A stretch of 44,851 nucleotides of DNA from a virus (lineage: Duplodnaviria; Heunggongvirae; Uroviricota; Caudoviricetes). The notes under the pieces are model-generated. The model searched no databases, was not told the DNA's origin, and saw only the letters and a program-made list of their open reading frames with translations. Positions 1-44,851 of the stretch are shown here, one piece after another. Every line of letters starts with the position of its first letter. Positions within the stretch are counted from its first letter, which is position 1. The stretch is from IMG/VR virus record IMGVR_UViG_2974654489_000001, positions 1 through 44,851 of that record; one strand, given 5' to 3'. A program made the translations under genes and the position numbers.

Positions 1-7671: not shown

Positions 7672-8721
7672 ATGGCAATTACCACTATCGGCGATATCGT
7701 AACTGGCAACATCCCGGTCCTGGCGTCTTATATGACCGAGGACCCGGTAGAGAAAACCGCGTTCTTCCAGTCCGGTATTCTGACCCCAACTCCGTACGCC
7801 GCTGAGATTGCCCGCGGCCCGTCCAACATCGCCAACATTCCTTTCTGGAAAGCGATTGATACATCTATCGAGCCAAACTACTCGAACGATGTGTATCAGG
7901 ACATCGCTACCCCGCGTAACGTGCAAACCGGTGAGATGATGGCCCGTGTTGCCTACCTGAACGAAGGTTTTGGCCAGGCTGACCTGACTGTCGAACTGAC
8001 CAGCCAGAACCCGCTGCAATCCGTAGCGTCCCGTCTGGATAACTTCTGGCAGCGTCAGGCACAGCGCCGTCTGATTGCTACTGCGCTCGGTCTGTACAAC
8101 GACAACGTAGCCGCTACCGATGAATACCATACGCAGAACGATATGGTTATCGACGTGTCTGCTTCTAAAGGCTTCGACGCCGCCGCATTCATCGACGCTA
8201 CCCAGACTATGGGCGATGCTCTGATGGGCAACGGCGGTGAAGTGCTGGGCGCTATCGCGATGCACAGCTTCGTTTATGCGCAGGCGCGTAAGCAGCAGCT
8301 TATCGACTTCATCAAAGACGCCGACAACGACACCTTGTTTGCCACCTACCAGGGCTACCGTGTGATTGTTGATGACAGCATGACCGTAGTCGGCACCGAC
8401 ACGAACCGCAAGTTCATCTCTATCATCTTCGGCAACGGTGCTATCGGTTACGGTGAAGGTAATCCGTCCAACCCGCTGGAATACGAACGCGAAGCGTCCC
8501 GCGGCAACGGCGGCGGCGTTGAAACCCTGTGGACCCGTAAGACCTGGCTGTTGCATCCGTTTGGTTACAGCTTCACCAGCGCGGTAATCACCGGCAACGG
8601 CACCGAGACTGTCGCTCGCTCTGCTTCCTGGCAGGACCTGGCGAACGCCTCCAACTGGAACCGCGTTGTTGACCGTAAGCATGTACCGATTGCCTTCCTG
8701 GTAACTGGTGTCGGGGCTTAA
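7672..8721 (+). CDS. Major capsid protein
   Basis: 349 aa, strongly biased codon usage, follows scaffold and is followed by a strong terminator. Confidence 0.8.
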   Translation: MAITTIGDIVTGNIPVLASYMTEDPVEKTAFFQSGILTPTPYAAEIARGPSNIANIPFWKAIDTSIEPNYSNDVYQDIATPRNVQTGEMMARVAYLNEGFGQADLTVELTSQNPLQSVASRLDNFWQRQAQRRLIATALGLYNDNVAATDEYHTQNDMVIDVSASKGFDAAAFIDATQTMGDALMGNGGEVLGAIAMHSFVYAQARKQQLIDFIKDADNDTLFATYQGYRVIVDDSMTVVGTDTNRKFISIIFGNGAIGYGEGNPSNPLEYEREASRGNGGGVETLWTRKTWLLHPFGYSFTSAVITGNGTETVARSASWQDLANASNWNRVVDRKHVPIAFLVTGVGA

Positions 8722-8736
8722 GGTTAAGATATAATC

Positions 8737-8762
8737 GAGAGGGACTTCGGTCCCTCTTTTCA
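8737..8762 (+). terminator. Intrinsic terminator (AGAGGGAC-TTCG-GTCCCTCT + TTTT)
   Basis: 8-bp stem, UUCG loop, T tract after capsid gene. Confidence 0.7.
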
Positions 8763-8782
8763 TTTACTAAGAGGATTCCTCA

Positions 8783-9127
8783 ATGGCAGACGTACTGAAA
8801 CGACGCATCACTGGCGTCTCTGCAGACACCGTAGGAGCTAAGATTGACATGGCGACTATTTCTCCTGCGTCTTTTTCTACCCCACTTAACGCCACAACGT
8901 CAGTAAACTCCGGCGAAACCATGACACTGACCGTGGCCGCAACTGGCGGACTAGAGCCATATTCTTACCAGTGGTATAAGAATAACAACGCCATCGCGGG
9001 GGCCACCGATAAGACGTATACCAAAGCCAACGCTGCTAAACCCGCTGACGAAGGTACGTATAAAGTGGTTGTTCACGATGTGTATGGTAATATTATCTCC
9101 AGCAGCACTGTAGCAACTGTGTCTTAA
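8783..9127 (+). CDS. Ig-like domain protein (possible capsid decoration)
   Basis: 114 aa; TLTVAATGGLEPYSYQWYKNNNAI...EGTYKVVVHD typical of Ig I-set fold. Confidence 0.55.
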   Translation: MADVLKRRITGVSADTVGAKIDMATISPASFSTPLNATTSVNSGETMTLTVAATGGLEPYSYQWYKNNNAIAGATDKTYTKANAAKPADEGTYKVVVHDVYGNIISSSTVATVS

Positions 9128-9131
9128 TACA

Positions 9132-9149
9132 ACGGCCCTTCGGGGCCGT
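9132..9149 (+). other. Stable stem-loop (ACGGCCC-TTCG-GGGCCGT) without U tract
   Basis: Perfect 7-bp stem with UUCG loop after gene; no T run, so possibly an RNA stability or processing element rather than a terminator. Confidence 0.4.
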
Positions 9150-9169
9150 AATAAGGAAAGGTAATAATT

Positions 9170-9559
9170 ATGAACGACCAGCAAATCGAAAAAGAAATCC
9201 AAGATAAAGGATTAACAGCGCCACGCATCACTCCGCAGCACATTCAGTCACTCATTTCTGGTGAGTATTATTTTACGGCAGAAGATGGCGTACAGCAGGC
9301 GATGCACAAGCAGGATGAGCTAACCAGACTCGTTGGCCCACACAGAGAAATTGAATTTCTTACCTTTTGTGTCTTGGTATTGAAAAATGGATTCACAGTC
9401 ACAGGTGAAAGCGCATGTGCCAGCCCTGAAAATTTCGATGCTGAAATTGGTCGGAAGATTGCCCGGCAGAATGCCGTAAACAAAATCTGGATGCTCGAAG
9501 GCTACTTGCTGAAGCAGAAGTTGCTGGAGCAAAACAGCGAGGCCAATCATGGCAGATAA
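9170..9559 (+). CDS. Hypothetical protein
   Basis: 129 aa, RBS AAGGAAAGG. Confidence 0.6.
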   Translation: MNDQQIEKEIQDKGLTAPRITPQHIQSLISGEYYFTAEDGVQQAMHKQDELTRLVGPHREIEFLTFCVLVLKNGFTVTGESACASPENFDAEIGRKIARQNAVNKIWMLEGYLLKQKLLEQNSEANHGR

Positions 9560-9728
9560 TTACGTAATCCGCGAAAAGTACACACACGTCGACGTTGTTG
9601 GCGGTCAGGTGATGCCGGTTCGCGGTGTTGTAGGAGCGGATGAACTGGTAGCGGTCCAACCGGACAACGAAGAAGCGCACAACAACGGCGGTGGTACTAA
9701 GCGTCGTCGCCGTAAGTCAGAGGAATAG
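9549..9728 (+). CDS. Hypothetical small protein with basic C-terminus (59 aa)
   Basis: ATG overlapping upstream gene end; ends ...GGGTKRRRRKSEE; below the ORF track size cutoff. Confidence 0.4.
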   Translation: MADNYVIREKYTHVDVVGGQVMPVRGVVGADELVAVQPDNEEAHNNGGGTKRRRRKSEE

Positions 9729-9731
9729 TTT

Positions 9732-10244
9732 ATGCCGCTAATCGTGGAAACGGGAGAAATCGTCCCTAATGCCGACAGTTACATTAGCCTGGCGGACGCC
9801 CGTGCGTTAGCGGCTAATTACGGTCTTGAGCTACCGGTGGACGATACCGCCGCAGAGGTGGCCTTGCGCAACGGCGCTACTTATGTCGGGCTTGCAGAAC
9901 CGCAGATGTGCGGACGTCGGGTGTCGGCGGAACAGTCTCTTGCATATCCCCGCACCGGTGTTACGCTAAATGGGTTCCCTGTAGCGAACAATGTCATCCC
10001 TAAGCAGGTAATTCTTGCGCAGGTAATCGCTGCCGTTACGTATGGTGGGGGTACTGAGGTGCGGGCCAACTCCGATGGACGTTCGGTACAGACCGAGCGC
10101 GTAGAGGGTGCAGTAACCGTCACCTACTTCAACAACGGCAGCTCTGGCGCTACTACATCAATCACCGCAGCCGATGACGCCTTGCGCCCGTTACTGTGCG
10201 GCGGTCTTAACAACGGCTTCTCCTTTAACGTGTACCGGGGTTAA
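9732..10244 (+). CDS. Putative head-tail connector or structural protein
   Basis: 170 aa, in structural operon between head and tail genes; assignment by position. Confidence 0.45.
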   Translation: MPLIVETGEIVPNADSYISLADARALAANYGLELPVDDTAAEVALRNGATYVGLAEPQMCGRRVSAEQSLAYPRTGVTLNGFPVANNVIPKQVILAQVIAAVTYGGGTEVRANSDGRSVQTERVEGAVTVTYFNNGSSGATTSITAADDALRPLLCGGLNNGFSFNVYRG

Positions 10245-10246
10245 AA

Positions 10247-10861
10247 ATGGCGAAGACTAAAACAGAGATGTTTACCCTTATCGGTGCAAATCTTCCCGAT
10301 AACACTACCGGTCTTATTACCCCCGCGAAGCTACGCGAAGTAATGACCCAGATGGCGGATTCGCCTATTTACGCCACTCCCGGTGTTAAAGAGGTTGAAG
10401 TTCTCCGTGCCGCGTCGACCGTGGCACAAGCGCCTTCCGCAGTAGATACGGCATTGCAGGTATCGTTCGGCTCTGCTCAGGGAAGCGCATCTGACCCGGT
10501 AATGATTAATGCTGCAGGTCTTGTTACGTTCAACACCGCGGGTAACTACGCCGTTCGCATCAAGTTGCAGGCAGGTCGCACAGGGGCCAGCGGAACGTCA
10601 ATCCTTTTATCGCGCATTCTTCTGAACGGTTCTCAGTACGGGTCACCCGCAGCTACTAAACTGGTAAGCGCCGATATTACAATCCCGATTGAGTCTCGCG
10701 TAGTTATTAACCCGACCGCAGGCCAGACGTTTGCCGTTCAGATTATGCGAGATAGCGCCGGAACAAACTTCGGCGGCGTATACCCGCAAGCGGCTACTGT
10801 AACTGCATGGGGTACGGCACCGTCAGCGCTACTGGTTATTTCGAGACTGGAGGCCGCCTGA
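10247..10861 (+). CDS. Hypothetical structural protein
   Basis: 204 aa, tightly packed in structural operon. Confidence 0.5.
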   Translation: MAKTKTEMFTLIGANLPDNTTGLITPAKLREVMTQMADSPIYATPGVKEVEVLRAASTVAQAPSAVDTALQVSFGSAQGSASDPVMINAAGLVTFNTAGNYAVRIKLQAGRTGASGTSILLSRILLNGSQYGSPAATKLVSADITIPIESRVVINPTAGQTFAVQIMRDSAGTNFGGVYPQAATVTAWGTAPSALLVISRLEAA

Positions 10862-11202
10862 TGAGCTTATTTCAGTGTGATAATTGCGGGTGTGTAGAAA
10901 ACACTGCGCTCGCTTCACAAGGGTTCATTGGAATTTTCGAGAAGTTCTATGACTGGGGGTACGCCCCTGAAAGGAGAGGTAAGAGGTTATGTAGCGCTTG
11001 CGGCCCAGTGAAATACCGCGACGGCTCCGCTACAGAGTACGGGAAGTGGCACAATGTGTTCACCCGCGACTACTTACCTATAGGAGAGTTTGAGACAAAT
11101 GACGTCGGTAACCTCGTGCATAAGAAAACTAAAAGCGAGGATTATCGTCAGTATATTATTAGGTCAGATAAGGATATACCTAATACGGGGTTTGACTTAT
11201 GA
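10861..11202 (+). CDS. Small Cys-rich (zinc-ribbon-like) protein
   Basis: ATG 10861 overlapping upstream stop (TGATG); CDNCGC...CSAC motifs. Confidence 0.5.
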   Translation: MSLFQCDNCGCVENTALASQGFIGIFEKFYDWGYAPERRGKRLCSACGPVKYRDGSATEYGKWHNVFTRDYLPIGEFETNDVGNLVHKKTKSEDYRQYIIRSDKDIPNTGFDL

Positions 11203-11558
11203 GCACAGCTTTCAGTAAACGTATGCAAGGCGTTGGTACACGCCTGCTAACCAAATTCGGCAGCACAGTATCTCTGATCCGTACTGGCTCGAAAGTGTGG
11301 GATGAAGTTCTCGGTGAGTACGTCTGGTCTGCGGATGAAGTGTTGCCGTTGAAGGCTGTTCCTGTTCCGGTAAACGCGGGACTGGTAAACGGTACGACGA
11401 TTCAGGCAAGCGACATGATTGTTAAAGCCGATTACAGTGTCGTTCCGAAGATGGAAGACAAGGTGCAATTCGGTGGCGAGCAATGGTCTGTTGTAGCCAT
11501 TGAGAAGAAGATGGTTAACGATGATGTCGTGGCCTACTTTATTCAGGTGAGAAAATGA
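11199..11558 (+). CDS. Hypothetical structural protein (head-tail joining region)
   Basis: 119 aa, overlapping start and stop with neighbours. Confidence 0.5.
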   Translation: MSTAFSKRMQGVGTRLLTKFGSTVSLIRTGSKVWDEVLGEYVWSADEVLPLKAVPVPVNAGLVNGTTIQASDMIVKADYSVVPKMEDKVQFGGEQWSVVAIEKKMVNDDVVAYFIQVRK

Positions 11559-11950
11559 GTTTCGCGCTTGATGTATCTAAGTTCGTAGAAAAGGCGAAGA
11601 AGAACCCTGAGAAGGTGATGCGTCAGGTGTCTATTAAGCTGTTTTCCGCTATTATAAAGACAAGCCCGGTAGACACAGGCCGCTTTCGTATGAACTGGAT
11701 GGCATCTGGTGGCACTCCTGCTTTCGGAACTACAGACGCTACGGATAAATCAGGAAACACGGCAACAGGAAACGCTACAAGTTTCGTACTGAAAGCCACC
11801 GACTGGCGCGAGTTCACGCTGACTAATAACCTGCCGTATGCGCAACGGCTGGAGTACGGTTGGTCGCAACAGGCTCCACAAGGCATGGTCAGGACTAATG
11901 TGTCACGCTTCCAGCAACTAATTAACGAAGAAGCCAACAAGGTGAAATAA
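11555..11950 (+). CDS. Tail completion / neck protein (HK97 gp10-like)
   Basis: Motif SPVDTGRFRMNW resembles the HK97 gp10 family signature. Confidence 0.55.
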   Translation: MSFALDVSKFVEKAKKNPEKVMRQVSIKLFSAIIKTSPVDTGRFRMNWMASGGTPAFGTTDATDKSGNTATGNATSFVLKATDWREFTLTNNLPYAQRLEYGWSQQAPQGMVRTNVSRFQQLINEEANKVK

Positions 11951-12363
11951 TGGGCTACTTTGAGGACTTAACCAAAGCGTTCGATGTGCCGCTGGTAGCC
12001 TTCGGAACCACCAACGGCATCAGGGTAGCGCTTGAGAACATCGACGCGCCGACGTCAACCGATACGCCGTATCTGGCAAGTTACATGTTGCTGGCGGATA
12101 CGGAGCAGGCGGATTTGTTCTTTACGGAACAACGCTCCGGCATCTATCAGGTCGACATTAACTACGCATCGGTGAAAGGTAGCGCGCCAATCAATAAAAT
12201 GGCAGACTTACTTAACACGGCATTCAAAGCAGGTAAGTCATTTTCACGTAACGACATCTGCGCCGAGGTTCAATCGGTTAGCCTGGGGCCGCTGATTGTA
12301 GAAAACGGATGGGCCAAACGGCCATTGTCAATTAACTTTATCGCATTCACCAAGAGGCTGTGA
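11950..12363 (+). CDS. Putative tail terminator protein
   Basis: 137 aa immediately upstream of major tail protein; positional. Confidence 0.45.
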   Translation: MGYFEDLTKAFDVPLVAFGTTNGIRVALENIDAPTSTDTPYLASYMLLADTEQADLFFTEQRSGIYQVDINYASVKGSAPINKMADLLNTAFKAGKSFSRNDICAEVQSVSLGPLIVENGWAKRPLSINFIAFTKRL

Positions 12364-12365
12364 AT

Positions 12366-13532
12366 ATGGCTACAACTCCTTTTAAGGGCGCGAATACCGC
12401 GCAATTCTATGTGGCGGAAGTTACCCCGGGCGTGACCCCAGACAACCCTGTCTGGTCGCCGTTGCGTAACACTGGCGGTGTTCCAGCTATTACCCGAGAC
12501 ACGCTGACCTCCAACGAACTGGACGGCAGCCGTGAAACTACATCCATCCGCACCGGCAACAAGCAGGTTAGCGGAGAATACGCTATTGAGCTTAGTTCGA
12601 AAAGCCAGGACGACTGGCTGGCGGGTGCTTTAGGCTCCACGTGGCAATCCGGTAGTTCTCTGACAGGGCTATCAATTACCGTCGCGCCCGCCGGCAAGAC
12701 GTTCACACGCGCCGAAGGTAGCTTTATTACCGACGGCGTTGAAGTGGGCGACCTGATTGCGTTTACCGACTTAACGGGTGATAACGCAAAACCGTTTATT
12801 GTTACCGCAGTAGATGCTCTGGCAGTAACCGGTGCTGGTATCCAGCACACTCTGACCGCAGAGACTGCCACTACCGCTGCTAAGACCGGCGACAAACTGG
12901 AAACCGGCAGTCAGTGTAAGACGTTCTCTATTCTCACCTGGTACAAAGGCCAGTGCGGCGGGGCCAGTGTATATACGCTGACCAAAGGCGTAGAAGTTTC
13001 CGGTTTTACCATCGAACAGGCGGTTAATGCAATGGTAACTGGCAGCTTCCCGTTCATCGGTCGCACTCAGGAGATTCTCACCGAGCAGCCGTCCGGTTCC
13101 GATTTCTCATCTGTTACGTTTGGCGATGAGCCTTTCTCTTCGGTTGACGTTTCCGTGTTCGATGGCTCTACGCCGTTGCGCTGCGACAGTCTGACCATCA
13201 CCAACGACAACAGCGCGTCCGCACAGTTCGAACTTGGCAACACTAACGTTGCGTTTGTGGAGCGTAGTCGCGCGGCTAACACCTTCTCCATCTCTGGTAA
13301 GCTGTACGACATGGCGATGATTCAGAAGTTTATCAACGAGCAGCAGGTGGAGATTAACTCTATTCTGGCGGGGGTAAACGGGGCTATGTCTTTCAGCCTG
13401 AAACGCGCAGAGCTTACGGCTGTTACACCAGAGATTGGGGGGCCAGAGTCAATCACCCAGTCCATTGAAGGGCAGGCTACTGGCAACCAGTACCAGTCGT
13501 CTATTGTCATCCAGCGTATCACCTACGCATAA
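12366..13532 (+). CDS. Major tail protein
   Basis: ATG 12366 after AAGAGG RBS; T/S/G-rich beta-type protein followed by strong terminator; positional. Confidence 0.6.
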   Translation: MATTPFKGANTAQFYVAEVTPGVTPDNPVWSPLRNTGGVPAITRDTLTSNELDGSRETTSIRTGNKQVSGEYAIELSSKSQDDWLAGALGSTWQSGSSLTGLSITVAPAGKTFTRAEGSFITDGVEVGDLIAFTDLTGDNAKPFIVTAVDALAVTGAGIQHTLTAETATTAAKTGDKLETGSQCKTFSILTWYKGQCGGASVYTLTKGVEVSGFTIEQAVNAMVTGSFPFIGRTQEILTEQPSGSDFSSVTFGDEPFSSVDVSVFDGSTPLRCDSLTITNDNSASAQFELGNTNVAFVERSRAANTFSISGKLYDMAMIQKFINEQQVEINSILAGVNGAMSFSLKRAELTAVTPEIGGPESITQSIEGQATGNQYQSSIVIQRITYA

Positions 13533-13535
13533 AAC

Positions 13536-13561
13536 TAAGGCCCCTTTCGGGGCCTTTTTCT
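13536..13561. terminator. Bidirectional intrinsic terminator (AAGGCCCC-TTTC-GGGGCCTT)
   Basis: 8-bp GC stem with A tract upstream and T tract downstream between convergent genes. Confidence 0.7.
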
Positions 13562-14115
13562 TACAAACCTAATTTTAAAGCAATGTCTATAACGTTCGAT
13601 TTAACGTCACCCGGTATGATATAGGTGTCGTAATCTTTTACACCACTAACATCATACAGGTAGCCACGGCTATCCCCGTCAAACGTGTAGCCGTCTCGGT
13701 GCAAGCGAACAATTCGCACGTCATGCCCAGCGGCGACGATAGGGGCCACTTCACTGGCGAATCCACCGTCGGAAACTACAAAAACTTCGTTGCCGCCGGG
13801 CAAGTTTTCAGCAAGATACTTACCGAAATAATCACTACCAAGTACCGGTTTAATGAATTGTTCAGAGATAGCAATCATGAACTGACGTCGCGACAAACCA
13901 TTAAGGAAGCCTTCCGGCTTTTCTTTCCGCGCTCGGTCGTCGTAGCCGTCGAGAAATTCGTGGTAAGCATCAGGGCCTAACGCCGCCAGGGCAATATTGA
14001 ACATTGGATTCTTGAAACTGGCAGTTCCTTTTGCAAAGCCCATTTCTACCAGCGCCATAGCAAGAGTGTCTTTCCCGCAACCAGCAGGACCATTAAGAAT
14101 AATTACCTTAGCCAT
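13561..14115 (-). CDS. P-loop nucleotide or nucleoside-monophosphate kinase
   Basis: Walker A ILNGPAGCGKDT at N-terminus; overall layout resembles phage dNMP kinases. Confidence 0.6.
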   Translation of the reverse strand: MAKVIILNGPAGCGKDTLAMALVEMGFAKGTASFKNPMFNIALAALGPDAYHEFLDGYDDRARKEKPEGFLNGLSRRQFMIAISEQFIKPVLGSDYFGKYLAENLPGGNEVFVVSDGGFASEVAPIVAAGHDVRIVRLHRDGYTFDGDSRGYLYDVSGVKDYDTYIIPGDVKSNVIDIALKLGL

Positions 14116-14600
14116 TATTTATCACTCCCGTGCGATTTTAAGTGTGTAGAGTTCCCGTTACAGTCGTATTCAGTAACCGCGTGAGTGGTTATACCGAGGC
14201 CGCGGAAATGCTTTATTACCGCTGGCGAGTCGTCGAACGCACACAAGATTCTTTCTAGCCCGATCGCACGCAACACTTCTTCTTTAATTACGATGTCTTT
14301 TCTGTTGTCGTGTTTGCTGCGCATGATTAGCTGATAAAATTCGACGCGGTGGCGCTGCAACCACATTCTGGTTTCTTTTTCTGCGTCATCACTACGGCCC
14401 GTTAAGATAATAACGGCATAGCGACGATTAAGGGCGTTACACAGTTCGATGTTATCCCTAATGGGTTCATCATCTTTGCACGCCATGTTAAATGGCTTCC
14501 ACGCCCATGTTTCGTTGTAGTTATCTTTCGGCAGCAGGTGTAAACGATGCGTACCATCCGCCAATGTTCCATCTAAATCGAAAATTACAATGTCTTTCAT
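14115..14600 (-). CDS. HAD-superfamily phosphatase (polynucleotide 3-prime phosphatase or nucleotidase-like)
   Basis: HAD motif I FDLDGTL at residues 7-13; further motifs (ILTGR, RKDIVIKEE, FDDSP) resemble the phosphatase domain of T4 polynucleotide kinase as recalled from memory. Confidence 0.6.
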   Translation of the reverse strand: MKDIVIFDLDGTLADGTHRLHLLPKDNYNETWAWKPFNMACKDDEPIRDNIELCNALNRRYAVIILTGRSDDAEKETRMWLQRHRVEFYQLIMRSKHDNRKDIVIKEEVLRAIGLERILCAFDDSPAVIKHFRGLGITTHAVTEYDCNGNSTHLKSHGSDK

Positions 14601-15727
14601 CCCAGCATCTCCGGTGAAATAGTTAAACGTGCGACCTCGCCATATTCGGCGCTATAAGTAATTACATTTGCACTACGGCCTGACATCCATCCGCCGCGGG
14701 AAGCGTAGGCATCTTTCGCCGCCAGGGTGCGGTGTTGCTCAACAATCATGTTACGGCTTTCTACGATCTTCTGGTGATGCAGGTGGCCTACGTGGGCGTA
14801 GCTATAGACACTCTCACCGAACGCTTTGCGGAACTTAGCGATCATAACCGGTTCAATAGCGTCGAATCGTGCTTTATGTCCGTGGTGGAAGAACAGGGTC
14901 GTTTTGCCGTGCTGCACCATCTTATAAACATCCGGCGACGTATCGACGAACACACGCGGCTCATTGTCGTACAGCGTACTGAACATCTCAGCTAACCAAA
15001 TCATCCCACTTTCGTCGTGGTTCCCCTGCACGATAAGCAAGCGAACATTTTTATGTTTAACGAGAGCCATATCAACAACACGGCGGACCATACGGATCAT
15101 GTAGCGGACCAGTTTCTGGTAGCGCGTGTCAGCGTCAAGAACATTACCGCTTGCCGGGGTAACGGCAACCAGACTGTCGAAGTGCGCAAGGTCGCCTAGC
15201 AGGTTAATAACACCCGTACCCGCGTCTGGTGCTTTCTGGAATGCCGCGTCGAACCAGCGGGAGAACAGGTCTTCCGCGATTTTCATGTCCCAGTCGTCTC
15301 CGCTCTCGTCGCCCCAGGCCAGCATACCGAGATGGAAATCAGATATCGTGTAAAGATTGAGTAGCTTGTCGTCGCGTTTAGCTCGAGTCGCTTTAACAGG
15401 CGCAACTGGGGTAATCTCTGACTTCATCCCCTCAATTACGGCTTTCATCAACTCGACCTGACGCTCGACATCGGTGTCAGTCTTAACCCATTGCAATTTA
15501 GTGTTGCCAAACTCGTCCACCAGGGACGACGTCCCTTTAATCTTGTAGCCGTCCGGTACAAGGTGACTAACGTCACGCCCGTGGCCCACGCCTTTCTTTG
15601 CCAGTTTCGCTTTGCGGATACGAATAACGCGGTCTGAGATGCCGTATTTACGGGCGATATCGATATTCTTCATACCGGCGTTCAATTCTTCCTGCAACTG
15701 TTCGTCGGTTATTTTCTTCCGGGCCAT
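14597..15727 (-). CDS. Calcineurin-like metallophosphoesterase with N-terminal HTH domain
   Basis: Motifs DFHLG, GDLAHFD, QGNHDE, HHGH, GHLHH; N-terminal IDIARKYGISDRVIRIRKAKL helix-turn-helix. Confidence 0.7.
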   Translation of the reverse strand: MARKKITDEQLQEELNAGMKNIDIARKYGISDRVIRIRKAKLAKKGVGHGRDVSHLVPDGYKIKGTSSLVDEFGNTKLQWVKTDTDVERQVELMKAVIEGMKSEITPVAPVKATRAKRDDKLLNLYTISDFHLGMLAWGDESGDDWDMKIAEDLFSRWFDAAFQKAPDAGTGVINLLGDLAHFDSLVAVTPASGNVLDADTRYQKLVRYMIRMVRRVVDMALVKHKNVRLLIVQGNHDESGMIWLAEMFSTLYDNEPRVFVDTSPDVYKMVQHGKTTLFFHHGHKARFDAIEPVMIAKFRKAFGESVYSYAHVGHLHHQKIVESRNMIVEQHRTLAAKDAYASRGGWMSGRSANVITYSAEYGEVARLTISPEMLG

Positions 15728-15764
15728 GCTTATTCCTCGTGCTTAGGATTTGTCCTATACTAGC

Positions 15765-15971
15765 TTACTTCTCGTTAACATTCGAGTTGCACGCCCAGAT
15801 TAAAATAAAGACCCACGGCAGCAGAACCCAACCAAGAAACAGATTGGCCATGAATATCGCCAACTTCGCTTTATGGTCGCGGAAATACGCAACCAGGAAA
15901 GGTGCGAAATAGGCGAGCAGTGCAAACAGAATTAAGGAAACCGGTAAACTTGACATTTTAAACCCCTTCAT
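15765..15971 (-). CDS. Small two-TM membrane protein resembling superinfection immunity (Imm) proteins
   Basis: LLAYFAPFLVAYFRDHKAKLAIFMANLFLGWVLLPWVFILIWA matches the Imm-type family pattern as recalled; RBS GAAGGGG. Confidence 0.55.
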   Translation of the reverse strand: MKGFKMSSLPVSLILFALLAYFAPFLVAYFRDHKAKLAIFMANLFLGWVLLPWVFILIWACNSNVNEK

Positions 15972-15979
15972 TGTTGGTG

Positions 15980-16016
15980 TAAGTGAATAGTACCCTATTA
16001 TATTGGGGTGTGCAAG
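15980..16016 (-). promoter_or_regulatory. Leftward promoter cassette CTTGCAC-N7-TATAAT-AGGGTACTATTCAC with inverted repeat AATAG-N4-CTATT (15986-15999)
   Basis: Near-identical to cassettes at 6036-6076 and 38348-38387. Confidence 0.5.
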
Positions 16017-16123
16017 TAGTGTGCTAGAATAAGTTTGCGCCTAGTGTCGCACACGAAAAGCGGGTGGTTCCCGTCTGGCGCATTTACCGTTAACCAGTAA
16101 CCTCTTAACCAAAGGATTAAAGA

Positions 16124-16540
16124 ATGAAACTTTCTGATTTTTATTTCGAAGAGAAAGCACTGGTGGGCAAGAAGATGCCGATTCTGCTACCAAACGGCGA
16201 AGACTCTGGTGAGTGGCTTAACGTCGTAAGTCCCGATGCAGATGCCGCCGTTAAAGCAGGGCGTGCTTTCATTATCGCGTACCGACGCGGGCTGGCGCGT
16301 TTCGAAGAACTGGAAAAATCCGCCAAAGAATCCGGCGACTATACTGAATATAACCTGGCGATTAACGAACTGGCGGAAGACCTCAACCGACAACTCGCGG
16401 CAGAAGTCGTAAACGGCTGGAGCTTTGATGAGCCTTTCTCTAAAGAAGCATTTAACAAATTGCTGGACCAGTTCAAGGCATTAGGTACACAGGTGGCGGC
16501 GTTCCATAACGCCGAGCGCAAAGCATTACAGGGAAAGTAG
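16124..16540 (+). CDS. Tail assembly chaperone (G-like)
   Basis: 138 aa acidic protein directly upstream of tape measure; slippery site near its 3-prime end. Confidence 0.65.
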   Translation: MKLSDFYFEEKALVGKKMPILLPNGEDSGEWLNVVSPDADAAVKAGRAFIIAYRRGLARFEELEKSAKESGDYTEYNLAINELAEDLNRQLAAEVVNGWSFDEPFSKEAFNKLLDQFKALGTQVAAFHNAERKALQGK

Positions 16541-16905
16541 ACGCGCTGTACAGGTTCGCCACCTACGAGTTTGTGGATAAGCATAAAATCAGAGAGTTTG
16601 ATTCTATAGCCGACGGACACGAACAGGCGCTTATCGCGATGGGTGTAATCGATAAGAAAAAACGTGCAGCGCGACGGGGTGGGCCAGAATGCCCGCCCCT
16701 TTTTATATCCACCTTTGAGACGTACTGCGACATTAAGTTTACGCGACACGTGCGCGAGGACGCTGTAGTATTGTTTGCAAGAGAATCCGTTACGTGGCAA
16801 GACCTGAAAGCCTATCTCGATGTTACGCAAAAACAGCTTAGCCTGTTCGAGATAGACATTATCATGGGCTTAGAAGCAATCTTTGAAGGTAGAAATCATG
16901 GCTGA
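16124..16905 (+). CDS. Tail assembly chaperone GT-like fusion produced by programmed -1 frameshift
   Basis: The -1 frame is open from 16510 to 16905 and joins the G frame at heptamer G GGA AAG. Confidence 0.55.
16531..16537 (+). other. Programmed -1 ribosomal frameshift slippery heptamer GGGAAAG
   Basis: X XXY YYZ heptamer in the zero frame of G, 1 codon before its stop; the same heptamer is used at lambda G/T. Confidence 0.6.
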
Positions 16906-19168
16906 TACCGCTAGTTTGATAGTACGAGTATCATCGACCGGCGTCGATAAAACCACATCACAACTGAACGGGCTTACGAAGGCGGCTGGGGCCGCTGCTG
17001 CTGCCGTCGTCAGTCTGGAAACCGCTAAGCAGGTGTTCAGCGCGCTGGTGGACTCTCAGCGCAACTTCGATAAGCTGAATTCCGGCCTCATCACAATGAC
17101 CGGAAGTGCTGAGAACGCGGCTAAGGCTTTCAGCGTCCTGCAACAGTTCGCGAAAGAAACCCCATACGGGCTTAACCAGGCGGTGGAAGGCTTTACTAAG
17201 CTGGTGGCTCTGGGTCTGAATCCCAGCAAAGAAGCGTTAATCTCCTATGGCAACACCGCCGCCGCGATGGGTAAAGACCTTAATCAGATGATTGAGGCCG
17301 TGGCAGACGCCAGTACCTTTGAGTTTGAGCGACTGAAAGAGTTTGGCATCAAGTCGTCACAGCAGGCAGATACAGTGTCGTTCACGTTCCGCGGTGTTAC
17401 CACCACGGTTAAGAAGAACTCCGAAGAGATTCAGAAATACCTGCTAAACATCGGTAACACTGATTTCGCCGGGGCGATGGAAACGCGTTCGAAAACCCTT
17501 GACGGGCAGTTATCGAGCCTCGCGGACTCCTTCGATGGCCTTGTACTTGCGGTAGCGCAATCCGGTTTCGGCGACGCCGTAGGTGAGCAAGCCGCGAAGG
17601 CAGAAGACGCTATTTCGGCACTCACCGACGCCATCGCATCTAATGAGATAGCAGCGACGCTCCAGGATTGGGCGACACTGTTCAATGAATCGTTCAAGTT
17701 TATTTCTGATGCCCTGAATGACCTGGCATTCGATACCGAGGACAAATCCGCGGATATGTCAGACTCGCTGGGGGCTATACCTGATGCAATCCGTGAATGG
17801 TTGCCCGACATTCAGCAGACATTCCATGAGGTTATTGCATGGTTCCAGCGCATTGACGATTATGCGGTAGCGCTTGGCCGGACCCTCGCCGACGTGTTTG
17901 ACCCAAGCAAAACAGCGGCGCTCACATTTAAAAACCTGACCGCAGAGGCAGATGCCGCATACGACGCCAGCATAAAACGCGCAGAGGCAGAATCACAGGC
18001 CATTACCAACAGGTCTAAGCAGCGTAAGAAAGAAATTGAGGAACAGCGCAAGCAGTATAATGAGCGCAAGAAACAAGAAATTGACTTAGCCAGCCTTGTT
18101 AATAACAAGGGTGAAAATGGTGGGACCGGAAACACCAACGACAAAGACGCGAAAGCCGCCGCTAAGAAAGCGGAGCAATTGCGCAAACAGGCACAGGATT
18201 ATCTCGACACTTTGGCCCGTCAGAACAACGACGAGATAAAGGCTATTGACGCGCAGGAACAGCAGAAACTGGCTAAGGCAAAAGAGTTCTACAGCCAGGG
18301 CGCACTGTCACTGAAAGAATACGAGCAAGCAAAAACCGCTATTGTCCTAGAAGCAGGGCAAAAACGACAAGATGAACTGGATAAACGCCAGAAAGAAGCC
18401 CAGGAAAAGCAACAGAAAGGTGACGACTTCATGGCCCAGATTATGGGGCAGAACGCGACTGAGCTTGAGCTTCTCGACATCCAGGAACAGCAGAAGCTGG
18501 CGGTAGCTGATAAGTACCGCGAACAAGGGCTGATTAAAGAGGAACAGTATCAGGCGGCACTTAACGCCATCAACGAGCAGTATGCTACGAAGCGTGCTGA
18601 CGCAACGGCAACCGCCTTTGGTAATATGGCTTCAAACATCGGGGCCGCGTTGGGCGAGGCTTCTGGTGCGTACAAGGCATTCGCTATCGTGCAGGCCACT
18701 ATCGCCACATACACCGCGGCTATTGAGGCGTATAAGTCAACGGCTGCCATCCCTGTAGTCGGCCCGTTCCTGGCTCCTGTAGCTGCCGCCGCTGCCGTTG
18801 GGGCGGGTATGGCGCAGGTTTCCGCTATCAGGTCTGCGCGTGAACAGGGCGGTCAGTTATCTGCAGGGCAGGCTTCCACCATCGCGGAACGCGGTAAACC
18901 GGAAGTTATCATGCCCGCTGGTGCATCGCGCGTACGAACTGCGCAGCAGATGAAAGAAATTATGGGGCAAAACGGGTCTTCTTCCGGCGGTGATAATGTC
19001 ACCATAGTCAACAACACCACAGGGCGTGTGGATTCCGCCGTAACAGAACGTGATGACGAAGGGCGTTTACGTATTATAATCAGTGAAACAGTAGCGTCGC
19101 AGTTACAGGATAACAACTCACCGATTTCTAAAGCTCGCCGCTCTACTCGCGGTCAGCCGGGGTATTAA
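16898..19168 (+). CDS. Tail tape measure protein
   Basis: About 756 aa, alanine- and coiled-coil-rich, hydrophobic segment near C-terminus, follows G/GT; ATG 16898 after GAAGG RBS (track starts TTG 16883). Confidence 0.8.
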   Translation: MADTASLIVRVSSTGVDKTTSQLNGLTKAAGAAAAAVVSLETAKQVFSALVDSQRNFDKLNSGLITMTGSAENAAKAFSVLQQFAKETPYGLNQAVEGFTKLVALGLNPSKEALISYGNTAAAMGKDLNQMIEAVADASTFEFERLKEFGIKSSQQADTVSFTFRGVTTTVKKNSEEIQKYLLNIGNTDFAGAMETRSKTLDGQLSSLADSFDGLVLAVAQSGFGDAVGEQAAKAEDAISALTDAIASNEIAATLQDWATLFNESFKFISDALNDLAFDTEDKSADMSDSLGAIPDAIREWLPDIQQTFHEVIAWFQRIDDYAVALGRTLADVFDPSKTAALTFKNLTAEADAAYDASIKRAEAESQAITNRSKQRKKEIEEQRKQYNERKKQEIDLASLVNNKGENGGTGNTNDKDAKAAAKKAEQLRKQAQDYLDTLARQNNDEIKAIDAQEQQKLAKAKEFYSQGALSLKEYEQAKTAIVLEAGQKRQDELDKRQKEAQEKQQKGDDFMAQIMGQNATELELLDIQEQQKLAVADKYREQGLIKEEQYQAALNAINEQYATKRADATATAFGNMASNIGAALGEASGAYKAFAIVQATIATYTAAIEAYKSTAAIPVVGPFLAPVAAAAAVGAGMAQVSAIRSAREQGGQLSAGQASTIAERGKPEVIMPAGASRVRTAQQMKEIMGQNGSSSGGDNVTIVNNTTGRVDSAVTERDDEGRLRIIISETVASQLQDNNSPISKARRSTRGQPGY

Positions 19169-19171
19169 TTA

Positions 19172-19666
19172 ATGAGCGATTTGAGATTCCCTATGTCCCT
19201 TCGACCTATAGTGTCGAAGGGGTACTCCCAGACCAGGGGGAGTAATATCTGGCGCACTGAGGTTCAGGGCGGCTTACCTCGCCAGGGGCGAGACACGTAC
19301 TTTGAGCCAGTGCCGATTAGCGTTACGCTTGTCGTGTCTTCTCTTGGTCGTCAGGCTTTCTATAGCTTCCTGAACAACATCGACGGCGGGGCGTCCTCGT
19401 TTATCATGCCGCATGATACAGGTATGGGCATCGAGGACCACCAGGTACTCATTACATCGGCGATTAGCGATAGCACCGACGATGGCAAGAACTGGGTAAT
19501 CACGTTCACTGCTACGGCAGAGAGAACCGCGATTCAGGAAGATACATGTCTTACGAAGAATCTGCCTGATTTGTTCGGTTGTTATGGTGATTGCTTAGGC
19601 GGTTTCCTTAAGGCATACGGAGCCGCACAATCAACGTTTCCACGAATTTGGGATCCAATGCAATGA
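19172..19666 (+). CDS. Minor or distal tail protein
   Basis: 164 aa directly after tape measure; positional. Confidence 0.5.
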   Translation: MSDLRFPMSLRPIVSKGYSQTRGSNIWRTEVQGGLPRQGRDTYFEPVPISVTLVVSSLGRQAFYSFLNNIDGGASSFIMPHDTGMGIEDHQVLITSAISDSTDDGKNWVITFTATAERTAIQEDTCLTKNLPDLFGCYGDCLGGFLKAYGAAQSTFPRIWDPMQ

Positions 19667-20178
19667 GCCAGGAATCAGTAGAAGCCGCCTATCGTCGTAA
19701 ACTGGCATCTAACCCAGACGGCGAGATGGATTACATTACTCTTGAAATAACACACCCGCTTCTCTCGAAGCGGTGGTTGCTTGTGCGCGGGACGTCTGAC
19801 CTTACTGCTACGCTTGAGACCGGCGAAACTGTTACGTTCGAGGCCACGCCTATGGACGCCAAGAACGCCGCAAACAATAATGACATGGACCAGACGGCCT
19901 CGTTCTCGCTGCCGGATGTTCTTAACATTCTCGATGAAGAGATGGACCGCATCCCCTACAGCAATACGGAGTTACCTAAATTCATATTCCGCCGTTACGT
20001 AAGCACCGACCTGTCGTACCCGTGCGACGGCCCTGTAGTGTACGAGTTGCAGACGTTGACGCAAGAAAAAGGCGTGTTCACCGCAGAGACCGGAACGCCT
20101 ATGCTCAACCAACGGCAGACCGGAATCCTGATGGCACCAGAAGAAATACCGCTGTTGCGTGGGGTACTTTTGACATGA
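19648..20178 (+). CDS. Minor tail protein
   Basis: 176 aa; alternative ATG 19663 overlaps the upstream stop (ATGA). Confidence 0.45.
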   Translation: MGSNAMSQESVEAAYRRKLASNPDGEMDYITLEITHPLLSKRWLLVRGTSDLTATLETGETVTFEATPMDAKNAANNNDMDQTASFSLPDVLNILDEEMDRIPYSNTELPKFIFRRYVSTDLSYPCDGPVVYELQTLTQEKGVFTAETGTPMLNQRQTGILMAPEEIPLLRGVLLT

Positions 20179-20540
20179 GTATCACTGCCTATACTGGCCT
20201 CCCTTATGACTTCCGTCGTTACAATTGTTGGCATCACGTGCGCAGGGTGCGCGGTGATGTTGGGCTATCTACGCCAGCTTTCGATGTAACCTCCCCGACG
20301 GCTATAGACGCGGCGTTTGACGCAGGCCACTCCAACCCTAAAGGTCTGGAACGCGCCGCCAGTCCGCAGAACTATGACGCTGTGTTGCTTGGCAGCTACC
20401 ACAGAGGACGTGTAGTGTGGCACGCAGGCGTGTATTATGACGGTATGGTAAGCCACTGTGAGTTAGCGTCCAGACAAGTTCGCCTCGACCGCCTGGACGA
20501 TTTACGCGACACATATCAGGAGATTGAATTTTGGCGATAG
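20175..20540 (+). CDS. Putative tail assembly protein with Cys/His peptidase-like motifs
   Basis: 121 aa from ATG 20175 (ATGA overlap); YNCWHHV ... GMVSHCE resembles NlpC/P60-type tail assembly proteins; weak. Confidence 0.4.
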   Translation: MSITAYTGLPYDFRRYNCWHHVRRVRGDVGLSTPAFDVTSPTAIDAAFDAGHSNPKGLERAASPQNYDAVLLGSYHRGRVVWHAGVYYDGMVSHCELASRQVRLDRLDDLRDTYQEIEFWR

Positions 20541-23080
20541 TTATCCACTACACCCGCAACGAAGACGGGACGTTCACACAAAAACGGCATAACGACTCGC
20601 CGCTGAATTTCGTCGTAAACCATATCCCTGATGGTGTGCCGTTTCGCGTTTTCCTCGAAGAGATAGGAGAGGATAACGACGTAACAGAAAATTTCGACGC
20701 GTTAAAACAGGATGCCGTTTTCCACATCCTCGAGGGCGCTGGTGGCGGTGCTATCAAGGGTGTGATGAAAGTGTTCAGCATAATCCTTAAACCGCTGGCT
20801 AAATTACTCACACCCTCAACAAAGGGCGCGTCTAACAATCTCGCTAACCAGCAAGCAGACTCTCCGAACAACAGCCTGACAGACCGGAATAACAAGGCCC
20901 GCCCATACGAGCGAACTTATGACATCTGCGGCCGGGTGCAGACGATACCTAATAACCTTATGACCACCTATAAGGTTTTCGATAATACAGGCCGTATCAT
21001 CGAGTACGGCTACTATGACGCTGGGCGCGGGCATCTCGACGTTAAAGCAGAAGACATCACTGACGGCGACACCAAAGTCCAGGAGATAACCGGAACTTCT
21101 GTCGCCGTGTATGCCCCGTACACATCCCCCAATAACACAAGCTCCCCACAACTTCTTGTCGGCGAACCTATCGACCAAAAGTTGTATATCACTATTGCAT
21201 CTAATGAAGTAGACGGTGCGGTACTGAAAGCTCAAAACGGCATCAGGGTTAACCCCAGCGATACCGGTGAGATTTCATTACAAGGAACAACTGGTGTAGT
21301 TCGGGATGCCACCGGCGACTCCGCTTTCTCTGAGATTCTATCAGTGGGAGACATAGCTATTTTTAACGTTATTCAGGTAAAAGACGTAGCTAACGTAAGC
21401 GGTAACTATACTGTTACCTACGTGGACGACTTTGAGGTGAGAGTAGCCGTCGGAGGGATGTTATCAGAATGGCAGAAATTGCCGTCTGGGTTTACACGTT
21501 TAACACAAGGGACCGACGTATGGATTTCACCATCTAACACCTACGATAAGTCGTTAACAGACTGGACGACGCTTAGCAGACTGCCAGTAGAGCGCATCGT
21601 CGCAAATATCGCCGCCGCTAACGGCATGTATAGAGACAATGGCAGTAAACTAAGGGCCTCTGTCACCGTCGAATTGCAGTACCAGTTACTCGATGACACA
21701 GGAGCGCCCTACGGTCCTGTATACAGTAAACAAGGAACTATATCTGGGCGGTCATCGGATTATACCGGTGTGACAATCTACGCGGACCTGCCGTCGGCGT
21801 CTAATGTTCGTGTACGGGCACGCAGGGTGACAAACCTGGACCTTGATTTTGAGGGTACAGTAGTTGATGAAGTGGCCTATATAAATCTTTACGGGCAATT
21901 AGTTGACCGAACCCCACACTACGGCAACCGTACAACGGTGCATTCTGCGCGTAAGCAGACACCACGGGCCGCAGAGGTTAAACAGCCCCAACTGCGAATG
22001 GTAGTAACTGAGACGGTGTACAAGTACCTAGGCAATGGCGTGTTTGACACAGTTCGCACGCCAAACACGCAAGCGGTACAGTCGCTGATTCGTCTTGCCC
22101 GGGACCCGGAAGTTGGCGCGCTGAACCTGACAACGGCAAACATGGATAGACTGCTGGCCGTGCAGAACGAAATTGAAGGTTATTTCGGGAATGTCGAGGC
22201 GGGGCAATTCTGCTACACATTCGATGACTATAAAACTACTATGCAGGACATAGTAACTACGATAGCGGAAGCAATTTTCTGCACTCCATATCGGAGAGGT
22301 GCCGACATCCTTCTTGACTTTGAACGCCCGCGGATTGGCCCTGAGATGGTATTCACACACCGTAGTAAAACAACAGCTTCAGAAAAGTGGACCAGGACCT
22401 TCAATGACGCCCAGGTATACGACAGTCTCAAGTTCTCTTACATCGACCCTGATACCAATGTGAAAGAGACTATTAGCATTCCAGCCGAAGGTGGTGTTAA
22501 CACTGAAACGTATGACTCTAAAGGTATCCGTAATTATCGACAGGCGTACTGGGCCGCGTACCGCCGTTACCAGAAAAACCTGTTGAAAAAAGTCACGGTG
22601 TCCTTCACCGCTACAGAAGAAGGGATTTTTGCAATGCCTGGGCGTGCGGTAAGTGTGGTGAAAGGTTCTCGCATGGCTCCCCAGGATGGCTATATAATCG
22701 CTGTTAACGGGCTTACGCTTACTCTTTCTCAGCCAGTTACATTTACCCCCGGTGACGACCATTCACTCATCCTTAAGAAGCGTGATGGCGGAGTTCAGAG
22801 TGTTGCAGTTGTGCCGGGAAGTCACGACCGTGAAGTGATTATGTTATCTGCGCCTCAAGAAGCGATTTACACGGGGAATAGCGCACTAAAAACTGAGTTT
22901 TCATTCGGCAACGAAGCAAGGCATAATGCTCAGATGATTCTTGTTTCTACAGTTGACCCCGGGGATGACAGAACAGTTAAGATTACCGGGATTAACTACG
23001 AAGCGGATTTCTATAAATACGACGGCGTCGCGCCTTTCGGCAGCGGTTTCTCCGACGGATTCAGCAACGGTTTTAGTTAA
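20531..23080 (+). CDS. Tail tip / central fibre protein (J-like)
   Basis: 849 aa large tail protein after the distal tail genes; TTG start after AGGAGA RBS; positional. Confidence 0.5.
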   Translation: MAIVIHYTRNEDGTFTQKRHNDSPLNFVVNHIPDGVPFRVFLEEIGEDNDVTENFDALKQDAVFHILEGAGGGAIKGVMKVFSIILKPLAKLLTPSTKGASNNLANQQADSPNNSLTDRNNKARPYERTYDICGRVQTIPNNLMTTYKVFDNTGRIIEYGYYDAGRGHLDVKAEDITDGDTKVQEITGTSVAVYAPYTSPNNTSSPQLLVGEPIDQKLYITIASNEVDGAVLKAQNGIRVNPSDTGEISLQGTTGVVRDATGDSAFSEILSVGDIAIFNVIQVKDVANVSGNYTVTYVDDFEVRVAVGGMLSEWQKLPSGFTRLTQGTDVWISPSNTYDKSLTDWTTLSRLPVERIVANIAAANGMYRDNGSKLRASVTVELQYQLLDDTGAPYGPVYSKQGTISGRSSDYTGVTIYADLPSASNVRVRARRVTNLDLDFEGTVVDEVAYINLYGQLVDRTPHYGNRTTVHSARKQTPRAAEVKQPQLRMVVTETVYKYLGNGVFDTVRTPNTQAVQSLIRLARDPEVGALNLTTANMDRLLAVQNEIEGYFGNVEAGQFCYTFDDYKTTMQDIVTTIAEAIFCTPYRRGADILLDFERPRIGPEMVFTHRSKTTASEKWTRTFNDAQVYDSLKFSYIDPDTNVKETISIPAEGGVNTETYDSKGIRNYRQAYWAAYRRYQKNLLKKVTVSFTATEEGIFAMPGRAVSVVKGSRMAPQDGYIIAVNGLTLTLSQPVTFTPGDDHSLILKKRDGGVQSVAVVPGSHDREVIMLSAPQEAIYTGNSALKTEFSFGNEARHNAQMILVSTVDPGDDRTVKITGINYEADFYKYDGVAPFGSGFSDGFSNGFS

Positions 23081-23092
23081 AGAGGACTCTAT

Positions 23093-25468
23093 ATGTCAAT
23101 CGGATGTGGTGACGTTTTAAGCCTGGTGGATTTGCAAACCGCCAAGAAGCACCAGATTTTCGAAGCCGAGGTTATCACCGGAAAATCCGGTGGTGCTGCA
23201 GGTGGTGCGGATATCGATTACGCGACAAACGCCGTTACGGGGCAGACACAGAAGACGTTACCCGCTGTGTTGCGTGATATGGGCTTCTCCCCCGCATCAT
23301 TTGATTTTACTACAGGAGGTACAGTTACGCAGCGCGACACAGTGGTGTATAACCCCGCTGACAATAACTGGTACTCCTGGTCTGGAACGCTGCCGCGGGT
23401 TGTAGCCGCAGGGACTGACCCCACTACAGACAGTAACTGGAAACCTCGCACAGACCAGTTATTACGGCAAGAATTGGCGTCGGAACAAGCTGGTGTTTCC
23501 GGGGGGACATTGGTCCGTGTAGAGCCTGGAGTGGCTCCTGTGGTATGGGGTGAAAGGTCAGTAAAGAATTTGATATTAGATGGCAAAGCTGGGTTACGTA
23601 AAAACTTTGGCGCACTTGGGGACGGGGGTGCGACTGATGGCGGAGAGAAAGACACCAAAGCGATAGAAGACGCTCATCACGCCATGATGGATGTTCTTTA
23701 TCGCCGCCGCCCGGCTGAGACGGATGAAAGCACAATCAGTTTTATGCTACAAAAAGGCCCAGGCATTCTCTATGAGAATGGTGTGTATAAATATAACGGC
23801 ACCGGTTTAAATATATCGGCAGGGGATACCTTTATTTTAAATGTCAGGGGCGAAAGCGCTTTGGGAACTAAAATACTGTTGCCGGATGGTGTATATCTTT
23901 TCGATTTTGATAACAACCCCGTATACTCTCATTTATCAAACATGACAATTCATGGTGGTCTTGGTGCGGTTAGGTATAAGGCAAAAACGCGAATCACTGG
24001 TGATTTTCACGTATTTAGCGACCTTCGGCTTTCTCGTTTTACCGAGTGCGGAATTAGTAATAATGCAATTGATATGCCTTGCTTTCGGGTGGAGCGTAGT
24101 CGGTTCTACGGTGCTACCGCGTCTCAGCCAATCGGCGTATGCGTCAGCGGTCTTTCAGCCGGTGGGTACATTCGGGATTGCCTTTTTAGCGATTTCAGGT
24201 ACGCCATTAAGTTAGCTGTCGGGGATAACGGTACAGAACGCAACGGCCCCGCCACTCCGTTCAACATCGAAGACAACGACTTCTACCGCACAGGCGCACG
24301 CAGCCCTTCAGCATCTTATGATGTGTGGATCGAGCCTGGGGCAACCACTAACAACGCAGGTCGCGCCATCCGGTTTGCGGGTAATAAGTTCGGGCAAGAA
24401 AACCTGATTACACCCGATGCACATGTGCTCATTGCTGATAGCACTACCGGCAGCGGATTAAACTTAAACGGGGACCGGGCGCATGTCGAAACGCAATCCA
24501 CGGGTTTCGTATCGGGATTGAGATTTGAAGGTAATAACGTTAACTCCAGTAATGCGGGGTATATTGCACCGTTCTTGAGAAGTTTTACACCTAATCTAGG
24601 AAACTGCTATTTTTCTGATATTTATGACAACGATATGCCGTCGCGCATTATTGAGTTTGCAGGCGGGATTACGCAATCACAGGTAACGAATCTTACCCGT
24701 AGTAATGTGTTTAATGCAGGGCAATGCCTGGCATTACAGGAAGGCGGGGAGCCTAAACTCCTTAGCAATTTAAATGGCGTCTTTGGTATCGAAGACCCAT
24801 TGCATTACTATTCTGGGCATCCTCAGTCAACATATTATCCAGTTGGTACTGCTAAGATAGATTTTGTATCACTGTTTTCTGCGGAAACTTCAACGCTAAC
24901 GGTCGCTGACGGCAGTAAAACCGCTGTTCCTTGTTCGTATGGCGCACCTTCCGAAGCAGTGGAGATTACTATGTCTGCGTCAACGGGGCGGTTAATTCAA
25001 ACAGTATCAGGTCTTATCGCCAATAGAAAGGCTTGGTTGGATGTTGAGGTTAAGCGCGGGTCGGCAAATTCAGTGCAAAGCGTAAAAATAGAAATATTAG
25101 ATTCTACAGGCTCGATTATATGGCTTCGTAGAATAATTTTGCTCGACTCCCTGTCAAGGTGGCAAAAAGTAACACTACCGTTTGTGCCATCGGCAGCAGG
25201 TAATTGTATAGTTAGATTCAGCGCAGCAGCTACGTACTCCGCTGGTTCTTCCACTAATTTCATAGTTGGTAATCTTAATGTGTATCATAACGATACGCCT
25301 ATTTCTACAGGACTTAATAGTGGACTAAGTTCTAACTGGGCACGGCAGCACAATATCATGGGTACTATGCACGAATGGTATGATGCTTCTGGTAATAAGA
25401 GAGCTAAGTCAGGTCAACCTCTATCCGATACGGATGGGGTTATAATTAGCGCAAACGTGACACCGTAA
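23093..25468 (+). CDS. Tailspike / receptor-binding protein with beta-helix (pectate-lyase-like) domain
   Basis: 791 aa; FGALGDGGATDG...DTKAIEDA motif typical of right-handed beta-helix depolymerases; last tail gene; AT-rich C-terminal third. Confidence 0.6.
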   Translation: MSIGCGDVLSLVDLQTAKKHQIFEAEVITGKSGGAAGGADIDYATNAVTGQTQKTLPAVLRDMGFSPASFDFTTGGTVTQRDTVVYNPADNNWYSWSGTLPRVVAAGTDPTTDSNWKPRTDQLLRQELASEQAGVSGGTLVRVEPGVAPVVWGERSVKNLILDGKAGLRKNFGALGDGGATDGGEKDTKAIEDAHHAMMDVLYRRRPAETDESTISFMLQKGPGILYENGVYKYNGTGLNISAGDTFILNVRGESALGTKILLPDGVYLFDFDNNPVYSHLSNMTIHGGLGAVRYKAKTRITGDFHVFSDLRLSRFTECGISNNAIDMPCFRVERSRFYGATASQPIGVCVSGLSAGGYIRDCLFSDFRYAIKLAVGDNGTERNGPATPFNIEDNDFYRTGARSPSASYDVWIEPGATTNNAGRAIRFAGNKFGQENLITPDAHVLIADSTTGSGLNLNGDRAHVETQSTGFVSGLRFEGNNVNSSNAGYIAPFLRSFTPNLGNCYFSDIYDNDMPSRIIEFAGGITQSQVTNLTRSNVFNAGQCLALQEGGEPKLLSNLNGVFGIEDPLHYYSGHPQSTYYPVGTAKIDFVSLFSAETSTLTVADGSKTAVPCSYGAPSEAVEITMSASTGRLIQTVSGLIANRKAWLDVEVKRGSANSVQSVKIEILDSTGSIIWLRRIILLDSLSRWQKVTLPFVPSAAGNCIVRFSAAATYSAGSSTNFIVGNLNVYHNDTPISTGLNSGLSSNWARQHNIMGTMHEWYDASGNKRAKSGQPLSDTDGVIISANVTP

Positions 25469-25485
25469 GGTGGGTTAAATAAAAC

Positions 25486-25511
25486 TAAGGCCCCGTTCGG
25501 GGCCTTTTCTC
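25486..25511. terminator. Bidirectional intrinsic terminator (AAGGCCCC-GTTC-GGGGCCTT)
   Basis: GC stem, A tract upstream, T tract downstream, between convergent operons. Confidence 0.7.
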
Positions 25512-25648
25512 TACTCTTCTGGTAGCTTCTCCAGCACAAACGCCAGTTGCGCATTAGCGGCATCTCTCTGTTGTCGTAGTCGTAGAACCTCCTCTTCGAG
25601 TTCCTTGATACGTTTTTGTAATGCCGGAATGGGGGCTATGATGTTCAT
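25511..25648 (-). CDS. Small coiled-coil protein (45 aa)
   Basis: ATGA overlap with upstream gene, GAGGA RBS; below ORF track cutoff. Confidence 0.35.
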   Translation of the reverse strand: MNIIAPIPALQKRIKELEEEVLRLRQQRDAANAQLAFVLEKLPEE

Positions 25649-26160
25649 CTGGTAAATTTCCTCGCAAGATACGTTATTTCTTCTTCACAAAGTTCATCAA
25701 GGTCGTTAGATACAAATCCTCTGGTGAATGTTTTGCTGAACTTTAATCCAGCTTTATCATTGTCGCCCGCGCACACCCAGTCATATGGCAAAAGTGACAT
25801 TTGCTGCCGTAGGTCGGTTGATAAATTCGACCCCAGTGCGCTTACGGCATTGAACCCGCAATTCATCAAGGCTACGGCTTTGAATATGCTTTCGGTAACA
25901 AATACCACCCCGCGCTCCGGCAAATACTCAAGCCCCCATAAACACGGCCTTGTTGTTCGGGTAAAGTACCTCGCGTCTTTAGGGTTTTTACAGTTCTTTT
26001 CCGCATGTGGTTTGTAGTGCTGGTATCCGCGAAGCCTACCGTCAAACCCCCACAGGTAAAACGTAGCTACTCCAGAGCCTAAGACTACACGTAAACGGTC
26101 CGCGTCAAAACCTCGTGACAGCAGATGCGCCTTAAGTAGTAACTCCTCGCAATCCATCAT
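25645..26160 (-). CDS. Toprim-domain protein
   Basis: VVFVTES (Toprim Glu) and CAGDNDKAG (DxD) motifs. Confidence 0.55.
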   Translation of the reverse strand: MMDCEELLLKAHLLSRGFDADRLRVVLGSGVATFYLWGFDGRLRGYQHYKPHAEKNCKNPKDARYFTRTTRPCLWGLEYLPERGVVFVTESIFKAVALMNCGFNAVSALGSNLSTDLRQQMSLLPYDWVCAGDNDKAGLKFSKTFTRGFVSNDLDELCEEEITYLARKFTR

Positions 26161-27593
26161 TTCTTACTCCTTCTCTTCATGTAATTAAGCAATTCTTCCT
26201 GCACCGATCTCTTCTCGTCTGTACGCGCGGCAACAACCTCGTCCAGTGTGTCTTTAGCAACGATGTGATAGAGGAACACTGGTCGCTCGTGGCCCGCCTG
26301 TTTCTGACGGACCGGGCCTATACGCTCCACGACCTGTAAATAGTGCTCAAGGTTCCAGCCTTGCGAGATGAATGCCAGATGATGCCCGCCGTCCTGTAAA
26401 TTCAAACCATGCCCGGCTGACGCAGGGTGCACGCATAGGATTTCGATTTCGCCACGGTTCCACGCTTCCATCTGCTTATTGCCCTTAGCGCCTTTGGCAA
26501 ACGCCCGGGCCTGCGGGAATCGTTTAAGGATGCGCTCCAGTTCGTGCTTAAACTGATAGGCCACCAGTAACGGCGCGCCCTGCAACTCCTCCACAATTGA
26601 CTCAAGCGCATCCAGTTTCGTGTCGTGCACTTTCTCCCAGTCTTTCGTCGCTTCGCCGTCGTCGCCCGTCACATACACGGCACCAGATGCAATCTGCAAA
26701 CACTTCGACGTCTTCGCTGCCGCGTTAGCCGCTTCAACTTCCCCGCTCTCCAGTTCCGCGAATAACTTTTCCTCCATATCGATGTACGCCTGACGTGCTT
26801 TCTTCGGCAGGTCGATTTCAACCGGCACAATAATCGGCGCTTCACAACCAAACCACTCGGCGGCGTCAATCGTCAGGCTGATGTCCTTCATCTTCTGGTG
26901 AATTTCATTATCCGCACCAGGGCGCGCATGATACTCACGTGCCATCGCGGATTTGCCTTTCTGTACCGAGTTAAACCAGCGGTCGGTGAACGCTGTGTAC
27001 GAGGAACCCAGGCGCTCGCCCGCGTCGATAAACCAGTTCTGACCCCACAAGTCTTTGAGGCCGTTCGGCGACGGTGTACCCGTCAGGTTAATGAAACGCT
27101 TAACCTTACCGAATGCCACTTTGCTAAGCGCCTTTGCCCGCTTGCTACCCCCAGAACGGCTGCGGAATGATTTCAGCTTCGTGCTCTCGTCGGCAACGAT
27201 AACGGTAAAAGGCCAGTCGTCTTTGCCGTAGTAGTCGATAAGCCATTCGATAACTTCGTAGTTCGTGCACACCACGTTAGCGTCTGATTCCAGTGCCGCG
27301 ATGCGTCGCTTCTCTGAACCAGTCGCATCTACGACGCTCAGACATGGGAATTGCCATTTCTCTTGTTCTGCGGGCCACGTACCCGACGCAACGCGCAGCG
27401 GGGCGAGGATTAACACTCGGTCGTCATCATTAAGTTGGCCGTTGCGGAACAGTCGGTTTAACACCCACATTGTCGACGAGGTCTTGCCGCCGCCCATACC
27501 GCACCAGATATTGCAACGTGGGTGCTGTAGCATGAACGAAGTCATGAGTTTCTGGTACTCGCGCCTTTTAAACTTAGACATGATTGGCCTCAT
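26157..27593 (-). CDS. SNF2/DEAD-like ATP-dependent helicase
   Basis: Walker A CGMGGGKTSS, motif II VIVADEST, C-terminal helicase domain. Confidence 0.8.
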   Translation of the reverse strand: MRPIMSKFKRREYQKLMTSFMLQHPRCNIWCGMGGGKTSSTMWVLNRLFRNGQLNDDDRVLILAPLRVASGTWPAEQEKWQFPCLSVVDATGSEKRRIAALESDANVVCTNYEVIEWLIDYYGKDDWPFTVIVADESTKLKSFRSRSGGSKRAKALSKVAFGKVKRFINLTGTPSPNGLKDLWGQNWFIDAGERLGSSYTAFTDRWFNSVQKGKSAMAREYHARPGADNEIHQKMKDISLTIDAAEWFGCEAPIIVPVEIDLPKKARQAYIDMEEKLFAELESGEVEAANAAAKTSKCLQIASGAVYVTGDDGEATKDWEKVHDTKLDALESIVEELQGAPLLVAYQFKHELERILKRFPQARAFAKGAKGNKQMEAWNRGEIEILCVHPASAGHGLNLQDGGHHLAFISQGWNLEHYLQVVERIGPVRQKQAGHERPVFLYHIVAKDTLDEVVAARTDEKRSVQEELLNYMKRRSKK

Positions 27594-28257
27594 AAACTGC
27601 TTTTGCGAAACCCCGCGGGGTAAGGCTGCGGATTGTTTTTGTCCTCACCGATTTACCGCCTAATTTATTGTGTTGGTCAGAGTAACCGCCAACCACGGCG
27701 ACACATGATTTAACGGGCATCACAAAACCGTTACCCGCCCAAATACATGTCTTCTTAGGGTACGCGTCCCGCGGTTTTATGTATTCAGGGAACATTGGGT
27801 GCGTGTCGTCTTCGGGTAAATAGCCGCCGTATTCGTATGGATTGAACGAGTAGTCAGGCTTACGCCATAAAGACGAAAGAACGCTAACAGGGTTCTCAAT
27901 CATATAAGGTACGTTGTACTTTTTAGCCAGACGCGCAGCCACTTTGCATGTAACCACGGCCTCTACCTGAAAAGTTGGGTTCTTCTTCCGCTTCGTTTCG
28001 AAATGAGCCGCGCCGCTAACGGCTAAATCTGTACACGGAGGGAACGCAAAAATAATATCTGGCGCAACCTCGAAGTCAAACTTATTATCAATCCACGCGT
28101 TTATATAGTGGATGTTCTCGTGTTCAACTTTTGCGCCCAATCGCGCATAGTTGCCGTGGTCTGCGCCGTCGTAGTTGAAACAATAGCAAGTATGGCCCGC
28201 TTCCGCCCACGGTTGGGCCATGAGGCCCGAACCGTCGAACAATGACCAGATAATCAT
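27574..28257 (-). CDS. C5-cytosine methyltransferase-like protein (truncated architecture)
   Basis: Motif I LFDGSGL, motif IV FPPC, motif VI-like IENPV; only 227 aa, no obvious target recognition domain. Confidence 0.45.
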   Translation of the reverse strand: MIIWSLFDGSGLMAQPWAEAGHTCYCFNYDGADHGNYARLGAKVEHENIHYINAWIDNKFDFEVAPDIIFAFPPCTDLAVSGAAHFETKRKKNPTFQVEAVVTCKVAARLAKKYNVPYMIENPVSVLSSLWRKPDYSFNPYEYGGYLPEDDTHPMFPEYIKPRDAYPKKTCIWAGNGFVMPVKSCVAVVGGYSDQHNKLGGKSVRTKTIRSLTPRGFAKAVYEANHV

Positions 28258-28445
28258 TTCGCCACCAGAACTAACTCTTTACGCCCAAACGCTGTAACGT
28301 TACCGGTTACGTCTTCAATAACCAGTTTACCGTTCGACTCGACGAACACCGTATCAACGGCAACAGGCTGGCGTGTCTTAACGTTGAAAATCATGTCGCC
28401 TGGTACGATGTCACGTGCTGGTTTGCGGTCGTATTCGTGTTTCAT
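28254..28445 (-). CDS. Hypothetical protein
   Basis: 63 aa, AAGGA RBS, overlapping stop with downstream gene. Confidence 0.5.
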   Translation of the reverse strand: MKHEYDRKPARDIVPGDMIFNVKTRQPVAVDTVFVESNGKLVIEDVTGNVTAFGRKELVLVAK

Positions 28446-28475
28446 TTCTCAATTCCTTATATTGTTGGTGTAGGA

Positions 28476-28763
28476 CTAACTATAATAGTTCGCTATTAGG
28501 TCGTCAACCTGTTTAAACGAACCGACGACAAAAACATTTGCACCTCTTTTACGCATCCGCTCGTGCTCGCGTAACTGGTGGGGGTCGGGCTTCGTGTTTT
28601 CGTCTTTCTTAACCTCAACGAACCAGACGATGCCGCCGGGGAGAATTACCAGCAGGTCAGGAGCGCCGGAACGTCCTTCGTAGGAAAGTTTACGAACGAG
28701 GCCACCAAGGGCCTCGAATCGCTCTTTTGCGTATTTCTGTATTTTGCCCTCAGGCGTACTCAT
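28476..28763 (-). CDS. VRR-NUC domain nuclease
   Basis: GAPDLLVILPGGIVWFVEVKKDE matches the VRR-NUC / PD-(D/E)XK signature. Confidence 0.7.
   Translation of the reverse strand: MSTPEGKIQKYAKERFEALGGLVRKLSYEGRSGAPDLLVILPGGIVWFVEVKKDENTKPDPHQLREHERMRKRGANVFVVGSFKQVDDLIANYYS
28479..28507 (-). promoter_or_regulatory. Leftward sigma70-like promoter TTGACG-17 bp-TATAGT with AATAG-TTCG-CTATT in spacer (28484-28497)
   Basis: Embedded in the 3-prime end of the VRR-NUC gene; same architecture as promoters at 32077-32105 and 34776-34805. Confidence 0.45.
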
Positions 28764-28848
28764 CTACACACCCCTCACGTTTCGTATGCTCAACCCCATA
28801 GCGCGGACAGATTCGACAGTCTTCTTCGTAGAACCAGTAAATTTTCAT
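28750..28848 (-). CDS. Micro-ORF, Cys-rich (32 aa)
   Basis: MKIYWFYEEDCRICPRY...; ATGA overlap with upstream micro-ORF and overlap with VRR-NUC start. Confidence 0.25.
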   Translation of the reverse strand: MKIYWFYEEDCRICPRYGVEHTKREGCVDEYA

Positions 28849-28976
28849 TCCAGCACCCACAGATAAATTGCTACTAACATACCCAATACAGCGACCATCA
28901 TGCCATATTGACCCTCGTGACAGTAGACACCGGCGGCAAATCCCGCCAGTACCGCGATAATCAGTTTACTTGGCAT
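28845..28976 (-). CDS. Micro-ORF, hydrophobic membrane peptide (43 aa)
   Basis: MPSKLIIAVLAGFAAGVYCHEGQYGMMVAVLGMLVAIYLWVLE; start overlaps the DNA polymerase stop region. Confidence 0.3.
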   Translation of the reverse strand: MPSKLIIAVLAGFAAGVYCHEGQYGMMVAVLGMLVAIYLWVLE

Positions 28977-31167
28977 AACGTTTTAACTCCTGACCTTCCG
29001 CTACAAGAGGGAACCCCTCGGCCCATTCTGGTAATTCGCACATTAATTTTTCCAGTTCGGCCACCGTGTACTCGGGGGTATCTGGAGTTTCACATACCAA
29101 TTCATCGTGTACCGAAAGCACGATGGGATACCCGCCGCGGTCAACGTTAATCATCGCATACGCAAGTAAATCACGGCACAGCGCCTGAACAATGTTTTCA
29201 CAGGCTTTGCCGCCGTGTGTGTACAGGGTGGTCCATTGGCGGGTTAACTGATTTTCGCCCTGATACTTGATTCGGACATTCGTGTTTACCCGTCCGTCTT
29301 CGTCTGTTTCCTTTGTCACACTAACGCCGATTCCCGGATACGAGAGGATGCGACCTGACGGCAACTCCATACATAACCACCAACCAGGAACCTTCCTACC
29401 GGATGAATCAAATTCTACAGTACGCCATATGCGGATAGCCCTTTCACCATTCCTGCGCAAGTGTGCCCCCGCCCAAAATTCACGACCAGGATTACGAACA
29501 GCAGCTAAAATTCCGTCTTTAAGGTCGCGCCAGAAAGCTACTGTTTCAGGGTGGGACTCCCGCCACATACGCTTGATAGCGTCGCAGGTACGCCACACTT
29601 TCTTATCAAGAATATACGATGGCCGGTCATCCTTTTCACCCGGATGTGGTGGCCGCTTGGCTTCCTGAATACGCGCCCACTCATACCCACGTGCGGTAGC
29701 GGCCCAGATGTGGTCAGGGAATGTACCGTCCATTGTTTTTGCCATCTCGATAAGGTCAAGACCTAAGTTTTTAGCGAACGTAACGAACGCTCCGACGCCC
29801 CCCTCATAGCCGAGGCCCAGTTCGCATGCCTTACCTATCTGTCTGATTTCCTTGAAGTTTTTCTTAATATCGTCAGGGTCCATGCCGAACATCTTACCCG
29901 CGGTTACACAGTAAATATCCAGTCCAGCGCGGAAAGTATCGAGCGCGGTTTCTTCACCAGCCAGCCACGCAAGCCCCCGGCCTTCAACGTTCGAGTAATC
30001 GGCGACGACAAACTTATGCCCTGCTTCCGGAATGATGCAGCTACGAACCGTCGATGCCGTTAGCTTGGCTACATCAAAACGGCGATGAGCTCGACCCTTA
30101 AGTAACGCTGAAATGCCTTTATCCAGTTCATCATCGTGATAGTAACCGCGCGCCAGGTTCTGCGGCTGAAAGCCTTTACCCGCCCATCGCAGAGTGCGTT
30201 TTGCCCCGCCGTACTGCAAGCAACCACGACGGCGGTCGTCAGACGAGCGGCCCAACAGAAGCGGGTTATATTTCGTTGACGCTGTGGACGCGGCCCCGAG
30301 GCGCATTTCGATAATTGTGCGTGCGTCGTCCGGTAAATCATCGTCAGCCAGCAGGTCGTTAAGCGTCGACTTCTGTGCGTTATGGATGCGGTGCGCGGGG
30401 GCCAGTTCACGCAGAATCGGCAGAAAGTCCTTACCCGTAAGCGAGCCGCCGTATTTGCGTTGGGCTTCTTCCTGTAACTGTGTCTTGTGCTTCTCTACGG
30501 CTTCAATCGCGGCTTCCGCCAGTGCGACGTCAACCTTAAACCCTCGGTCGTTGATTAACTGGTCCAGTTCCAGTACCCGGTCCTCGAACTCGGAGTTACC
30601 CCAACGTGGTAGCTTATGGAAGACTTCACGCATTGCGGTGATGTCGCTGACGGCGTACTTGATGAACAGCGCCCACTCGTCCGGGTGCGTTTCGGCGGTA
30701 TAGCGGCGAATTTTGTAGTTCTTCGGTGTCGGTTTAGAAAAACGCTGAATCAGCGCCTTGCCGCGTTTATCTTTTGCATTGTCCGCAGATACACCCAGCA
30801 CTTCGCACAATGCATCAAGTGAACCCGGCAGCGCGTGGCGAAACGCCCAAATCATCGTATCAATGGTGTTGCTTACCGGGATGTCAAAACCCCAGCAGTG
30901 CTTCATGATTAACCTATCGAACATTGAGCCGTTGTGCCATACCATCTTGATGCGGCTGTTCGGTTTAACCAGACGGCGTAGCGCGCGGTGTAAATCACCT
31001 GGCATGTCGCTGCCGTCGGTGCAATCCCATACCCGCACAGGCTCGTCGTCAAAAGCATATGTGCAGATAAGCACTTCGGTTGACGGGTGTTCGGCGTAAG
31101 CGTAGGAGCCGACTTTCTTTAAATAGGCTTCGGAGAATGTTTCAAAGTCCAGGTATAAGTAGCTCAT
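28966..31167 (-). CDS. Family A DNA polymerase with 3-prime to 5-prime exonuclease domain
   Basis: Exo I motif LDFETFS; polymerase motifs DYSNVEGR (A), KACELGLGYEGG (B), VHDELV (C); ATG 31167 after AAGGA RBS (track ORF starts at TTG 31221). Confidence 0.85.
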   Translation of the reverse strand: MSYLYLDFETFSEAYLKKVGSYAYAEHPSTEVLICTYAFDDEPVRVWDCTDGSDMPGDLHRALRRLVKPNSRIKMVWHNGSMFDRLIMKHCWGFDIPVSNTIDTMIWAFRHALPGSLDALCEVLGVSADNAKDKRGKALIQRFSKPTPKNYKIRRYTAETHPDEWALFIKYAVSDITAMREVFHKLPRWGNSEFEDRVLELDQLINDRGFKVDVALAEAAIEAVEKHKTQLQEEAQRKYGGSLTGKDFLPILRELAPAHRIHNAQKSTLNDLLADDDLPDDARTIIEMRLGAASTASTKYNPLLLGRSSDDRRRGCLQYGGAKRTLRWAGKGFQPQNLARGYYHDDELDKGISALLKGRAHRRFDVAKLTASTVRSCIIPEAGHKFVVADYSNVEGRGLAWLAGEETALDTFRAGLDIYCVTAGKMFGMDPDDIKKNFKEIRQIGKACELGLGYEGGVGAFVTFAKNLGLDLIEMAKTMDGTFPDHIWAATARGYEWARIQEAKRPPHPGEKDDRPSYILDKKVWRTCDAIKRMWRESHPETVAFWRDLKDGILAAVRNPGREFWAGAHLRRNGERAIRIWRTVEFDSSGRKVPGWWLCMELPSGRILSYPGIGVSVTKETDEDGRVNTNVRIKYQGENQLTRQWTTLYTHGGKACENIVQALCRDLLAYAMINVDRGGYPIVLSVHDELVCETPDTPEYTVAELEKLMCELPEWAEGFPLVAEGQELKRYAK

Positions 31168-31319
31168 TTCTTTTTCCTTAAATCCAGTTCCTTCGTTTCG
31201 CTTAATCTTATTTTCATACAATCACGGCAAATCCACACATGCCTGTACCCAGCCCGGTACTCATCTGCATACCACGGAAGCGGTTTCATATAGCGGTAAA
31301 CGTGCTTACAGAAAAACAT
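31164..31319 (-). CDS. Small Cys-containing protein (51 aa)
   Basis: ATG 31319 after AAGGGG RBS; ATGA overlap with polymerase start; CKH...CRDC. Confidence 0.4.
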   Translation of the reverse strand: MFFCKHVYRYMKPLPWYADEYRAGYRHVWICRDCMKIRLSETKELDLRKKK

Positions 31320-31337
31320 TATTTTCGACCCCTTAGT

Positions 31338-31365
31338 AAAAAGGCCCAATAAAGGGCCTAGTTAA
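31338..31365 (-). terminator. Terminator-like hairpin (GGCCC...GGGCC) followed by T run on the minus strand
   Basis: Hairpin directly downstream of gene 31379-32008. Confidence 0.4.
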
Positions 31366-31378
31366 ATTGATTCAGATA

Positions 31379-32008
31379 TTAGCGGCGACGACGTTCGCGG
31401 CGTGGTGCAGCATCTTCTTCGTCGTCTTCCAGGTCGTCAGTGCTCGCTACTACACTGGAGCCGCCGAAGCGTTTACCTTCACCCATATACTTGATGCCGA
31501 GGATGGTAGCGCACAGGTTTTTCCAATCTTTGTGCCACCATAACTCTACAGATACGTTTGCGACACATCCGCTATATACCTGCTCGCCTTCTATTTCCTT
31601 CCCGTCGATGTTGAAATCAGGCTCGGTTTGTTTTTCGCCTTTAGCCGATGTCATAATCACAGGTTGTCGGTTGTTAGTAGCGCGGAAATACAGACCTTCT
31701 TCAAAATCTTCAATCGGATTGTCGCGCATTGCCAGGTCACGGACGCAGCATTTATCAGCATGGTGGTCTTCGCCGTAGTTCGCCTTCATCCATTTCTCAG
31801 CAGCAGCTGCCCCGATCGCCTCTGTTACAACTTCCAACGCGGTATCATAAAGCGCATCAATTTGAGGATGGTCAGGCTGCATAAGAACCGTAACCTGATA
31901 TTTGCCCTTAATCAGTTTACCGGTTTTCTTGTCCTCAGAATCAGCAGCGCGTTCGAATACGTTAACCCATGCAGTGTTTACTTTACGCAGATTCAGTTTA
32001 ATACCCAT
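31379..32008 (-). CDS. Putative ssDNA-binding protein (T7 gp2.5-like) with acidic C-terminal tail
   Basis: Ends ...GGSSVVASTDDLEDDEEDAAP; located in replication module. Confidence 0.45.
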   Translation of the reverse strand: MGIKLNLRKVNTAWVNVFERAADSEDKKTGKLIKGKYQVTVLMQPDHPQIDALYDTALEVVTEAIGAAAAEKWMKANYGEDHHADKCCVRDLAMRDNPIEDFEEGLYFRATNNRQPVIMTSAKGEKQTEPDFNIDGKEIEGEQVYSGCVANVSVELWWHKDWKNLCATILGIKYMGEGKRFGGSSVVASTDDLEDDEEDAAPRRERRRR

Positions 32009-32076
32009 CGTGATTTCTCGCTTTTCAGTTTATATTTCAAAGTTTACTCCGGGAAGCTGCCCGGCCAGTGATTAAA

Positions 32077-32105
32077 ACTATAATAGCTAACTATTCAGGT
32101 GTCAA
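32077..32105 (-). promoter_or_regulatory. Leftward sigma70-like promoter TTGACA-17 bp-TATAGT with AATAG-CTAA-CTATT in spacer (32082-32095)
   Basis: Read directly; upstream of gene 31379-32008. Confidence 0.5.
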
Positions 32106-32109
32106 CACT

Positions 32110-32283
32110 TTATTTAAGTTTCTTCGGAACTACCTTATAAATATAAGGCTGCACCGCCTCATGCTTTGAGTTCTTCTCTTCTGCAATTTTGTCGGCGTCG
32201 GCGCGTTTAGCGTGAACAGAAACAATATCAAGTTCTTGAATAGAATATCGGCGGTGATACCGCGTGAGAATATAAACCATCAT
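32110..32283 (-). CDS. Hypothetical protein
   Basis: 57 aa from ATG 32283 (ATGA overlap with exonuclease stop). Confidence 0.45.
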   Translation of the reverse strand: MMVYILTRYHRRYSIQELDIVSVHAKRADADKIAEEKNSKHEAVQPYIYKVVPKKLK

Positions 32284-33554
32284 TCTAAATCCTCCTCTGT
32301 TACCTGAATCCACTCAGGACGTTTGTCATCTGCCGTTGCGACGCATGGCGCGCCTGGCTTACGGGTCACGAGTTTAGCCAATTCTTCCCACAGTTCTGGG
32401 TCAATTTTACCTATGGTTTTTTCTGCTTCTGTTGGGGTAACTGGCACTAGTTTATCTAATAAGTAGCCGTTTACATGGTTTTCTCTGAATTTATTTACGG
32501 CGTCTTCATCTTTCCACGCACGATTGCCTGGGCGTCCTTCTACCAACTTGTACCCCGGCACTTTCTTACCGGAATGCAACGCGGCAGCCATAGCTTTCTC
32601 GACCTTATCAATGTGCTGTCGCAGCAACGGCAACTTCTCATACTCAGCTACGAGTTGCTCAGGCGTCAGTTCCAGCGCAAAGTCGTCTTCCAGTTCTTCC
32701 GCCAGTACCGAGTTAACGGTTTTTGTACGCGCAGCGCATTGTTCAGCGAACCGACACCACTGACAACCATCTACCGACGGCCTGAAGTCAGATGCTTTCA
32801 GATTCTTCTTGCCACGGAAATAAGCATCAAGCGCTAACAGCGCACGTTTCTGTGCGAACTTAGCGAACAGTTCCAGACCTTCAACCGAGATGTCCCACTC
32901 CGACGCACCTCCAGCATACGGCTGGAAGATAACCAGACGCACAACTGTGATGTTGTAACGTCTCTTGAGTCGGCGATAAACACCGAGAGCGTAAAGCATA
33001 AGCTGCTTGTTTTCTTTTGCTTCAACACGATGTCGCCCTGTTTTCAGGTCACCGATAATTAACATGTGCTCGTCGGTGTTCGCCAGTTCCTGTACGGCAA
33101 CAAGGTCAGCGGTCCCGAACGTCTCAACGCCTTCGTAACCAGGATGCAATACCTCAGTAAGATTGACGCGCATTTCCAGCTTGGCGTAAGTCGCTACATC
33201 GATAATCGCTTTGCAGTAGTCGGTGTACTTGCGAACCTGTTCAATCATGTCAGCCGTAATCAGTACCGCGCCTTTCATCGGGCTGATTAGCGCCTTAATC
33301 TGGCCTCTACCCTCATCCAGAACATAAGCACCAACTTCACGCTCTAACGGCAACGCAGTGCCTTTGATGTACTGGTTAAGGTGCATCTCAGCTATGGTGT
33401 GCATAGCCGTGCCTAATACCGCAGCTTTACCGGATGTGTTAGGAATATCTTTCTCACAGGCCAGTGATGCGGCGCAGCTTAGCCACTTTTTAGCGCCAGA
33501 CGGCGACAGTAAGGCGTGCACATCGTTATTGCCACCGCGTTCTTTTAGAATCAT
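32280..33554 (-). CDS. PD-(D/E)XK exonuclease with C-terminal Cys cluster (Cas4/RecB-like)
   Basis: IIGDLKTG motif and CQWCRFAEQC cluster. Confidence 0.7.
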   Translation of the reverse strand: MILKERGGNNDVHALLSPSGAKKWLSCAASLACEKDIPNTSGKAAVLGTAMHTIAEMHLNQYIKGTALPLEREVGAYVLDEGRGQIKALISPMKGAVLITADMIEQVRKYTDYCKAIIDVATYAKLEMRVNLTEVLHPGYEGVETFGTADLVAVQELANTDEHMLIIGDLKTGRHRVEAKENKQLMLYALGVYRRLKRRYNITVVRLVIFQPYAGGASEWDISVEGLELFAKFAQKRALLALDAYFRGKKNLKASDFRPSVDGCQWCRFAEQCAARTKTVNSVLAEELEDDFALELTPEQLVAEYEKLPLLRQHIDKVEKAMAAALHSGKKVPGYKLVEGRPGNRAWKDEDAVNKFRENHVNGYLLDKLVPVTPTEAEKTIGKIDPELWEELAKLVTRKPGAPCVATADDKRPEWIQVTEEDLE

Positions 33555-33898
33555 CCTAAACTCTCCAAATACAAGTTTAATGCCTGTAGCTGTTCTTCTG
33601 TGGGGATGAAAGAATCATCGCGGTGTAAGTCGCTTAACTGTTGCAGCATTCCTGCGAACTTACGTCTTGCGTCAACAGCGACCATGTGATGCTTTTCACT
33701 TTTGTATATTAATGTTTTCGGGTAATCATCAAGCCTGCCAGACGATTTATTCACGCGGAGCGCGCGGGCTTCATGTGCAATGTGGATGTACTTTTTGCCG
33801 TTCTGTATCACGGTAGCCGTGCCGCTGTTCTTTCTGCGGTCGCCGACGGTGTAAACTTTGTCGCCACTACGCAGATTAAGCCACCATTTATCAGTCAT
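33551..33898 (-). CDS. Hypothetical protein
   Basis: ATG 33898 after GGGAGA RBS (track starts GTG 33913); overlapping stops. Confidence 0.5.
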   Translation of the reverse strand: MTDKWWLNLRSGDKVYTVGDRRKNSGTATVIQNGKKYIHIAHEARALRVNKSSGRLDDYPKTLIYKSEKHHMVAVDARRKFAGMLQQLSDLHRDDSFIPTEEQLQALNLYLESLG

Positions 33899-34167
33899 AC
33901 CCTGTTCTCCCACTGGTCAATTAAGTGTCGTGTTTTGTGGTCGCAATGCATCGCCCACCCATACATCGACTCGAAGACATAAAAGTCAGGTTTTGCGAAA
34001 GTCGTGCGCTTAATCTGTGACACGTGACGACCTATATCTTTAGGCTTCGGTACTTTGCCTAAGTACGCCATCTCTTCCATCTGGTGTGCACCGGACGGCG
34101 CACGCAACAGCCATAGCGCCTCTGTGTTATCCCGCCTGTCCACGGCGCGGTAGAGTTGGTAAACCAT
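33895..34167 (-). CDS. Hypothetical protein
   Basis: 90 aa; GAGGG RBS. Confidence 0.5.
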   Translation of the reverse strand: MVYQLYRAVDRRDNTEALWLLRAPSGAHQMEEMAYLGKVPKPKDIGRHVSQIKRTTFAKPDFYVFESMYGWAMHCDHKTRHLIDQWENRV

Positions 34168-34186
34168 TTATCTGACCCTCAGTTAA

Positions 34187-34202
34187 AGCGGCCCGAAGGC
34201 CG
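34187..34202 (-). other. Stem-loop GCGGCC-NNNN-GGCCGC downstream of the acidic-protein gene (possible attenuator)
   Basis: Perfect 6-bp GC stem; weak T tract. Confidence 0.3.
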
Positions 34203-34210
34203 CCGGATAA

Positions 34211-34744
34211 TTATTCTTCTTCGAAATACTTGTTCTTGATTGCCGTCAGGCGTTCCAGGTATTCAACCAGGTCTTCATCTTTAATCGCGGCAATCTTCAT
34301 CTTCTTACCGGTGAACTCCTCCAGCAGTTCATCGGAATCGTCGCACGCGGCATCGCTGGGGCCTTCGTTAATCGCATCGTCAATAGCCTGAATCTGGTCA
34401 CGCAGAGACTGGTAGTCGACTTCTTCTTCTTCTTCCGGCTCTGGCGTAGGATCCTCTACTTTAGCTTTACGCGGCTTGCGTTTCGGCTTCTCTTCTTCGG
34501 CGGGTTTAGTGTCGACGATGTCTTCACCTTCAACCGGGATTTCTTTCTCTATAGCCTTTCTCACAGCGAGTCCCGCTTGAAATTCGTCCTCCATGATGTC
34601 ATCAAGTTCTTTTGTTGCTTCTTTTGCAACAGTAGGCTCGATTGTTGCGGTTTCAGCAACGACAACTTGTTTCGCGCTGTTCGCAGCAATAAGTTCATGC
34701 GCAACTACGAAACGTTCCAGTAATACTAAGAATTTCTCTAACAT
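34211..34744 (-). CDS. Highly acidic early protein (hypothetical)
   Basis: 177 aa with long Glu/Asp-rich stretches (EPEEEEEVDY, DDSDELLEEF); first gene after a strong leftward promoter. Confidence 0.6.
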   Translation of the reverse strand: MLEKFLVLLERFVVAHELIAANSAKQVVVAETATIEPTVAKEATKELDDIMEDEFQAGLAVRKAIEKEIPVEGEDIVDTKPAEEEKPKRKPRKAKVEDPTPEPEEEEEVDYQSLRDQIQAIDDAINEGPSDAACDDSDELLEEFTGKKMKIAAIKDEDLVEYLERLTAIKNKYFEEE

Positions 34745-34775
34745 TTGTTTCTCTCCTCTCGTTTGGTATGTGCTA

Positions 34776-34805
34776 ACTATAATAGCGAACTATTCATGAT
34801 GTCAA
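34776..34805 (-). promoter_or_regulatory. Early leftward promoter TTGACA-18 bp-TATAGT with AATAG-CGAA-CTATT in spacer (34781-34794)
   Basis: Read directly; divergent from the regulator promoter. Confidence 0.55.
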
Positions 34806-34812
34806 TGGGCTT

Positions 34813-34845
34813 TTCTAAAATAATTAATATGGTACTATTCACATA
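34813..34845 (+). promoter_or_regulatory. Rightward promoter-like cassette with AATAT-GGTA-CTATT imperfect inverted repeat (34826-34839)
   Basis: Shares TACTATTCAC core and conserved leader with cassettes at 38348-38387 and 39821-39860; upstream of HTH regulator. Confidence 0.45.
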
Positions 34846-34869
34846 TCAACTGACTAAGGAGTAATTGAC

Positions 34870-35085
34870 ATGCAACCATCCGAACTAGGCATCCGTGTAG
34901 AACAACGCCGTAAAGAACTCGGCATCTCCCAGCGCCGTCTGGCTGTTCTGGCTGGCGTTTCCCAGGGTGCAATTAACCAGCTGGCACTTGGAGTAACTCA
35001 GGACGTCCGCCCGGCAACGCTGTTTAAACTAGCTGAAGTGCTGCAAGTAGACGCCAAGTGGCTGGCGTTCGGTGAAGGGGCTTAA
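34870..35085 (+). CDS. XRE-family (Cro/CI-type) HTH transcriptional regulator
   Basis: LGISQRRLAVLAGVSQGAINQLALG helix-turn-helix; RBS AAGGAG. Confidence 0.8.
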   Translation: MQPSELGIRVEQRRKELGISQRRLAVLAGVSQGAINQLALGVTQDVRPATLFKLAEVLQVDAKWLAFGEGA

Positions 35086-35100
35086 CGCCCCTTTCTTTTT
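35075..35100. terminator. Bidirectional intrinsic terminator (AAGGGGC-TTAAC-GCCCCTT + T tract)
   Basis: Hairpin spans the regulator stop codon; T run follows; primase gene ends just beyond. Confidence 0.6.
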
Positions 35101-35102
35101 CC

Positions 35103-37364
35103 CTACTCCAAATCCTCCTCTGTCACTGTCAGCATTTCATTCGGTTCGTATATTGTCTTCGGAATCTTGTTATCGTTTATCCCCCACGGCAACCGGTACT
35201 GCTTAGGTATAGGCCTGTTGTTGTTATCCAGCCCCGAGACGATAACTCCCGCCTCGTGCATCTCTTCCAGTTTCTTTCGAAGGTCGTTATTAGCATTAAT
35301 CGGTACACCATAACTATCTTCTTTCGCCGCTTTGACGATAGCGGACATAGAAAACCCTCGCTTGTCGTCGCCCTGCTCCTGCAATTTACCCAATGCGTAA
35401 ATAACCGTAGCCTCTTTGGTGTCCAGTTTCTCGAACTGACCCACCTTTTCTTTAACGGCTTCCTTCTGTTCGTCGGTCATACCTTCTACTTTCTTCACGA
35501 AGACAGAGAAGGCGTTAAAGTTAACAAAGACATCAATATGTGGATTTCCTGTGTCAAAATCGCGTACATCGTCACTGCTGTACCCTTCCGGAAGGCCCAT
35601 GAAGTTGTGAGTTGGTTCTTTCTTTTCTGGTGGCTCTGCTATCTGAATCTTCTGTATTACGAATCCTCGGGCTTTCTGCCGTTCTCCGTTTCGGTTCTTT
35701 ATGTGATACAGGTTTATCTCTAAGTTATTGTCGTTGTCCGGCTTATGCAGGAACATCCCGTTATCGATGGAGTTGTGAAAATCACTACCACCCTTCGGCA
35801 TCATGCCGTTTTCAGACGGTACTGTTTCGTCTACGTTTTTAGTCGGGTGCACCATAGCGCCTACCGCTGCGTTAAGCATCGACGCTATTTCGTTAAGCGC
35901 CTGCGCAGCTTCTTTCATCGACCTGTTGTCGTTCTCGTCGAAGCCCGGTATGCAAGTTTGCAGGGTATCAAACGTAACCTTTACAATTTTCTCTTCACCG
36001 GCAACACGGCGCATCATTCTCACCGCCTGGCGGCGCCACGCCTCATCGAGTAAGTTACACCCATCCGCGACACAATCGATAATATGTAAGCGGTCGAGGC
36101 TATCGCCAAGTGCAATCTGTAGAGATTTTTTATGTCGCTCGAACGACTGTGCGCCTTCACCGGCGAAAATGAACGCATGTCCTTCTGCGACCTCTGCCCC
36201 GCCGAACGCATATCTTTTTTCGGCGGCTATAGCGGCGTCAATCGCCATACTAAATGTCGACTTACCGGTGTGCGACTTTGCACAAATGTAGAATGATTCG
36301 TTAGTCTGCATAAGGCCATCTACGACGGAGTACGCAGGTTCTTTTTCTACTTCCGGCTCGTCTTCAAGGTCTTCAAGCGTGCAAGTTACAGGCTCCTCGT
36401 TCTCTGTGCGGTGCAGTTCTTCAATCTCTTCATCCGGTAAATCAGGCAGAGCCGCACGAATGCTGTTAATACTAATAGGTTGTTTGTCTACGTTAAGCTC
36501 GTCAGGAAGGCCGCACATACGCAAGGCCAAATGTTGCCGACGGTTTAGCTCAGTGCAAGCGCCGTTGTTTGTGTGCTGACAGACAAAGCGCACTTCTTTA
36601 CCGTCAAGCATGATGCTGGTGGAGCCTTTACCAGTGTGCAGGTGCTCGTTAGGGCAGGGCACTTCGTACCCGCGCCCGGAAGATAAAGCGTCAAGGCCAA
36701 GCTCAGCTTCGCAGAAATGCGCTATATCTGCATTAAGCCCATGCTCATCGGCGGCAAGTGTCTTAGCTTCACGTTTACGCAACCCCATCTCTTCGGCTTT
36801 CTCGATGTACCGCTCGGCGCGGATAACACGCCCTTCTGTAACAGTTATCTTCGACTCTCTATGCGGCAGGTAGATAAGGCGGTTGCCGTCTTCTGTGCAG
36901 TGGTCGCGCAGCGATTCATCTATTTCTAACTCGGCACAAATAGCACGTTGCACCATCCACGCGTCGTTAGAGTTAAACGGCGTGCGGGCCGGTACGAGAA
37001 CGCGGAAAGCGTAGTCACCGTTTTTACACGCGTGCTGGTGCGACGCCGTTGTGTGTAGAATATTGAAGAACGGCGCGTTCTTGAATTTGCGTGTCAGGTC
37101 GCGGTACTGAGTACGGTTGAGATGGTCAAAGTCGAACTTAACCACACTGTCTTCCAGAATCGCGTTTTTACGGCGACCGCCAACAGGTGCGATAGCCTTC
37201 TGCTTAATCTTGGCGGCGTCGTACTCTTCCTTAGTCCATGACGGGTCTACTGACAGGCGCTTCGATGTATCGCAGACATACTCGACAAACTGCTCCAGCG
37301 GCATTTCACGAGCTACAGGGTTTTTATCGAATGTGTTACGCAGTGTTGCAAAAACAATATTCAT
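35103..37364 (-). CDS. DNA primase / primase-helicase with P-loop NTPase domain
   Basis: 753 aa; Walker A SHTGKST; Cys/His cluster CPNEHLHTGKGS...C; large replication protein next to helicase and polymerase. Confidence 0.65.
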   Translation of the reverse strand: MNIVFATLRNTFDKNPVAREMPLEQFVEYVCDTSKRLSVDPSWTKEEYDAAKIKQKAIAPVGGRRKNAILEDSVVKFDFDHLNRTQYRDLTRKFKNAPFFNILHTTASHQHACKNGDYAFRVLVPARTPFNSNDAWMVQRAICAELEIDESLRDHCTEDGNRLIYLPHRESKITVTEGRVIRAERYIEKAEEMGLRKREAKTLAADEHGLNADIAHFCEAELGLDALSSGRGYEVPCPNEHLHTGKGSTSIMLDGKEVRFVCQHTNNGACTELNRRQHLALRMCGLPDELNVDKQPISINSIRAALPDLPDEEIEELHRTENEEPVTCTLEDLEDEPEVEKEPAYSVVDGLMQTNESFYICAKSHTGKSTFSMAIDAAIAAEKRYAFGGAEVAEGHAFIFAGEGAQSFERHKKSLQIALGDSLDRLHIIDCVADGCNLLDEAWRRQAVRMMRRVAGEEKIVKVTFDTLQTCIPGFDENDNRSMKEAAQALNEIASMLNAAVGAMVHPTKNVDETVPSENGMMPKGGSDFHNSIDNGMFLHKPDNDNNLEINLYHIKNRNGERQKARGFVIQKIQIAEPPEKKEPTHNFMGLPEGYSSDDVRDFDTGNPHIDVFVNFNAFSVFVKKVEGMTDEQKEAVKEKVGQFEKLDTKEATVIYALGKLQEQGDDKRGFSMSAIVKAAKEDSYGVPINANNDLRKKLEEMHEAGVIVSGLDNNNRPIPKQYRLPWGINDNKIPKTIYEPNEMLTVTEEDLE

Positions 37365-37489
37365 TTCTTTTTCTCCGCACGTTCTAAGGCTTCCTGCATA
37401 CGGCGCATTGCGCGGTTCATCTTTACCGGTGCGAAGAAATCAGCGCCGTGTTTCTGGCGGCGCAGCTGTGGAACTATTAACTTCGTCAT
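37361..37489 (-). CDS. Small basic protein (42 aa)
   Basis: ATGA overlap with primase start; AAGGA RBS. Confidence 0.3.
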   Translation of the reverse strand: MTKLIVPQLRRQKHGADFFAPVKMNRAMRRMQEALERAEKKK

Positions 37490-37518
37490 TGTATAATCCT
37501 TGTGCTTACTTTGATGGT

Positions 37519-37556
37519 TTGTACTTTAGCCCCGACGTTCTGGCGTTGGGGTTTCT
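37519..37556 (+). other. Hairpin followed by T-rich tract on the plus strand within a minus-strand operon
   Basis: CCCCGACG...CGTTGGGG stem then TTTCTTTTATTT; may terminate antisense transcription. Confidence 0.3.
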
Positions 37557-37557
37557 T

Positions 37558-37770
37558 TTATTTACAGCCGGAAAACCACGCGTGCACGGAATCATAGAAA
37601 CGACATTTACTTAACACCTCGATTGGCATCTTAATAATGCGCGTCGGTTCCGACAAATGATTAGGCTTACATATTTCTGCATAGAATCCGCTGTCAGTAA
37701 TTTCCGATGCAAACTTAAACCAGTATTTAACTTTACCGTTTTCAAAGTAACAACCCATACGCCCAATCAT
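37558..37770 (-). CDS. Hypothetical protein
   Basis: 70 aa; AGGAGA RBS. Confidence 0.5.
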   Translation of the reverse strand: MIGRMGCYFENGKVKYWFKFASEITDSGFYAEICKPNHLSEPTRIIKMPIEVLSKCRFYDSVHAWFSGCK

Positions 37771-37949
37771 TTCACGTTCTCCTTAATCCACGCTTCAACT
37801 TTATTACGGTCAAATGTTCCCGGTAAACGTCGACCCATAACCTTAATACAACAATCCGGGAATTTACCACTGCGTAACCAGTTATTAATTGTCTGACGTG
37901 TCACCCCGATACGTTCAGCTACTTCATTCTGTGTCATGTAATGCGGCAT
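37767..37949 (-). CDS. HTH DNA-binding protein (AlpA/excisionase-like fold)
   Basis: 60 aa from ATG 37949 with AGGAGA RBS (track ORF extends to 38018); MTQNEVAERIGVTRQTINNWLRSGKFP. Confidence 0.55.
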   Translation of the reverse strand: MPHYMTQNEVAERIGVTRQTINNWLRSGKFPDCCIKVMGRRLPGTFDRNKVEAWIKENVK

Positions 37950-37971
37950 TTTTATATCTCCTGTTTGTTTA

Positions 37972-38000
37972 GTGAAAGCGAGTATAGGATAGCGGGAATG
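37972..38000 (-). promoter_or_regulatory. Leftward sigma70-like promoter (TTGCTT-17 bp-TATACT)
   Basis: Read on minus strand upstream of the HTH gene; coordinates approximate. Confidence 0.4.
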
Positions 38001-38055
38001 TAAAAGCAACCAAAACACTACACAAAGTTACTAAGATACAAAAGATGCTACTGGT

Positions 38056-38084
38056 GTTGACTTTTACTAAGAAATATGGTAAGC
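38056..38084 (+). promoter_or_regulatory. Sigma70-like promoter (TTGACT-17 bp-TAAGCT), paralog of the promoter at 6136-6164
   Basis: Identical hexamers and spacing. Confidence 0.5.
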
Positions 38085-38305
38085 TCAGCCTGAGCTTGTG
38101 AAGTATGAACAAGCGACCGCGGCGCGCGGCAGGCGAAACGAGCACGTGTAGCGTGTGGAGTGAGGCTCGCTAGCGCGTTTGGGAGGCCCAAAGTCTATTG
38201 TAATTCCCGCCTAAATATCTAAGTTACTGATTTGCCGTAGGATAGAACCGCAAGCTCACTCACTCACTCTTGGTGCCTTCGGCACCACGTTCGTTTCGTT
38301 TCGCT
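38085..38305 (+). ncRNA. Candidate leader RNA or small RNA (copy 2 of paralogous element)
   Basis: First 70 nt near-identical to 6165-6235; contains CACT x3 and CGTTT x2 repeats and GGTGCC-TTCG-GCACC hairpin followed by U-rich run. Confidence 0.4.
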
Positions 38306-38347
38306 CGCCACCCCCATTAAACGAAAGAATCACAACGGCAACGTAAC

Positions 38348-38387
38348 TAATCTCTTGCACACCCCGACATAATAGGATACTATTCAC
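38348..38387 (+). promoter_or_regulatory. Promoter cassette CTTGCAC-N7-CATAAT-AGGATACTATTCAC with AATAG-GATA-CTATT (38371-38384)
   Basis: Near-identical to the cassette at 15980-16016 in opposite orientation. Confidence 0.5.
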
Positions 38388-38417
38388 TTATCGCAACGAG
38401 ACAGAGGAGTGAGGGTT

Positions 38418-38606
38418 ATGTTTAAGAAGGGTCAGTTGGTGAAATCGGTAAATAGCAATTATTTCATTATTGAAAGCGAGTCTGCAGTTTTTCCGGGGGC
38501 TTATAGAGTAAGTTTTATCGGGGAAAAATTAGGCCGAGTAACTTGGTTCCGAGAAGACGAGCTAACACTCATCGGCAACAATTTTAAATTCAAAGGGGCG
38601 AAGTGA
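38418..38606 (+). CDS. Hypothetical protein
   Basis: ATG 38418 after GAGGAGTGAGGG RBS. Confidence 0.55.
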   Translation: MFKKGQLVKSVNSNYFIIESESAVFPGAYRVSFIGEKLGRVTWFREDELTLIGNNFKFKGAK

Positions 38607-38845
38607 TGGAAGAATTAATTTGCGTGAAAAGTAAATTATCGGAGTTTAAGCCAGGGGGTTTATATAGCAGTTATTCAACATCTGATTACGATTATGTTAT
38701 TGATGAAACAGGAGGCGAATGGGTAGTTGACCAGTTCGGAGATGATGAGTTCGGTATATTCGATGGTGGATTGAAAGCCTCATTCACAACGGCATCGAAT
38801 CATGATGCCCGTGCCGACGACTCTGAGGGAGGTTGCCGTGGATAA
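38603..38845 (+). CDS. Hypothetical acidic protein
   Basis: 80 aa, overlapping start and stop. Confidence 0.5.
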   Translation: MMEELICVKSKLSEFKPGGLYSSYSTSDYDYVIDETGGEWVVDQFGDDEFGIFDGGLKASFTTASNHDARADDSEGGCRG

Positions 38846-38905
38846 TTACCCGTTTATTTTGTTCGTCAGCGCCGTTTATGTGGTGCACGCGTTATGGGGG
38901 TTGGT

Positions 38906-39097
38906 ATGAGGATTCGAATAATCGACGTTGATTATGTTCTTCCGCCGGGTTATGGCGACCATTCACTGCGCTACTTTGGTGTCTCCGTCGGAGATGAGTT
39001 CGAGGCTATAACTTATAACGATTACGGGTGTGCCGTTGAGCATTGCGGGGAAGAACTGTACGTGCGTCGACGTGAATATGTGATTCTGGAGGACTGA
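38906..39097 (+). CDS. Hypothetical protein
   Basis: ATG 38906 after GGGGG RBS (track starts 38894). Confidence 0.45.
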   Translation: MRIRIIDVDYVLPPGYGDHSLRYFGVSVGDEFEAITYNDYGCAVEHCGEELYVRRREYVILED

Positions 39098-39100
39098 GTT

Positions 39101-39244
39101 ATGAGAGAAGCATTTGAACGCTGGGCCGTCGTCGAGGGTCTGCCGATTAACAAGGGTTCGAAGAAAGAGTACCTGAACGTTAAGACGCGTCTTGCGTGGC
39201 GGGCGTGGAAAGCGGGTGCGCAAGCTGTGATGAATAAGGGGTGA
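39101..39244 (+). CDS. Hypothetical small protein (47 aa)
   Basis: GGAGG RBS; below ORF track cutoff. Confidence 0.4.
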   Translation: MREAFERWAVVEGLPINKGSKKEYLNVKTRLAWRAWKAGAQAVMNKG

Positions 39245-39247
39245 TTT

Positions 39248-39445
39248 ATGGGCCAGTGGATTAAGTGTAGTGAGCGGATGCCAGGTGATTTTGAAGATGT
39301 GCTGGTTTCAGATGGGGTTAACGTTGAGGTGATGTGGCGGGACTGCGACGGTTTCTGGGATTCTTGGGCGCCACGTAACTCAAACATCGATACCGACGAT
39401 GTAACCCATTGGGCGCCGTTACCCGAGCCGCCATCGCTGGTGTAA
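39248..39445 (+). CDS. Hypothetical protein
   Basis: 65 aa, RBS AAGGGG. Confidence 0.5.
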   Translation: MGQWIKCSERMPGDFEDVLVSDGVNVEVMWRDCDGFWDSWAPRNSNIDTDDVTHWAPLPEPPSLV

Positions 39446-39477
39446 CAGGTGGTGTAACAGGTCAATAGGTTACTATT
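39437..39477 (+). repeat. Tandem direct repeat (GGTGTAACAG x2) followed by inverted repeat AATAG-GTTA-CTATT
   Basis: Read directly; overlaps the stop codon of the upstream gene. Confidence 0.5.
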
Positions 39478-39490
39478 TGGCTTTGTGACT

Positions 39491-39529
39491 TACGCTGCTA
39501 CACAGCAGCGTATCATTTTTCTCATTTTT
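39491..39529 (+). terminator. Intrinsic terminator (TACGCTGCT-ACAC-AGCAGCGTA + T tracts)
   Basis: Perfect 9-bp stem followed by TCATTTTTCTCATTTTT. Confidence 0.7.
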
Positions 39530-39582
39530 GTTCTATTTCACCAAACGCAACAATCGAAGCGACTATTGCAGGAGATGCAACA

Positions 39583-39813
39583 ATGAAACTAACGAAACGA
39601 CAGGCAGAGACCCTACAGGAAATAGCAAACGGCAGAACTATGCTCAGGGGCAGGTTCGACCGTTACTGGTGGCAAGATTCTGATGAGCTATGCACTATGG
39701 TCGCCAGACGCCTCCGTAGCAAAGGGCTTATTAGAACTGTGTATCTCAGCGCCACTCGTGATGTGGTTCAGATAACTGTAGCGGGTGAAAGCGAGTTACT
39801 AAAACACCAATAA
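39583..39813 (+). CDS. Hypothetical protein
   Basis: 76 aa; RBS GCAGGAG. Confidence 0.55.
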   Translation: MKLTKRQAETLQEIANGRTMLRGRFDRYWWQDSDELCTMVARRLRSKGLIRTVYLSATRDVVQITVAGESELLKHQ

Positions 39814-39820
39814 AATTTAC

Positions 39821-39860
39821 TTGCACACTGGTATAGAATAGGCTACTATTCATTTACACA
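39821..39860 (+). promoter_or_regulatory. Promoter cassette CTTGCAC-N7-TAGAAT-AGGCTACTATTCAT with AATAG-GCTA-CTATT (39837-39850)
   Basis: Same architecture and conserved leader CAAACGAGAGGAGAGA as other cassettes. Confidence 0.5.
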
Positions 39861-39880
39861 AACGAGAGGAGAGACAGAAG

Positions 39881-40057
39881 ATGTTTTATTACAAAGACGC
39901 TACCGTGGAAGAGATGAAAAATGCGCATGAAGCCCTGGGTTTTCCGTTAGTGTGTGACGGGGATGCAAAAATCGTTTGGGTAGACGATTCTATCTGGCTA
40001 GGACCTATTTTAGACAGAGCATCTAATGCTTATTCTAAGGAGTTAGAAGATGAGTAA
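39881..40057 (+). CDS. Hypothetical small protein (58 aa)
   Basis: Strong RBS GAGAGGAGAGA; below ORF track cutoff. Confidence 0.45.
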   Translation: MFYYKDATVEEMKNAHEALGFPLVCDGDAKIVWVDDSIWLGPILDRASNAYSKELEDE

Positions 40058-40601
40058 CAAACACGAAGTATTCGAGTACCTGATTGACCAACTACGGCAG
40101 CAGGTAAATAACAACCAGTGCGAAGACCTGGCGCATGAGGTGCTGTCACTCAAGAATCAGTTACGTGACGCGTCGGCGCTGGTGGCTGAGTTACAGGGCG
40201 ACAACATTAAGAAATCTGAGCACATATCGCACCTGACAGGGCGAGTTAAGGAGTTACATATGGCATTGGCTGCCGCTGCCGGTGACGTGGAGGCGTACAA
40301 ACTTATCCGCGGACAGGAGCAATCTGGTTGTCGCAAAGAAGACGCTCAGGAATGCAAACACGATTGGTACTTTTACGATAAAGGTGCGTCGATGGCGTGC
40401 AAGAAATGCGGGTTAAAGAGCCCTGGCCGTCAAAAAGAAGATGCGCAGGAATGCTACCATAACTGGCAATTCGTTAATGGTAAGGCTCCTGCCGTATGTG
40501 TTAATTGCGGCGTGACTAAATCAAGCGAGTGTGAGCACGATTGGGAATATTATTACCCCAACGGGAGGCGTTGTACCAAATGCGGGCTGGTAAACTTATG
40601 A
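40050..40601 (+). CDS. Coiled-coil protein with three tandem zinc-ribbon-like repeats
   Basis: Three repeats of (E/Q)EC-x-H-x-W...C-x-x-CG (QECKHDW..CKKCG; QECYHNW..CVNCG; SECEHDW..CTKCG), also visible as nucleotide repeats. Confidence 0.6.
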   Translation: MSNKHEVFEYLIDQLRQQVNNNQCEDLAHEVLSLKNQLRDASALVAELQGDNIKKSEHISHLTGRVKELHMALAAAAGDVEAYKLIRGQEQSGCRKEDAQECKHDWYFYDKGASMACKKCGLKSPGRQKEDAQECYHNWQFVNGKAPAVCVNCGVTKSSECEHDWEYYYPNGRRCTKCGLVNL

Positions 40602-40801
40602 CCAGCATCTTATTCATCTGGGTACTGTCCGCGGGCCATATGCACCTGACGGCAACAGAAACGTTTTACTCGATGGAGGCGTGCCAGTCCGCAGCACGCG
40701 CCGCAGAGAACGCACACTTCTTGTTCCATGGCGACAAGCCCAACGATTCAGAGGTACGTGCTATCTGCTCACCCAAGCGACTTGGTAAACAGGAGAGATA
40801 A
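40598..40801 (+). CDS. Small membrane protein
   Basis: ATGA overlap; N-terminal hydrophobic segment SILFIWVLSAG. Confidence 0.45.
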   Translation: MTSILFIWVLSAGHMHLTATETFYSMEACQSAARAAENAHFLFHGDKPNDSEVRAICSPKRLGKQER

Positions 40802-40803
40802 TT

Positions 40804-40983
40804 ATGGTACAGAGATACGAAAACGACCACGGGGATATGTTTCAGGTCACGGAAGGGCGCTGGGTGCTATACGAAGATTACGCGAAACTTGAAGCAGAGT
40901 TACAGAAATACAAAGACCAGTTCCATGATTACGTCGAGTGCGCGAACTGCGGGTCAGTTACACATGTGGAGGGGGTGGAGTGA
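40804..40983 (+). CDS. Hypothetical protein (59 aa)
   Basis: RBS AGGAGA; C-terminal CANCG. Confidence 0.45.
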   Translation: MVQRYENDHGDMFQVTEGRWVLYEDYAKLEAELQKYKDQFHDYVECANCGSVTHVEGVE

Positions 40984-41045
40984 TGGGTTTGATAATTGTG
41001 CTATCCGTACTGAGCGTATGTATGTTTCTTATGGCATGTATGTAA

Positions 41046-41339
41046 ATGAGCCTGGCAACTGACATCCTGAAGCGAAGCGGCCTTGCGCCGCTGTCACCGA
41101 GAGCGAACACCCAGATATACAAGCGACGCCGTAATGCGCTGTACCCAGAGATTCAGGCCAGACGCAAAGCTGTCCGCGCCTGTGGATTCCAGAACGGGAA
41201 GGCCGTGAATCTCGGTGAGTTTAAAACACATGAACGCGCGGCTATCGCTAATCGGTTATTTAATTACTGGAAATCGCTGGGATACGAGGATATTCCGACG
41301 AAACCGCAGAGGCGACAATACATCTGGAGGCACAAATGA
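41046..41339 (+). CDS. Hypothetical basic protein
   Basis: 97 aa. Confidence 0.5.
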   Translation: MSLATDILKRSGLAPLSPRANTQIYKRRRNALYPEIQARRKAVRACGFQNGKAVNLGEFKTHERAAIANRLFNYWKSLGYEDIPTKPQRRQYIWRHK

Positions 41340-41776
41340 CGACTATCGCGTTTGACGGAAAGACAATGGCTTGTGACACGCGTGTTGTGTGTGGGAGTAA
41401 CTGCTACAACACTGACACAAAGATATACGAGAACGAATTTGTTGTTATTGGGGTGGCTGGTGACGCTGGGGTTGGAATCCTTTTAGTGAAGGACGATAGT
41501 ATTTTAGTGCCTAAGCATTATGATTTTGATTTCTCTGCCCTGGTGTGGGTTAAAGACATAGAAACGCTGTGTAAGGTGGAGTTCTATAAATCGTGGGATT
41601 GTGCGCTAAGTTCAGTTATTCCGATTGCGGACAGCTTTGCCGCCGTTGGTTCCGGTGCGCCTTATGCCCTAGCGGCTATGGAATGTGAGTATTCGGCACA
41701 TGGTGGCGTAGCCGTCGCTTCAAAGTTTGACCCTAACACCGGCGGCAAGATTATTACCAAACAACTATTAGGATAA
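41336..41776 (+). CDS. HslV / proteasome beta-subunit-like Ntn hydrolase
   Basis: N-terminal MTTIAF (Thr nucleophile after Met), VIGVAGDAGVG and AAVGSGAPYALAAM motifs parallel HslV. Confidence 0.55.
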   Translation: MTTIAFDGKTMACDTRVVCGSNCYNTDTKIYENEFVVIGVAGDAGVGILLVKDDSILVPKHYDFDFSALVWVKDIETLCKVEFYKSWDCALSSVIPIADSFAAVGSGAPYALAAMECEYSAHGGVAVASKFDPNTGGKIITKQLLG

Positions 41777-41790
41777 TTCCTACCCGTGCT

Positions 41791-41830
41791 ATCCTCCAGT
41801 TACTGCATACTTAATACGCACCTGGAGGAT
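41791..41830 (+). promoter_or_regulatory. Hairpin (ATCCTCCAG ... CTGGAGGAT) pairing the holin RBS
   Basis: 9-bp inverted repeat with about 22-nt loop; 3-prime arm contains the GGAGGA RBS of the TTG-start holin gene. Confidence 0.4.
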
Positions 41831-41835
41831 TAATC

Positions 41836-42144
41836 TTGGATAAATTTACTGAAACAGTGACAGGCTGGCTTCTGGCTGCCGCGCTAGCCGGAGGGGTAAT
41901 CGGACTGCGGCAACATAAGTCCGCTATTTCCGGCCCTATCGACGGATTCTGCTTTATCGCAACTGGCTTCACTTGCGCTGTATTTGGCGCACCTCTTGCC
42001 GCTCAATGGTTTGGAATCACGGGCGACCGTGAAATCGCTGGCCTGGGCTTCATCATCGCCGTCCTCTGGATGCCCATCTATTCCCGCCTCTCCGGTATCG
42101 TCGCCGGAGAATACATCTCACGTCGAGGAGGCCCGGATGAATGA
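41836..42144 (+). CDS. Putative holin
   Basis: 102 aa with 2-3 predicted TM helices, directly upstream of endolysin; TTG start. Confidence 0.55.
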   Translation: MDKFTETVTGWLLAAALAGGVIGLRQHKSAISGPIDGFCFIATGFTCAVFGAPLAAQWFGITGDREIAGLGFIIAVLWMPIYSRLSGIVAGEYISRRGGPDE

Positions 42145-42409
42145 GCTATTCTGGTTCGGCGGTATGCTGGCAATCGGAGGCACATCGCTGTTTAATGTGT
42201 ATCATCCCAGCGTGGATGACGGGCTATTTGGCAGGGTGCTCTATATCCTGACTGCTATCGTCTGCGCCGCCGGGTGTATCCACCTGTTACAGGGCAGCAT
42301 GTCACCAACGCTGCCAGAAACATTAATCACATTAGTTGCGCTGCGTCAGATTCGTCAGGCGTGGCTGTCATACGGAGGACATAAGCGTGTCTCGAAATAT
42401 TTCAGATAA
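42137..42409 (+). CDS. Second small membrane protein (holin or antiholin partner)
   Basis: 90 aa from ATG 42137 overlapping holin end; two hydrophobic segments. Confidence 0.45.
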   Translation: MNELFWFGGMLAIGGTSLFNVYHPSVDDGLFGRVLYILTAIVCAAGCIHLLQGSMSPTLPETLITLVALRQIRQAWLSYGGHKRVSKYFR

Positions 42410-42875
42410 TGGATTGCATTTTACCGCCGCGTGGGAGACTTTCTGCGGAACTGCGTATCGTGCTACATCGAACGAGAAGTACCTTACCATAGGCTACGGC
42501 CATTACGGGCCGGACGTAACCCCGGGTAAGACCATCACACCGGGTCAAGGCCTCCTGTTACTGAACCGCGACATGGCTAAGGCCGTAGCCGCGGTTGACG
42601 CAGCAGCACACCACTCCCTGACACAGGCACAGTTCGACGCTGTGTGTGACCTGGTTTATAACGCAGGTGCTGGTGTGATTGCGGCTACTACTGGCACAGG
42701 TAAGGCGCTGCGTTCCGGTGATATTGCGACGCTGCGGGCTAAGCTGGCGCTGTTCATTAACCAGAACGGCAAACCGTTACTCGGCCTTCGTCGCCGTACC
42801 GCAGGACGTCTGGCGCTGTTCGACGGTAAGCCGTGGCAGGAGGCGGAGGCTATTGGGCGCGCGGTGAAAGGTTGA
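42387..42875 (+). CDS. Endolysin, phage lysozyme (GH24, T4 lysozyme-like)
   Basis: E...D...T region with KYLTIGYGH matching the T4-lysozyme YTIGIGH signature; GTG 42387 after GGAGG RBS. Confidence 0.75.
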   Translation: MSRNISDNGLHFTAAWETFCGTAYRATSNEKYLTIGYGHYGPDVTPGKTITPGQGLLLLNRDMAKAVAAVDAAAHHSLTQAQFDAVCDLVYNAGAGVIAATTGTGKALRSGDIATLRAKLALFINQNGKPLLGLRRRTAGRLALFDGKPWQEAEAIGRAVKG

Positions 42876-42939
42876 CACCTGAGACCAATCCTACGATACT
42901 TAAATCACTCCTTGCTTCATCCCTCTGCTCTCCAGTTTC

Positions 42940-42972
42940 ATCCCGGCCCTGACCCAGCCGGGATTTTTTTTA
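42940..42972 (+). terminator. Strong intrinsic terminator (TCCCGGC-loop-GCCGGGA + T8)
   Basis: 7-bp GC stem followed by TTTTTTTT after endolysin. Confidence 0.8.
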
Positions 42973-42993
42973 TCTATTTTCTGCCATGACTAG

Positions 42994-43025
42994 TTGACTA
43001 TTACCTACGACCCTATTATATTTAC
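42994..43025 (+). promoter_or_regulatory. Sigma70-like promoter (TTGACT-17 bp-TATATT) containing the CCCTATTATATT motif
   Basis: Read directly downstream of the terminator; coordinates approximate. Confidence 0.4.
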
Positions 43026-43055
43026 TCCATCGACAACTAGAACGGAGTAGAGAAG

Positions 43056-43133
43056 ATGAGTAACTTCCATAACGAACATGTGATGCAGTTCTACCGCAAT
43101 AATCTGAAAACTAAAGGGGTGTTTGGAAAATGA
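43056..43133 (+). CDS. Micro-ORF (25 aa)
   Basis: RBS GGAGTAGAGAAG; ATGA-coupled to next ORF. Confidence 0.3.

Positions 43134-44851: not shown

Follow-up and report, generated by a model that had tools for sequence, protein, structure and literature searches.

The four leftward genes set into the tail block of this phage are best explained, though with somewhat less than even confidence, as an early operon of DNA and nucleotide metabolism with putative substrates, analogous to the A1, Dmp and Dnk genes of phage T5 and joined by a superinfection-immunity gene. The window analysed here, the whole stretch of 44,851 nucleotides, comes from a Kagunavirus, and the operon sits within its late tail block, with the tail tube gene (12360-13532, plus strand) on one flank and the tail assembly chaperone gene (16124-16540, plus strand), followed by the tape measure gene, on the other. 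The ORF listing of the window places all four genes on the minus strand over 13561-15971, as had been described in a first-pass annotation of the sequence, and the domains named there were recovered in every case by HMM and fold searches: an Imm homologue, an HTH-metallophosphoesterase, a PNKP-type HAD phosphatase and a P-loop kinase. Three hypotheses of function had been offered, end healing, nucleotide salvage and superinfection exclusion, and of these the nucleotide-salvage unit is the best supported. The operon looks more like equipment for DNA breakdown and nucleotide recycling than like an RNA-repair kit.

The three enzyme genes are joined by overlapping codons, with the metallophosphoesterase and HAD ORFs sharing ATGA at 14597-14600 and the HAD and kinase ORFs meeting in a stop/start overlap, TAATG, at 14115. 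Because stop and start codons overlap in this way we regard the genes as translationally coupled and as forming an operon, and because homologues are numerous for all four proteins the ORFs are taken as genuine genes and not chance ORFs. For comparison we used the annotation of fTaEco01, a 92%-identical relative whose annotated genes are matched by position by the window ORFs of at least 300 aa. The operon is probably transcribed early.

Both ends of the unit carry candidate signals for its expression. A G+C-rich hairpin at 13537-13556 (AAGGCCCC-TTTC-GGGGCCTT) lies 4 nt past the stop codon of the tail tube gene and 5 nt past that of the kinase, and it obtained a terminator-like score when both strands were scanned, with a weaker T-run on the minus strand; the bidirectional terminator proposed earlier is consistent with this result, and the hairpin serves the converging tail tube gene on the plus strand and the leftward operon on the minus strand. 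Related hairpins also occur at 5745-5765 and 25487-25507. Upstream of the operon lies a cassette at 15987-16015 on the minus strand (TTGCACACCCCAATATAATAGGGTACTAT), in which the hexamers TTGCAC and TACTAT are separated by 17 nt. It is present in three copies in the window against a chance expectation of 0 matches, the others being at 6042-6070 (minus strand) and at 38355-38383 (plus strand), where it precedes a group of small rightward genes as judged by synteny with fTaEco01. The corresponding position in fTaEco01 and in HSE2 carries the cassette too, so that the conservation claimed for it is borne out; we call it promoter-like because its hexamers are too weak to pass a sigma-70 scan.

The last gene of the operon (13561-14115, minus strand) encodes a kinase of 184 aa with the P-loop GPAGCGKDT. 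On sequence and modelled fold it is a member of the T4 gp1/T5 Dnk family of dNMP kinases and not of the polynucleotide-kinase family, and its likely substrates would be dNMPs. It matches phrog_139 at 1e-43, a family that also takes T4 gp1 (2e-65) and T5 Dnk (1e-51), both of them biochemically characterised dNMP kinases. Foldseek with its AF2 model (pLDDT 94) returned the T4 dNMP kinase 1DEK as the top PDB match (TMq 0.66) with NMP kinases next, and T4 PNK was absent from the top 50. Pairwise BLAST against T4 gp1 and T5 Dnk was weak; the P-loop reads CGKDT in the window kinase versus SGKDT in these two proteins, GKDT being common, and hhalign gave 96% over 62 columns with T5 Dnk as opposed to an alignment of just 26 columns around the P-loop with T4 PNK. 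A BLASTP match of the N-terminus to T4 PNK (8e-4) was likewise confined to the region around the P-loop. We rejected a PNK-type 5'-kinase on the grounds that the protein falls in phrog_139 and not phrog_505 and that 1DEK heads its fold matches. Homologues of the kinase were found in 1541 phage records, and no HAD-kinase fusion was seen among the 120 best.

The HAD phosphatase (14115-14600, minus strand; 161 aa, DxDxT motif) is of the PNKP type by homology, matching Pfam HAD_PNKP (PF25109) with 69.9 bits and, among PDB entries, Pnkp1 (4xrp, 2e-6) and T4 PNK. It keeps all of the T4 Pnkp phosphatase residues (D8, D10, T12, R19, T67, R69, D102, K106, D123 and D124), of which D8, D10, T67, K106 and D124 correspond to T4 Pnkp Asp165, Asp167, Ser211, Lys258 and Asp278, with residue roles taken from the T4 enzyme (PMC3592404). 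Alignment shows that every one of these catalytic residues is common to T4 Pnkp and T5 Dmp, a 5'-dNMP phosphatase, and phrog_415, which the protein matches at 6.5e-66, also holds Dmp. Pairwise BLASTP favours the T4 Pnkp phosphatase (3e-8) over Dmp (2e-3) as its nearer relative, and Dmp itself does not match HAD_PNKP. Its substrates may be 3'-phosphate ends, mononucleotides, or dNMP pools as for T5 Dmp.

The metallophosphoesterase (14597-15727, minus strand; 376 aa) has a three-helix HTH at its N-terminus (approximately residues 8-44), which a small domain of beta/alpha type links to a binuclear core (approximately 119-376) bearing the motifs DxH, GD, GNH(D/E), H and GHxH. In an alignment of 58 diverse homologues D130, H132, G178, D179, N236, H237, H282, G314 and H317 never vary, while H182 and H315 are almost always kept. 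It was assigned to phrog_704 at 2e-166, a family of 4633 clusters at 50% identity, and it fell short of the Pfam gathering scores for Metallophos (19.5 vs 21.5 bits) and Metallophos_2 (21 vs 27 bits). With its AF2 model (pLDDT 92) Foldseek gave 121 PDB matches at E<=1e-3, with the PolD DP1 exonuclease, Rv0805 and Mre11 among the nearest; TM-scores to the nucleases are only around 0.42, and Rv0805, a cyclic-nucleotide phosphodiesterase, is an equally good match. The protein is predicted to be an enzyme that needs metal and works on DNA. Its N-terminal HTH, whose own matches are weak and GerE/LuxR-like, argues for DNA as the substrate. The Rad50/SbcC partner typical of an Mre11/SbcD nuclease is not among the genes annotated in fTaEco01.

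The operon opens with an ORF of 68 aa (15765-15971, minus strand) encoding a T4 Imm-family two-transmembrane protein. Translation probably begins at the ATG at 15956, for a protein of 63 aa, because AAGGGG precedes this codon and the gene is annotated that way in fTaEco01. On the PF14373 model (Imm_superinfect; cut-off 27.9 bits) it scores 48 bits and T4 Imm itself 58 bits, and the protein matches T4 Imm directly by BLASTP (1e-9, 26% identity over 54 residues) and phrog_1039, 'immunity to superinfection', at 8e-23. Its hydropathy peaks twice, around residues 4-24 and 32-58, so that both proteins share PF14373 and two transmembrane segments; T4 Imm has 83 aa, as compared with 63-68 aa for the protein here, which is found in a siphovirus. 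By homology it is a T4 Imm relative that may confer exclusion. The superinfection exclusion suggested for the island as a whole fits this gene and no other gene of the operon.

Guernseyvirinae, Dhillonvirus and Drexlerviridae all have the metallophosphoesterase among their core genes. Across Guernseyvirinae it holds the site between the tube and chaperone genes, where only Imm and the HAD-kinase pair vary, and synteny comparison accordingly describes a core enzyme with variable cargo; the first-pass term 'accessory island' applies to the cargo but not to the enzyme. It occurs without the HAD-kinase pair in Jerseyvirus, Dhillonvirus (75% identical to the window protein), Warwickvirus and Vibrio and Rhodobacter phages, and the slot downstream of it is taken in other genomes by an HNH endonuclease, a Roi-like protein or small ORFs. 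The order metallophosphoesterase-HAD-kinase is also seen in Webervirus and in the Autographiviridae phage DT115P1 of Edwardsiella, at around 50% identity per protein and with an ATP-dependent DNA ligase directly after the trio, and in total it recurs in three phage families. Endonuclease VII, exonuclease or ligase genes adjoin the metallophosphoesterase in other phages, and in Campylobacter phage F358 a ligase lies ahead of its homologue. The kinase and HAD are widespread in large-genome phages (around 136-170 kb), some with names that suggest rV5-like or T4-like phages, and these phages were absent among the metallophosphoesterase matches listed.

The combination had been thought unusual, a view that does not hold, as annotations in dozens of GenBank records include it and its Drexlerviridae version is in print (PMC13164509); the locus itself is not new. 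In that family a 'DNA repair exonuclease' is persistent (508/522 genomes) and PNK with dNMP kinase is the commonest cargo downstream of it, which the authors relate to an enhanced nucleotide supply (PMC13164509). The Drexlerviridae locus, upstream of the lysis cassette, is homologous to that in the window (41-59% identity, same order), and in both the metallophosphoesterase is persistent and the HAD-kinase pair variable. It closes the replication module and adjoins the holin gene, whereas the window unit lies inverted inside the tail operon, flanked by the tube and chaperone genes, with a promoter-like cassette and terminator of its own and Imm as its first gene.

Under the explanation we favour, the metallophosphoesterase would be the anchor of the locus, with Imm added upstream and the coupled HAD and kinase downstream. 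It would bind DNA via its HTH and cut it, the host chromosome being the likeliest target by analogy with T5 A1; the HAD would strip phosphates from the cut products (3'-phosphate ends or mononucleotides) or trim dNMP pools, the kinase would turn dNMPs into dNDPs for phage DNA synthesis, and separately Imm would stop DNA entry of superinfecting phages. T4, T5 and T7 all degrade host DNA and each encodes its own dNMP kinase. The closest parallel is T5, in which A1 (a metallophosphatase), Dmp and Dnk are the same three enzyme types, A1 is said to be structurally related to double-strand-break repair and polymerase proofreading nucleases, the classes that also top the fold search for the window enzyme, and a small two-transmembrane protein adjoins A1 as Imm adjoins the metallophosphoesterase here; T5.005 is not in the Imm family by the PF14373 test. 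Host DNA degradation depends on A1, which also suffices for it (10.64898/2026.04.02.716235). A1 is a protein of 556 aa belonging to PHROG 1745, as distinct from PHROG 704, and homology between the two was not detected beyond the GNHD motif, with a BLASTP E of 0.28 and an hhalign value of 13% over 20 columns around GNHD. In addition the three T5 genes are dispersed, as opposed to the single operon of the window, and T5 excretes the breakdown products without recycling (10.64898/2026.04.02.716235). A further-reaching version of this explanation, possible but doubtful, is that PHROG 704 represents the long-sought host-chromosome nuclease of T1-like and related siphophages, a functional counterpart of T5 A1, with the HAD and dNMP kinase as a mobile add-on making DNA precursors from its products. 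As biological context for the favoured explanation, nucleotides from the degraded host genome are reused by T1 and TLS, and the gene behind this degradation is still to be identified (PMC11447400). Guernseyvirinae are sensitive to Ec2ApeA, whose trigger is DNA-breakdown dinucleotides, but Dhillonviruses are reported to be ApeA-resistant despite the close similarity of their metallophosphoesterase, which speaks against the nuclease reading. The favoured explanation also meets other objections: a 5'-dNMP phosphatase beside a dNMP kinase would make for futile cycling if the two had the same specificity, the ligases of DT115P1 and F358 hint at end repair, the HAD is nearer in pairwise sequence to T4 Pnkp than to Dmp, and the fold scores to nucleases are low.

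The same genes could instead heal broken ends. The HAD would remove 3'-phosphates, the kinase would phosphorylate 5'-OH ends of broken RNA or DNA, and the metallophosphoesterase, in the manner of bacterial Pnkp, would open 2',3'-cyclic phosphates or trim damaged termini; sealing by a host ligase would then counteract nucleases whose products carry 3'-P and 5'-OH ends. This is unlikely in our estimation. T4 PseT with RNA ligase 1 provides the precedent, the window HAD being homologous to the Pnkp phosphatase domain with its full set of catalytic residues, the N-terminus of the kinase retains the BLASTP match to T4 PNK noted above, and kinase, metallophosphoesterase and ligase are likewise united in bacterial Pnkp (PMC3675462). 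The ligases of DT115P1 and F358 also speak for it. The end-healing hypothesis of the first-pass annotation, directed at anticodon nucleases, is weakened all the same, its PNKP-type HAD standing but sharing its residues equally with Dmp. T4 PseT fuses kinase and phosphatase, whereas here they are separate overlapping ORFs with the phosphatase preceding the kinase, and no fusions appeared among the best kinase homologues; the PseT kinase is of PHROG 505, another family from PHROG 139, and the fold as well as the PHROG of the window kinase is that of dNMP kinases. No RNA or DNA ligase came up when the window was searched by tblastn with three queries (T4 Rnl1 and two ATP-dependent DNA ligases), and the annotation of fTaEco01 lists none. 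The metallophosphoesterase bears an HTH and is core in phages without HAD and kinase. E. coli RtcB, moreover, has no need of healed ends.

It is also improbable that the functions are unlinked, so that the metallophosphoesterase would act as a nuclease on phage DNA during replication or recombination, for instance by processing ends or by Mre11-like resection without Rad50, and the HAD-kinase pair would be independent cargo of an insertion hot spot that only raises dNTP supply. The solitary metallophosphoesterase of most lineages, the unrelated cargo in its downstream slot, its endonuclease VII, exonuclease or ligase neighbours and the large phages that carry kinase and HAD all agree with such an arrangement, but the trio keeps its order in three families, the metallophosphoesterase and HAD genes overlap at ATGA, and the annotation of fTaEco01 lists no Rad50/SbcC-like partner. 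Very unlikely is a role in anti-defence or exclusion, where the metallophosphoesterase would hydrolyse small phosphodiesters, perhaps nucleotides that act as immune signals (cf. Rv0805 and CpdA), and the HAD would degrade alarm mononucleotides such as m6dAMP, or the whole unit together with Imm would exclude competitors. The fold match to Rv0805 and the Imm homologue at the head of the operon agree with this, as does the Metis system, itself a metallophosphoesterase with a HAD: MisA has an N-terminal PUA-like sensor and a C-terminal metallophosphatase, and MisB is a HAD that degrades m6dAMP (10.1101/2025.11.05.686725). The three-helix HTH in place of a PUA-like N-terminus led us to reject identity with MisA, and PADLOC, with a database that predates Metis, matched none of the four proteins. 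Against an anti-defence role, virulent phages keep the metallophosphoesterase persistently in their core, grouped with replication genes, and the kinase would be left without a role.

The metallophosphoesterase belongs to a very large, persistent and uncharacterised phage family for which this locus is a well-defined test case. Should the HAD-kinase pair heal ends with a dNMP-kinase fold, it would represent a novel form of split Pnkp. In T1-like phages the genes for host-chromosome degradation are still to be found (PMC11447400), and the defences ApeA and Metis sense degradation products. If the metallophosphoesterase is the host-DNA nuclease, it would be the source of the DNA-breakdown signals that these defences sense, which would explain patterns of phage sensitivity and provide a handle for engineering escape.

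Four consecutive leftward ORFs lie within the tail gene block, as the first-pass annotation had described, and on the minus strand they comprise a kinase (13561-14115, 184 aa), a HAD phosphatase (14115-14600, 161 aa), a metallophosphoesterase (14597-15727, 376 aa) and an Imm-like protein (15765-15971, 68 aa). Stop/start overlaps, TAATG and ATGA, link the first three. The Imm ORF probably begins at its second ATG at 15956, giving 63 aa, as AAGGGG precedes this codon and the fTaEco01 annotation agrees with it. A megablast search with positions 12300-17000 matched 362 phage records, the best being genomes of Kagunavirus, a genus of Guernseyvirinae (K1G, K1ind1-3 and fTaEco01 among them), at approximately 92% identity over the full query. 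fTaEco01 is collinear with the entire window and carries the same four leftward genes between its 'tail tube protein' and 'tail assembly chaperone'. The initial observation was thus confirmed as a whole and its interpretation in part, with the domain calls upheld, the lead idea of a nucleic-acid end-healing module weakened and the notion of one accessory island not sustained. A search of NCBIfam yielded nothing meaningful.

The operon had been described as bounded by a bidirectional terminator and a conserved promoter cassette. Where the tail tube gene and the leftward operon converge, an 8-bp hairpin (13537-13556) scores as terminator-like on either strand, in agreement with the former. Together with its 5' flank (ATAAAACTAAGGCCCC...) this element (13529-13558) is repeated at 25479-25508 with 97% identity, close to where the rightward late genes meet the replication genes running leftward. 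The cassette TTGCACACCCCAATATAATAGGGTACTAT is a genuine repeat, present in three copies with at most 3 mismatches (15987-16015 and 6042-6070 on the minus strand, 38355-38383 on the plus strand; chance expectation 0) and kept at the corresponding position in both fTaEco01 and HSE2. As the 38.4 kb copy stands at the head of a rightward small-gene cluster, we infer that the cassette acts as a promoter and that the operon is early, and as its hexamers are weak and a sigma-70 scan did not flag it both are kept here as predictions. The same cassette (6042-6070, minus strand) heads a second leftward unit of identical architecture at 5745-6070 in the head gene block, with a leftward 81-aa ORF (5770-6015) that has a GGAGG Shine-Dalgarno and no Pfam match, and a GGCCCC terminator hairpin (5745-5765); the segment 5740-6084 is missing from fTaEco01. 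A 71-nt direct repeat of 87% identity (6136-6206 and 38056-38126) carries a good sigma-70-like promoter, TTGACT-17-TAAGCT, and since a 29-nt cassette is found no more than about 300 nt from either copy these pairs suggest two duplicated divergent control regions.

The prediction of an Imm-like two-transmembrane protein was borne out. It scored 48 bits on the Pfam Imm_superinfect model (cut-off 27.9), on which T4 Imm itself scored 58 bits, and it aligned with T4 Imm at 26% identity (E=1e-9), with two hydropathy peaks consistent with a two-transmembrane topology.

In Pfam the kinase matched as P-loop only, and single-sequence and profile searches of the PDB likewise returned only P-loops. Its family was given by phrog_139 'dNMP kinase' (1e-43 over 165 residues), which also takes T4 gp1 and T5 Dnk, while T4 PNK is assigned to phrog_505, with no phrog_139 match for its kinase half. 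The closest fold to the AF2 model (pLDDT 94) was the T4 dNMP kinase 1DEK (TMq 0.66), followed by phosphomevalonate, adenylate and UMP/CMP kinases, and T4 PNK was absent from the Foldseek top 50. By hhalign the kinase aligned with T5 Dnk at 96% over 62 columns, reaching beyond the P-loop, and with T4 PNK over 26 columns only, around the P-loop; its profile against the single T4 gp1 and T4 PNK sequences covered the N-terminal P-loop region only, a comparison which is not discriminating alone. On the family assignment, the top modelled fold and the Dnk alignment past the P-loop, the kinase is classed as of the dNMP-kinase type. Among its best 120 homologues none was long enough to be a HAD-kinase fusion.

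The metallophosphoesterase fell just under threshold on the Pfam Metallophos models and matched phrog_704 at 2e-166. A search of 1.84 billion cluster representatives found 4633 related clusters (1125 with E<=1e-30). When 58 diverse members are aligned, the residues that bind metal show no variation at D130, H132, G178, D179, N236, H237, H282, G314 and H317 and almost none at H182 and H315. In the AF2 model (pLDDT 92) three helices form a bundle at the N-terminus, followed by a flexible linker, a small unit of beta/alpha type and the phosphoesterase core, and the N-terminus gives weak GerE/LuxR-type HTH matches, which agrees with the HTH-metallophosphoesterase originally proposed. The fold is certain, with the substrate a matter of prediction. 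The best Foldseek match in the PDB was the PolD DP1 proofreading exonuclease, with the cyclic-nucleotide phosphodiesterase Rv0805 and Mre11 next, all at a TM of about 0.4. PDB sequence searches, single and profile, gave only HTH and weak SbcD matches. In a BFVD fold search the matches were all uncharacterised metallophosphoesterases of phages, and among the top 50, many of them nameless, T5 A1 was not identifiable.

The HAD phosphatase was correctly likened to the phosphatase domain of T4 polynucleotide kinase, scoring 69.9 bits on Pfam HAD_PNKP, matching Pnkp1 (2e-6) and T4 PNK in the PDB and aligning with T4 PNK by BLASTP at 3e-8. Its best PHROG, 415, is also home to T5 Dmp, a characterised 5'-dNMP phosphatase. 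In a three-way alignment each catalytic or essential residue of T4 Pnkp (roles from PMC3592404) is matched by an equivalent in the window HAD as well as in Dmp, and this conservation therefore does not separate a polynucleotide 3' end from a mononucleotide as substrate. Compared with T4 Pnkp, the HAD (14115-14600) and Dmp (124-858 of the T5 pre-early region) have about 15 additional residues in the insertion after DxDGT, where they share an 'ACKxD' stretch; this insertion may be a cap element bearing on substrate choice.

In the phage collection, tblastn found the tail tube in 493 records at >=60% identity and, at >=80% identity, the metallophosphoesterase in 290, the HAD in 55 and the kinase in 51; with any match counted the metallophosphoesterase reached 2055, and in Salmonella phages it was found in 373 records against 359 for the tail tube. 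The same site holds a 109-aa ORF, the metallophosphoesterase and a 76-aa ORF in Jerseyvirus AG11; the metallophosphoesterase, a 76-aa ORF and a Roi-like protein in Jerseyvirus F118P13; the metallophosphoesterase, an HNH endonuclease and a 76-aa ORF in Kagunavirus HSE2; and Imm, the metallophosphoesterase, an extra 187-aa gene, HAD and kinase in Kagunavirus XY1. The XY1 extra gene (4671-5234 of that locus), between metallophosphoesterase and HAD, is annotated 'calcineurin-like phosphoesterase' and has no Pfam match at E<=0.01. Since the cargo around it differs at the same site within Guernseyvirinae, the metallophosphoesterase is a conserved anchor and the flanking positions are a cargo hot spot; on these counts and four genomes the accessory label suits the surrounding cargo but not the metallophosphoesterase.

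Full-length metallophosphoesterases extend beyond Guernseyvirinae to Dhillonvirus (75% identity), Drexlerviridae and Vibrio and Rhodobacter phages, and a Campylobacter phage has a homologue without the N-terminal HTH. Across several unrelated phage groups (HK578, tonnikala, Klebsiella K2069PH1, Vibrio 92E46-1 and RcPescado) the homologue directly adjoins holin and endolysin, which may reflect no more than its place as the last gene of the replication module. The metallophosphoesterase-HAD-kinase trio keeps its order in Webervirus and, at about 50% identity per protein, in the Autographiviridae Edwardsiella phage DT115P1, where an ATP-dependent DNA ligase follows. The deposited DT115P1 dNMP kinase CDS (5181-5794 of that locus) is truncated N-terminally: an in-frame P-loop, PPASGKDT, precedes it, so the gene extends further than its annotation. 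[quoted passage not shown] The island is one more case of this already annotated module.

The same three enzyme types occur in T5 as A1, Dmp (5'-dNMP phosphatase) and Dnk (dNMP kinase). A1, a predicted metallophosphatase structurally related to repair nucleases and to exonucleases that proofread, is both required and enough by itself for degrading the host DNA (10.64898/2026.04.02.716235). In the T5 pre-early region (124-3670) a 65-aa two-transmembrane protein, T5.005, adjoins A1, and dmp lies farther down that strand, an order of gene types mirroring the island; T5.005 has no PF14373 match, lies outside the Imm family and was ruled out as an Imm equivalent. T1 and TLS break down the host genome and reuse its nucleotides, the gene responsible not having been identified (PMC11447400). 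Guernseyvirinae are sensitive to Ec2ApeA, and the deoxydinucleotides that switch it on are presumed products of the degraded host DNA. On the T5 likeness, T1/TLS reuse of host DNA and this sensitivity we tentatively favour, at a little short of an even chance, an early DNA and nucleotide-metabolism operon plus a separate superinfection-immunity gene. The HTH-metallophosphoesterase would cut DNA, the HAD would strip phosphate from ends or mononucleotides and the kinase would channel dNMPs towards dNTPs, with Imm acting apart from the trio in superinfection exclusion. Against this, the metallophosphoesterase has no homology to A1 by BLASTP or hhalign outside the GNHD motif, Dhillonviruses carry it yet are reported ApeA-resistant, the HAD is nearer in sequence to Pnkp than to Dmp, and ligases adjoin the module in two other phages.

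Those ligase neighbours, with the HAD type, would fit the end-healing module originally put first, but the kinase belongs to the dNMP-kinase family, tblastn with three ligase queries found no ligase in the window and the metallophosphoesterase is core in genomes that lack HAD and kinase, making this reading unlikely. That the genes act independently, as a recombination nuclease with unrelated cargo, agrees with the hot-spot behaviour and is nevertheless improbable given that three families show the identical gene order. A role in anti-defence, or one like that of Metis, draws on the Rv0805 fold match and on Metis also pairing a metallophosphoesterase with a HAD; the N-terminal domain of the metallophosphoesterase, however, is unlike that of Metis and PADLOC returned zero matches, and we consider this role very doubtful. 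What interest remains in the module attaches to the metallophosphoesterase, a core family as yet uncharacterised, and to the part that it may play in host DNA degradation.

What the first reader, a model, noticed from the sequence alone, without database searches (positions are those of the whole stretch)
16510..16905. Lambda-type G/GT programmed -1 frameshift with the same slippery heptamer GGGAAAG
The tail chaperone ORF ends at 16540. The -1 frame is open from 16510 to 16905, and the heptamer G GGA AAG (16531-16537) sits one codon before the G stop, so a -1 slip yields a GT fusion ending inside the tape measure start region. It is the same heptamer used at lambda G/T.
Basis: partly seen in the sequence, partly recalled or inferred. 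Interest (0 to 1): 0.4.

Follow-up and report, generated by a model that had tools for sequence, protein, structure and literature searches.

The report
Tail chaperone G/GT -1 frameshift site
This is the ordinary programmed -1 ribosomal frameshift that makes the long form of a phage tail-assembly chaperone. Only this genome among its close relatives has the lambda heptamer. What the ~90 relatives compared share is A_AAG, an abutting stop codon and a long-range RNA stem.

Summary
G (16124-16540) ends in caG GGA AAG TAG, and the heptamer 16531-16537 abuts the stop. The -1 frame is open 16510-16905 and ends 8 nt inside the tape-measure gene (ATG 16898).

The window is a Kagunavirus (K1G-like, Guernseyvirinae). 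RefSeq K1G already annotates the homologous joined G-T CDS, so the frameshift itself is known and ordinary.

New detail from comparison:
- All 90 relatives keep A_AAG followed at once by TAG or TAA, never TGA, with A or C as the next base.
- The 5' half of the heptamer varies. GGAAAAG dominates, and CGCAAAG, AGCAAAG, GGTAAAG and AAAAAAG also occur.
- GGGAAAG is found only in this genome, through one A-to-G change at 16533, and in one distant metagenomic relative.
- G and T show no detectable homology to lambda G and T.
- A long-range RNA stem starts 4-5 nt after the slip site (window 16542-16551 with 16664-16673, 10 bp, -20 kcal/mol). It is kept with compensatory changes. One clade pairs with a 3' arm about 125 nt downstream and another with one about 195 nt downstream.
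- T has no conserved start codon and evolves under purifying selection in the -1 frame.

Verdict: a real -1 frameshift and a new member of a known kind. Interest is modest.

The parts
16124..16540 (+). G: tail assembly chaperone, short form (138 aa), zero frame
   Evidence: ORF listing. Pfam Phage_TAC_4 at 7.4e-6, above its cutoff. phrog_15027 positions 1-138 at 3.4e-70.
16531..16537 (+). Slippery heptamer G_GGA_AAG in X_XXY_YYZ phase. G16537 is read twice.
   Evidence: It is the only copy on this strand.
16533..16533 (+). Lineage-specific G (A in close relatives). It turns the family motif G_GAA_AAG into the canonical G_GGA_AAG and changes residue 137 from E to G.
   Evidence: BUCT825 matches the window over 80 nt except at this base. 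None of 39 close phage records is 100% identical over that stretch. The 23-mer containing the heptamer has no exact match in IMG/VR.
16534..16537 (+). A_AAG tetranucleotide, the part of the slip site that is invariant across the family
   Evidence: Present in every relative examined.
16538..16540 (+). G stop codon TAG, directly abutting the slip site, followed by A
   Evidence: In 90 relatives: TAG 65, TAA 25, TGA 0; next base A 77, C 13. A 36%-identical homologue also has the stop adjacent to its slip site.
16542..16551 (+). 5' arm of the long-range stem (CGCGCUGUAC). It starts 4 nt after the heptamer.
   Evidence: MFE fold. RNAalifold consensus. Covariation counts. Duplex -20 kcal/mol and pair probability at least 0.95 in local folds.
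16664..16673 (+). 3' arm of the long-range stem (GUGCAGCGCG). It lies in the variable linker of T.
   Evidence: Compensatory changes, for example GCGTTGCT/AGCAACGC and GCGTTGTTTC/GAAACAACGC.
16537..16905 (+). T segment: the 122 codons read in the -1 frame after the slip, forming the C-terminal half of GT
   Evidence: Pfam Phage_TAC_18 at 7e-19. phrog_15027 positions 152-259. Variable sites by -1-frame codon position are 3/3/22 in 17 close relatives.
16676..16704 (+). Strong hairpin (9 bp, 8 G-C) plus T5 inside T, 2 nt after the 3' arm. It looks like an intrinsic terminator. Its role is unknown.
   Evidence: Hairpin at -20.6 kcal/mol, with covarying outer pairs in many but not all relatives.
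16898..19168 (+). Tape measure protein gene. Its start overlaps the end of T by 8 nt (ATGGCTGA).
   Evidence: phrog_1538 at 3e-194.

Best explanation
Most ribosomes translating G terminate at TAG 16538-16540 and make the 138-aa chaperone. A minority slip back one base on G_GGA_AAG (16531-16537). In that slip tRNA-Lys moves from AAG to AAA and tRNA-Gly moves from GGA to GGG. Those ribosomes then read GTA GAC GCG... in the -1 frame up to TGA 16903-16905 and make a 260-aa G-T fusion. By analogy with lambda, the G part would bind the tape measure protein and the T part would recruit tail-tube subunits.

Two features probably promote the slip (inferred). One is a 10-bp long-range stem whose 5' arm starts 4 nt after the heptamer (16542-16551 with 16664-16673). 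The other is the abutting, probably slowly decoded stop codon (UAG followed by A).

The family's ancestral signal is the weaker single-tRNA site A_AAG. In this genome an A-to-G change at 16533 adds cognate P-site re-pairing, so it should shift more often than its relatives do.

Shown here: the sequence layout, its conservation, the covariation in the stem, and purifying selection on T in the -1 frame. Inferred: that the slip happens, how often, and which features stimulate it.
For: - Layout and fusion product.
- Homologous joined CDSs are annotated in K1G RefSeq (782 nt span = 261 codons with one base read twice) and in Smarc3.
- A fusion-length PHROG profile covers G plus T. Pfam TAC_4 hits G and TAC_18 hits T.
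- All 90 relatives keep A_AAG plus TAR at codon 138, with the -1 frame open from the slip to the tape-measure start.
- K138, V139, A141, L142 and A146 just after the slip, and F159, D160, I162, G165 and H166, are invariant at 45-55% identity.
- The first ATG/GTG/TTG in the -1 frame ranges from +8 to +323 nt. The window's GTG 16573 is GTT or GTC in 4 of 17 close relatives.
- Variable sites in T fall 3/3/22 by -1-frame codon position.
- Stem, clade 1 (28 sequences): RNAalifold predicts it as the only consensus helix; 93.7% of cells paired; 3 pairs with double changes; 0 of 500 shuffles reach the observed paired fraction or covariation score; slid controls give 19-52%.
- Stem, clade 2 (36 sequences): 91.5% paired over 15 bp; 4 compensatory pairs; 0-2 of 500 shuffles; slid controls 23-50%.
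- G.U pairs in the stem fit an RNA structure on the sense strand.
- In E. coli reporters A_AAG alone is barely shifty and needs a stimulator. G_GGA_AAG is among the three best heptamers (PMC4066793).
Against: - There is no experimental evidence for this phage or its family. I found no proteomics or reporter data.
- The 4-nt spacer is at the short end for -1 stimulators.
- The stem closes a loop of about 112 nt, and its pair probability drops to about 0.37 when the whole T region is folded.
- A local 100-nt fold downstream of the site is no better than shuffles, z = -0.17.
- The conserved A or C after the stop is also a codon position in T, so protein constraint could explain it.
- The G at 16533 rests on one genome and could be a sequencing error or a neutral variant.
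Confidence: 0.85

Rival explanations
1. The slip is not a two-tRNA event on the heptamer. It is a P-site slip of tRNA-Lys from AAG to AAA while the slowly decoded stop codon sits in an empty A site (a 'shifty stop'). On this view the G at 16533 is largely irrelevant. The protein product is identical.
For: The stop abuts A_AAG in 90 of 90 relatives and in a 36%-identical homologue, and it is never TGA. Most relatives have P-site codons that cannot re-pair in the -1 frame: C_GCA, A_GCA and G_GUA. The 'shifty stop' concept comes from Weiss et al. 1987, as cited in PMC5009743.
Against: The stem sits where a stimulator would act while A_AAG is still in the A site. A_AAG A-site slippage without P-site re-pairing is documented for IS1222 and Bacillus cdd (PMC5009743). 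With GGGAAAG, tandem slippage is available in this genome.
Confidence: 0.3
2. The frameshift is real, but the long-range stem and the adjacent hairpin do not stimulate it. Instead they control transcription or translation of the tape measure gene, for example by attenuation at the terminator-like hairpin 16676-16704, by affecting mRNA stability, or by masking internal starts.
For: A terminator-like hairpin with a T-run lies 2 nt after the 3' arm. The hairpin recurs in many relatives with covarying outer pairs. The 3' arm sits at two different places in two clades, which a strict stimulator geometry does not obviously require.
Against: The 5' arm always starts 4-5 nt after the slip site, whichever 3' arm is used. 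That is the geometry of -1 stimulators. A_AAG needs a stimulator in E. coli. The hairpin is missing in the Jersey-like and several other lineages.
Confidence: 0.2
3. T is made as a separate protein by its own initiation (GTG 16573) or by termination-reinitiation after the G stop. No fusion is made. Many GenBank records annotate it this way.
For: Separate T ORFs are annotated in ST20, Bas74, Sciku, Jersey and others. Jersey-like genomes have a TTG 8 nt after the stop with an AGGA upstream. The Shashou announcement states that there is no canonical slippery sequence (PMC6776780).
Against: No start codon is conserved: the first one ranges from +8 to +323 nt, and in more than 35 genomes it lies beyond conserved T residues. 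The window's GTG is GTT or GTC in close relatives and has no SD. The invariant A_AAG-stop and the coding conservation straight after the slip would be unexplained.
Confidence: 0.05

Closest known systems
Phage lambda G/GT -1 frameshift (Levin et al. 1993; Xu, Hendrix and Duda 2004, 2013, 2014, as cited in PMC5009743)
   Same: Same heptamer G_GGA_AAG in the same phase at the 3' end of the chaperone gene. Same -1 direction. The T frame ends overlapping the tape-measure start. These points were checked on NC_001416. The presumed roles of G and GT are the same.
   Different: No detectable protein homology: hhalign probability 0.5%, and Pfam TAC_4 + TAC_18 against lambda's TAC_2 + Phage_tail_T. Lambda's stop lies 5 codons after the heptamer, whereas here it abuts. 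Here a covarying long-range stem follows the site. Here a 2.6-kb reverse-strand module separates the tail-tube-like gene from G.
Escherichia phage K1G ORF22A/ORF22B (RefSeq NC_027993, joined CDS 'tail assembly chaperone') and Serratia phage Smarc3 'pre-tape measure frameshift protein'
   Same: Direct homologues (96% nucleotide identity for K1G). Same site, same stop, same stem and same 260-aa product length.
   Different: They carry G_GAA_AAG, not G_GGA_AAG. Most other records of the family leave the frameshift unannotated.
A_AAG tetra/hexanucleotide -1 frameshifting (IS3, IS1222 G_CGA_AAG, Bacillus subtilis cdd A_CGA_AAG)
   Same: The family-invariant core is A_AAG, with P-site codons that often cannot re-pair. 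This kind of site needs a downstream stimulator in E. coli (PMC5009743 and PMC4066793).
   Different: Those systems use a nearby pseudoknot, hairpin or SD. Here the partner arm lies about 112-190 nt away, and a stop codon always abuts the site. The window itself has a full heptamer.
E. coli dnaX (A_AAA_AAG with a downstream stem-loop and an upstream SD)
   Same: tRNA-Lys slips on AAG in E. coli, with a stem a few nucleotides downstream. Two relatives (L072, L074) even carry A_AAA_AAG.
   Different: No conserved upstream SD-like element appears in the alignments. The product here is an extension, not a truncation.
Long-distance -1 frameshift stimulators of plant RNA viruses (for example barley yellow dwarf virus; from my own knowledge, not checked here)
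   Same: The stimulatory pairing partner lies far downstream of the slip site.
   Different: A eukaryotic system with a kilobase-scale distance and a different architecture. It is only a loose analogy.

Membership tests
Phage tail assembly chaperone G/GT -1 frameshift (Xu et al. 2004 class) | Two overlapping ORFs directly upstream of the tape measure gene, with the second in the -1 frame | tested here: met
   G 16124-16540; -1 frame open 16510-16905; TMP ATG 16898.
Phage tail assembly chaperone G/GT -1 frameshift (Xu et al. 2004 class) | The pair lies between the major tail (tube) gene and the tape measure gene | tested here: inconclusive
   The order is kept. However, the tail-tube-like gene (12360-13529, phrog_290 'minor tail protein') is separated from G by four reverse-strand genes at 13561-15971.
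Phage tail assembly chaperone G/GT -1 frameshift (Xu et al. 2004 class) | A slippery sequence in the overlap, in the correct phase | tested here: met
   G_GGA_AAG at 16531-16537. A_AAG is kept in all relatives.
Phage tail assembly chaperone G/GT -1 frameshift (Xu et al. 2004 class) | The downstream frame is a conserved protein without a conserved start of its own | tested here: met
   Pfam TAC_18. Invariant residues just after the slip. First start codon ranges from +8 to +323. Variable sites 3/3/22 by codon position.
Phage tail assembly chaperone G/GT -1 frameshift (Xu et al. 2004 class) | A fusion protein is made at a low fixed ratio and is needed for tail assembly | not testable with these tools
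   This needs proteomics, a reporter assay or genetics. I found no published data for this family.
Lambda gpG / gpT protein families (Pfam PF06894, PF06223) | Sequence homology to lambda G and T | tested here: not met
   hhalign probability 0.5%. The Pfam families differ.
Canonical X_XXY_YYZ heptamer -1 PRF | The heptamer allows both tRNAs to re-pair | tested here: met
   The window has G_GGA_AAG. This heptamer is among the most efficient in E. coli.
Canonical X_XXY_YYZ heptamer -1 PRF | The heptamer is conserved among homologues | tested here: not met
   A canonical heptamer occurs only in the window, L125 (GGGAAAG) and L072/L074 (AAAAAAG). The other 87 or so relatives are non-canonical.
Canonical X_XXY_YYZ heptamer -1 PRF | A stimulatory RNA structure a few nucleotides downstream | tested here: met
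   A covarying stem starts 4-5 nt after the site. Whether it actually stimulates the slip was not tested.
Z_ZZN (A_AAG) single-tRNA -1 frameshifting (IS3 / IS1222 / cdd type) | A conserved A_AAG with a P-site codon that need not re-pair, plus a stimulator | tested here: met
   This holds for the family: A_AAG is invariant and the P-site codons are GAA, GCA, GUA, AAA and GGA. The stem is as described above. The window itself goes beyond this type because it has a full heptamer.
Known RNA families (Rfam 15) | A match to a curated frameshift element or other RNA family | tested here: not met
   No match at E <= 1 in 16300-17000.

The most novel reading that the evidence does not exclude
Guernseyvirinae G/GT recoding uses a signal not yet described for phage tail chaperones. 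It combines a non-canonical A_AAG site, an obligatory abutting UAG/UAA stop in a weak context, and a covarying long-range stem that closes a loop of about 112-190 nt inside the T coding region. The stem's 3' arm has moved between clades. The window phage is a natural 'up' allele, because one base creates the canonical lambda heptamer. Together with relatives carrying GAA, GCA, GUA and AAA at the P-site codon, it forms a natural allelic series for how much the G:GT ratio can vary.
Probability: 0.55. Interest if true: 0.5.

Novelty: new member of a known kind. Interest (0 to 1): 0.3.

Why it matters
The frameshift itself is textbook and matters mainly for correct annotation. Records in this subfamily are inconsistent. 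Some join G and T. Many call T a separate 'hypothetical protein' starting at a doubtful CTG, TTG or GTG codon. One genome announcement says no canonical slippery sequence exists. The comparison gives a simple rule for the whole group: join at A_AAG|TAR.

For people who study recoding there are three testable points:
- a stop codon always abuts the slip site;
- a long-range stem has real compensatory changes, and its 3' arm lies at different places in two clades;
- this genome differs from a close relative (BUCT825) by a single base across the 80 nt around the site, and that base should raise slippage.

Lambda tail assembly depends on the G:GT ratio, so that base pair of genomes offers a clean natural test.

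Tried and rejected
- **Local hairpin or pseudoknot right after the site:** the 100-nt fold is no better than shuffles, z = -0.17.
- **Rfam:** no match.
- **Homology to lambda G/T:** none.
- **Solved structures by sequence:** nothing credible, best E = 0.08.
- **Heptamer frequency as evidence:** not significant, 2 copies against 4.9 expected.
- **Upstream SD-like stimulator as in dnaX:** nothing conserved in the 30 nt upstream.
- **Stop-codon readthrough:** rejected from the sequence, because the zero frame runs only about 22 more codons to the next stop.
- **Transcriptional slippage:** rejected for the window, because its A-run is only 3 long. It could apply to the distant homologue L219, which has A9.
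- **T as a decaying pseudogene:** rejected by the third-position bias of substitutions.
- **Literature:** searches for Kagunavirus, Guernseyvirinae or Jerseyvirinae with 'frameshift' gave only the Shashou note. Licznar et al. 2003 on NNA_AAG motifs is not held.
- **Metagenome pattern scan:** almost all hits were chance. Only 1 of the loci returned by the pattern scans encodes a relative.
- **Genome-contig scan:** two loci, one a probable phage contaminant and one a distant homologue. For that single distant sequence no stem could be assigned.

Full report
**What is in the window**

The G ORF runs 16124-16540 (138 aa...ALQGK*). Its last bases are caG GGA AAG TAG, so the heptamer G_GGA_AAG sits at 16531-16537 in the X_XXY_YYZ phase. 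It directly abuts the stop at 16538-16540.

The -1 frame is open from 16510 to TGA 16903-16905. It overlaps the tape-measure ATG at 16898 by 8 nt. A -1 slip gives a 260-aa protein with the junction ...QGK|VDALYRF. The only slip is the wording 'one codon before the stop'.

The heptamer by itself is not rarer than chance, with 2 copies in the window against 4.9 expected. The significance lies in its context.

**What the genes are**

- G matches Pfam Phage_TAC_4, and the -1 ORF matches Phage_TAC_18.
- The next gene is a tape measure protein.
- phrog_15027 has 259 positions. G fills 1-138 and T fills 152-259, so the family is modelled on fused proteins.
- The window is a Kagunavirus (K1G-like, Guernseyvirinae). 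The closest record is ST20, at 98% over the locus. Across 20 kb the best match is about 89% over 75%, so the genome itself is not in the phage collection.
- RefSeq K1G annotates a two-piece 'tail assembly chaperone' CDS of 782 nt, which is 261 codons with one base read twice. Serratia phage Smarc3 has a 'pre-tape measure frameshift protein'.
- Most other records list T as a separate hypothetical protein.
- One genome announcement for this subfamily says there is 'no canonical slippery sequence' (PMC6776780).

**The slip site across relatives**

I collected about 90 relatives, down to 44% protein identity, from phage records and IMG/VR.

Every one has a G of about 138 aa ending in A_AAG followed at once by a stop. 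The counts are TAG 65, TAA 25 and TGA 0. The base after the stop is A in 77 and C in 13.

The 5' half of the heptamer varies:

| Motif | Genomes |
|---|---|
| GGAAAAG | 65 |
| CGCAAAG | 9 |
| AGCAAAG | 6 |
| GGTAAAG | 5 |
| AAAAAAG | 2 |
| GGCAAAG | 1 |
| GGGAAAG | 1 (this window only) |

- BUCT825 is identical to the window over 80 nt except for A at 16533.
- No close phage record is 100% identical across that stretch.
- IMG/VR has no exact match to the 23-mer containing the heptamer.
- A pattern scan of metagenomes found one distant relative (L125, 61% identity) that also has caGGGAAAG TAG.
- A 36%-identical homologue in a Kistimonas genome has A_AAA_AAA followed directly by TAG A.

So the conserved signal is A_AAG plus an abutting stop. 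The lambda heptamer here comes from one A-to-G transition, which also changes residue 137 from E to G.

**Is T really read by frameshifting?**

- Residues K138, V139, A141, L142 and A146, then F159, D160, I162, G165 and H166, are invariant across 45-55% identity.
- The first possible start codon in the -1 frame ranges from +8 to +323 nt after the stop. In many genomes it falls beyond those residues.
- The window's only early candidate, GTG 16573, has no SD-like motif. It is GTT or GTC in 4 of 17 close relatives.
- Among those 17 relatives, variable sites in T fall 3/3/22 by -1-frame codon position.

This fits a protein read in the -1 frame from the slip site onward. It does not fit independent initiation.

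**A long-range stem**

The 8 bases that begin 5 nt after the first base of the stop have a perfect complement downstream in nearly every genome.

In the clade that includes the window, the partner lies about 125 nt downstream. The window forms CGCGCUGUAC (16542-16551) with GUGCAGCGCG (16664-16673). That is 10 bp at -20 kcal/mol, with pair probability at least 0.95 in local folds and 0.37 when the whole T region is folded. Relatives show compensatory pairs such as GCGTTGCT/AGCAACGC and GCGTTGTTTC/GAAACAACGC.

| | Clade 1 (includes window) | Clade 2 |
|---|---|---|
| Non-redundant sequences | 28 | 36 |
| 3' arm position | about 125 nt downstream | about 195 nt downstream |
| Helix tested | 9 bp | 15 bp (8-16 bp per genome) |
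| RNAalifold result | the only consensus helix | the only consensus helix |
| Cells paired | 93.7% | 91.5% |
| Pairs with double changes | 3 | 4 |
| Shuffles reaching the observed values | 0 of 500 (paired fraction, covariation score) | 0-2 of 500 |
| Slid controls, % paired | 19-52% | 23-50% |

Clade 2 uses the same 5' arm. Its compensatory changes also alter amino acids on both sides, for example GCGCTGTTGAAAT/ATTTCAACAGCGC. G.U pairs point to an RNA structure on the sense strand.

The 5' arm always starts 4-5 nt after the slip site, which is where -1 stimulators sit. In E. coli reporters A_AAG alone is barely above background and needs a stimulator. Its maximum is about ten-fold below the best heptamers, and G_GGA_AAG is among the top three (PMC4066793).

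I therefore infer that the stem stimulates the slip, and that this genome shifts more often than its G_GAA_AAG relatives. Neither inference has been tested.

**Comparison with lambda**

On NC_001416 the heptamer G_GGA_AAG lies at 10109-10115 in the same phase, and T ends overlapping H. However, the G stop lies 5 codons downstream.

There is no detectable homology between the two GT proteins (hhalign probability 0.5%), and the Pfam families differ. The resemblance is in organisation and mechanism. The shared heptamer is convergent.

**Open points**

- Whether the slip is a tandem P/A-site event or a P-site slip at a slowly decoded stop cannot be told from sequence. Both give the same protein.
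- The A or C after the stop fits weak termination contexts (general knowledge of E. coli termination, not tested here). It is also a codon position in T.
- A strong hairpin followed by T5 at 16676-16704 looks like an intrinsic terminator inside T. It recurs with covarying outer pairs in many but not all relatives. Its role is unknown.
- No experimental data for this family were found.

**Verdict**

This is a real and ordinary G/GT -1 frameshift, already annotated in a close relative. It carries a private canonical heptamer and sits in a family whose cis-signal (A_AAG, abutting stop, long-range covarying stem) has, as far as I could find, not been described.

Noticed in passing
window 16676-16704 (+): An intrinsic-terminator-like element lies inside the T coding region. 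It has a 9-bp stem (8 G-C), a 6-nt loop and then TTTTT, and it begins 2 nt after the 3' arm of the long-range stem. The hairpin overlaps the GPECP codons. It recurs in many relatives with covarying outer pairs (AA..TT, GA..TC, AC..GT) but is absent in the Jersey-like and several other lineages. It might attenuate transcription into the tape measure gene or stack on the stem.
   Followed up: partly
window 13561-15971 (-) and 15972-16123: Four reverse-strand genes (dNMP kinase-like, polynucleotide kinase, DNA repair exonuclease, superinfection immunity) sit between the tail-tube-like gene (12360-13529) and G. G-GT-TMP must therefore start a new plus-strand transcription unit. The sigma-70 consensus scan found no plus-strand promoter-like site in the 152-nt gap.
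   Followed up: partly
window 11199-11558 and 11555-11947 (+): The ORF at 11555-11947 matches only positions 120-250 of the 250-position 'tail completion / Neck1' profile phrog_17193. The preceding 119-aa ORF overlaps it by ATGA. Together they add up to the profile length, so the two may be fused, or annotated as fused, in other phages.
   Followed up: no
L219 1039-1050 (Kistimonas scapharcae contig NZ_BAABFL010000468.1): A 36%-identical G homologue in a bacterial genome ends in a run of nine A (A_AAA_AAA) followed directly by TAG A, with a 100-aa -1 ORF after it. A tail-tube-like gene lies immediately upstream. The slip-site/stop adjacency therefore extends well beyond Guernseyvirinae. An A9 run could also allow transcriptional slippage.
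   Followed up: partly
L218 (NZ_JACVEL010000023.1, labelled Taishania pollutisoli): A 13-kb scaffold in a Bacteroidota genome assembly encodes a Jersey-like G/GT at 54% identity to the window. It is probably phage contamination of the assembly rather than a prophage.
   Followed up: no
window 14070-14076 (-): This is the only other GGGAAAG in the window. It lies in the P-loop (GKD) of the dNMP kinase-like ORF in the phase GGG_AAA_G, so it is not a slippery heptamer.
   Followed up: yes
L037, L050-L054 (IMG/VR contigs), offsets +118..127 and +194..208 from the G stop: These relatives carry complements to the 5' arm at both positions: 10 bp at about +118 and 11-15 bp at about +200. Two alternative long-range stems could form. 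This may be an intermediate state in the relocation of the 3' arm between clades.
   Followed up: no

Follow-up and report, generated by a model that had tools for sequence, protein, structure and literature searches.

The tailspikes of Kagunavirus phages are placed after a J-like fibre and are glycan-dependent (PMC11990801). Genus-conserved anchors joined to horizontally exchanged receptor-binding domains, with a cut-off at about 150 aa, have been described as the rule for such phages (PMC10408124). The only Raoultella-host Kagunavirus listed is Raoultella phage RP180 (PMC12919940). The window analysed here (44,851 nt; IMG/VR record IMGVR_UViG_2974654489_000001) is that phage; the product of its 791-aa ORF matches the tail spike protein of RP180 at 100% identity, and a sequence-only reading that had called it a tailspike was right. 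A GpJ-like tail fibre ORF of 849 aa (20531-23080) lies directly upstream, while a terminator and then convergent replication genes follow. The same order of J-like fibre and tailspike occurs in phage 26, SZH-1 and the loci L013 and L020. With T runs on both strands, the hairpin AAGGCCCCGTTCGGGGCCTT between the convergent operons is a bidirectional terminator-like site. The features of the locus are collected in Table 1.

Table 1. Features of the RP180 tailspike locus; positions are those of the window, and a point in the strand column marks a feature assigned to neither strand.
Feature	Coordinates	Strand	Remarks
Tailspike gene	23093..25468	+	791 aa; closes the structural operon
Virion anchor, aa 1-62	23093..23278	+	Guernseyvirinae/Kagunavirus-specific; predicted helical, low confidence
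Tail_spike_N (PF18668) beta domain, aa 63-126	23279..23470	+	Ends in the conserved hinge
Conserved hinge NWKPRTDQLLRQ, aa 115-126	23435-23470	+	End of the PF18668 domain
Low-confidence linker, aa 127-155	23471..23557	+	Holds the probable left junction of the exchanged cassette
Probable exchange unit (whole receptor-binding body), aa 136-791	23498..25467	+	On two unrelated phage backbones
Right-handed parallel beta-helix, aa ~156-560	23558..24772	+	Predicted depolymerase/receptor-binding domain
Cap motif GALGDGGATDG, aa 173-183	23609-23641	+	Within the beta-helix
GC-rich island, a tract nearly identical to the LAPP1/P0003 allele	24115..24477	+	Third-position difference 0.10; 3' edge ~24469
AT-rich segment of the sequence-only reading	24600..25468	+	Last beta-helix coils, connector, CBM-like domain and C-terminal strands (model)
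CBM-like beta-jelly-roll domain, aa ~590-735	24860..25297	+	
GC-rich hairpin, T runs on both strands	25487..25506	.	Between convergent operons

The N-terminal end of the protein is that of a Kagunavirus spike. The anchor shares 75-90% aa identity with Kagunavirus tailspikes and only about 10-30% with homologs of the body, and the 75-90% identity to the Kagunavirus-type group spans aa 1 to ~125. Megablast matches to 119 Kagunavirus/Jerseyvirus-type records are likewise limited to nt 1 to 185-285 of the gene, and phrog_29731 matches at aa 1-113 (E=3.5e-47). Both anchor homology and locus position place the protein among the Kagunavirus/Guernseyvirinae tailspikes. The PF18668 domain, known from the N-terminus of TSP1/gp66, scored 28.3 bits, above the Pfam gathering cutoff of 25, over aa 70-111, and the region was modelled as a compact beta domain (aa 63-118; pLDDT 83-92) with 85% aa identity to the Kagunavirus-type proteins P0053 and P0059 and 72-78% to its counterpart in phage LAPP1. 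Within the linker, aa 132-155 are predicted to be disordered (pLDDT<50). This N-terminus recurs widely, with 1627 matches in a set of 5.8 billion proteins, most of them confined to its leading 16-24% of the query sequence; the proteins sharing it are 584-859 aa long among the matches listed.

What follows these N-terminal domains has another ancestry. The tailspike is very probably a two-part module joined at aa ~127-143 (nt ~23470-23520), in which the body forms one mobile receptor-binding cassette. In two other genomes, L018 and L019, the body is found as one uninterrupted blastn match each, covering 23498-25467 at 97.7% and 98.1% nt identity, respectively. On the left side, identity to P0133/P0134 climbs from 0.43 to 0.96 across 23417-23525, and Kagunavirus backbone homology stops at 23322 (phage 26), 23268 (SZH-1) or 23470 (L013); it comes back around the terminator-like hairpin, restarting at 25476, 25480 and 25489 in these same three phages. 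Since one block at about 98% identity sits on two backbones and the Kagunavirus homology has these edges, the exchanged unit would be the whole body, aa ~136-791. L018 is a 149-kb contig with multiple tailspikes, and L019 is a siphovirus of a different type.

The relatives of the body tell the same story. Different anchors occur on it, including PF09008 Head_binding, PF12571, Calx-beta with PF18668, and some with none detected; only the N-terminal ~135 aa has other relatives, the Kagunavirus tailspikes. Every full-length body homolog has both the beta-helix and the C-terminal parts, which share their nearest relatives and are always contiguous, both in the phage database and in the 5.8-billion-protein set. 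The beta-helix is not Kagunavirus-derived. Across 24400-24900, no 25-codon window falls outside 0.96-1.00 identity to RP180-type relatives, whether before or after 24600, and in a domain-wise search the centre and the C-terminus both matched one set of 14 phage records, at coordinates that adjoin each other. The sequence-only reading had itself named shared closest homologs as evidence against a swap, and the centre and the C-terminus do share theirs. The sequence-only reading had placed a host-range swap inside the tailspike at about 24600 (aa ~503). Its broader idea of a mosaic gene tied to host range holds, in that anchor and body differ in ancestry, but the junction moves to the hinge and linker.

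Relatives of the body were located in phages and prophages of Klebsiella, Raoultella and E. coli, and the cassette circulates whole among these unrelated elements. By megablast, none of 5,426 complete E. coli genomes matched the gene, which leaves no prophage source at >=85% identity among them, and an IMG/VR scan with the body yielded a single relative at 59% identity. In the mechanism we propose, the anchor and the PF18668 domain would attach the protein to the tip of the siphovirus tail, while recombination in the conserved hinge or linker may have brought the cassette into a Kagunavirus of the E. coli type. Acquisition of the cassette would then have given the phage its Raoultella host, and the cassette probably explains how a phage of this type can infect Raoultella. 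For RP180, a published phage, the host-range junction is relocated to the hinge/linker at aa ~127-143, and nt 23498-25467 can be regarded as a natural portable receptor-binding cassette, shared at ~98% identity by three backbones: Kagunavirus, the siphovirus of another type and the multi-tailspike phage of ~149 kb. Such a boundary is practical for host-range engineering. Otherwise, the case follows the textbook pattern by which receptor-binding proteins evolve in modules.

The cassette is predicted to consist of a pectin-lyase-fold beta-helix, a CBM-like jelly-roll domain and a short C-terminal beta region. In the AF2 monomer model, the beta-helix is mostly at pLDDT>=90 (aa ~225-560), and Foldseek matched the model to CBA120 TSP4/TSP3/TSP1, Depo32, K2-2 TSP, DpK2 and HK620 TSP (E 3e-12 to 1e-4), with a probability of 1.00 for CBA120 TSP3/4, Depo32, K2-2 TSP, DpK2, HK620 TSP and AlgE4. 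By prediction, the fold is a right-handed parallel beta-helix, which bears out the earlier suggestion of a pectate-lyase-like beta-helix in the centre, with GALGDGGATDG as its N-terminal cap. Pectin-lyase-fold enzymes in the PDB aligned with the family profile at this motif only (E 1e-4 to 0.03, profile positions 155-186), and the PDB profile search returned no solved sequence relative of the body past it. At the same place, the distant homolog P0050 matches PF12708 with 31.2 bits, over profile positions 1-27 only; in Pfam, the query itself matched neither PF12708 (Pect-lyase_RHGA_epim) nor a related family at E<=1, and neither Pfam nor PHROG holds a family over aa 136-791. The C-terminal domain adopts a beta-jelly-roll fold in the model; as aa 503-791 have no Pfam or PHROG match, it is best described as a CBM-like fold and not as a member of a curated CBM family. 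A surface polysaccharide of Raoultella/Klebsiella is most likely what the beta-helix binds and cleaves, and we infer depolymerase activity and trimer formation for the tailspike. Many Asp and Glu residues are conserved in the body family.

Base composition sets the cassette apart as well. Among the 28 ORFs that encode 150 aa or more, the tailspike gene has the lowest GC3 (0.44), the others lying at 0.46-0.65; the cassette has a GC of 0.467 and a GC3 of 0.42, and the anchor a GC3 of 0.54. The close alleles LAPP1 and P0003 have GC profiles that match that of RP180 (r=0.87-0.88), and four further loci were compared, three of which have a tailspike gene with a GC3 below that of neighbouring genes. 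A low-GC composition travels with the cassette, which is more AT-rich than the RP180 genome.

The sequence-only reading had seen a GC-rich gene with an AT-rich 3' end. The AT-rich end is real: 24600-25468 has a GC of 0.438 and a GC3 of 0.367 (window GC 0.503), stands at the 1.8th percentile among all 869-nt windows and within the lowest 1% of 289-codon windows from the 28 large ORFs, and each of the two AT-rich strings quoted from it has a single occurrence (25085-25110 and 25130-25147). The simple order of GC-rich then AT-rich does not hold, as 23693-24092 in the beta-helix is equally AT-rich (GC 0.426, GC3 0.383) and is followed by a GC-rich island at 24093-24599 (GC 0.522, GC3 0.530). By fixed windows, the gene is thus GC-rich, AT-rich, GC-rich and AT-rich in turn, with GC3 values of 0.51, 0.38, 0.53 and 0.37. 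Recursive segmentation at alpha 0.01 left the tailspike gene undivided, so this four-block description depends on the fixed-window values. As a single change point, GC3 is best divided at nt 24521, behind codon 476, with 0.49 before it and 0.36 beyond (p=0.005 by codon permutation), and the total-GC change point has p=0.023; the step lies some 80-130 nt upstream of the boundary first proposed at 24600. Promoter-like matches within the AT-rich part were dismissed, six having been found against 3.9 +/- 2.2 in the shuffled control.

How, then, did the internal step arise? On balance, we favour homologous recombination at an earlier time between alleles that had diverged within one tailspike family. 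It would have stitched together tracts of differing history and codon composition, and its scar at ~24470-24520 would predate the spread of the RP180-type allele to several backbones. This explanation complements that of the whole cassette and covers the internal step only. Third-position differences to LAPP1 are uneven from block to block, being 0.36-0.39 at 23513-24114, 0.10 at 24115-24477, 0.64 at 24478-24639, 0.36-0.48 at 24640-25179 and 0.17 at 25180-25465, and outside the tract at 24115..24477, the LAPP1/P0003 allele is ~15-29% divergent. A run of 128 identical nt occurs at 24167-24294 against a null maximum of 75, and the synonymous-site maximum chi-square against LAPP1 reaches 34.9 at nt 24469 (1/40 vs 26/40 differences), a value equalled in none of 2000 permutations (p<1/2000). 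The GC3 of RP180 drops exactly at this breakpoint, ~25 codons before that of LAPP1/P0003, and the pattern is common to all RP180-type alleles. Against this, LAPP1 and P0003 also turn AT-rich slightly further downstream, so the breakpoint would sharpen the step and not create it; the GC island is the most conserved stretch of the protein and rich in Gly/Ala/Arg/Pro codons; and no donor alleles of the tracts came to light. As judged from the alignments, the edge at ~24469 reads as an old recombination breakpoint between alleles. Together with the deeper incongruence described below, it is what is left of the sequence-only reading's idea, and neither amounts to a foreign-domain swap in RP180. With this breakpoint, the history of the cassette is not uniform; the breakpoint, the nearby step at 24521 and the discordant family trees count against the whole-cassette reading.

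A deeper layer of exchange is a more tentative proposal. The beta-helix of the RP180 lineage is closest to one group of the family, A (67% identity, NJ bootstrap 100/100), and its C-terminal region to another, B (63%, bootstrap 93/100), such that the topologies for the two parts conflict (bootstrap 100 vs 93) and cross over between residues 530 and 575. Dropping group B alone reconciles both the distance matrices and the trees, which makes group B the likelier recombinant and not the RP180 lineage; with NJ on p-distances, rate heterogeneity is the alternative. It is conceivable, though we consider it doubtful, that the beta-helix and the CBM-like domain can each be exchanged without the other, through a second-tier junction at aa ~530-575 (nt ~24680-24820). 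In that case, an ancient domain-level swap would lie behind the AT-rich 3' third, and such a swap could tune binding independently of catalysis.

An explanation without any transfer, in which the GC alternation follows from amino-acid composition and local constraint (Gly/Ala/Arg-rich coils against an Asn/Ser/Ile-rich sandwich), appears unlikely. GC at codon positions 1 and 2 does vary along the four segments (0.54, 0.45, 0.52 and 0.47), the island coincides with the highest conservation in the family, and it is mildly GC-rich in groups A and B also. Yet GC3, which is largely synonymous, swings wider than positions 1 and 2, and groups A and B encode the same domains with a different GC3 profile (r=0.01-0.22); the GC3 profiles thus argue against amino-acid composition as the sole cause. 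Finally, it is very improbable that 24600-25468, which encodes the final ~290 aa, was acquired on its own as a foreign receptor-binding domain and grafted to a resident N-terminus and beta-helix, as the low GC and GC3 there, the change point at 24521 (p=0.005) and the breakpoint at ~24469 against the LAPP1-type allele might suggest, since the centre and C-terminus match the same records contiguously, the nearest relatives are 96-100% identical on either side of 24600 within a single match over 23498-25467, LAPP1 aa identity is ~90% on both sides, a second and equally AT-rich stretch lies in the beta-helix, and the beta-helix is not Kagunavirus-derived either. The 3' third resembles a separate AT-rich block because the most conserved stretch of the cassette is a GC-rich island, and a compositional step within a tailspike gene need not mark a functional swap point.

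Among the closest known systems is gp18 of 'Acinetobacter phage LAPP1' (MN923124), which shares 85% nt and ~90% aa identity with the RP180 tailspike from aa ~70 to 791, and the same GC profile. It differs in its N-terminal anchor and in following a baseplate-J-like gene, and its nucleotide identity to RP180 is patchy (71-100%). A search for literature on LAPP1 found none. The gp18 cluster is annotated as a putative prophage endo-N-neuraminidase, and one WP_ record is assigned to Klebsiella pneumoniae. We rejected the endo-N-neuraminidase label, as Pfam gave no GH58 or Peptidase_S74 match for the query (E<=1) or for P0001 (E<=0.001); with a predicted fold of beta-helix and jelly-roll and neither of these families, the protein does not qualify as an endosialidase.

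The beta-helix depolymerase tailspikes of solved structure, namely CBA120 TSP4/TSP3/TSP1, Klebsiella Depo32, K2-2 TSP, DpK2 and HK620 TSP, share with RP180 a predicted architecture running from a PF18668-type N-terminus through the beta-helix to a C-terminal beta-sandwich, although sequence identity is just 9-15%. Non-catalytic jelly-roll CBMs (CBM4, CBM22, CBM6, and porphyran- and alginate-binding modules) resemble the C-terminal domain in fold, at 7-18% identity and with no Pfam CBM match. CBM-like domains in trimeric tailspikes may serve assembly and not sugar binding. Compared with other Kagunavirus/Guernseyvirinae spikes (the K1G/K1H endosialidases, those of O16-specific BASEL isolates and the O-antigen spikes of Jerseyvirus), RP180 has a homologous anchor, and its spike gene, like theirs, comes directly behind the J-like central fibre and closes the structural genes. 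Its body (aa 136-791) is unrelated to theirs and lacks the PF13884/endosialidase signature, and its host is Raoultella. Nevertheless, their rule of a conserved anchor with an exchangeable glycan-targeting body applies to RP180 as well.

The tailspike ORF (23093..25468, + strand) encodes a 791-aa product that matches, from end to end and at 100% identity, the tail spike protein (QBZ71284/YP_009821865) of Raoultella phage RP180 (NC_048181), which is listed as a Kagunavirus and is the sole listed Kagunavirus with a Raoultella host (PMC12919940). A gene for an 849-aa GpJ-like fibre lies upstream, and a hairpin terminator and then convergent replication genes follow, an order common to Kagunavirus relatives. 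A second variable spot adjoins the tailspike at 25648-26160, where a 171-aa ORF (- strand) encodes a short primase/Toprim-like protein (PF13155; phrog_849 positions 149-333 of 435). At the DNA level the stretch has no counterpart in the related phages 26 or SZH-1, which have small HNH or hypothetical genes there instead, and an ORF of 170-171 aa occupies the equivalent place in two Kagunavirus-type loci, L013 and L020.

Cluster mates of the tailspike protein occur on unrelated backbones, namely P0133 on a contig of 149 kb that carries several tailspike genes and P0134 in a siphovirus whose tape-measure gene differs and which has an ERF/SSB module. Each contig gave one blastn match to the window, at 23498-25467 (97.7% and 98.1%, respectively), and homology to Kagunavirus backbones ends at 23268, 23322 or 23470 and is back at 25476-25489. 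These single, uninterrupted matches and homology limits show that the mobile unit is aa ~136-791, exchanged as a single block. The left junction of this unit lies within the low-pLDDT linker (aa 132-155), directly after the conserved hinge NWKPRTDQLLRQ, and the right one is at the stop codon. Identity to Kagunavirus-type spikes is 0.75-0.90 until aa ~120 and down to 0.24 by aa 136, from which point identity to the group of Acinetobacter phage LAPP1 exceeds 0.8. By megablast, 119 Kagunavirus/Jerseyvirus-type records match only gene nt 1-185..285, and a single record (LAPP1) matches gene nt 253-2375, at 85%.

The sequence-only reading had placed a swap point at 24600 and taken the C-terminal third as separately acquired. 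When aa 137-502 and aa 503-791 were searched separately by tblastn, the domain-wise check proposed with that reading, both returned an identical set of 14 phage records, with the two matches directly adjoining (including Gamaleyavirus, Przondovirus, Vectrevirus, Ulipvirus and a 252-kb Klebsiella phage), and identity to P0133 and P0134 is 0.96-1.00 in every window spanning 24400-24900. Position 24600 thus falls inside the exchange unit, with the swap point at aa ~136 and not ~503, and the C-terminal third was not a separate acquisition in this phage; what survives is a mosaic gene linked to host range. In a set of 5.8 billion proteins, ~50 proteins, encoded by phages and prophages of Klebsiella, Raoultella and E. 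coli, cover the body, and every full-length body homolog has both the beta-helix and C-terminal parts. Their N-termini vary (PF09008 Head_binding, PF12571, Calx-beta+PF18668, or none detected), and most non-body matches among the 1627 at E<=1e-5 are confined to the N-terminal 16-24% of the query.

In the RP180-like metagenomic contig L020, the backbone is 80-95% identical and the sequence from 23273 through the body ~100%. The backbone and first ~180 nt of the tailspike (23093-23270) are 80-93% identical, and this step at 23273 suggests that a second junction, for exchange within Kagunavirus, lies at aa ~60, where the anchor helices end. Phages 26, SZH-1 and LF7074P1 begin to diverge there too. 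The P0133 contig carries several tailspike-like genes (2839-4992, 5001-7463, 12242-; NCTSP_N/TIM-barrel, PF18668, WcaM-like), which points to a branched multi-spike phage having one spike in common with RP180. The last ~56 aa (aa 736-791; 25298-25465) are 0.91-0.96 identical to every relative, even those 0.98-1.00 identical over aa 461-735, and the few differences from P0130, P0133 and P0134 concentrate in the final ~100-200 nt; these may reflect a small patch of recombination at the terminus or changes specific to RP180.

The AT-rich tail that prompted the earlier reading is real and modestly significant. The segment 24600-25468 is at the 1.8th percentile among 869-nt windows and in the lowest 1% among 289-codon coding windows, and the strings quoted from it lie at 25085-25110 and 25130-25147. 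The GC-rich/AT-rich alternation, however, occurs twice along the gene, and 23693-24092 is also AT-rich. The best single GC3 split comes after codon 476 (nt 24521; 0.49 versus 0.36, permutation p=0.005). GC3 for the whole gene (0.44) is the lowest among 28 large ORFs, with 0.54 in the anchor (23093-23470) versus 0.42 beyond, and tailspike GC3 is below that of neighbours in 3/4 other loci examined. Only close alleles share the GC profile (r=0.87-0.88); against groups A or B, subgroups of the body family, r is about 0.3 (GC3 r=0.01-0.22), so the profile is not dictated by protein alone.

Nucleotide identity to the LAPP1/P0003 allele is patchy, and the proteins are still ~95% identical across 24461-24570. 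In a chi-square test on third positions of conserved codons with 2000 permutations, the strongest breakpoint was nt 24469 (1/40 versus 26/40 differences, chi-square 34.9, 0/2000 permutations as high), and an identical run of 128 nt exceeded a null maximum of 75. The near-identical tract overlies the GC-rich island, and GC3 drops in RP180 ~25 codons before it does in LAPP1/P0003, exactly at this breakpoint. All RP180-type alleles have the pattern, and the recombination event is therefore older than that allele's recent spread.

Coordinates of features (window positions unless a locus or aa is given)
Feature	Position	Detail
Composition	23093-23692	GC 0.528, GC3 0.505
Composition	23693-24092	GC 0.426, GC3 0.383
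Composition	24093-24599	GC 0.522, GC3 0.530
Composition	24600-25468	GC 0.438, GC3 0.367
Composition	whole window	GC 0.503
Identity to LAPP1/P0003	24115-24440	92-100% nt
Identity to LAPP1/P0003	24461-24570	71-73% nt; third-position 0.33-0.35
Identity to LAPP1/P0003	24600-24860	84-89% nt
Identity to LAPP1/P0003	24890-25000	75% nt
Identity to LAPP1/P0003	25180-25360	92-96% nt
Hairpin terminator	25487-25506	3' of tailspike gene
~84-aa ORF	L001 8165-8419
~84-aa ORF	L002 2898-3149
~84-aa ORF	L004 8630-8884
~84-aa ORF	L005 8684-8938
~84-aa ORF	L012 ~4996-5238
~84-aa ORF	L015 ~2372-2623
Helices	aa 11-62	AF2, low confidence
Beta domain	aa 63-118	AF2; PF18668
Disordered linker	after beta domain	AF2
Long beta-helix	aa ~156-560	AF2
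Beta-sandwich	aa ~590-735	AF2
Terminal strands	C-terminal to beta-sandwich	AF2

At the family level, RP180 together with its close relatives joins group A in the beta-helix tree (aa 150-520; NJ bootstrap 100/100) and group B in the C-terminal tree (aa 555-791; 93/100), the affinity crossing over at aa 530-575. The matrices were reconciled once group B alone was left out. A recombinant group B is more parsimonious than a recombinant RP180 lineage, and rate effects are possible.

A conserved ~84-aa ORF begins 7-20 nt past the tailspike stop codon in 6/9 homolog loci (groups 0, A and B). It has no Pfam or PHROG match and does not follow the tailspike in TH49, Koku, YC1 or the window (25469-25650); L018 and L019, the loci of P0133 and P0134, have only a short remnant (ATG...TGA, ~7 codons, like the ORF's start). 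It may be an accessory gene, often travelling with the cassette yet dispensable. The host (Acinetobacter pittii) and product name ('endo-N-neuraminidase') recorded for LAPP1 (MN923124) look doubtful. Its 90% cluster mate P0001 (WP_205714895.1; 49,722-nt contig) is a Klebsiella pneumoniae RefSeq protein, the remaining relatives all come from Klebsiella, Raoultella or E. coli, and a sialidase domain was not detected. Phage vB_EcoM_SHAK7693 (OR594180) is filed as Autographiviridae/Kayfunavirus, and its synteny and tailspike anchor are those of Kagunavirus. In phage M01 (OR061069), the tailspike frame is broken after ~110 aa into separately annotated CDSs (the first two of 333 nt and 1314 nt), a pattern suggestive of a frameshift or an error in sequencing.

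The AF2 model of the tailspike has a pLDDT of 82.4, and the motif GALGDGGATDG, noted earlier as pectate-lyase-like, lies at aa 173-183. For the body family, neither Pfam nor PHROG nor the solved structures contain a relative. The anchor would dock the trimer onto the tail tip, the beta-helix would bind and depolymerise a Raoultella/Klebsiella-type capsular or O-polysaccharide, and the CBM-like domain could provide extra binding or trimer stabilisation. Foldseek matched the model to CBA120 TSP4/3/1, Depo32, K2-2 TSP, DpK2 and HK620 TSP. The locus matches that described for Kagunavirus glycan-dependent spikes (PMC11990801), and the RP180 tailspike follows an established pattern in which the anchor is conserved within the genus and the RBD is exchanged horizontally (PMC10408124).

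Follow-up and report, generated by a model that had tools for sequence, protein, structure and literature searches.

A predicted compact C5-cytosine DNA methyltransferase of the K42/KarlJaspers Dcm type in the replication operon of a Kagunavirus genome

The 44,851-nucleotide stretch of viral DNA analyzed here (the window) is a Kagunavirus genome that carries, at 27574..28257 on the minus strand, a gene for a 227-aa protein. Judged by its sequence, this protein is a member of a compact phage family of C5-cytosine methyltransferases (PHROG 757; K42/KarlJaspers Dcm type), which is often annotated as "Dcm-like." It is very probable that the gene encodes an active orphan S-adenosylmethionine (SAM)-dependent DNA cytosine-5 methyltransferase, with protection from restriction as the likeliest benefit to the phage. 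The C5-methylation chemistry is well supported, and we infer the activity of the window protein itself, its anti-restriction role, and its target sequence. The object is not new, since an identical protein is already on deposit with an annotation, PHROG 757 covers the family, and experiments have characterized a member with 56% identity. The scientific addition is accordingly small, with a family annotated and one member characterized. The residual interest lies in the recognition sequence of this very compact family and in its putative recognition segment, which has apparently been exchanged as a cassette between close phages. The methyltransferase is also the only recognizable DNA-modification gene of this phage, which is relevant for therapy with Kagunavirus phages, where sensitivity to restriction, to type IV methyl-dependent nucleases, and to sensors of the retron Ec86 type has to be predicted. 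A search of the literature for methylome or restriction data on C5-methyltransferases of Kagunavirus or Drexlerviridae returned generic annotation statements only.

The open reading frame (ORF) listing shows an ATG start and 227 codons plus a stop that fill 27574..28257 exactly on the minus strand, while translation of the same interval on the plus strand is riddled with stops. The 227-aa frame that the original prediction had placed here is therefore real, and a chance ORF is excluded by the match to PHROG 757 and by wide homology. Upstream lies a 63-aa ORF (28254..28445, minus strand) to which no function is assigned, which is hypothetical in the related phage UTEC10 and for which a Pfam search gave no match. 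Its stop codon and the methyltransferase start overlap by 4 nt (ATGA), which suggests translational coupling. Downstream is a SNF2-family helicase gene (26157..27593, minus strand; Pfam SNF2-rel_dom, E of 5.8e-12; also annotated as such in UTEC10), coding for 474 to 478 aa given alternative start codons. Depending on the start codon chosen, the beginning of this gene overlaps the 3' end of the methyltransferase by 8 or 20 nt. The minus strand also encodes, according to Pfam, a family-A DNA polymerase (28966-31221) and, at 25645-26160, a Toprim protein. Since polymerase, SNF2 helicase, and Toprim protein stand in one string on the strand of the methyltransferase, with overlaps on both sides of the gene, its earlier placement in a replication operon was correct.

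A megablast search with positions 25000-31500 of the window retrieved 461 phage records, mainly from Salmonella and Escherichia phages. The top-ranked record was Escherichia phage vB_EcoS_UTEC10 (Kagunavirus), with approximately 90% nucleotide identity and the same gene order of polymerase, nuclease, small ORF, methyltransferase, and helicase. Its protein WWY66510.1, labeled "methyltransferase," is 100% identical to the window protein, without a single difference. Other Kagunavirus methyltransferases are 81 to 98% identical to it. In other relatives, including Kagunavirus and Dhillonvirus entries, the labels are "DNA cytosine methyltransferase," "putative C-specific methylase," and "Dcm-like C5 cytosine methyltransferase."

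The family is large, with annotated copies in over a thousand phage genomes, and uniform in size. The match to PHROG 757 ("DNA methyltransferase") covers residues 1-226 with an E value of 2e-86, and a tblastn search matched 1,520 phage records, with query coverage of at least 80% in 1,473. These records belong to phages of Escherichia, Klebsiella, Salmonella, Shigella, Vibrio, and Arthrobacter and span Drexlerviridae, Dhillonvirus, and Webervirus. In a large protein database, 7,190 homologous clusters at 90% identity were present, and an exhaustive search of 50%-identity representatives gave 1,241 at E ≤ 1e-3 and 558 at E ≤ 1e-10. Members almost always have 210 to 260 aa, and a few are fused to further domains. 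The window protein, a single domain of 227 aa without a separate target-recognition domain (TRD) lobe, has the size and architecture of this family.

The relation to canonical C5-methyltransferases is distant in sequence. The Pfam model PF00145 (DNA_methylase), against which the original prediction had proposed a search, matched the N-terminal part (residues 3-98 only; E of 0.005), but its score of 16.7 bits fell under the gathering score of 22. Among 67 diverse family members, just 3 reached an E value of 0.01 with this model. NCBIfam gave no match to the window protein at E values up to 10, and a sequence search of the PDB gave nothing at E ≤ 10 with the protein alone or with a 36-member profile. 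With a 67-member profile, the PDB matches were marginal only; among them were M.HaeIII and DNMT2, which aligned over motifs I-IV (E of ∼0.5 to 0.7). Given that sequence searches against solved structures yielded nothing useful, a comparison of folds was needed.

A confident AlphaFold2 model built on a 36-sequence alignment showed one Rossmann-type domain (pLDDT of 89.3; pTM of 0.89), in line with the AdoMet-binding Rossmann fold that was sought, and the window protein has the three-dimensional fold of C5-methyltransferases. In the fold comparison, DNMT3B, M.HhaI, M.HaeIII, and M.MpeI scored at least as high as the Dnmt2 matches. Low confidence in the model was confined to residues 79-82, which come just past PPC. 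Solved C5-methyltransferases have a mobile catalytic loop, and the low-confidence residues of the model would fit such a loop.

Compared with canonical bacterial and eukaryotic C5-methyltransferases (PF00145: M.HhaI, M.HaeIII, and the DNMT3A/3B catalytic domain), the window protein is approximately 100 to 250 residues shorter and retains motifs I (FDGSG, 7-11), IV (PPC, 73-75), and VI (ENP, 121-123) in the same order. In profile alignments, the register of these motifs agrees with those of M.HaeIII and E. coli Dcm. In contrast, the canonical series of motif VIII, TRD, and motifs IX and X is not seen: QxRxR of motif VIII is replaced by KK, and GNxVP of motif X by RSLTPRGF. Aligned and chain lengths leave approximately 48 residues outside the shared core in the window protein, against ∼110 to 150 in DNMT3B or M.HhaI, which indicates that it has no separate TRD lobe. 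A canonical TRD has ∼80 to 200 aa, whereas only ∼37 residues separate the motif VIII-like strand from RSLTPRGF. The sub-threshold PF00145 score, the absence of NCBIfam and significant PDB matches, and the non-canonical motifs VIII and X count against the methyltransferase reading.

E. coli Dcm (b1961; M.EcoRII-type CCWGG family) shares the reaction class with the window protein and has 472 aa against 227, in agreement with the earlier remark that the latter is far shorter than canonical Dcm-type enzymes. Orthology to this host enzyme was considered and rejected: BLASTP gave an E value of 0.39 with the PC motif alone aligned, hhalign gave a probability of 1.9%, and NCBIfam gave no match. These results show that "Dcm-like" is a functional label and not a statement of orthology. 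In the hhalign comparison, motifs I to VI were in correct register, although the probability was negligible.

The three motifs from which the gene was recognized as a methyltransferase (LFDGSGL, FAFPPCTD, and MIENPV) are all present in canonical order. Their conservation was followed in two family alignments of 36 and 67 members and in a profile computed from 186 near-full-length members. Motif I, LFDGSGL (residues 6-12; 28222..28242, minus strand), is the SAM-binding FxGxG loop after strand β1, as seen in the translation and the alignments. Its F7, G9, S10, and G11 are invariant in the 36-member alignment, and its counterpart in E. coli Dcm is FAGIGG according to hhalign. Motif IV, FAFPPCTD (residues 70-77; 28027..28050, minus strand), contains the catalytic Cys75, assigned from the translation, the alignments, and its equivalence to C82 of K42 Dcm; the TDLAVSG loop that comes after PPC is strongly conserved. 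Motif VI, MIENPV (residues 119-124; 27886..27903, minus strand), contains Glu121, which corresponds to the glutamate of the ENV motif according to the alignments and to its equivalence to E128 of K42 Dcm. Neither E121 nor P123 varies in the two alignments.

The two C-terminal motifs are less canonical and are conserved within the family. The motif VIII-like PKKTC (residues 167-171; 27745..27759, minus strand) lies on a β-strand (170-175 in the model) and is supported by the alignments and by equivalence to K175/K176 of K42 Dcm. In the 36-member alignment, K168 does not vary and K169 reaches at least 90% conservation, as K168 does in the 67-member one; the two lysines stand in for the canonical QxRxR. 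The motif X-like RSLTPRGF (residues 210-217; 27607..27630, minus strand), identified from the alignments, runs into the C-terminal helix (215-225 in the model). Its R210, S211, L212, and R215 are invariant in the 36-member alignment, and it is among the best-conserved blocks of the 186-member profile, which are 71-85 (FPPCTDLAVSG), 121-125 (ENPVS), 131-135 (WRKPD), 166-175 (YPKKTCIW), and 211-220 (SLTPRGFAKA). The most variable blocks of this profile are 56-65, which has the top entropy, 181-200, and 101-115.

The characterized relative is the enzyme of phage K42, a KarlJaspers/Bas06-like phage in which all mutants escaping retron Ec86 disrupt a 711-bp gene for a "Dcm-like C5 cytosine methyltransferase" (10.1101/2023.08.16.553469; later published as Wang et al., Cell Rep 2024;43:114857). 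In that study, wild-type K42 Dcm was toxic only together with Ec86, the C82A/E128A/K175A/K176A mutant was not toxic, and mass spectrometry coupled to liquid chromatography (LC-MS) detected high 5-methylcytosine (5mC) on the msDNA of retron Ec86 only with the wild-type enzyme (10.1101/2023.08.16.553469). The assays were made in dcm+ MG1655, where control msDNA kept low 5mC (10.1101/2023.08.16.553469). The site CCWGG was taken over from the name Dcm, and only mutation of CCTGG in the msDNA stem supports it (10.1101/2023.08.16.553469).

The window protein aligns over its full length with bas06_0055 of KarlJaspers (MZ501090), annotated "Dcm-like C5 cytosine methyltransferase," and with gp14 of SECphi27 (56% identity; E of 8e-96). 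Both genes have 711 bp and code for 236 aa, and C82, E128, K175, and K176 of both proteins are the exact positions mutated in the K42 study. The equivalents in the window protein, C75, E121, K168, and K169, are all conserved. The full-length identity and these four conserved residues show that the window protein belongs to a family with a characterized representative. The K42/KarlJaspers enzyme shares its architecture (236 against 227 aa), and in both cases the gene is near a helicase gene in a virulent siphovirus of E. coli. KarlJaspers differs from the window in lineage, being of the Drexlerviridae and the window of the Guernseyvirinae/Kagunavirus. A further difference lies in the stretch that surrounds and follows motif VIII, with the type B "DNPGWAKTGG" in K42/KarlJaspers and the type A "GYSDQHNKLGG" in the window.

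From the C5-methyltransferase fold and the conserved residues, we infer a mechanism in which the FDGSG loop would bind S-adenosylmethionine. The target cytosine would be flipped out and attacked at C6 by Cys75 of the PPC motif, with Glu121 of the ENP motif contacting N3/N4 of the base and Lys168/Lys169 taking the role of the canonical motif VIII arginines. In place of a large TRD, the short hypervariable segment at approximately residues 151-205, with its peak at 181-200, probably reads the sequence. As the gene is co-transcribed with those of the polymerase, the helicase, and the primase, methylation would take place on phage DNA during its replication, most likely to the benefit of protection from host restriction enzymes. 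Methylation of this kind has a known cost in the family, in that it can set off abortive infection by retron Ec86 (Retron-Eco1). The BASEL study found no simple link of methyltransferase genes to restriction resistance in Drexlerviridae.

The segment of approximately 55 aa that flanks motif VIII (residues 151-205; 27643..27807, minus strand) is a candidate miniature target-recognition segment, delimited by entropy, by the presence of two alleles, and by a drop in DNA identity. Its variability peaks at residues 181-200, where both sequence and length vary; these residues follow the motif VIII-like strand, precede the motif X-like block, and lie at the canonical TRD position. The original prediction had described a protein with no obvious TRD; this holds for a separate TRD lobe, but not for the TRD position, which is occupied by this short hypervariable segment. 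Among Kagunavirus-type proteins that match the window protein at 88 to 96% identity over residues 1-150 and at 90 to 100% over 206-225, residues 151-205 fall into two discrete alleles, A and B, that are only 55 to 65% identical to each other. Type A (FPEYIKPRD...GGYSDQHNKLGG in the window) is carried by the window, by P0001-P0003, and by phages LM02P1 and PDP21P8. Type B is carried by most other Kagunavirus copies and by the K42-type enzymes of KarlJaspers and SECphi27, and Klebsiella phages have yet further loop types.

The DNA follows the same boundaries. Compared with Kagunavirus BCH953P1, identity is 90 to 98% over nucleotides 1-458 of the gene, 53 to 67% over ∼459-635, and 83 to 93% downstream. 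This drop, limited to nucleotides ∼459-635, indicates a localized replacement of the cassette. The exchange of two alleles among otherwise near-identical Kagunavirus genes may be a new detail. The window protein and the characterized enzyme carry different alleles (A and B, respectively), which leaves family membership unaffected. For this reason, neither the target specificity of K42 Dcm nor its triggering of Ec86 can be transferred with confidence to the window enzyme.

It is possible, though we put it forward only tentatively and with more doubt than conviction, that residues 151-205 are a miniature exchangeable target-recognition cassette with at least two alleles that are shuffled by recombination and confer different specificities. 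If so, the type A enzyme of the window would methylate a site other than that of the type B K42 Dcm and might escape or trigger different methylation-sensing defenses, such as retron Ec86. It would also rank with the smallest C5-methyltransferases that recognize a specific sequence and whose recognition module can be swapped.

Specificity was sought through the avoidance of restriction sites, expressed as ratios of observed to expected (O/E) counts. The approach has power, as can be seen for GATC, which is extremely depleted in Kagunavirus genomes (O/E of 0.03 to 0.08), with no Dam-type methyltransferase annotated in Kagunavirus UTEC10, and not in the Dam-carrying KarlJaspers (1.00). Two type B Tempevirinae genomes showed avoidance of CCSGG (O/E of 0 to 0.17) and none of CCWGG (1.03 to 1.05). 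Kagunavirus genomes, type A and type B alike, gave 0.73 to 0.75 for CCWGG and 1.09 to 1.15 for CCSGG. The assignment of CCWGG to type B and of a site covering CCSGG to type A was dropped, because both Kagunavirus allele groups have equal statistics. The site pattern thus tracks lineage and not allele.

The reading of a compact, probably anti-restriction C5-methyltransferase, one of three options left by the original prediction, is supported by PHROG 757, by the 56%-identical homologue that makes 5mC, and by the conserved catalytic residues. The most serious challenge to it concerns the selected role and not the chemistry: DNA C5-methylation could be kept for marking in replication, packaging, or late transcription, or for altering host DNA or defense nucleic acids. 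E. coli and Salmonella hosts commonly have their own Dcm (dcm is present in E. coli K-12), and a CCWGG enzyme would therefore often be redundant. The linkage of the gene to replication genes points the same way, as does a Kagunavirus transcriptome study that assigns both it and the polymerase to the late class. The discrete swapping of cassettes looks, however, like diversifying selection on specificity, for which an arms race with restriction is a better fit than a fixed regulatory site. Moreover, we know of no regulatory role for the compact phage C5-methyltransferase family, and orphan phage methyltransferases are classically anti-restriction. We regard a role other than restriction protection as unlikely.

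A considerably smaller chance is given to a C5-methyltransferase fold with another substrate or cofactor, either for DNA hypermodification (for example, with a carboxymethyl or other group), the second of the three options, or as a Dnmt2-like RNA methyltransferase. This is countered by the 5mC that LC-MS detected on msDNA for the 56%-identical homologue, by the scores of DNMT3B, M.HhaI, M.HaeIII, and M.MpeI, which equal or exceed those of the Dnmt2 matches, and by the annotation of UTEC10, the closest relative, in which there are no accessory hypermodification genes. The third option, a non-catalytic derivative in which a degenerate methyltransferase fold is retained for DNA binding or as a decoy, would suit a short protein that is sub-threshold in Pfam with non-canonical motifs VIII and X, but is the least credible of all, since relatives down to ∼35% identity keep Cys75, the PPC and ENP motifs, and the SAM loop either unchanged or with at least 90% conservation and the homologue is active, losing its function in the quadruple mutant (C82A, E128A, K175A, K176A).

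The sequence GATC is extremely depleted in the window, where 11 sites are found over positions 1-44851 against approximately 153 expected under a maximal-order Markov model (observed/expected ratio [O/E] of 0.07). The same depletion was observed in four further Kagunavirus genomes, namely Escherichia phage vB_EcoS_UTEC10 (L002) and L013 to L015, with O/E values of 0.03 to 0.08. No Dam-type methyltransferase is annotated in UTEC10, the closest relative, and GATC occurs at an O/E of 1.00 in the Dam-encoding Drexlerviridae phage KarlJaspers. Among 6-bp palindromes, AAGCTT, GGGCCC, and GGTACC are absent from the window versus 9 to 12 copies expected, and GCCGGC and GGCGCC are rare (O/E of ∼0.2).

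CCSGG is nearly missing from two Tempevirinae, KarlJaspers (L004; 2 versus 12 expected) and Sephi301i (L007; 0 versus 5), both of which carry CCWGG at the expected level, and GGWCC is absent from the Webervirus Alina (0 versus 25 expected). These deficits look like lineage-specific restriction-site avoidance.

The tblastn match list of the compact C5-cytosine methyltransferase contains 37 records labeled as Campylobacter phages, for example “Campylobacter phage A147” (H38; MG065644.1; 143 kb), with a homologue of approximately 59% identity. This is unexpectedly close to the methyltransferase of an E. coli phage, given that Campylobacter is a distant host, and could reflect mislabeled or contaminated records or a recent transfer. 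Within the family, the compact domain is C-terminal in the longer proteins of a few 50%-identity representatives (P0261, 414 aa; P0262, 453 aa; P0243; P0250; P0256), which carry N-terminal extensions of 30 to 200 aa.

Two conserved small ORFs lie on the minus strand inside the string of replication genes, one of 63 aa (28254-28445), which had no match in a Pfam search, and one of 43 aa (28845-28976), which is hydrophobic in appearance. No function was detected for either, and the gene arrangement suggests that the 63-aa ORF may be translationally coupled to the methyltransferase.

The final stretch (∼25000-25480) of the 791-aa tailspike-like ORF (23093-25468, plus strand) has no nucleotide match by megablast in any of the 25 closest relatives listed, whose alignments start at query position ∼476 or later (window position ∼25476). 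Since, in addition, the tail spike of UTEC10 (1,836 nt) is shorter than this ORF, the comparison suggests that its receptor-binding module may have been exchanged.

Follow-up and report, generated by a model that had tools for sequence, protein, structure and literature searches.

The operators of phage 434 are 14-bp dyads (ACAA-N6-TTGT), and the first Gln of the 434 recognition helix contacts base 1, an A. Dispersed-operator phage repressors are represented by P1 C1 (>10 operators) and by mycobacteriophage L5 gp71 with its "stoperators"; there the sites are asymmetric, the phages are temperate, the repressors maintain lysogeny, and the proteins belong to other families. In Kagunavirus, seven copies of the PHIRE consensus tgAATAGTa-ccTATTat-T were reported as "phage promoters" of phage fBC-Eco01 and attributed to a phage-encoded RNA polymerase (PMC9825357). 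A "Cro" annotation already exists for the XRE-family gene considered here. A literature search for work linking motif and regulator returned the PHIRE consensus only.

The window—the whole 44,851-nt stretch of DNA that was analyzed—is a complete Kagunavirus (Guernseyvirinae) genome, that of a virulent siphophage of E. coli. A sequence-only reading of it had described an AATAG-N4-CTATT inverted repeat at about ten promoters and proposed a 71-aa XRE-family protein as its binder. Pattern search of the whole window placed AATAGNNNNCTATT exactly at 6041, 15986, 28484, 32082, 34781, 38371, 39464, and 39837, and every site coordinate of that reading was correct. The enrichment check that it had put forward, run here, gave eight exact copies against 0.08 expected, a count reached in 0/100 shuffles, and 12 copies at ≤1 mismatch against 1.02 expected; the one-mismatch additions lie at 34826 (AATATGGTACTATT), 6132, 42989, and 3399. 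The same dyad came out on top of an unbiased de novo scan that covered every 5-mer dyad at spacings of 0–10 bp (Poisson p ~2e-16). Intergenic DNA makes up 9.1% of the window and fully contains seven of the eight exact sites, the eighth overlapping the last codons of the upstream gene only; six of these sites are followed by a start codon 24–38 nt past their end. As a dyad, the repeat is genuine, strongly over-represented, and tied to promoters, with about ten promoter-associated sites spread from 6041 to 43002. The palindrome ACTATTCGAATAGT, which the earlier reading had listed as an additional, reversed palindrome, is present at 6122–6135 and sits within a cluster of another repeat (GGAATA/TATTCC); it is perhaps not a member of this motif. 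A shared leader motif, AACGAGA, was discarded as not enriched (10 copies against 6 expected), and an Rfam search of the whole window returned no family above threshold.

The regulator gene and its divergent promoter region comprise five features:

34776..34805, minus strand: leftward promoter P_left, TTGACA-18 bp-TATAGT, with 11/12 consensus matches; its predicted output, from the gene map, is 34211–34744 (phrog_3127), 33895–34167, a ProQ-C-like gene, and an exonuclease
34781..34794: perfect candidate operator O_L (AATAGCGAACTATT), within the P_left spacer
34826..34839: candidate operator O_xre (AATATGGTACTATT, one mismatch), on the XRE gene's own promoter
34870..35085, plus strand: 71-aa XRE/HTH_3 protein, 434-Cro-like, candidate operator-binding repressor
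35074..35094, plus strand: terminator-like hairpin directly 3' of the XRE gene

The XRE reading frame is well founded: An AAGGAG ribosome-binding site precedes it, and its product matches HTH_3 at E 1.2e-12 (48.1 bits against a Pfam gathering cut-off of 23). The protein matches 434 Cro at E 4.9e-7 over residues 6–68 and falls in PHROG transcriptional-repressor families. Its AF2 model (pLDDT 84) is a compact bundle of five helices, at residues 5–17, 21–28, 32–39, 48–57, and 62–66, of which the second and third make up the HTH, and its best Foldseek matches are 2cro and 3cro (TM 0.72–0.79, 38–41% identity). In both sequence and fold, 434 Cro is the nearest relative of solved structure, its complex with OR1 included. 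On alignment, the Gln opening the recognition helix is conserved, with SQGAINQ opposite KQQSIQL in 434 Cro and TQQSIEQ in 434 repressor, and base 1 is A both in the candidate half-site and in the 434 half-site. Lambdoid phage klb_E, which pairs a QQ-type helix with ACAA-N6-TTGT sites beside its cro gene, indicates that reading from helix to operator behaves as expected in the 434 family. We do not treat klb_E as a specificity swap, since its sites cluster beside cro only and almost none of the window's proteins were matched; it serves as an analogy only.

The imperfect copy that had been reported on the regulator's own promoter is there, with its one mismatch. That G-to-T change supplies the TG for an extended -10 element (TGgTACTAT, 34830–34838). 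The centers of O_L (34781) and O_xre (34826) are 45 bp apart, each promoter carrying a single operator.

Across the genome, the sites overlap sigma-70-type promoter cores in three registers, which we term classes A, B, and C. In class A (TTGACR-N17/18-TATAGT) the repeat lies within the spacer; in class B (TTGCAY-N17-TACTAT) it covers the spacer and the -10; in class C, two rightward promoters each have a weaker copy across their -35. In addition to P_left, the members, together with one orphan site, are as follows:

32077..32105, minus strand: class A promoter TTGACA-17-TATAGT, operator 32082–32095 in the spacer; predicted output, DUF2815/gp2.5-like SSB and DNA polymerase genes
28479..28507, minus strand: class A promoter TTGACG-17-TATAGT, operator 28484–28497 in the spacer; predicted output, a 63-aa gene, methyltransferase, helicase, and Toprim protein
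6042..6070, minus strand: class B cassette TTGCAT-N17-TACTAT, operator 6041–6054 (spacer and -10), upstream of an 81-aa gene (5770–6015)
15987..16015, minus strand: class B cassette TTGCAC-N17-TACTAT, operator 15986–15999; predicted output, superinfection-immunity gene, SbcD-like exonuclease, and PNK operon
38355..38384, plus strand: class B cassette TTGCAC-N17-TACTAT, operator 38371–38384, ahead of small genes from 38409
39821..39850, plus strand: class B cassette TTGCAC-N17-TACTAT, operator 39837–39850, ahead of genes from 39881 toward the lysis cassette
42989..43002: weak class C site (ACTAG-TTGA-CTATT), lying across the -35 of rightward TTGACT-17-TATATT (42994–43022)
6132..6145: class C site, weak or half (AATAG-TTGA-CTTTT), lying across the -35 of rightward TTGACT-N17-TAAGCT (6136–6164)
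39464..39477: orphan perfect site (AATAGGTTACTATT), between a DUF551 gene and a terminator (39491–39512)

For three strong leftward promoters (TTGACA/G, 17–18 bp, TATAGT), the earlier description of the repeat as lying within the spacer holds. Its account of the remaining cassettes as TTGCAC-N7-TATAAT did not hold: That pattern fits only two of the four, TTGCAY-N17-TACTAT fits all four, and a 7-bp spacer is unworkable for sigma-70. Under the preferred reading, the right repeat arm falls within the -10 hexamer and not downstream of it. The further claim that the sites lie at promoters is borne out for most of those listed, the exception being 39464, where no -35 or other promoter is recognizable at the site. 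Golestan carries an exact copy at 38971–38984 whose order among its eight sites matches that of the orphan, a correspondence by order and not by alignment. For the class C site at 42989, Jerseyvirus has a one-mismatch counterpart, AATAG-TTGA-CTAGT, in a matching setting that follows a T-rich terminator. At the 6132 site, the right arm is promoter sequence common to a site-less paralogue at 38058.

In relatives, a dyad is retained at the equivalent position of homologous promoters. Exact copies of AATAG-N4-CTATT stand at homologous promoters in Golestan (8), Jerseyvirus SP-101 (5), and Tsm2 (2, with 2 near copies), in which XRE identity is only 42–51%; promoters homologous to 32077–32105 retain the dyad in SP-101, Tsm2, and phiEap-2, and the P_left copy of Tsm2 is degenerate. 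Among 23 distinct Kagunavirus variants, the ten half-site bases of O_L are invariant, five versions of its central 4 bp occur, and the segment between O_L and the -35 varies in sequence and length; O_xre is invariant in 23/23. Other lineages carry symmetric dyad variants at equivalent promoter positions (half-sites AATAC and ATTAG/TTAG in place of AATAG), each with a diverged XRE orthologue. L046 has AATAC-N4-GTATT at three sites (0.16 expected), its P_left copy being perfect and that at its XRE promoter imperfect; Cornellvirus and STP-1 have TATTAs-N4-sTAATA (9 against 1.2 expected); L051 and L059 have TTAG-N4-CTAA; and phiEap-2 has AATAn-N4-nTATT. Two groups were set aside. Phage eiAU-183 has one dyad in P_left (GTAAA-N4-TTTAC) and another genome-wide (GTTAA-N6-TTAAC, 9 against 0.8 expected), which makes it an ambiguous case of co-variation; Dhillonvirus (JL1, SO-1) has no XRE gene at the syntenic spot, and the repeats that rank highest there are G/C-rich (GGGG...CCCC). 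The idea of a residue-to-base code in the recognition helix was likewise abandoned as inconsistent across genera: Kagunavirus (SQGAINQ) and Jerseyvirus (SQSLITH) share an identical motif but not a helix sequence, whereas Jerseyvirus and Cornellvirus (TQSAISH) have similar helices and different motifs.

These patterns bear on the published interpretation of the motif, in which the repeat would be a phage promoter consensus or a cassette sequence spread by recombination, with no dedicated repressor. The seven PHIRE copies in fBC-Eco01 are consistent with such an account, as are the coincidence of the class B right arm with the -10 hexamer TACTAT and the likeness of the class B cassettes over ~45 bp, beyond the repeat itself. 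We nonetheless regard it as quite improbable. No phage RNA polymerase or sigma factor appears in the gene map, in the Pfam and PHROG scans, or in the relatives' annotation, that of the close relative Golestan included. Rather than one fixed register without host-type hexamers, we found three registers relative to canonical hexamers 17–18 bp apart (assigned from sequence, with predicted starts), which marks the dyad as an element independent of promoter consensus, and one copy, at 39464, stands promoterless. No promoter role falls to the left arm, which nevertheless varies no more than the right one, and both arms change together and symmetrically between lineages, the signature of a dimeric binder and not of an asymmetric promoter element.

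If the dyad is a binding site for a dimer, the XRE protein is the best candidate, given its homology to 434 Cro, its presence in every dyad lineage, and dyads that differ with its orthologues. It is the sole recognizable sequence-specific DNA-binding protein common to all compared dyad lineages. Its earlier designation as the only obvious binder was too exclusive, because the window also encodes an HTH_17 (excisionase/MerR-like) protein at 37767–37949 on the minus strand (E 4.5e-8) and a NinH-like protein. One of these, or a conserved unassigned protein, could bind the dyad, with the XRE protein limited to its own divergent region or acting elsewhere. HTH_17 is a real DNA-binding fold, and its K1B4 orthologue is among only four "early" genes of that phage; four proteins lacking a recognized function (34211–34744, 33895–34167, 43130–43270, and 28254–28445) are present in all lineages. 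Distribution across relatives, however, disfavors both named proteins: tblastn found no HTH_17 in Tsm2, Cornellvirus (STP-1, SP-031), or eiAU-183, of which Tsm2 keeps AATAG-N4-CTATT and STP-1, SP-031, and eiAU-183 carry dyads of their own, and NinH is absent from Tsm2 and eiAU. A Pfam scan of the four conserved proteins detected no DNA-binding domain, and a 14-bp dyad fits the 434-type footprint of the XRE protein; we consider a different phage binder unlikely. As evidence, co-variation of the dyad with the XRE gene does not set that gene apart from any other in the genome.

Binding by a host transcription factor, which would couple the phage promoters to host physiology, appears very improbable. 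AATAG-N4-CTATT is present in phages of E. coli, Salmonella, and Serratia, and a conserved enterobacterial factor is conceivable. Against this, the motif differs by phage lineage and not by host: Jerseyvirus and Cornellvirus carry different dyads on the same host, Salmonella enterica. We know of no enterobacterial regulator with an AATAG-N4-CTATT consensus.

Taking the motif and its enrichment, the promoter geometry, the predicted fold, and the conservation and co-variation together, we infer that the 71-aa XRE protein probably binds AATAG-N4-CTATT and represses about ten phage promoters, with an effect on their timing. In the proposed circuit, an XRE dimer would bind the 14-bp dyad at three leftward replication and recombination promoters, within the spacer, and at four TTGCAY-N17-TACTAT cassettes serving small accessory genes; further candidate targets are the extended -10 of its own promoter and, more weakly, the -35 of two rightward promoters. 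Good copies of the dyad overlap the sigma-70 promoter core, so a bound dimer would exclude RNA polymerase. The imperfect copy at its own promoter would confer weaker negative autoregulation. The protein may thereby act as a genome-wide negative regulator in a phage with neither CI nor integrase, damping early transcription much as Cro does.

RNA-seq of K1B4, the only such dataset for Kagunavirus, complicates this picture. There the XRE orthologue (gene 004) is classed "middle," and the HTH protein classed "early" (gene 008, minus strand, 183 nt) is the HTH_17 orthologue; we therefore do not count these data as support for early XRE expression. DNA polymerase, methylases, and Imm, whose counterparts in the window sit behind repeat-bearing promoters, peak last, a timing that fits poorly with early promoters simply shut off by Cro. 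Sampling extended to 120 min against a 30-min latent period, which makes the early and middle classes weak evidence either way.

The late peaks would suit a protein that binds the dyads in a main role other than simple repression. It could be a dual regulator that represses leftward promoters and activates neighboring late promoters that run rightward, in the manner of lambda CI at PRM, or a copy-number sensor, its repression titrated away while operator-bearing genomes replicate. Pointing the same way, operator 15986–15999 is centered ~44–45 bp upstream of the likely start of a candidate rightward extended -10 promoter (TGcTAGAAT, 16022–16030) ahead of the tail genes, an activator-type position; this promoter was found by eye and is not listed by the consensus promoter scan. 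All good sites nevertheless lie on core promoter elements, which is repressor geometry, the -44.5 arrangement occurs at one site only, and the K1B4 RNA-seq is unsynchronized after 30 min. Such roles seem to us rather improbable, and simple repression by the XRE protein remains the preferred reading.

A bolder extension, speculative and on balance unlikely, would make this CI-less Cro-like protein the master timer of a strictly virulent siphophage: Graded operators and three geometries would order the shut-off, replication would titrate the repressor, and the -44.5 site would activate the tail operon. Were it true, ~10 operators per genome, graded as perfect, one-mismatch, and half sites, would shut off replication and accessory operons in order, and AATAG, AATAC, ATTAG, and TTAG with their own XRE orthologues would form a ready-made specificity code for 434-type HTH proteins.

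The proposed system, to which comparison with relatives lends good support, represents a standard regulator type used genome-wide; its mechanism is textbook and the conceptual gain modest. Its interest lies in a group of phages, the Guernseyvirinae (Kagunavirus, Jerseyvirus), that are among those most frequently recovered for therapy and biocontrol against E. coli and Salmonella and whose transcription programme has been barely studied. The candidate circuit is compact—one 71-aa protein, one 14-bp site, and ~10 promoters—and a map of probably regulated and unregulated promoters is useful for phage engineering. The natural divergence of XRE/operator pairs also provides a way to test how proteins of the 434 Cro family recognize their sites.

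Among described systems, the PHIRE consensus of fBC-Eco01 is the same motif in a sister phage, in seven copies; that account (PMC9825357) is without dyad symmetry, overlap with sigma-70 hexamers, or a link to the XRE gene, all three of which are drawn here, and its label of phage RNA-polymerase promoters is corrected, these phages encoding no polymerase. P1 C1 and L5 gp71 are alike in logic only, one regulator serving many copies of a short site scattered at or near promoters. About ten promoter-associated sites likewise span the present genome, in a group described as virulent and with no lysogeny functions to serve prophage maintenance; the absence of an integrase, noted in the sequence-only reading, agrees with the annotation of Golestan, which has none, and with a published description reporting no lysogeny genes. 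The restriction-modification C proteins C.AhdI and C.BclI and the regulator SinR, all among the structural neighbors of the XRE model, are small XRE dimers that bind short dyads on promoter cores with graded-affinity autoregulation; they differ in that their circuits are local, with only one or two promoters each, and their sequences are further from the XRE protein than that of 434 Cro is.

Like lambda-type Cro, the XRE protein is a small candidate regulator of the early or middle stage, encoded beside divergent promoters; its candidate operators lie over both of these, the early one opposite and its own, and the weaker copy is the one on its own promoter. Unlike lambda Cro, the XRE protein has no lysis-lysogeny switch to bias, and its candidate regulon reaches beyond the local region. 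The gene opposite it (34211–34744) is no CI-type repressor, having no Pfam hit and belonging to phrog_3127; no S24 peptidase domain occurs among the proteins scanned against Pfam, and the Golestan annotation lists no CI-type repressor. In place of tripartite OR1–3/OL1–3 operators, the divergent promoters have one candidate operator each, O_L and O_xre. The 434 system differs in its half-site, ACAA(G/T) against AATAG, in the second recognition-helix Gln, which is Gly in the XRE protein, in its tripartite OR/OL against one operator per promoter, and in its CI partner and integrase; here the operators are dispersed over ~10 promoters of a virulent genome. With 434 Cro and the 434 repressor DNA-binding domain (2cro, 3cro, 1per) the XRE protein nonetheless shares the five-helix HTH_3 fold and, with 434 Cro, its length of 71 aa, and the candidate operator, like that of 434, is a 14-bp dyad that begins with A and is poorly conserved at its center.

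Exact copies of the 14-bp inverted repeat AATAG-N4-CTATT (the dyad; AATAGNNNNCTATT) occur eight times in the whole window, at 6041, 15986, 28484, 32082, 34781, 38371, 39464, and 39837. In 100 dinucleotide-preserving shuffles the expected number was 0.08 and none reached eight; the sequence-only observation holds at the coordinates it gave. Allowing one mismatch gives 12 matches against 1.02 expected, the extras lying at 34826 (AATATGGTACTATT), 6132, 42989, and 3399. A motif-free scan of every 5-mer dyad with spacers of 0–10 bp ranked AATAG-N4-CTATT first among inverted repeats (p ~2e-16). On a 76-gene map with 9.1% intergenic sequence, seven of the eight exact dyads are fully intergenic, and the eighth overlaps only the final codons of the VRR-NUC gene; a start codon lies 24–38 nt beyond the end of most sites. 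The copy at 3399–3412 (TATAGTATGCTATT), just past the portal-gene terminator and without an evident −35, is probably non-functional because about one such match is expected by chance.

The window, a complete ~45 kb genome of a virulent siphophage, shares ~92% identity with Kagunavirus (Guernseyvirinae) genomes, Escherichia phage VB_EcoS-Golestan among them. The annotation of Golestan, a close relative, contains no integrase or CI-type repressor, and lysogeny genes are absent according to the paper describing it.

Dyad sites and their promoter elements
34805–34776, leftward: class A promoter TTGACA-18-TATAGT (P_left, divergent from the XRE gene), dyad in spacer
32105–32077, leftward: class A promoter TTGACA-17-TATAGT, dyad in spacer
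28507–28479, leftward: class A promoter TTGACG-17-TATAGT, dyad in spacer
6041 (−), 15986 (−), 38371 (+), and 39837 (+): class B dyads, four copies of a conserved cassette
6132 and 42989: class C, one-mismatch sites centered on the −35 hexamer TTGACT
39464: orphan dyad without a recognizable promoter

The class A dyads lie, as previously described, inside the 17–18 bp spacers of three strong leftward sigma-70-type promoters (TTGACA/G, TATAGT), which head the replication and recombination operons. Class B had been read as TTGCAC-N7-TATAAT with the repeat downstream; this reading is discarded, as it matches just two of the four cassettes and its 7-bp spacer is not sigma-70 geometry, whereas TTGCAY-N17-TACTAT matches all four (0 expected by chance). 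The repeat's right arm therefore belongs to the −10 hexamer, and the class B dyad spans spacer and −10. The same 17-bp geometry recurs in Jerseyvirus, Serratia phage Tsm2, and Cornellvirus, the latter with its own hexamers. Because it takes three registers relative to the promoter hexamers, the dyad is an element of its own; a purely promoter or cassette role, without any repressor, is quite unlikely. Judged by position, a protein bound at any well-matched dyad would stand in the way of RNA polymerase.

Two loci beside these sites have features of their own. Immediately upstream of the orphan dyad and the terminator at 39491–39512, a direct repeat (two copies of GGTGTAACAGGT, 39438–39463) spans the DUF551 gene stop codon. 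Directly downstream of a dyad-bearing promoter, the DUF2815/gp2.5-like ssDNA-binding gene (31379–32008, −) shares ~98% identity with its counterpart in a few Kagunavirus records and only ~64% with that in most others, Golestan included; this split indicates a mosaic exchange.

The candidate binder is the HTH_3 protein XRE (34870–35085, +; E 1.2e-12), whose ORF starts behind a good Shine–Dalgarno sequence and has a terminator-like hairpin after it. Among solved proteins, phage 434 Cro, also 71 aa, is the closest in sequence (E 4.9e-7, residues 6–68), ahead of the 434 repressor and P22 C2. A single-sequence AlphaFold2 model has five helices (pLDDT 84); Foldseek places it nearest to 434 Cro (2cro) and the Cro/OR1 complex (3cro), at TM 0.72–0.79 and 38–41% identity. 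By all features testable in this analysis, XRE is a member of the 434 Cro/XRE family. Its own promoter lacks a good −35 and carries O_xre, a dyad at 34826–34839 whose single mismatch (AATAT for AATAG) makes the −10 (TGgTACTAT, 34830–34838) an extended one by supplying its TG.

XRE had been called the only obvious candidate, which does not hold: when the window's small and unassigned proteins were scanned with Pfam and PHROG, two further DNA-binding folds came up, an excisionase/MerR-like HTH_17 (37767–37949, −) and a NinH-like protein (44462–44701). That another phage protein binds the dyad is nonetheless unlikely. HTH_17 has no tblastn match in Tsm2, STP-1, SP-031, or eiAU-183, yet Tsm2 keeps the motif, and the NinH-like protein is missing from Tsm2 and eiAU-183; XRE is found by tblastn in all sampled Guernseyvirinae, with a syntenic homologue in eiAU-183. 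Rival binders keep some probability because four proteins of unassigned function are conserved in all lineages.

Comparison across relatives bears on the pairing of XRE with the dyad. AATAG-N4-CTATT is the top or near-top inverted repeat, at homologous promoters, in three relatives, among which XRE identity falls to 42–51%; other lineages combine a diverged XRE gene at the syntenic position with a different, still symmetric dyad.

Dyads in relatives
Golestan: AATAG-N4-CTATT, 8 exact
Jerseyvirus FSL SP-101: AATAG-N4-CTATT, 5 exact
Serratia phage Tsm2: AATAG-N4-CTATT, 2 exact and 2 near
IMG/VR locus L046: AATAC-N4-GTATT, 3 sites against 0.16 expected (a perfect one in P_left, an imperfect one at the promoter of its XRE gene, and one more 3 kb away)
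Cornellvirus SP-031 and STP-1: TATTA(G/C)-N4-(C/G)TAATA, 9 against 1.2 expected
L051 and L059: TTAG-N4-CTAA
phiEap-2: AATAn-N4-nTATT, 8 sites, 7 of them at promoter-like positions

Both arms shift together between lineages, the pattern expected under selection by a dimeric binder. In the spacer of the XRE-divergent promoter, a 14-bp dyad-like element occupies one and the same position in all lineages except Tsm2, where it is degenerate. Kagunavirus supplies 23 distinct natural versions of the sequence upstream of XRE. Throughout these, both half-sites of O_L (34781–34794, the dyad in P_left; ten bases in total) are invariant, its four-base center occurs in five forms, and the segment reaching to the −35 differs in both sequence and length; O_xre, mismatch included, never changes. 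Binding by a host factor is highly improbable, since Jerseyvirus and Cornellvirus both infect Salmonella enterica and carry different dyads.

Some evidence cuts against the XRE reading: the recognition helix differs between Kagunavirus and Jerseyvirus despite an identical motif, is similar between Jerseyvirus and Cornellvirus despite different motifs, and in Edwardsiella phage eiAU-183 the P_left dyad (GTAAA-N4-TTTAC) differs from the genome-wide GTTAA-N6-TTAAC. Because these two dyads differ, eiAU-183 may have two regulators. Its 16-bp genome-wide dyad has 9 matches against 0.8 expected, with positions at 13209, 14854, 27758, 28101, 31163, 31989, and 42907; the five exact sites come directly after cTATA (together they read TATAGT, possibly a −10), with a ribosome-binding site a short distance downstream, and two of the five have TTGCAC/TTGCAA 17 bp upstream of TATAGT.

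We favor, with moderate confidence, an XRE dimer that binds the dyads and occludes promoters. It would shut RNA polymerase out as a Cro-like negative regulator of replication, recombination, and accessory-gene operons, and the imperfect O_xre would give weaker autorepression. The sequence-only interpretation of a phage-wide repressor circuit is partly supported: comparison backs it well, and it is corrected in its promoter geometry and its sole-candidate claim. A rightward extended −10 ahead of the tail genes (TGcTAGAAT, 16022–16030) was read by eye and not listed by the consensus scan; the operator of the leftward Imm/exonuclease promoter (15986) is centered ~44–45 bp upstream of the likely rightward start, an activator-type position that recalls CI at PRM. 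A low probability goes to XRE binding the dyads but working as a dual regulator, or being titrated away as genomes replicate.

Earlier work had met the motif in other terms. A PHIRE consensus, tgAATAGTa-ccTATTat-T, was reported at seven places in Kagunavirus fBC-Eco01 and credited to a phage-encoded RNA polymerase (PMC9825357), a gene that Kagunavirus-type phages lack; the Golestan paper likewise lists seven PHIRE promoters. The XRE gene routinely carries the annotation "Cro," "transcriptional repressor," or "DicA." Our literature search found no paper joining motif and gene, testing binding, or remarking on the dyad symmetry or sigma-70 hexamer overlap.

The only transcriptomic study of a Kagunavirus, K1B4, places an HTH gene in its set of four "early" genes (PMC12645636); by its supplement this is the HTH_17 orthologue (K1B4_008), and the XRE orthologue (gene 004) falls in the "middle" class. 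DNA polymerase, methylases, and Imm, whose window counterparts sit behind dyad-bearing promoters, peak last (PMC12645636), which warns against a simple "early genes shut off" scheme. Sampling ran up to 120 min against a 30-min latent period (PMC12645636), so these data neither support nor refute the model. In the window, the 60-aa HTH_17 protein is encoded by the first gene of the helicase-primase operon, preceded by what we read as a leftward promoter (TTGCTT-N17-TATACT, ~38000–37972), whose lack of a dyad fits an early operon. Tsm2, Cornellvirus, and eiAU-183, which lack HTH_17, carry the helicase-primase gene in reversed orientation, after the XRE gene.

The window has two copies (6136–6365 and 38058–38287) of a rightward promoter (TTGACTTTT...TAAGCT) together with the opening ~145 nt of the untranslated leader behind it. 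The copies are ~78% identical, with an identical 5′ part (CCTGAGCTTGTGAAGTATGAACAAGCGACCGCGGCGCG), hairpins farther along that show compensatory changes from one copy to the other, and a closing terminator-like hairpin (6346–6365; 38271–38287) ahead of the first gene. Rfam gave no family match for them; the layout resembles antitermination-controlled late operons (lambda PR′/6S RNA, or HK022 put). Conservation of the first copy extends to Jerseyvirus, and two similar repeats are annotated as "region A/B" in the record of Dhillonvirus SO-1. GGAATA/TATTCC hexamers form two clusters of three, one (6085–6122) shortly before the rightward promoter at 6136 and one (6869–6905) ahead of the scaffold gene; SP-101 has such clusters, and phiEap-2 has four GAATAA(A/T)TTATTC palindromes in the equivalent place. 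They form a second motif family, possibly sites for a late activator. The reversed palindrome ACTATTCGAATAGT (6122–6135), previously grouped with the dyad, is present but lies inside this cluster and may not belong with the dyad.

Phage 434 uses 14-bp dyads, ACAA-N6-TTGT, as operators, and their center is weakly specified; the Gln opening the recognition helix touches base 1 (A), and a second Gln reads bases 2–3. The window dyad is likewise 14 bp, with A first and a variable center, and XRE keeps the first Gln (SQGAINQ, against KQQSIQL and TQQSIEQ in the 434 proteins). The second is Gly, and bases 2–3 are AT in place of CA. By analogy, the comparison gives a consistent picture and not a proof. 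Having no CI, tripartite operators, or integrase, the window places XRE outside the lambdoid CI/Cro immunity switch; the use of one operator across the genome recalls P1 C1 or L5 gp71, in logic only.

Follow-up and report, generated by a model that had tools for sequence, protein, structure and literature searches.

The put sites of phage HK022 suppress transcription terminators without the help of protein factors, acting via the zinc-binding domain of the β′ subunit. The early and late mRNAs of phage T7 carry RNase III-type processing sites. In HK022, putL starts at the 5′ end of the transcript, and put consists of ~70 nt folded into two long stem-loops that form a V and contain bulges and internal loops (PMC9378689). 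The antiterminator AlpA is an eight-helix protein that rings the RNA exit channel (PMC9371919).

The DNA analyzed here (the window) is the whole 44,851-nt IMG/VR record IMGVR_UViG_2974654489_000001, from a Kagunavirus-like siphophage. It carries two paralogous copies of a structured RNA, each of which, like HK022 putL and putR, would be part of the nascent transcript made from a sigma-70 promoter directly upstream. Few phages are isolated more often for therapy and biocontrol of E. coli and Salmonella than those of the genera Kagunavirus and Jerseyvirus, and to our knowledge the gene regulation of these two genera is essentially unstudied. Published Kagunavirus transcriptomics has a resolution of coding genes only; the sole functionally annotated early gene in that RNA-seq study is an HTH-domain gene, possibly not the one found at 37767..37940 of the window (PMC12645636).

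Two promoters, each followed by a folded RNA

A BLAST search with positions 37900–38500 returned 176 phage records, all of them Guernseyvirinae siphophages of Escherichia, Salmonella, or Shigella, with Kagunavirus closest. The gene map was taken from the annotated relative Bas73. In that map rightward terminase, portal, and head morphogenesis genes and a short leftward gene are followed by a rightward set (spanin, scaffold, capsid, connector, and tail terminator), a leftward cassette, rightward tail genes, and a long leftward replication operon encoding a T7-like primase-helicase, a polymerase, and a gp2.5-like SSB; the last unit is a rightward run of small genes that leads to holin and endolysin and, across the ends, to terminase and portal. 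The original prediction had identified the element as the second copy of a leader and placed it where the replication operon and the small-gene operon diverge. This placement is correct, with the HTH gene of the leftward operon starting at 37940 and the rightward operon opening with the ATG at 38419:

37767–37940, minus strand: gene opening the leftward operon, encoding an HTH_17/excisionase-type DNA-binding protein of 57 aa (Pfam PF12728, E = 1.4e-8; PHROG 66)
38419–38606, plus strand: first ORF of the rightward operon (MFKKGQLV...)

The second copy itself is borne out by the paralogy of 38090–38208 with 6170–6287. The "conserved 70 nt" by which the element had been described correspond to a real ungapped match (71 nt, 87% identity, 6136–6206 against 38056–38126), made up of the 29-nt promoter and the transcript start; with gaps allowed the paralogy is longer and takes in ~118 transcribed nt. 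The elements common to the two loci are as follows:

6137–6165, plus strand: promoter P_A1, paralogue of P_A2 (exact pattern match; repeat D2)
38057–38085, plus strand: promoter P_A2, with TTGACT, a 17-nt spacer, TAAGCT, and an extended −10 TG (exact pattern match; part of repeat D2)
6170–6287, plus strand: copy 1 of the structured leader RNA core (covariance model, 144.5 bits)
6174–6179 with 6189–6194, plus strand: P1 hairpin of copy 1, followed by the long stem at 6197–6261
38090–38208, plus strand: copy 2 of the structured leader RNA core (covariance model, 103.8 bits; fold as in copy 1)
38094–38099 with 38109–38114, plus strand: P1 hairpin of copy 2
38117–38183, plus strand: long irregular stem P2-P3-P4 of copy 2, followed by a short hairpin and the motif GUCUAUUG (38193–38200)

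The complete P_A pattern (both hexamers, the 17-nt spacer, and the extended −10 TG) has only two exact matches in the window, those listed, and each directly precedes one copy of the folded RNA core. Judged by its hexamers, P_A2 is a strong, near-consensus sigma-70-type promoter. Because sequence invariance across relatives begins at CTGAGC, ~5 nt past the −10 hexamer, transcription is predicted to start near 38092 from P_A2 and near 6172 from P_A1. Positions 38085–38310 are the untranslated leader of the phage operon transcribed from P_A2.

A covariance model built from 18 variants picks out only the two cores listed (144.5 and 103.8 bits), and its next-ranking match in the window has E = 2.7. 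The structure was tested on 34 distinct core sequences, obtained from IMG/VR pattern scans and GenBank matches, as a set of 29 pairs: P1, with 6 bp at the extreme 5′ end; P2, with 3 + 6 bp, a bulged C, and tandem G-U pairs; P3, with 3 + 5 bp and a bulged G; and P4, with 5–6 bp and a variable loop. Across these sequences 94.4% of the pair cells are paired, compared with 32–40% when the partners are slid by 1–3 columns. Changes on both sides occur in six pairs, namely pair 34-96 (C-G/U-A/A-U), pair 45-84 (U-A/A-U/G-C), and four pairs of P4, and the score for covariation, 0.21, exceeds that of shuffles, 0.085 (0/500). Twenty distinct P2–P4 variants, and both window copies, each fold to the same long stem at minimum energy. 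The folding energies of the whole copies are weak (z = −1.3 and −1.8), so the case for an RNA fold rests on covariation. By this evidence the first ~110 nt of the leader is a folded RNA, consisting of a 5′-terminal hairpin and a ~65-nt irregular stem.

Parts of the primary sequence are invariant as well. ACCGCGG, CGGAAGGGCC, and CUNUAUUG are kept across both classes of the RNA described below, as are GGCAGG and GAGUG within class I, and all leader forms have a small hairpin followed by the motif ACUCUAUU, AGUCUAUU, or GCUCUAUU. Searches of Rfam, with the whole window at the gathering score and with both leaders at E up to 10, gave no match to either leader (chance-level matches only). The folded RNA is uncatalogued and is a candidate for a new element controlling the expression of late genes.

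A protein-coding role was considered for an ORF (MNKRPRR...) with its ATG in the P1 loop and was rejected: the ATG is lost in the gamma core, in L051, and in class II, and the indels between core variants have lengths not divisible by 3, so that the frame of this ORF shifts. Several GenBank records label the folded RNA as a "hypothetical protein" (e.g., Bas73_0007 and CPT_Snoke_056). Recognition of the RNA flags such ORFs as spurious.

Two further features bear on the genes behind the two leaders:

6346–6372, plus strand: intrinsic terminator closing the copy-1 leader, GCCCCGC-UUUA-UGGCGGGGC followed by UUUACUU, 18 nt before the spanin start codon
38326–38387, plus strand: conserved block GAAAGAATCACAACGGCAACGTAACTA, then the type-B promoter P_B (TTGCAC, 17-nt spacer, TACTAT, and TCAC; 38355–38387; pattern match)

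Copy 1 heads the spanin, scaffold, and capsid operon. Its terminator was predicted in phage Golestan by ARNold as T03 (PMC7203180 Table S5), and in L001, L010, and L101 one of its C-G pairs has become U-A by compensatory change. No promoter-like site was found in the window between this terminator and the spanin, scaffold, and capsid genes, so the structural genes, and with them virion production, would need read-through. At the rightward locus the small-gene operon has, by pattern, its own proximal promoter, P_B, with P_A2 and the leader upstream of it. The type-B pattern has four matches in the window and none in 100 shuffles, and it is the PHIRE promoter motif published for Golestan (PMC7203180 Table S4); the promoter is kept in the alpha, beta, and delta leader forms (see below), as is the block GAAAGAATCACAACGGCAACGTAAC on its 5′ side. 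The rightward unit of P_A2 continues to holin, endolysin, terminase, and portal. Both units contain a further strong terminator on the same strand, at 8737–8758 (after the capsid gene) and at 39491–39512. The layout of the two loci is the same in outline: a strong promoter, then the folded RNA, a spacer, a GC hairpin, and a long late-type operon.

Leader forms and closing hairpins in relatives

The RNA stands ahead of the structural operon in ~450 Guernseyvirinae genomes, comprising 179 class I and 269 class II records. The copy-1 leader, over all 253 nt, has at least 95% identity in 177 of the 179 matching records; it is 98% identical to the leader of Jerseyvirus VSt10, compared with 72–88% for the flanking genes. 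The spacer of this leader is as conserved as its core (96–100% for the whole leader, spacer included), and conservation of the copy-1 form exceeds that of the capsid gene. No folded-RNA match was found in 5,426 E. coli genomes. Among 185,579 species-representative genomes of GTDB the only true match was a mis-binned phage contig, with eight others due to chance, and relaxed gapped patterns in IMG/VR gave mostly chance hits, none of which the model confirmed outside Guernseyvirinae-like contigs.

Class II leaders (AG11/SETP3 type) occupy the same locus and score 37–41 bits with the model; 264 of the 269 records are Salmonella phages. Here P1 is rewritten as ACGCU-UUC-AGCGU, P3 is CGCG/CGCG, and P4 is GGGCG-UCACAA-CGCCC, with a U-A to C-G change that lengthens P4 in VT223, while P2 (CCGCGGUGC / GCAUUCGG) is identical and the adjoining CGGAAGGGCC and the CUAUAUUGC motif are kept. 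These assignments are drawn from the sequences and from single-sequence folds; when the model was used to align class II with class I, the columns were inconsistent. In the closing hairpin of class II a G-C pair covaries to A-U; this hairpin has no U tract and lies immediately ahead of the ribosome-binding site. Because the U tract is absent from this class, the closing hairpin appears to be selected as a hairpin and not always as a terminator.

Leaders of the copy-2 locus occur in two forms that share the core. The alpha form, found in the window, is present in 18 GenBank records and has (CTCA)n, a GGUGCC hairpin, and a CGUUU tail; the beta form (32 GenBank records) is without all three and ends in an extended stem of −32 kcal/mol, AGAGAGUAC...GGGGUGGGC-UAAC-GCCCACCC...GUACUCUUUU. 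The different closing hairpins of alpha and beta occur together with different core variants, in which the core fold is kept. Most Guernseyvirinae have a third type, delta, at the divergent junction (397 GenBank records). Its promoter differs (TTGACA, 17-nt spacer, and TAAGKT), as does its 5′ domain, which the covariance model does not detect. The 3′ half of the delta leader shares homology with the spacers of alpha and beta and runs into a canonical terminator, GGGCAGGC-UUAA-GCCUGCCC-UUUAGUU. Measured from the start of the −10 hexamer, the closing GC hairpin begins after 174–211 nt in copy 1, alpha, and beta and after ~255 nt in delta; the spacer between core and closing hairpin varies over 60–80 nt. 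A fair U run comes after the closing hairpin in copy 1, beta, and delta.

The 3′ part of the window's alpha leader contains the following features:

38209–38254, plus strand: A+U-rich, poorly constrained spacer, homologous to the 3′ half of delta-type leaders (UAAAUAUCUAAGUUACUGAUUUGCCGUAGG; alignment of leader forms, variation among alpha sequences)
38255–38269, plus strand: (CTCA)3.8 tetranucleotide microsatellite, described earlier as CACT ×3 (Tandem Repeats Finder, 100% matches)
38271–38287, plus strand: leader-closing hairpin UGGUGCC-UUC-GGCACCA, terminator-like but non-canonical (fold and alignment of leader forms)
38288–38309, plus strand: interrupted U-rich tail CGUUCGUUUCGUUUCGCUCGCC, which contains (CGTTT)2 as CGTTTCGTTTCG at 38292–38303

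The CACT ×3 repeat, the CGTTT ×2 repeat, and the hairpin noted in the original prediction are all present where it placed them. The hairpin has 7 bp, five of them G-C, and a 3-nt UUC loop (ΔG −11.2 kcal/mol; z = −3.4), and none of 200 shuffles was as stable. It had been taken for a UUCG tetraloop; its best fold is a UUC triloop, since the cUUCGg register leaves a C-C mismatch below the closing pair, and in a close relative, phage L AB-2017, the loop is UCC. The stem is invariant across 10 distinct alpha-form sequences, one of which has the UCC loop, and in the alignment the hairpin shares its columns with those that close copy 1, beta, and delta. Its tail CGUUCGUUUCGUUUCG passes a loose terminator scan and has only four U in the first eight bases; the ARNold listing for the near-identical Golestan sequence does not contain the alpha hairpin (PMC7203180 Table S5). 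We regard it as leader-closing and terminator-like, and as weak for a terminator.

The two simple repeats are individually not beyond chance: matches to CACT ×3 with at most one mismatch occur in 10 of 100 shuffled windows, and at least the two observed matches to CGTTT ×2, at the same tolerance, in nine of 100. Their unit numbers vary in close relatives, from 3.75 CTCA units in the window to 6.75 in Golestan/L005 and from two CGTTT units in the window to one in L AB-2017, and both repeats are absent from the beta and delta leader forms. Conservation in relatives, proposed earlier as a check on the repeats, gave a negative answer, with units that vary and that are absent from the commoner forms (32 beta and 397 delta records, compared with 18 alpha). 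Because of this variation and absence, the repeats look like neutral slippage tracts with no sequence-specific role, and the conserved object at the site is, from the alignments, the GC-rich hairpin and not the repeats.

Long-range pairing between core and tail was also considered. In the window 38128–38141 (GGCAGGCGAAACGA, the 5′ strand of P3) is 86% complementary to 38296–38309, the part of the tail 3′ of the hairpin that includes the second CGTTT unit, and where a gamma core is joined to a beta tail another complementarity, of 9–10 nt, is found at similar places (ACGCAACGC with GCGUUGCGU). In a duplex test restricted to core and tail, the alpha and gamma/beta leaders reached p ~0.03–0.07, and copy 1 and three leaders joining a B core to a beta tail showed nothing; RNAduplex on whole leaders was uninformative for this pairing. 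The complementarity may reflect a long-range pairing formed only in read-through transcripts, or it may be due to chance.

Function of the folded RNA

The reading we favor, with a probability of roughly 0.4, is that the P_A module is a promoter-proximal checkpoint of termination and antitermination for late operons, with the folded RNA as its cis element. Host RNA polymerase starting at P_A would make the folded RNA on entering the late operons; acting in cis, either alone (as put does in HK022) or with a phage or host factor (as at nut sites), the RNA would allow polymerase to pass the leader hairpin and also the terminators within these operons. Stopping at the closing hairpin would yield by-products of ~200 nt, similar to lambda 6S RNA, and the two simple repeats would play no sequence-specific part. 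A processive, distance-independent mechanism of the put or nut kind is favored over one of the riboswitch type because the core swaps closing hairpins and the spacer is variable. The checkpoint reading is weakened by the alpha hairpin, with its 7 bp and poor U tail, and by class II leaders, which have no U tract. The core is missing from the tail operon (from 16124 on) and from the rightward leaders of delta type (397 records), so it is not a universal late-operon signal. The lack of a detected similarity to put also counts against this reading. For phages of such practical use, the folded RNA is a concrete candidate, open to test, for the switch by which host polymerase gains access to the late genes.

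A riboswitch was considered and rejected: there is no match to an Rfam aptamer, the spacer of 60–80 nt is variable, and whole closing hairpins are exchanged between leader forms that retain the core fold. No alternative anti-terminator pairing that overlaps the closing hairpin was found.

The conservation of the whole copy-1 leader, spacer included (96–100%, against 72–88% for coding genes), is not required by a put-like model, and a functional full-length RNA would explain it better. It is what might be expected if the functional products were stand-alone small RNAs of ~200 nt, with 3′ ends at the closing hairpins and a role in trans (directed at a protein or at targets in host or phage), and read-through into the operons were only leakage. 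Each unit does consist of a strong promoter and a closing hairpin, P_B follows immediately for the genes at the rightward locus, and the delta leaders share this self-contained layout and have a canonical terminator. However, the copy-1 unit must also serve as leader of the structural genes, as no promoter-like site follows its terminator; copy 2 keeps the core only and leaves the spacer free to vary; and discrete 3′ ends are doubtful for class II and alpha hairpins, which are without a good U tract. We consider such small RNAs possible but on balance unlikely. The class II closing hairpin, kept immediately ahead of the ribosome-binding site although it has no U tract, would also suit an element of mRNA processing or stability, in which the 5′ hairpin and long stem block 5′-end-dependent decay of the long late mRNAs or form an RNase III-type site, with the closing hairpin as an extra barrier. 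P1 begins only 2–4 nt from the predicted transcription start, and P2–P4 form an irregular helix of ~25 bp with internal loops. The strong invariance of primary sequence, in paired and unpaired positions, nevertheless points to a specific partner and not to generic double-strand recognition, and delta-type leaders manage without the core; we judge this role to be quite improbable.

Covariation, which indicates selection on RNA pairing, weighs against a DNA-based mechanism of the Q or AlpA type, in which a phage protein would bind the shared promoter DNA, load on polymerase paused close to the promoter, and take it past the leader terminator, the RNA fold being incidental. The layout is that of lambda PR′-tR′ (strong promoter, ~200-nt leader, terminator, and late genes), the promoter spacer and initial transcribed sequence are common to both copies, and AAGTAT, which fits NANNAT, lies at about +10 to +15. 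This −10-like element, in the P1 loop, is nevertheless replaced by GAGAUAUC or GAGUUAUC in the gamma core and L051 and by UUC in class II, and no Pfam or PHROG family of the Q, N, or AlpA kind was found in the 17 ORFs tested (small ORFs in part) or in the Bas73 annotation. We give this mechanism very little credence. The adjacent HTH protein was considered as an AlpA-like antiterminator and rejected, as its 57 aa are too few by comparison with eight-helix AlpA. It had also been suggested that the repeats and hairpin mark a replication origin or a protein-binding array. An origin, perhaps one at which P_A2 transcripts prime a T7-like replisome, would fit the cumulative GC-skew minimum at ~37–38 kb, the encoded T7-like primase-helicase, polymerase, and gp2.5-like SSB (with no annotated initiator), and the strong promoter followed by an A+T-richer spacer, and covariation would be expected of a folded primer RNA too. 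But the skew minimum cannot discriminate, because the direction of transcription switches at the same place. Iterons are absent, the only repeats being slippage tracts of 4 and 5 nt, variable in number or absent in relatives, and a two-copy 9-mer; the better conserved copy of the element lies at 6.1–6.4 kb, among the rightward structural genes, with no turn of the skew there; and most relatives are without the core at the divergent junction. With the repeats unstable or absent in relatives, iterons lacking, and the skew uninformative, neither origin nor binding array is supported, and we think a replication role highly improbable. Even if the RNA does not act on polymerase, the analysis removes a false origin call.

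Comparison with known systems

The checkpoint reading draws on several described systems, each of which the P_A module matches in part. As in Rho-independent terminators and leader attenuators, a GC-rich hairpin and U-rich sequence end the untranslated leader; this arrangement is canonical in copy 1, beta, and delta, whereas the alpha U tract is interrupted and class II has none.

The nutL and nutR sites of lambda and the boxA/boxB elements of rrn operons are similar in that two copies lie behind two promoters and a hairpin is followed by a conserved single-stranded motif, here (A/G)(C/G)UCUAUU. The delta-leader motif GCUCUAUU shares GCUCU with boxA GCUCUUUA. The leader motif differs from the boxA consensus (GCUCUUUA or CGCUCUUA) at 2–3 of eight positions, a match at chance level, and we treat the possible likeness to boxA as a lead only. 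Unlike nut and rrn sites, the window RNA has a structured part far larger than boxB, and no N-like protein was found among the ORFs tested.

The layout of copy 1 resembles lambda PR′-6S RNA-tR′, on which Q acts, and P. aeruginosa PalpB-tB, on which AlpA acts: a strong, constitutive-looking promoter, a ~200-nt untranslated leader, and an intrinsic terminator immediately precede lysis and structural genes that have no other promoter. Copy 2, with its weak hairpin and tail, matches this layout only partly. The window system differs from that of lambda Q in that the RNA fold itself appears to be selected, the module is present twice, the −10-like pause element is not conserved, and the ORFs tested include no protein of the Q or AlpA kind.

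A search of the whole HK022 genome with the covariance model, at E up to 1, found nothing in this one-way test, and the location of putL and putR in HK022 by inverted repeats gave no clear sites for direct comparison. The window RNA differs from put in size (~95–110 nt, not ~70), in shape (one short hairpin, the 6-bp P1, and one long stem of ~65 nt), and in setting, being found in virulent siphophages ahead of late operons, whereas put precedes early operons. Like put, it has two stem-loops with bulges or internal loops and stands upstream of operons that contain terminators. It is conceivable, if doubtful, that RNA composed of P1 and the long stem represents a new cis-acting family that by itself makes the RNA polymerase of E. 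coli and Salmonella resistant to termination, as a second, unrelated put-like system driving the late operons of virulent Guernseyvirinae. If such direct action on polymerase proved true, the RNA would be only the second type of RNA-only antiterminator known from enterobacterial phages.

The divergent junction and leaders in relatives

The HTH and replication operon has a probable leftward promoter, identified by eye, whose -10 hexamer is kept in the relative VSt10 and which stands back-to-back with P_A2, the promoter ahead of the copy-2 leader. A 9-nt direct repeat, TTACTAAGA, occurs twice, once between these two promoters and once inside the P_A2 spacer; it could be an operator.

Features at the divergent junction
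37981-38009 (-), probable leftward promoter (TTGCTT, 17-nt spacer, TATACT)
38028-38036 (+), TTACTAAGA, first copy
38064-38072 (+), TTACTAAGA, second copy

Within the copy-2 leader, an inverted repeat of 14 nt (38128-38141 versus 38296-38309; 86% complementary) has one arm in the 5' strand of P3 in the folded core and the other in the tail, 3' of the closing hairpin, and leaders of relatives that combine a gamma-form core with a beta-form tail contain another complementary pair at similar positions. The repeat may reflect long-range RNA pairing, for which the statistics are weak.

Most Guernseyvirinae (397 records) carry a different leader of ~290 nt at this junction, the delta form (Bas73 37036-37345; VSt10 36790-37100). 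It follows a promoter of the pattern TTGACA, 17-nt spacer, TAAGKT, and begins with GC-rich stem-loops not shared with the other forms, after which come a hairpin plus the GCUCUAUUC motif and a canonical terminator; the 5' domain may constitute a second uncatalogued structured RNA. The structural-operon leader also has a divergent version, class II, found in 269 phage records, mostly from Salmonella (AG11 5775-6000; also relatives L227-L231). Its architecture is unchanged relative to class I, but P1, P3, and P4 are rewritten; its closing hairpin covaries and is without a U tract.

Short ORFs overlapping the leaders

Short ORFs that overlap the leaders are annotated as "hypothetical protein" in several GenBank records; in relatives these are Bas73_0007, CPT_Snoke_056, and Bas73_0055, the last spanning the Bas73 delta leader on the opposite strand. 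The evidence points to spurious ORFs: indels shift the frame, the start codon is lost, and the RNA covaries.

Leader-overlapping short ORFs
6184-6294 (+)
38048-38191 (-)
38256-38387 (-)

Terminators and type-B promoters

Near-identical terminators, AAGGCCCC-N4-GGGGCCTT, form a family located where convergent transcription units end; two score on both strands.

Terminator family
5745-5765, member
13537-13556, member
25479-25508, member
3369-3398, weaker member, between the portal and head morphogenesis genes

A separate promoter-like site (TTGGGG, 16-nt spacer, TAGAAT, with TG) belongs to the tail operon. Behind it come a predicted three-way-junction fold of ~47 nt (GCGCC...GGCGC), whose folding energy does not beat that of shuffles (z = -0.5), and after the fold AUUUACC (16003-16105 in all).

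Among the products of a leftward cassette (13561-15727, -) with a type-B promoter, one matches a P-loop family (AAA_18) weakly and below threshold, another is a HAD_PNKP-type phosphatase (PF25109, E = 3e-19), and another is 376 aa long. The cassette resembles a set of genes for a polynucleotide kinase-phosphatase or for nucleic-acid repair.

Type-B promoters (TTGCAY, 17-nt spacer, TACTAT, TCAC)
6038-6070 (-)
15983-16015 (-)
38355-38387 (+)
39821-39853 (+)

Type B, with ATAATAGG upstream of the pattern, is a second, phage-specific promoter type of the window (four copies versus zero expected by chance). These promoters head leftward cassettes and the small-gene operon, and are therefore probably of an early or middle class. 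The motif is the PHIRE motif already in print for phage Golestan.

Follow-up and report, generated by a model that had tools for sequence, protein, structure and literature searches.

The lambda protein Ea22 is described as built from a short N-terminal part, a tetrameric coiled coil and a C-terminal domain that varies from one phage to another (PMC10834534). Members of the DksA/TraR family, among them lambda Orf73, have a coiled coil and a zinc finger and bind RNA polymerase. The hypothetical proteins of Guernseyvirinae phages grouped as phrog_6094 (Kagunavirus and Jerseyvirus, with Golestan gp60, K1ind2 and Salmonella phage ST3 as examples) have the same N-terminal domain, the same EQSGCRKED motif and the same genome position as the protein considered in this work, but many of them have one or two Cys/His modules in place of three, modules of other types, or a non-zinc C-terminal domain. 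The layout of the Ead/Ea22-like proteins of lambdoid phages and their setting in an accessory region are also shared, a likeness of layout only (PMC10834534).

The window, that is, the whole stretch of 44,851 nucleotides that was analysed, is the complete genome of Raoultella phage RP180, a Kagunavirus-like siphophage, and its open reading frame at 40050-40601 is gp51: in the homology search the encoded 183-aa protein was 100% identical to the hypothetical protein HOV38_gp51 of Raoultella phage RP180. The gene and the signals read within or next to it are as follows.

40037..40042, plus strand: ribosome-binding site AAGGAG, 7 nt 5' of the ATG, read from the sequence
40050..40601, plus strand: coding sequence of the 183-aa protein RP180 gp51, taken from the ORF list, stop codon included
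40178..40185, plus strand: Chi octamer GCTGGTGG, codons for ALVA, within the gp51 gene

Chi octamers occur 8 times in the window, all on the plus strand, against 1.13 expected, and the copy listed above, inside gp51, is one of these. A scan for a gene-specific promoter or terminator gave nothing above shuffle expectation.

The protein is a clear member of PHROG 6094 (phrog_6094), a family without assigned function, whose profile it matches at E=2e-54 (184 bits; residues 1-124 against positions 1-108 of the 142 in the profile, in two stretches). The original prediction, made from the sequence alone, had recognised no family; this holds for the curated Pfam, NCBIfam, PADLOC and PDB collections and fails for phrog_6094. 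Pfam and NCBIfam gave nothing significant beyond sub-threshold coiled-coil or knuckle noise, the PADLOC defence models gave no family at E<=0.1, and PDB sequences gave no significant match, the generic xxCxxCG knuckle alone being aligned. The BFVD structure search returned sequence-related family members and unnamed small phage proteins, with no characterised protein among them, and we found no functional information in the literature on RP180, Kagunavirus, Guernseyvirinae/Jerseyvirinae, Jerseyvirus transcriptomes or zinc-ribbon coiled-coil anti-defence proteins. The homology search gave 1311 clusters of homologues, and homologues are present in 275 phage records, nearly all of them Salmonella or Escherichia Guernseyvirinae. 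The family as seen here is almost confined to Guernseyvirinae-type siphophages, with a few records named for other hosts. Just two matches were obtained in 185,579 bacterial and archaeal species genomes, and bacterial chromosomal relatives were rejected since both contigs are colinear with RP180. The gene is syntenic in Kagunavirus genomes, and Golestan gp60 and WQN07595 of KMB36 occupy the gp51 position, 5' of a gene for a 67-aa protein and of the lysis genes.

The part of gp51 that precedes its Cys/His modules falls into three segments.

40050..40109, plus strand: aa 1-20, MSNK-EVFEYLIDQLRQQV, the most conserved part of the family, with near-invariant alignment columns
40119..40319, plus strand: heptad-repeat, coiled-coil-like helical stalk, aa 24-90, placed by predicted helices and heptad register
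40317..40343, plus strand: EQSGCRKED, aa 90-98, the junction motif that joins the stalk to the C-terminal cassette array

The N-terminal 45 or so residues are near-invariant across the family, and in the region that encodes aa 1-20, which AlphaFold2 predicts to be helical from residue 4 to residue 20, the major allele reaches a frequency of 0.94 at third codon positions. Optional cassettes found in relatives sit after the LRQQ of this segment. The coiled coil that the original prediction placed at the N-terminus is consistent with the sequence, as AlphaFold2 predicts helices at 24-63, 66-77 and 80-90, and a single heptad register through aa 24-90 has 15 of its 20 a/d positions occupied by hydrophobic residues, a number reached in 16 of 5000 shuffles. 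Matches to coiled-coil Pfam families are weak. The length of the stalk varies within the family, and a deletion of 21 aa (three heptads) in relatives preserves the heptad register. The EQSGCRKED motif, with 30 instances across 36 viral loci plus the window, is the point at which every C-terminal array begins, and throughout the family it bounds the variable region on the left. Its candidacy as a dedicated site of recombination at the DNA level was rejected: third-position conservation is 0.79, compared with 0.94 and 0.88 in the N-terminal region, and the 14-mer recurs in the rest of the genome no more often than expected by chance.

Behind this junction stand three modules, which are the sole matches to C-x-H-x-W-x(9-10)-C-x-x-C-G in all six frames of the window.

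40353..40412, plus strand: module A, aa 102-121, CKHDWYFYDKGASMACKKCG, putative ligands C102, H104, C117 and C120
40452..40511, plus strand: module B, aa 135-154, CYHNWQFVNGKAPAVCVNCG, putative ligands C135, H137, C150 and C153
40530..40586, plus strand: module C, aa 161-179, CEHDWEYYYPNGRRCTKCG, putative ligands C161, H163, C175 and C178

The tandem repeats proposed earlier stand up to alignment statistics, and the three modules are real and far beyond chance. BLOSUM62 local scores are 84 for A/B, 70 for A/C and 50 for B/C against a shuffle mean of about 19 (sd about 4), with none of 5000 shuffles reaching the observed score in any of the three pairs; when the C-terminal 91 aa were shuffled 200,000 times, the motif appeared once in 2 of the shuffles and three times in none. 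Details of the pattern had to be revised. EDAQEC precedes the first two modules as described, but the third is preceded by SSEC; the spacing from Trp to the next Cys is 10, 10 and 9 residues in A, B and C rather than 5-7; and in place of uniform units of about 22 aa there are periods of 33 and 26 aa around a core of 19-20 aa. AlphaFold2 places a beta-hairpin between the C-x-H and the C-x-x-C of each module, with predicted strands at 106-109 and 114-117 (A), 139-142 and 145-150 (B), and 165-168 and 172-175 (C). Mean pLDDT is modest (61.7 for full-length gp51 and 66.5 for the C-terminal part), and the linkers are of low confidence and the BC pair is better defined, with module B at 68-77 and module C at 77-80 in the model of the C-terminal part.

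Across 234 modules from 131 proteins of the family, the Cys, His, Cys, Cys ligands are about 99% invariant: the first ligand is Cys in 231, the Trp is kept in 228 and the Gly after CxxC in 232, while the loop is variable in sequence and ranges from 8 to 25 residues. One member (P0023) has Arg in place of Cys at the first ligand. On the strength of this invariance, and of the position of the ligands at the two ends of the predicted hairpin, we infer that the modules bind metal and are small, probably zinc-binding hairpins. The picture of three tandem zinc ribbons on a coiled coil is thus retained for a helical part followed by three hairpin-like Cys/His modules and given up for the classical ribbon, since the first ligand pair is C-x-H in all three gp51 modules and in 231 of the 234 family modules, and the second CxxC (or CPxCG) knuckle of a classical zinc ribbon was not found in them. 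No profile or fold match to classical zinc ribbons (Pfam Zn_Ribbon_TF, DZR and relatives) was above threshold, and a profile made from 17 module sequences aligned with PDB entries only through its xxCxxCG half, which matched the zinc knuckles of Zn-ribbon proteins weakly, with a best E of 0.008.

The C-terminal arrays of the family hold from none to three modules and sometimes non-zinc domains, and mosaic inserts also occur; the best 120 homologues display 37 arrangements of about 20 module types, of which BC is the commonest (31 of 120). The A+B+C arrangement of RP180 is absent from the other 119 and from the 36 viral loci. One segment accounts for the difference from the BC type.

40344..40442, plus strand: 99-nt cassette of module A and linker, AQECKHDWYFYDKGASMACKKCGLKSPGRQKED, absent from BC-type relatives

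Relative to a BC-type relative (L042, P0002), this cassette is an exact in-frame indel, bounded by the repeated linker (direct repeat D1), in genes that are 89.1% identical in nucleotides before it and 95.6% after it. The linker, KEDxQEC-x-H-x-W, precedes many different module types across the family. Counterparts of at least 80% identity were found among the modules of the other 119 best homologues for all three modules (21 for A, 61 for B and 35 for C), A-type modules of other phages have a nucleotide identity of 82-88%, and identity within a type is far above identity between types. Modules A, B and C are therefore three of about 20 long-diverged types that are exchanged as cassettes at conserved linkers. 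Of the 106 phage records in which the A type occurs, 95 are Salmonella phages, and RP180 gp51 looks like the commonest E. coli-phage type (BC) to which one 99-nt A cassette typical of Salmonella phages has been added. Module types show a host-genus bias, which may merely mirror phage phylogeny (Jerseyvirus versus Kagunavirus). Silent donor cassettes in the RP180 genome were rejected, as a search for them gave no further motif match in any of the six frames.

Our best guess, which we put forward tentatively and a little short of an even chance, is that gp51 is an oligomeric accessory protein whose swappable zinc hairpins serve multivalent binding to variable host targets. The proposed molecule would run from the near-invariant N-terminus through the heptad-repeat helical stalk and EQSGCRKED to the three C-x-H...C-x-x-C modules, each of them a beta-hairpin of two strands in which a single zinc ion, bound by Cys, His, Cys and Cys, most likely closes the open end, with module A on a flexible linker and B and C as a tighter pair. 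The stalk may oligomerise, and several zinc hairpins would therefore be displayed together. The invariant N-terminus would touch a partner that does not change, whether a part of the phage or a conserved part of the host, and the exchangeable, aromatic-rich hairpins would be the binding units for host targets that vary, so that gp51 might be a multivalent binder with a role in host takeover or counter-defence. Many accessory regions of phages show cassette shuffling, which alone is no proof of an arms race.

The alternative that deserves the most attention, though we consider it unlikely, is a regulator that binds nucleic acid, in which the coiled coil would make the protein a dimer, DNA or RNA would be read by the tandem zinc modules with each adding specificity, as in tandem zinc-finger arrays, and cassette exchange would re-target the protein. 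Nucleic acids are frequent ligands of small zinc-knuckle and zinc-ribbon modules, the weak profile matches are all to Zn-ribbon RNA-binding and ribosomal proteins, GATA and PRDM9 fingers, and one metagenome source names a homologue a 'predicted nucleic acid-binding Zn-ribbon protein'; however, these profile matches are all non-significant and cover the generic CxxCG knuckle alone. The C-terminal part is slightly basic (pI 8.07, charge +1.9) and the N-terminal part acidic, but this charge is far below that of typical nucleic-acid-binding ribbons; the mild basicity is by itself decisive for neither protein nor nucleic-acid binding. Moreover, no repeated DNA motif is tied to the gp51 gene, and some members, such as Golestan gp60, have just a beta-rich non-zinc domain in place of the zinc modules, so a function shared by the family cannot rest on contacts of zinc modules with DNA.

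Immediately downstream lies a small gene that bears on a further reading.

40598..40801, plus strand: 67-aa ORF downstream of gp51, phrog_3766 (function unknown), E=3.9e-35

Its start overlaps the gp51 stop codon (ATGA). A full-length copy directly follows the gp51 homologue in 33 of the 36 viral loci, with 73-94% aa identity (85-94% in all loci but one); only a fragment is present in L002 and L016, and the gene is absent from L004. It is a conserved partner of gp51 and the right boundary of the variable region. Together with this translationally coupled protein, whose N-terminus is hydrophobic and which contains two Cys, gp51 could have a function tied to the envelope, for instance in the timing of lysis or in superinfection exclusion, with gp51 as the cytoplasmic partner. 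The overlap, the constant adjacency and the position of the gene pair upstream of the holin and endolysin genes agree with this reading, which we nevertheless hold to be improbable: small phage genes that are unrelated often lie side by side and overlap, neither protein belongs to an annotated family, and the hydrophobic stretch is short. The two genes also differ in their mode of variation, the 67-aa protein being highly conserved and gp51 a mosaic; at a threshold of at least 85% identity the 37 gp51 loci fall into 30 clusters, while the downstream gene is 85-94% identical in nearly all loci.

The truncated or degenerate alleles (L002 and KMB36, and P0023 with its altered ligand) suggest that gp51 is accessory and dispensable in character. 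Taken further, alleles with no module, with a truncated or frameshifted one or with a lost first ligand, and an N-terminus much more conserved than the rest, could mean that the C-terminal array has no specific function and is a recombination hot spot holding neutral cassette debris behind a functional N-terminal coiled-coil protein. We give this only a slender chance, as the ligands are conserved to about 99% in the 234 modules and each module type is held at 80-100% identity in many phages, which argues for selection on the modules. Recent tandem duplication inside the gp51 gene, as first proposed, is scarcely credible: a 49-nt direct repeat (73% identity, 99-nt spacing) is indeed present, and the nucleotide-level mirroring is borne out by 26 identical bases of 33 between the strings at 40335 and 40434, but the similarity is due to the conserved linker and is limited to linker and ligand residues, the cores have diverged (A and B share 40% of aa and 47% of nt, B and C 7 of 27 aa), near-identical counterparts of each module exist in many other phages, and the A cassette is either there or missing as a whole in a gene that is otherwise 89-96% identical.

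If the favoured reading of gp51 as a multivalent binder is extended, the roughly 20 zinc-hairpin types might form a shared, exchangeable recognition library, from which lytic enterobacterial siphophages would make varied combinations on a constant coiled-coil scaffold. Host factors that vary between strains, defence proteins for example, would be neutralised or hijacked in this way, an intracellular counterpart of the swapping of tail-fibre tips, and the module would be a new short CHCC zinc-binding fold, present in tandem in other proteins of phages and bacteria too. We regard this extension as doubtful. If the zinc hairpins are discrete binding units, the gp51 family would be a case of natural combinatorial module exchange in a small phage protein, and modules of 20 aa on a coiled coil would provide a compact scaffold on which to study the re-targeting of phage accessory proteins, with possible use in the engineering of binders. 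Phages of the Guernseyvirinae find wide use in therapy and biocontrol directed at Salmonella and E. coli, and a hypervariable accessory gene could be part of the reason why phages that are otherwise near-identical differ in plating efficiency; if gp51 has no phenotype, it would be another mosaic gene without assigned function. The C-x-H-x-W...C-x-x-C-G module itself has no match in Pfam-A or among solved PDB chains and occurs in tandem in unrelated proteins too, so its definition as a family would be a small yet genuine addition.

These unrelated proteins were obtained by exhaustive phmmer at E values from 6e-11 to 1e-5. Some are small proteins made solely of tandem C-x-H-x-W...C-x-x-C-G modules (P0141, P0158 and P0156), and others are secreted proteins (P0128-P0131, P0139 and P0142) with 24-aa repeats of the form G-H-x-W-x-x-A-T-C-T-x-P-x-T-C-x-x-C-G, a signal-peptide-like N-terminus and, in one, a dockerin; in the secreted group an extra Cys in the middle of the loop replaces the Cys before His. 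They differ from gp51 in that they have neither a coiled coil nor EQSGCRKED, and the likeness is one of motif, which may be due to homology or to convergence.

DksA/TraR proteins have a coiled-coil hairpin, which is antiparallel, and a single C4 finger (CxxC-x17-CxxC), whereas in the gp51 family one to three CHCC hairpins follow a continuous heptad stalk of variable length; the CxxC-x17-CxxC motif is absent from gp51, which has no Pfam match to DksA/TraR. The two resemble each other as small phage or plasmid proteins that combine a coiled coil with a Cys-rich zinc site, putative in the case of gp51 (PMC9239242). With lambda Ea22, gp51 has no sequence similarity (BLASTP E=3.2), and no Ead/Ea22-like NCBIfam or Pfam entry is matched. 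The Ea22 C-terminal domain is a mixed alpha-beta dimer and, unlike that of gp51, has no zinc modules (PMC10834534). Temperate phages use Ea22 in their lysogeny decision, whereas Guernseyvirinae are described as lytic.

The classical zinc ribbons and knuckles (TFIIB/TFIIS/RPA12, the archaeal Zn-ribbon RNA-binding protein, eL37, eL40 and the rubredoxin knuckle) likewise have a beta-hairpin that ends in xxCxxCG, and they are the sole, weak profile and fold matches of gp51, from which they differ in that gp51 has C-x-H as first ligand pair, an invariant Trp, no second CxxC and two predicted strands. The tandem C2H2 arrays of eukaryotes (for example PRDM9 and KRAB-ZNF) resemble gp51 as strings of small, independent zinc modules that change fast in number and order from one relative to the next, and PRDM9 gives a weak match confined to the knuckle. 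However, C2H2 modules have a beta-beta-alpha fold and another ligand order, and their arrays bind DNA; and PRDM9 changes in a minisatellite-like manner, whereas gp51 changes by the exchange of cassettes between phages.

In this analysis, we demonstrate the layout of gp51, the exchange of cassettes within it, its pattern of conservation and its restriction to one phage group. The translated ORF is 100% identical to 'hypothetical protein HOV38_gp51 [Raoultella phage RP180]', and Kagunavirus genomes (Guernseyvirinae; Golestan, KMB36 and G AB-2017 among them) are 88-91% identical to the last 15 kb of the window. The gene lies in a run of small plus-strand ORFs which begins past a divergent regulatory region, including a minus-strand HTH protein, and which extends as far as the holin and endolysin genes.

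Features at and around gp51
39491-39512, plus strand: terminator-like hairpin, a 9-bp stem followed by a T run, adjoining the 3' end of the DUF551 ORF 39248-39445
39583-39813, plus strand: 76-aa ORF
39881-40057, plus strand: 58-aa ORF
40050-40601, plus strand: gp51 coding sequence, 183 aa, with an AAGGAG site (read from the sequence) 7 nt 5' of the ATG
Residues 102-121 of gp51: module A, fitting C-x-H-x-W-x(9-10)-C-x-x-C-G
Residues 135-154 of gp51: module B, fitting the same pattern
Residues 161-179 of gp51: module C, fitting the same pattern
40598-40801, plus strand: 67-aa ORF of phrog_3766 (unknown function), hydrophobic over a short N-terminal stretch and containing two Cys, its start overlapping the gp51 stop codon as ATGA
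40804-40983, plus strand: 59-aa ORF, carrying a single CxxC and weakly matching phrog_3592, the Lar-like restriction-alleviation PHROG (E=1.5e-4)

The module pattern occurs nowhere else in the genome when all six frames are scanned, and it almost never arises in composition-matched shuffles. The tandem repeats are supported by BLOSUM62 local scores of 84 (A/B), 70 (A/C) and 50 (B/C), against a shuffle mean of about 19 (sd about 4), with 0 of 5000 shuffles reaching the score for any pair. The mirroring at the nucleotide level claimed in the original prediction is borne out by the two strings quoted there, at 40335 and 40434, which share 26 of 33 bases; a repeat finder returns a 49-nt direct repeat, 73% identical, with copies 99 nt apart. 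Helices are predicted at residues 4-20, 24-63, 66-77 and 80-90, and with a single heptad register 15 of the 20 a/d positions over residues 24-90 are hydrophobic (equalled by 16 of 5000 shuffles), in agreement with the proposed N-terminal coiled coil. Because motif, repeat statistics, predicted helices and heptad register concur, the original observation holds with its details corrected: the Trp-to-Cys spacing is 9-10 residues rather than 5-7, successive modules repeat at 33 and 26 aa rather than ~22, and EDAQEC, given as part of every module, precedes only the first two.

That the modules were born by recent tandem duplication inside the gp51 gene, as the nucleotide repeat had seemed to indicate, is contradicted by the evidence and hardly credible. 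The modules resemble one another in the linker and putative ligands alone: the cores of A and B have 40% aa identity and 47% nt identity, and 7 of 27 residues agree between B and C. In the 119 other best homologues, counterparts at least 80% identical number 21 for A, 61 for B and 35 for C, several copies of B and C being 100% identical, and the A-type modules of other phages have 82-88% nt identity to A. The clearest evidence against recent duplication is the alignment with the related viral locus L042, which encodes a two-module BC protein (P0002, 150 aa). The gp51 gene differs from it by one exact in-frame 99-nt indel (40344-40442), with 89.1% identity 5' of the indel and 95.6% 3' of it; the indel codes for AQECKHDWYFYDKGASMACKKCGLKSPGRQKED, that is, module A and its linker, and both of its borders read AAAGAAGA(C/T) on one side and GC(T/G)CAGGAATGC on the other. 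From the module counterparts and this linker-bounded indel, gp51 therefore looks like a BC-type gene that has acquired an A cassette, or else A was lost in the relative. Either event looks like recombination within the repeated linker, and the nucleotide repeat noticed originally is that linker.

Similarity to L042 breaks off sharply upstream, ending exactly at the gp51 start codon, with 24% of bases matching 5' of it. The 76-aa and 58-aa ORFs just 5' of gp51 have no PHROG or Pfam match, and their counterparts are absent from all 36 related viral loci. The hairpin at 39491-39512 may divide the small-ORF run into two transcription units, in a scan where the number of terminator-like sites was not above shuffle expectation. 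The E. coli Chi octamer GCTGGTGG occurs in 8 copies, all on the plus strand (2283, 3936, 7022, 17044, 17200, 20738, 36615 and 40178, the last inside gp51), against 1.13 +/- 1.02 expected and a maximum of 5 in 100 shuffles. Over-representation in a single orientation suggests selection on these sites, for instance to shield a linear genome against RecBCD entry at one end.

gp51 is a clear member of phrog_6094 (unknown function; E=2e-54), with 1311 homologue clusters at E<=1e-3 and 275 matching phage records, nearly all of them Salmonella or Escherichia phages of the Guernseyvirinae-like group. A scan of 185,579 bacterial and archaeal species (one genome each) returned two loci only, both colinear with RP180, and these are phage contigs lying within bacterial assemblies. 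The N-terminal ~45 aa of the family are near-invariant, third codon positions included; the stalk varies in relatives by optional inserts following LRQQ or by a 21-aa (three-heptad) deletion preserving the register, and EQSGCRKED marks the conserved junction where the variable C-terminal array begins. Proteins among the best 120 homologues hold 0-3 modules, which a crude 50%-identity clustering of loops sorts into about 20 sequence types; at least 37 arrangements of them exist, led by BC (31), BE (17), A alone (13) and IJ (9), with ABC found in gp51 only. Arrays can also hold long-loop modules, a C4-type module or beta-rich non-zinc domains (W-x-x-W-x-G-G-x-C-P-V-P...), one of which stands alone, without a zinc module, in Golestan gp60 (L001 10361-10813). 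These non-zinc cassettes of ~60 aa replace or adjoin zinc modules (loci L001, L008, L015, L018, L019, L024 and L026; proteins P0015 and P0053), read W-x-x-W-x-G-G-x-C-P-V-P...D-I-x-x-Y-R or Y-N-A-W-R-P-H-Y-G..., and have no Pfam match. Of the 106 phage records with A-type modules, 95 are Salmonella phages; BC is present in 24, mostly Escherichia or Kagunavirus. This host bias may merely reflect the Jerseyvirus/Kagunavirus split.

Clustered at >=85% identity, the window and the 36 viral loci form 30 groups. By contrast, directly after the gp51 homologue, 33 of the 36 loci keep a full-length copy of the 67-aa gene; these copies are 73-94% identical to that of the window, with 85-94% in every locus except one, and the gene is thus far more conserved than gp51. 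The locus is therefore a recombination hot spot adjoining a conserved gene. Since truncated, frameshifted and ligand-mutated alleles exist in the family, some phages can do without the gene, or without its array at least. The KMB36 homologue (L039 9865-10311) ends in an apparently frameshifted, degenerate zinc module (...IDTHRNVNMTIVWFCGVATYSSALNAG), which suggests that its last cassette is decaying. At another related locus (L004 2501-3115), a gp51 homologue ending in a C4-type module is fused to the C-terminus of the 59-aa ORF's homologue (...CDNCGSVTHVEGVE).

We infer that the modules are zinc sites. Across 234 modules from 131 family proteins (130 distinct sequences, loop length 8-25 residues), Cys stands two residues before the His in 231, Trp fills the aromatic position in 228, and CxxC is followed by Gly in 232. 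Exactly four invariant potential ligands on a variable background classically mark a structural metal site. AlphaFold2 models, which are metal-free and of modest overall confidence, give each module a two-stranded hairpin with C-x-H just before strand 1 and C-x-x-C just after strand 2, so that the four ligands would lie at its open end. When the C-terminal 91 aa are modelled alone, B, C and their short linker have pLDDT 68-80, module A 62-65, and the junction and A-B linker <50, which suggests that A sits on a flexible tether and that BC form a tighter pair. Reading gp51 as a coiled coil with zinc modules attached is reasonable.

Searched exhaustively with phmmer against 1.84 billion representative proteins, the same 91 aa gave 81 matches, comprising gp51 family members and two further groups. 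The first (P0141, 140 aa; P0158, 188 aa; P0156, 270 aa) consists of metagenomic proteins made almost wholly of 3-6 tandem C-x-H-x-W...C-x-x-C-G modules without a coiled coil, and the module is thus present beyond the Guernseyvirinae family. Members of the second (P0128-P0131, P0139, P0142, P0167, P0180 and P0190) combine an N-terminus resembling a signal peptide with 24-aa repeats, G-H-x-W-x-x-A-T-C-T-x-P-x-T-C-x-x-C-G, in up to about ten copies; a dockerin domain is present in one. Pfam returns for them only partial matches, covering positions 1-19 of the C1_1 domain, and the repeats appear to be an unnamed Cys/His repeat class.

It is possible that the heptad stalk oligomerises and displays several zinc-stabilised, aromatic-rich hairpins on flexible linkers, in which case the invariant N-terminus would touch a constant partner and the exchangeable hairpins would bind variable targets. 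This pattern resembles the constant anchor and swappable heads of tail-fibre tips and Ea22, and together with dispensability and the position among small accessory genes it makes a host-takeover or counter-defence binder the best fit. As the evidence is circumstantial, we advance the whole statement tentatively; its functional part alone is doubtful. A nucleic-acid-binding regulator is unlikely, given family members without zinc modules and a positive charge that is low (pI 8.07). That gp51 shares a function with the coupled 67-aa protein is improbable, and a functionally neutral variable tail is quite improbable, as ligands and each module type are strongly conserved.

No significant match to gp51 was found in Pfam, NCBIfam or PADLOC, and no solved relative by PDB sequence search. 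Against solved zinc-ribbon proteins, the module profile finds the generic xxCxxCG knuckle only (best E=0.008; archaeal Zn-ribbon RNA-binding protein, eL37, eL40, rubredoxin, GATA and PRDM9), and nothing matches the C-x-H-x-W half. The description of the modules as zinc-ribbon-like is thus apt for the second half, but the two-knuckle feature that defines classical ribbons is absent; this CHCC module is missing from Pfam-A and has no relative among solved PDB structures. DksA/TraR-type proteins have a single C4 finger and gave no match to gp51 in the Pfam scan. According to PMC9239242, they combine a coiled coil with a zinc finger, as in our reading of gp51. In layout, the nearest characterised analogue is lambda Ea22, for which PMC10834534 describes a coiled coil that forms tetramers, preceded by a short N-terminal part and followed by a C-terminal domain differing between phages. 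Ea22 has no sequence similarity to gp51 (E=3.2), and it differs in belonging to temperate phages and in having a C-terminal domain without zinc modules. gp51 is a variation on known kinds of thing, namely zinc-knuckle repeats and mosaic phage accessory proteins, in a large family, phrog_6094, which is notable for the cassette-like shuffling of a short CHCC module.
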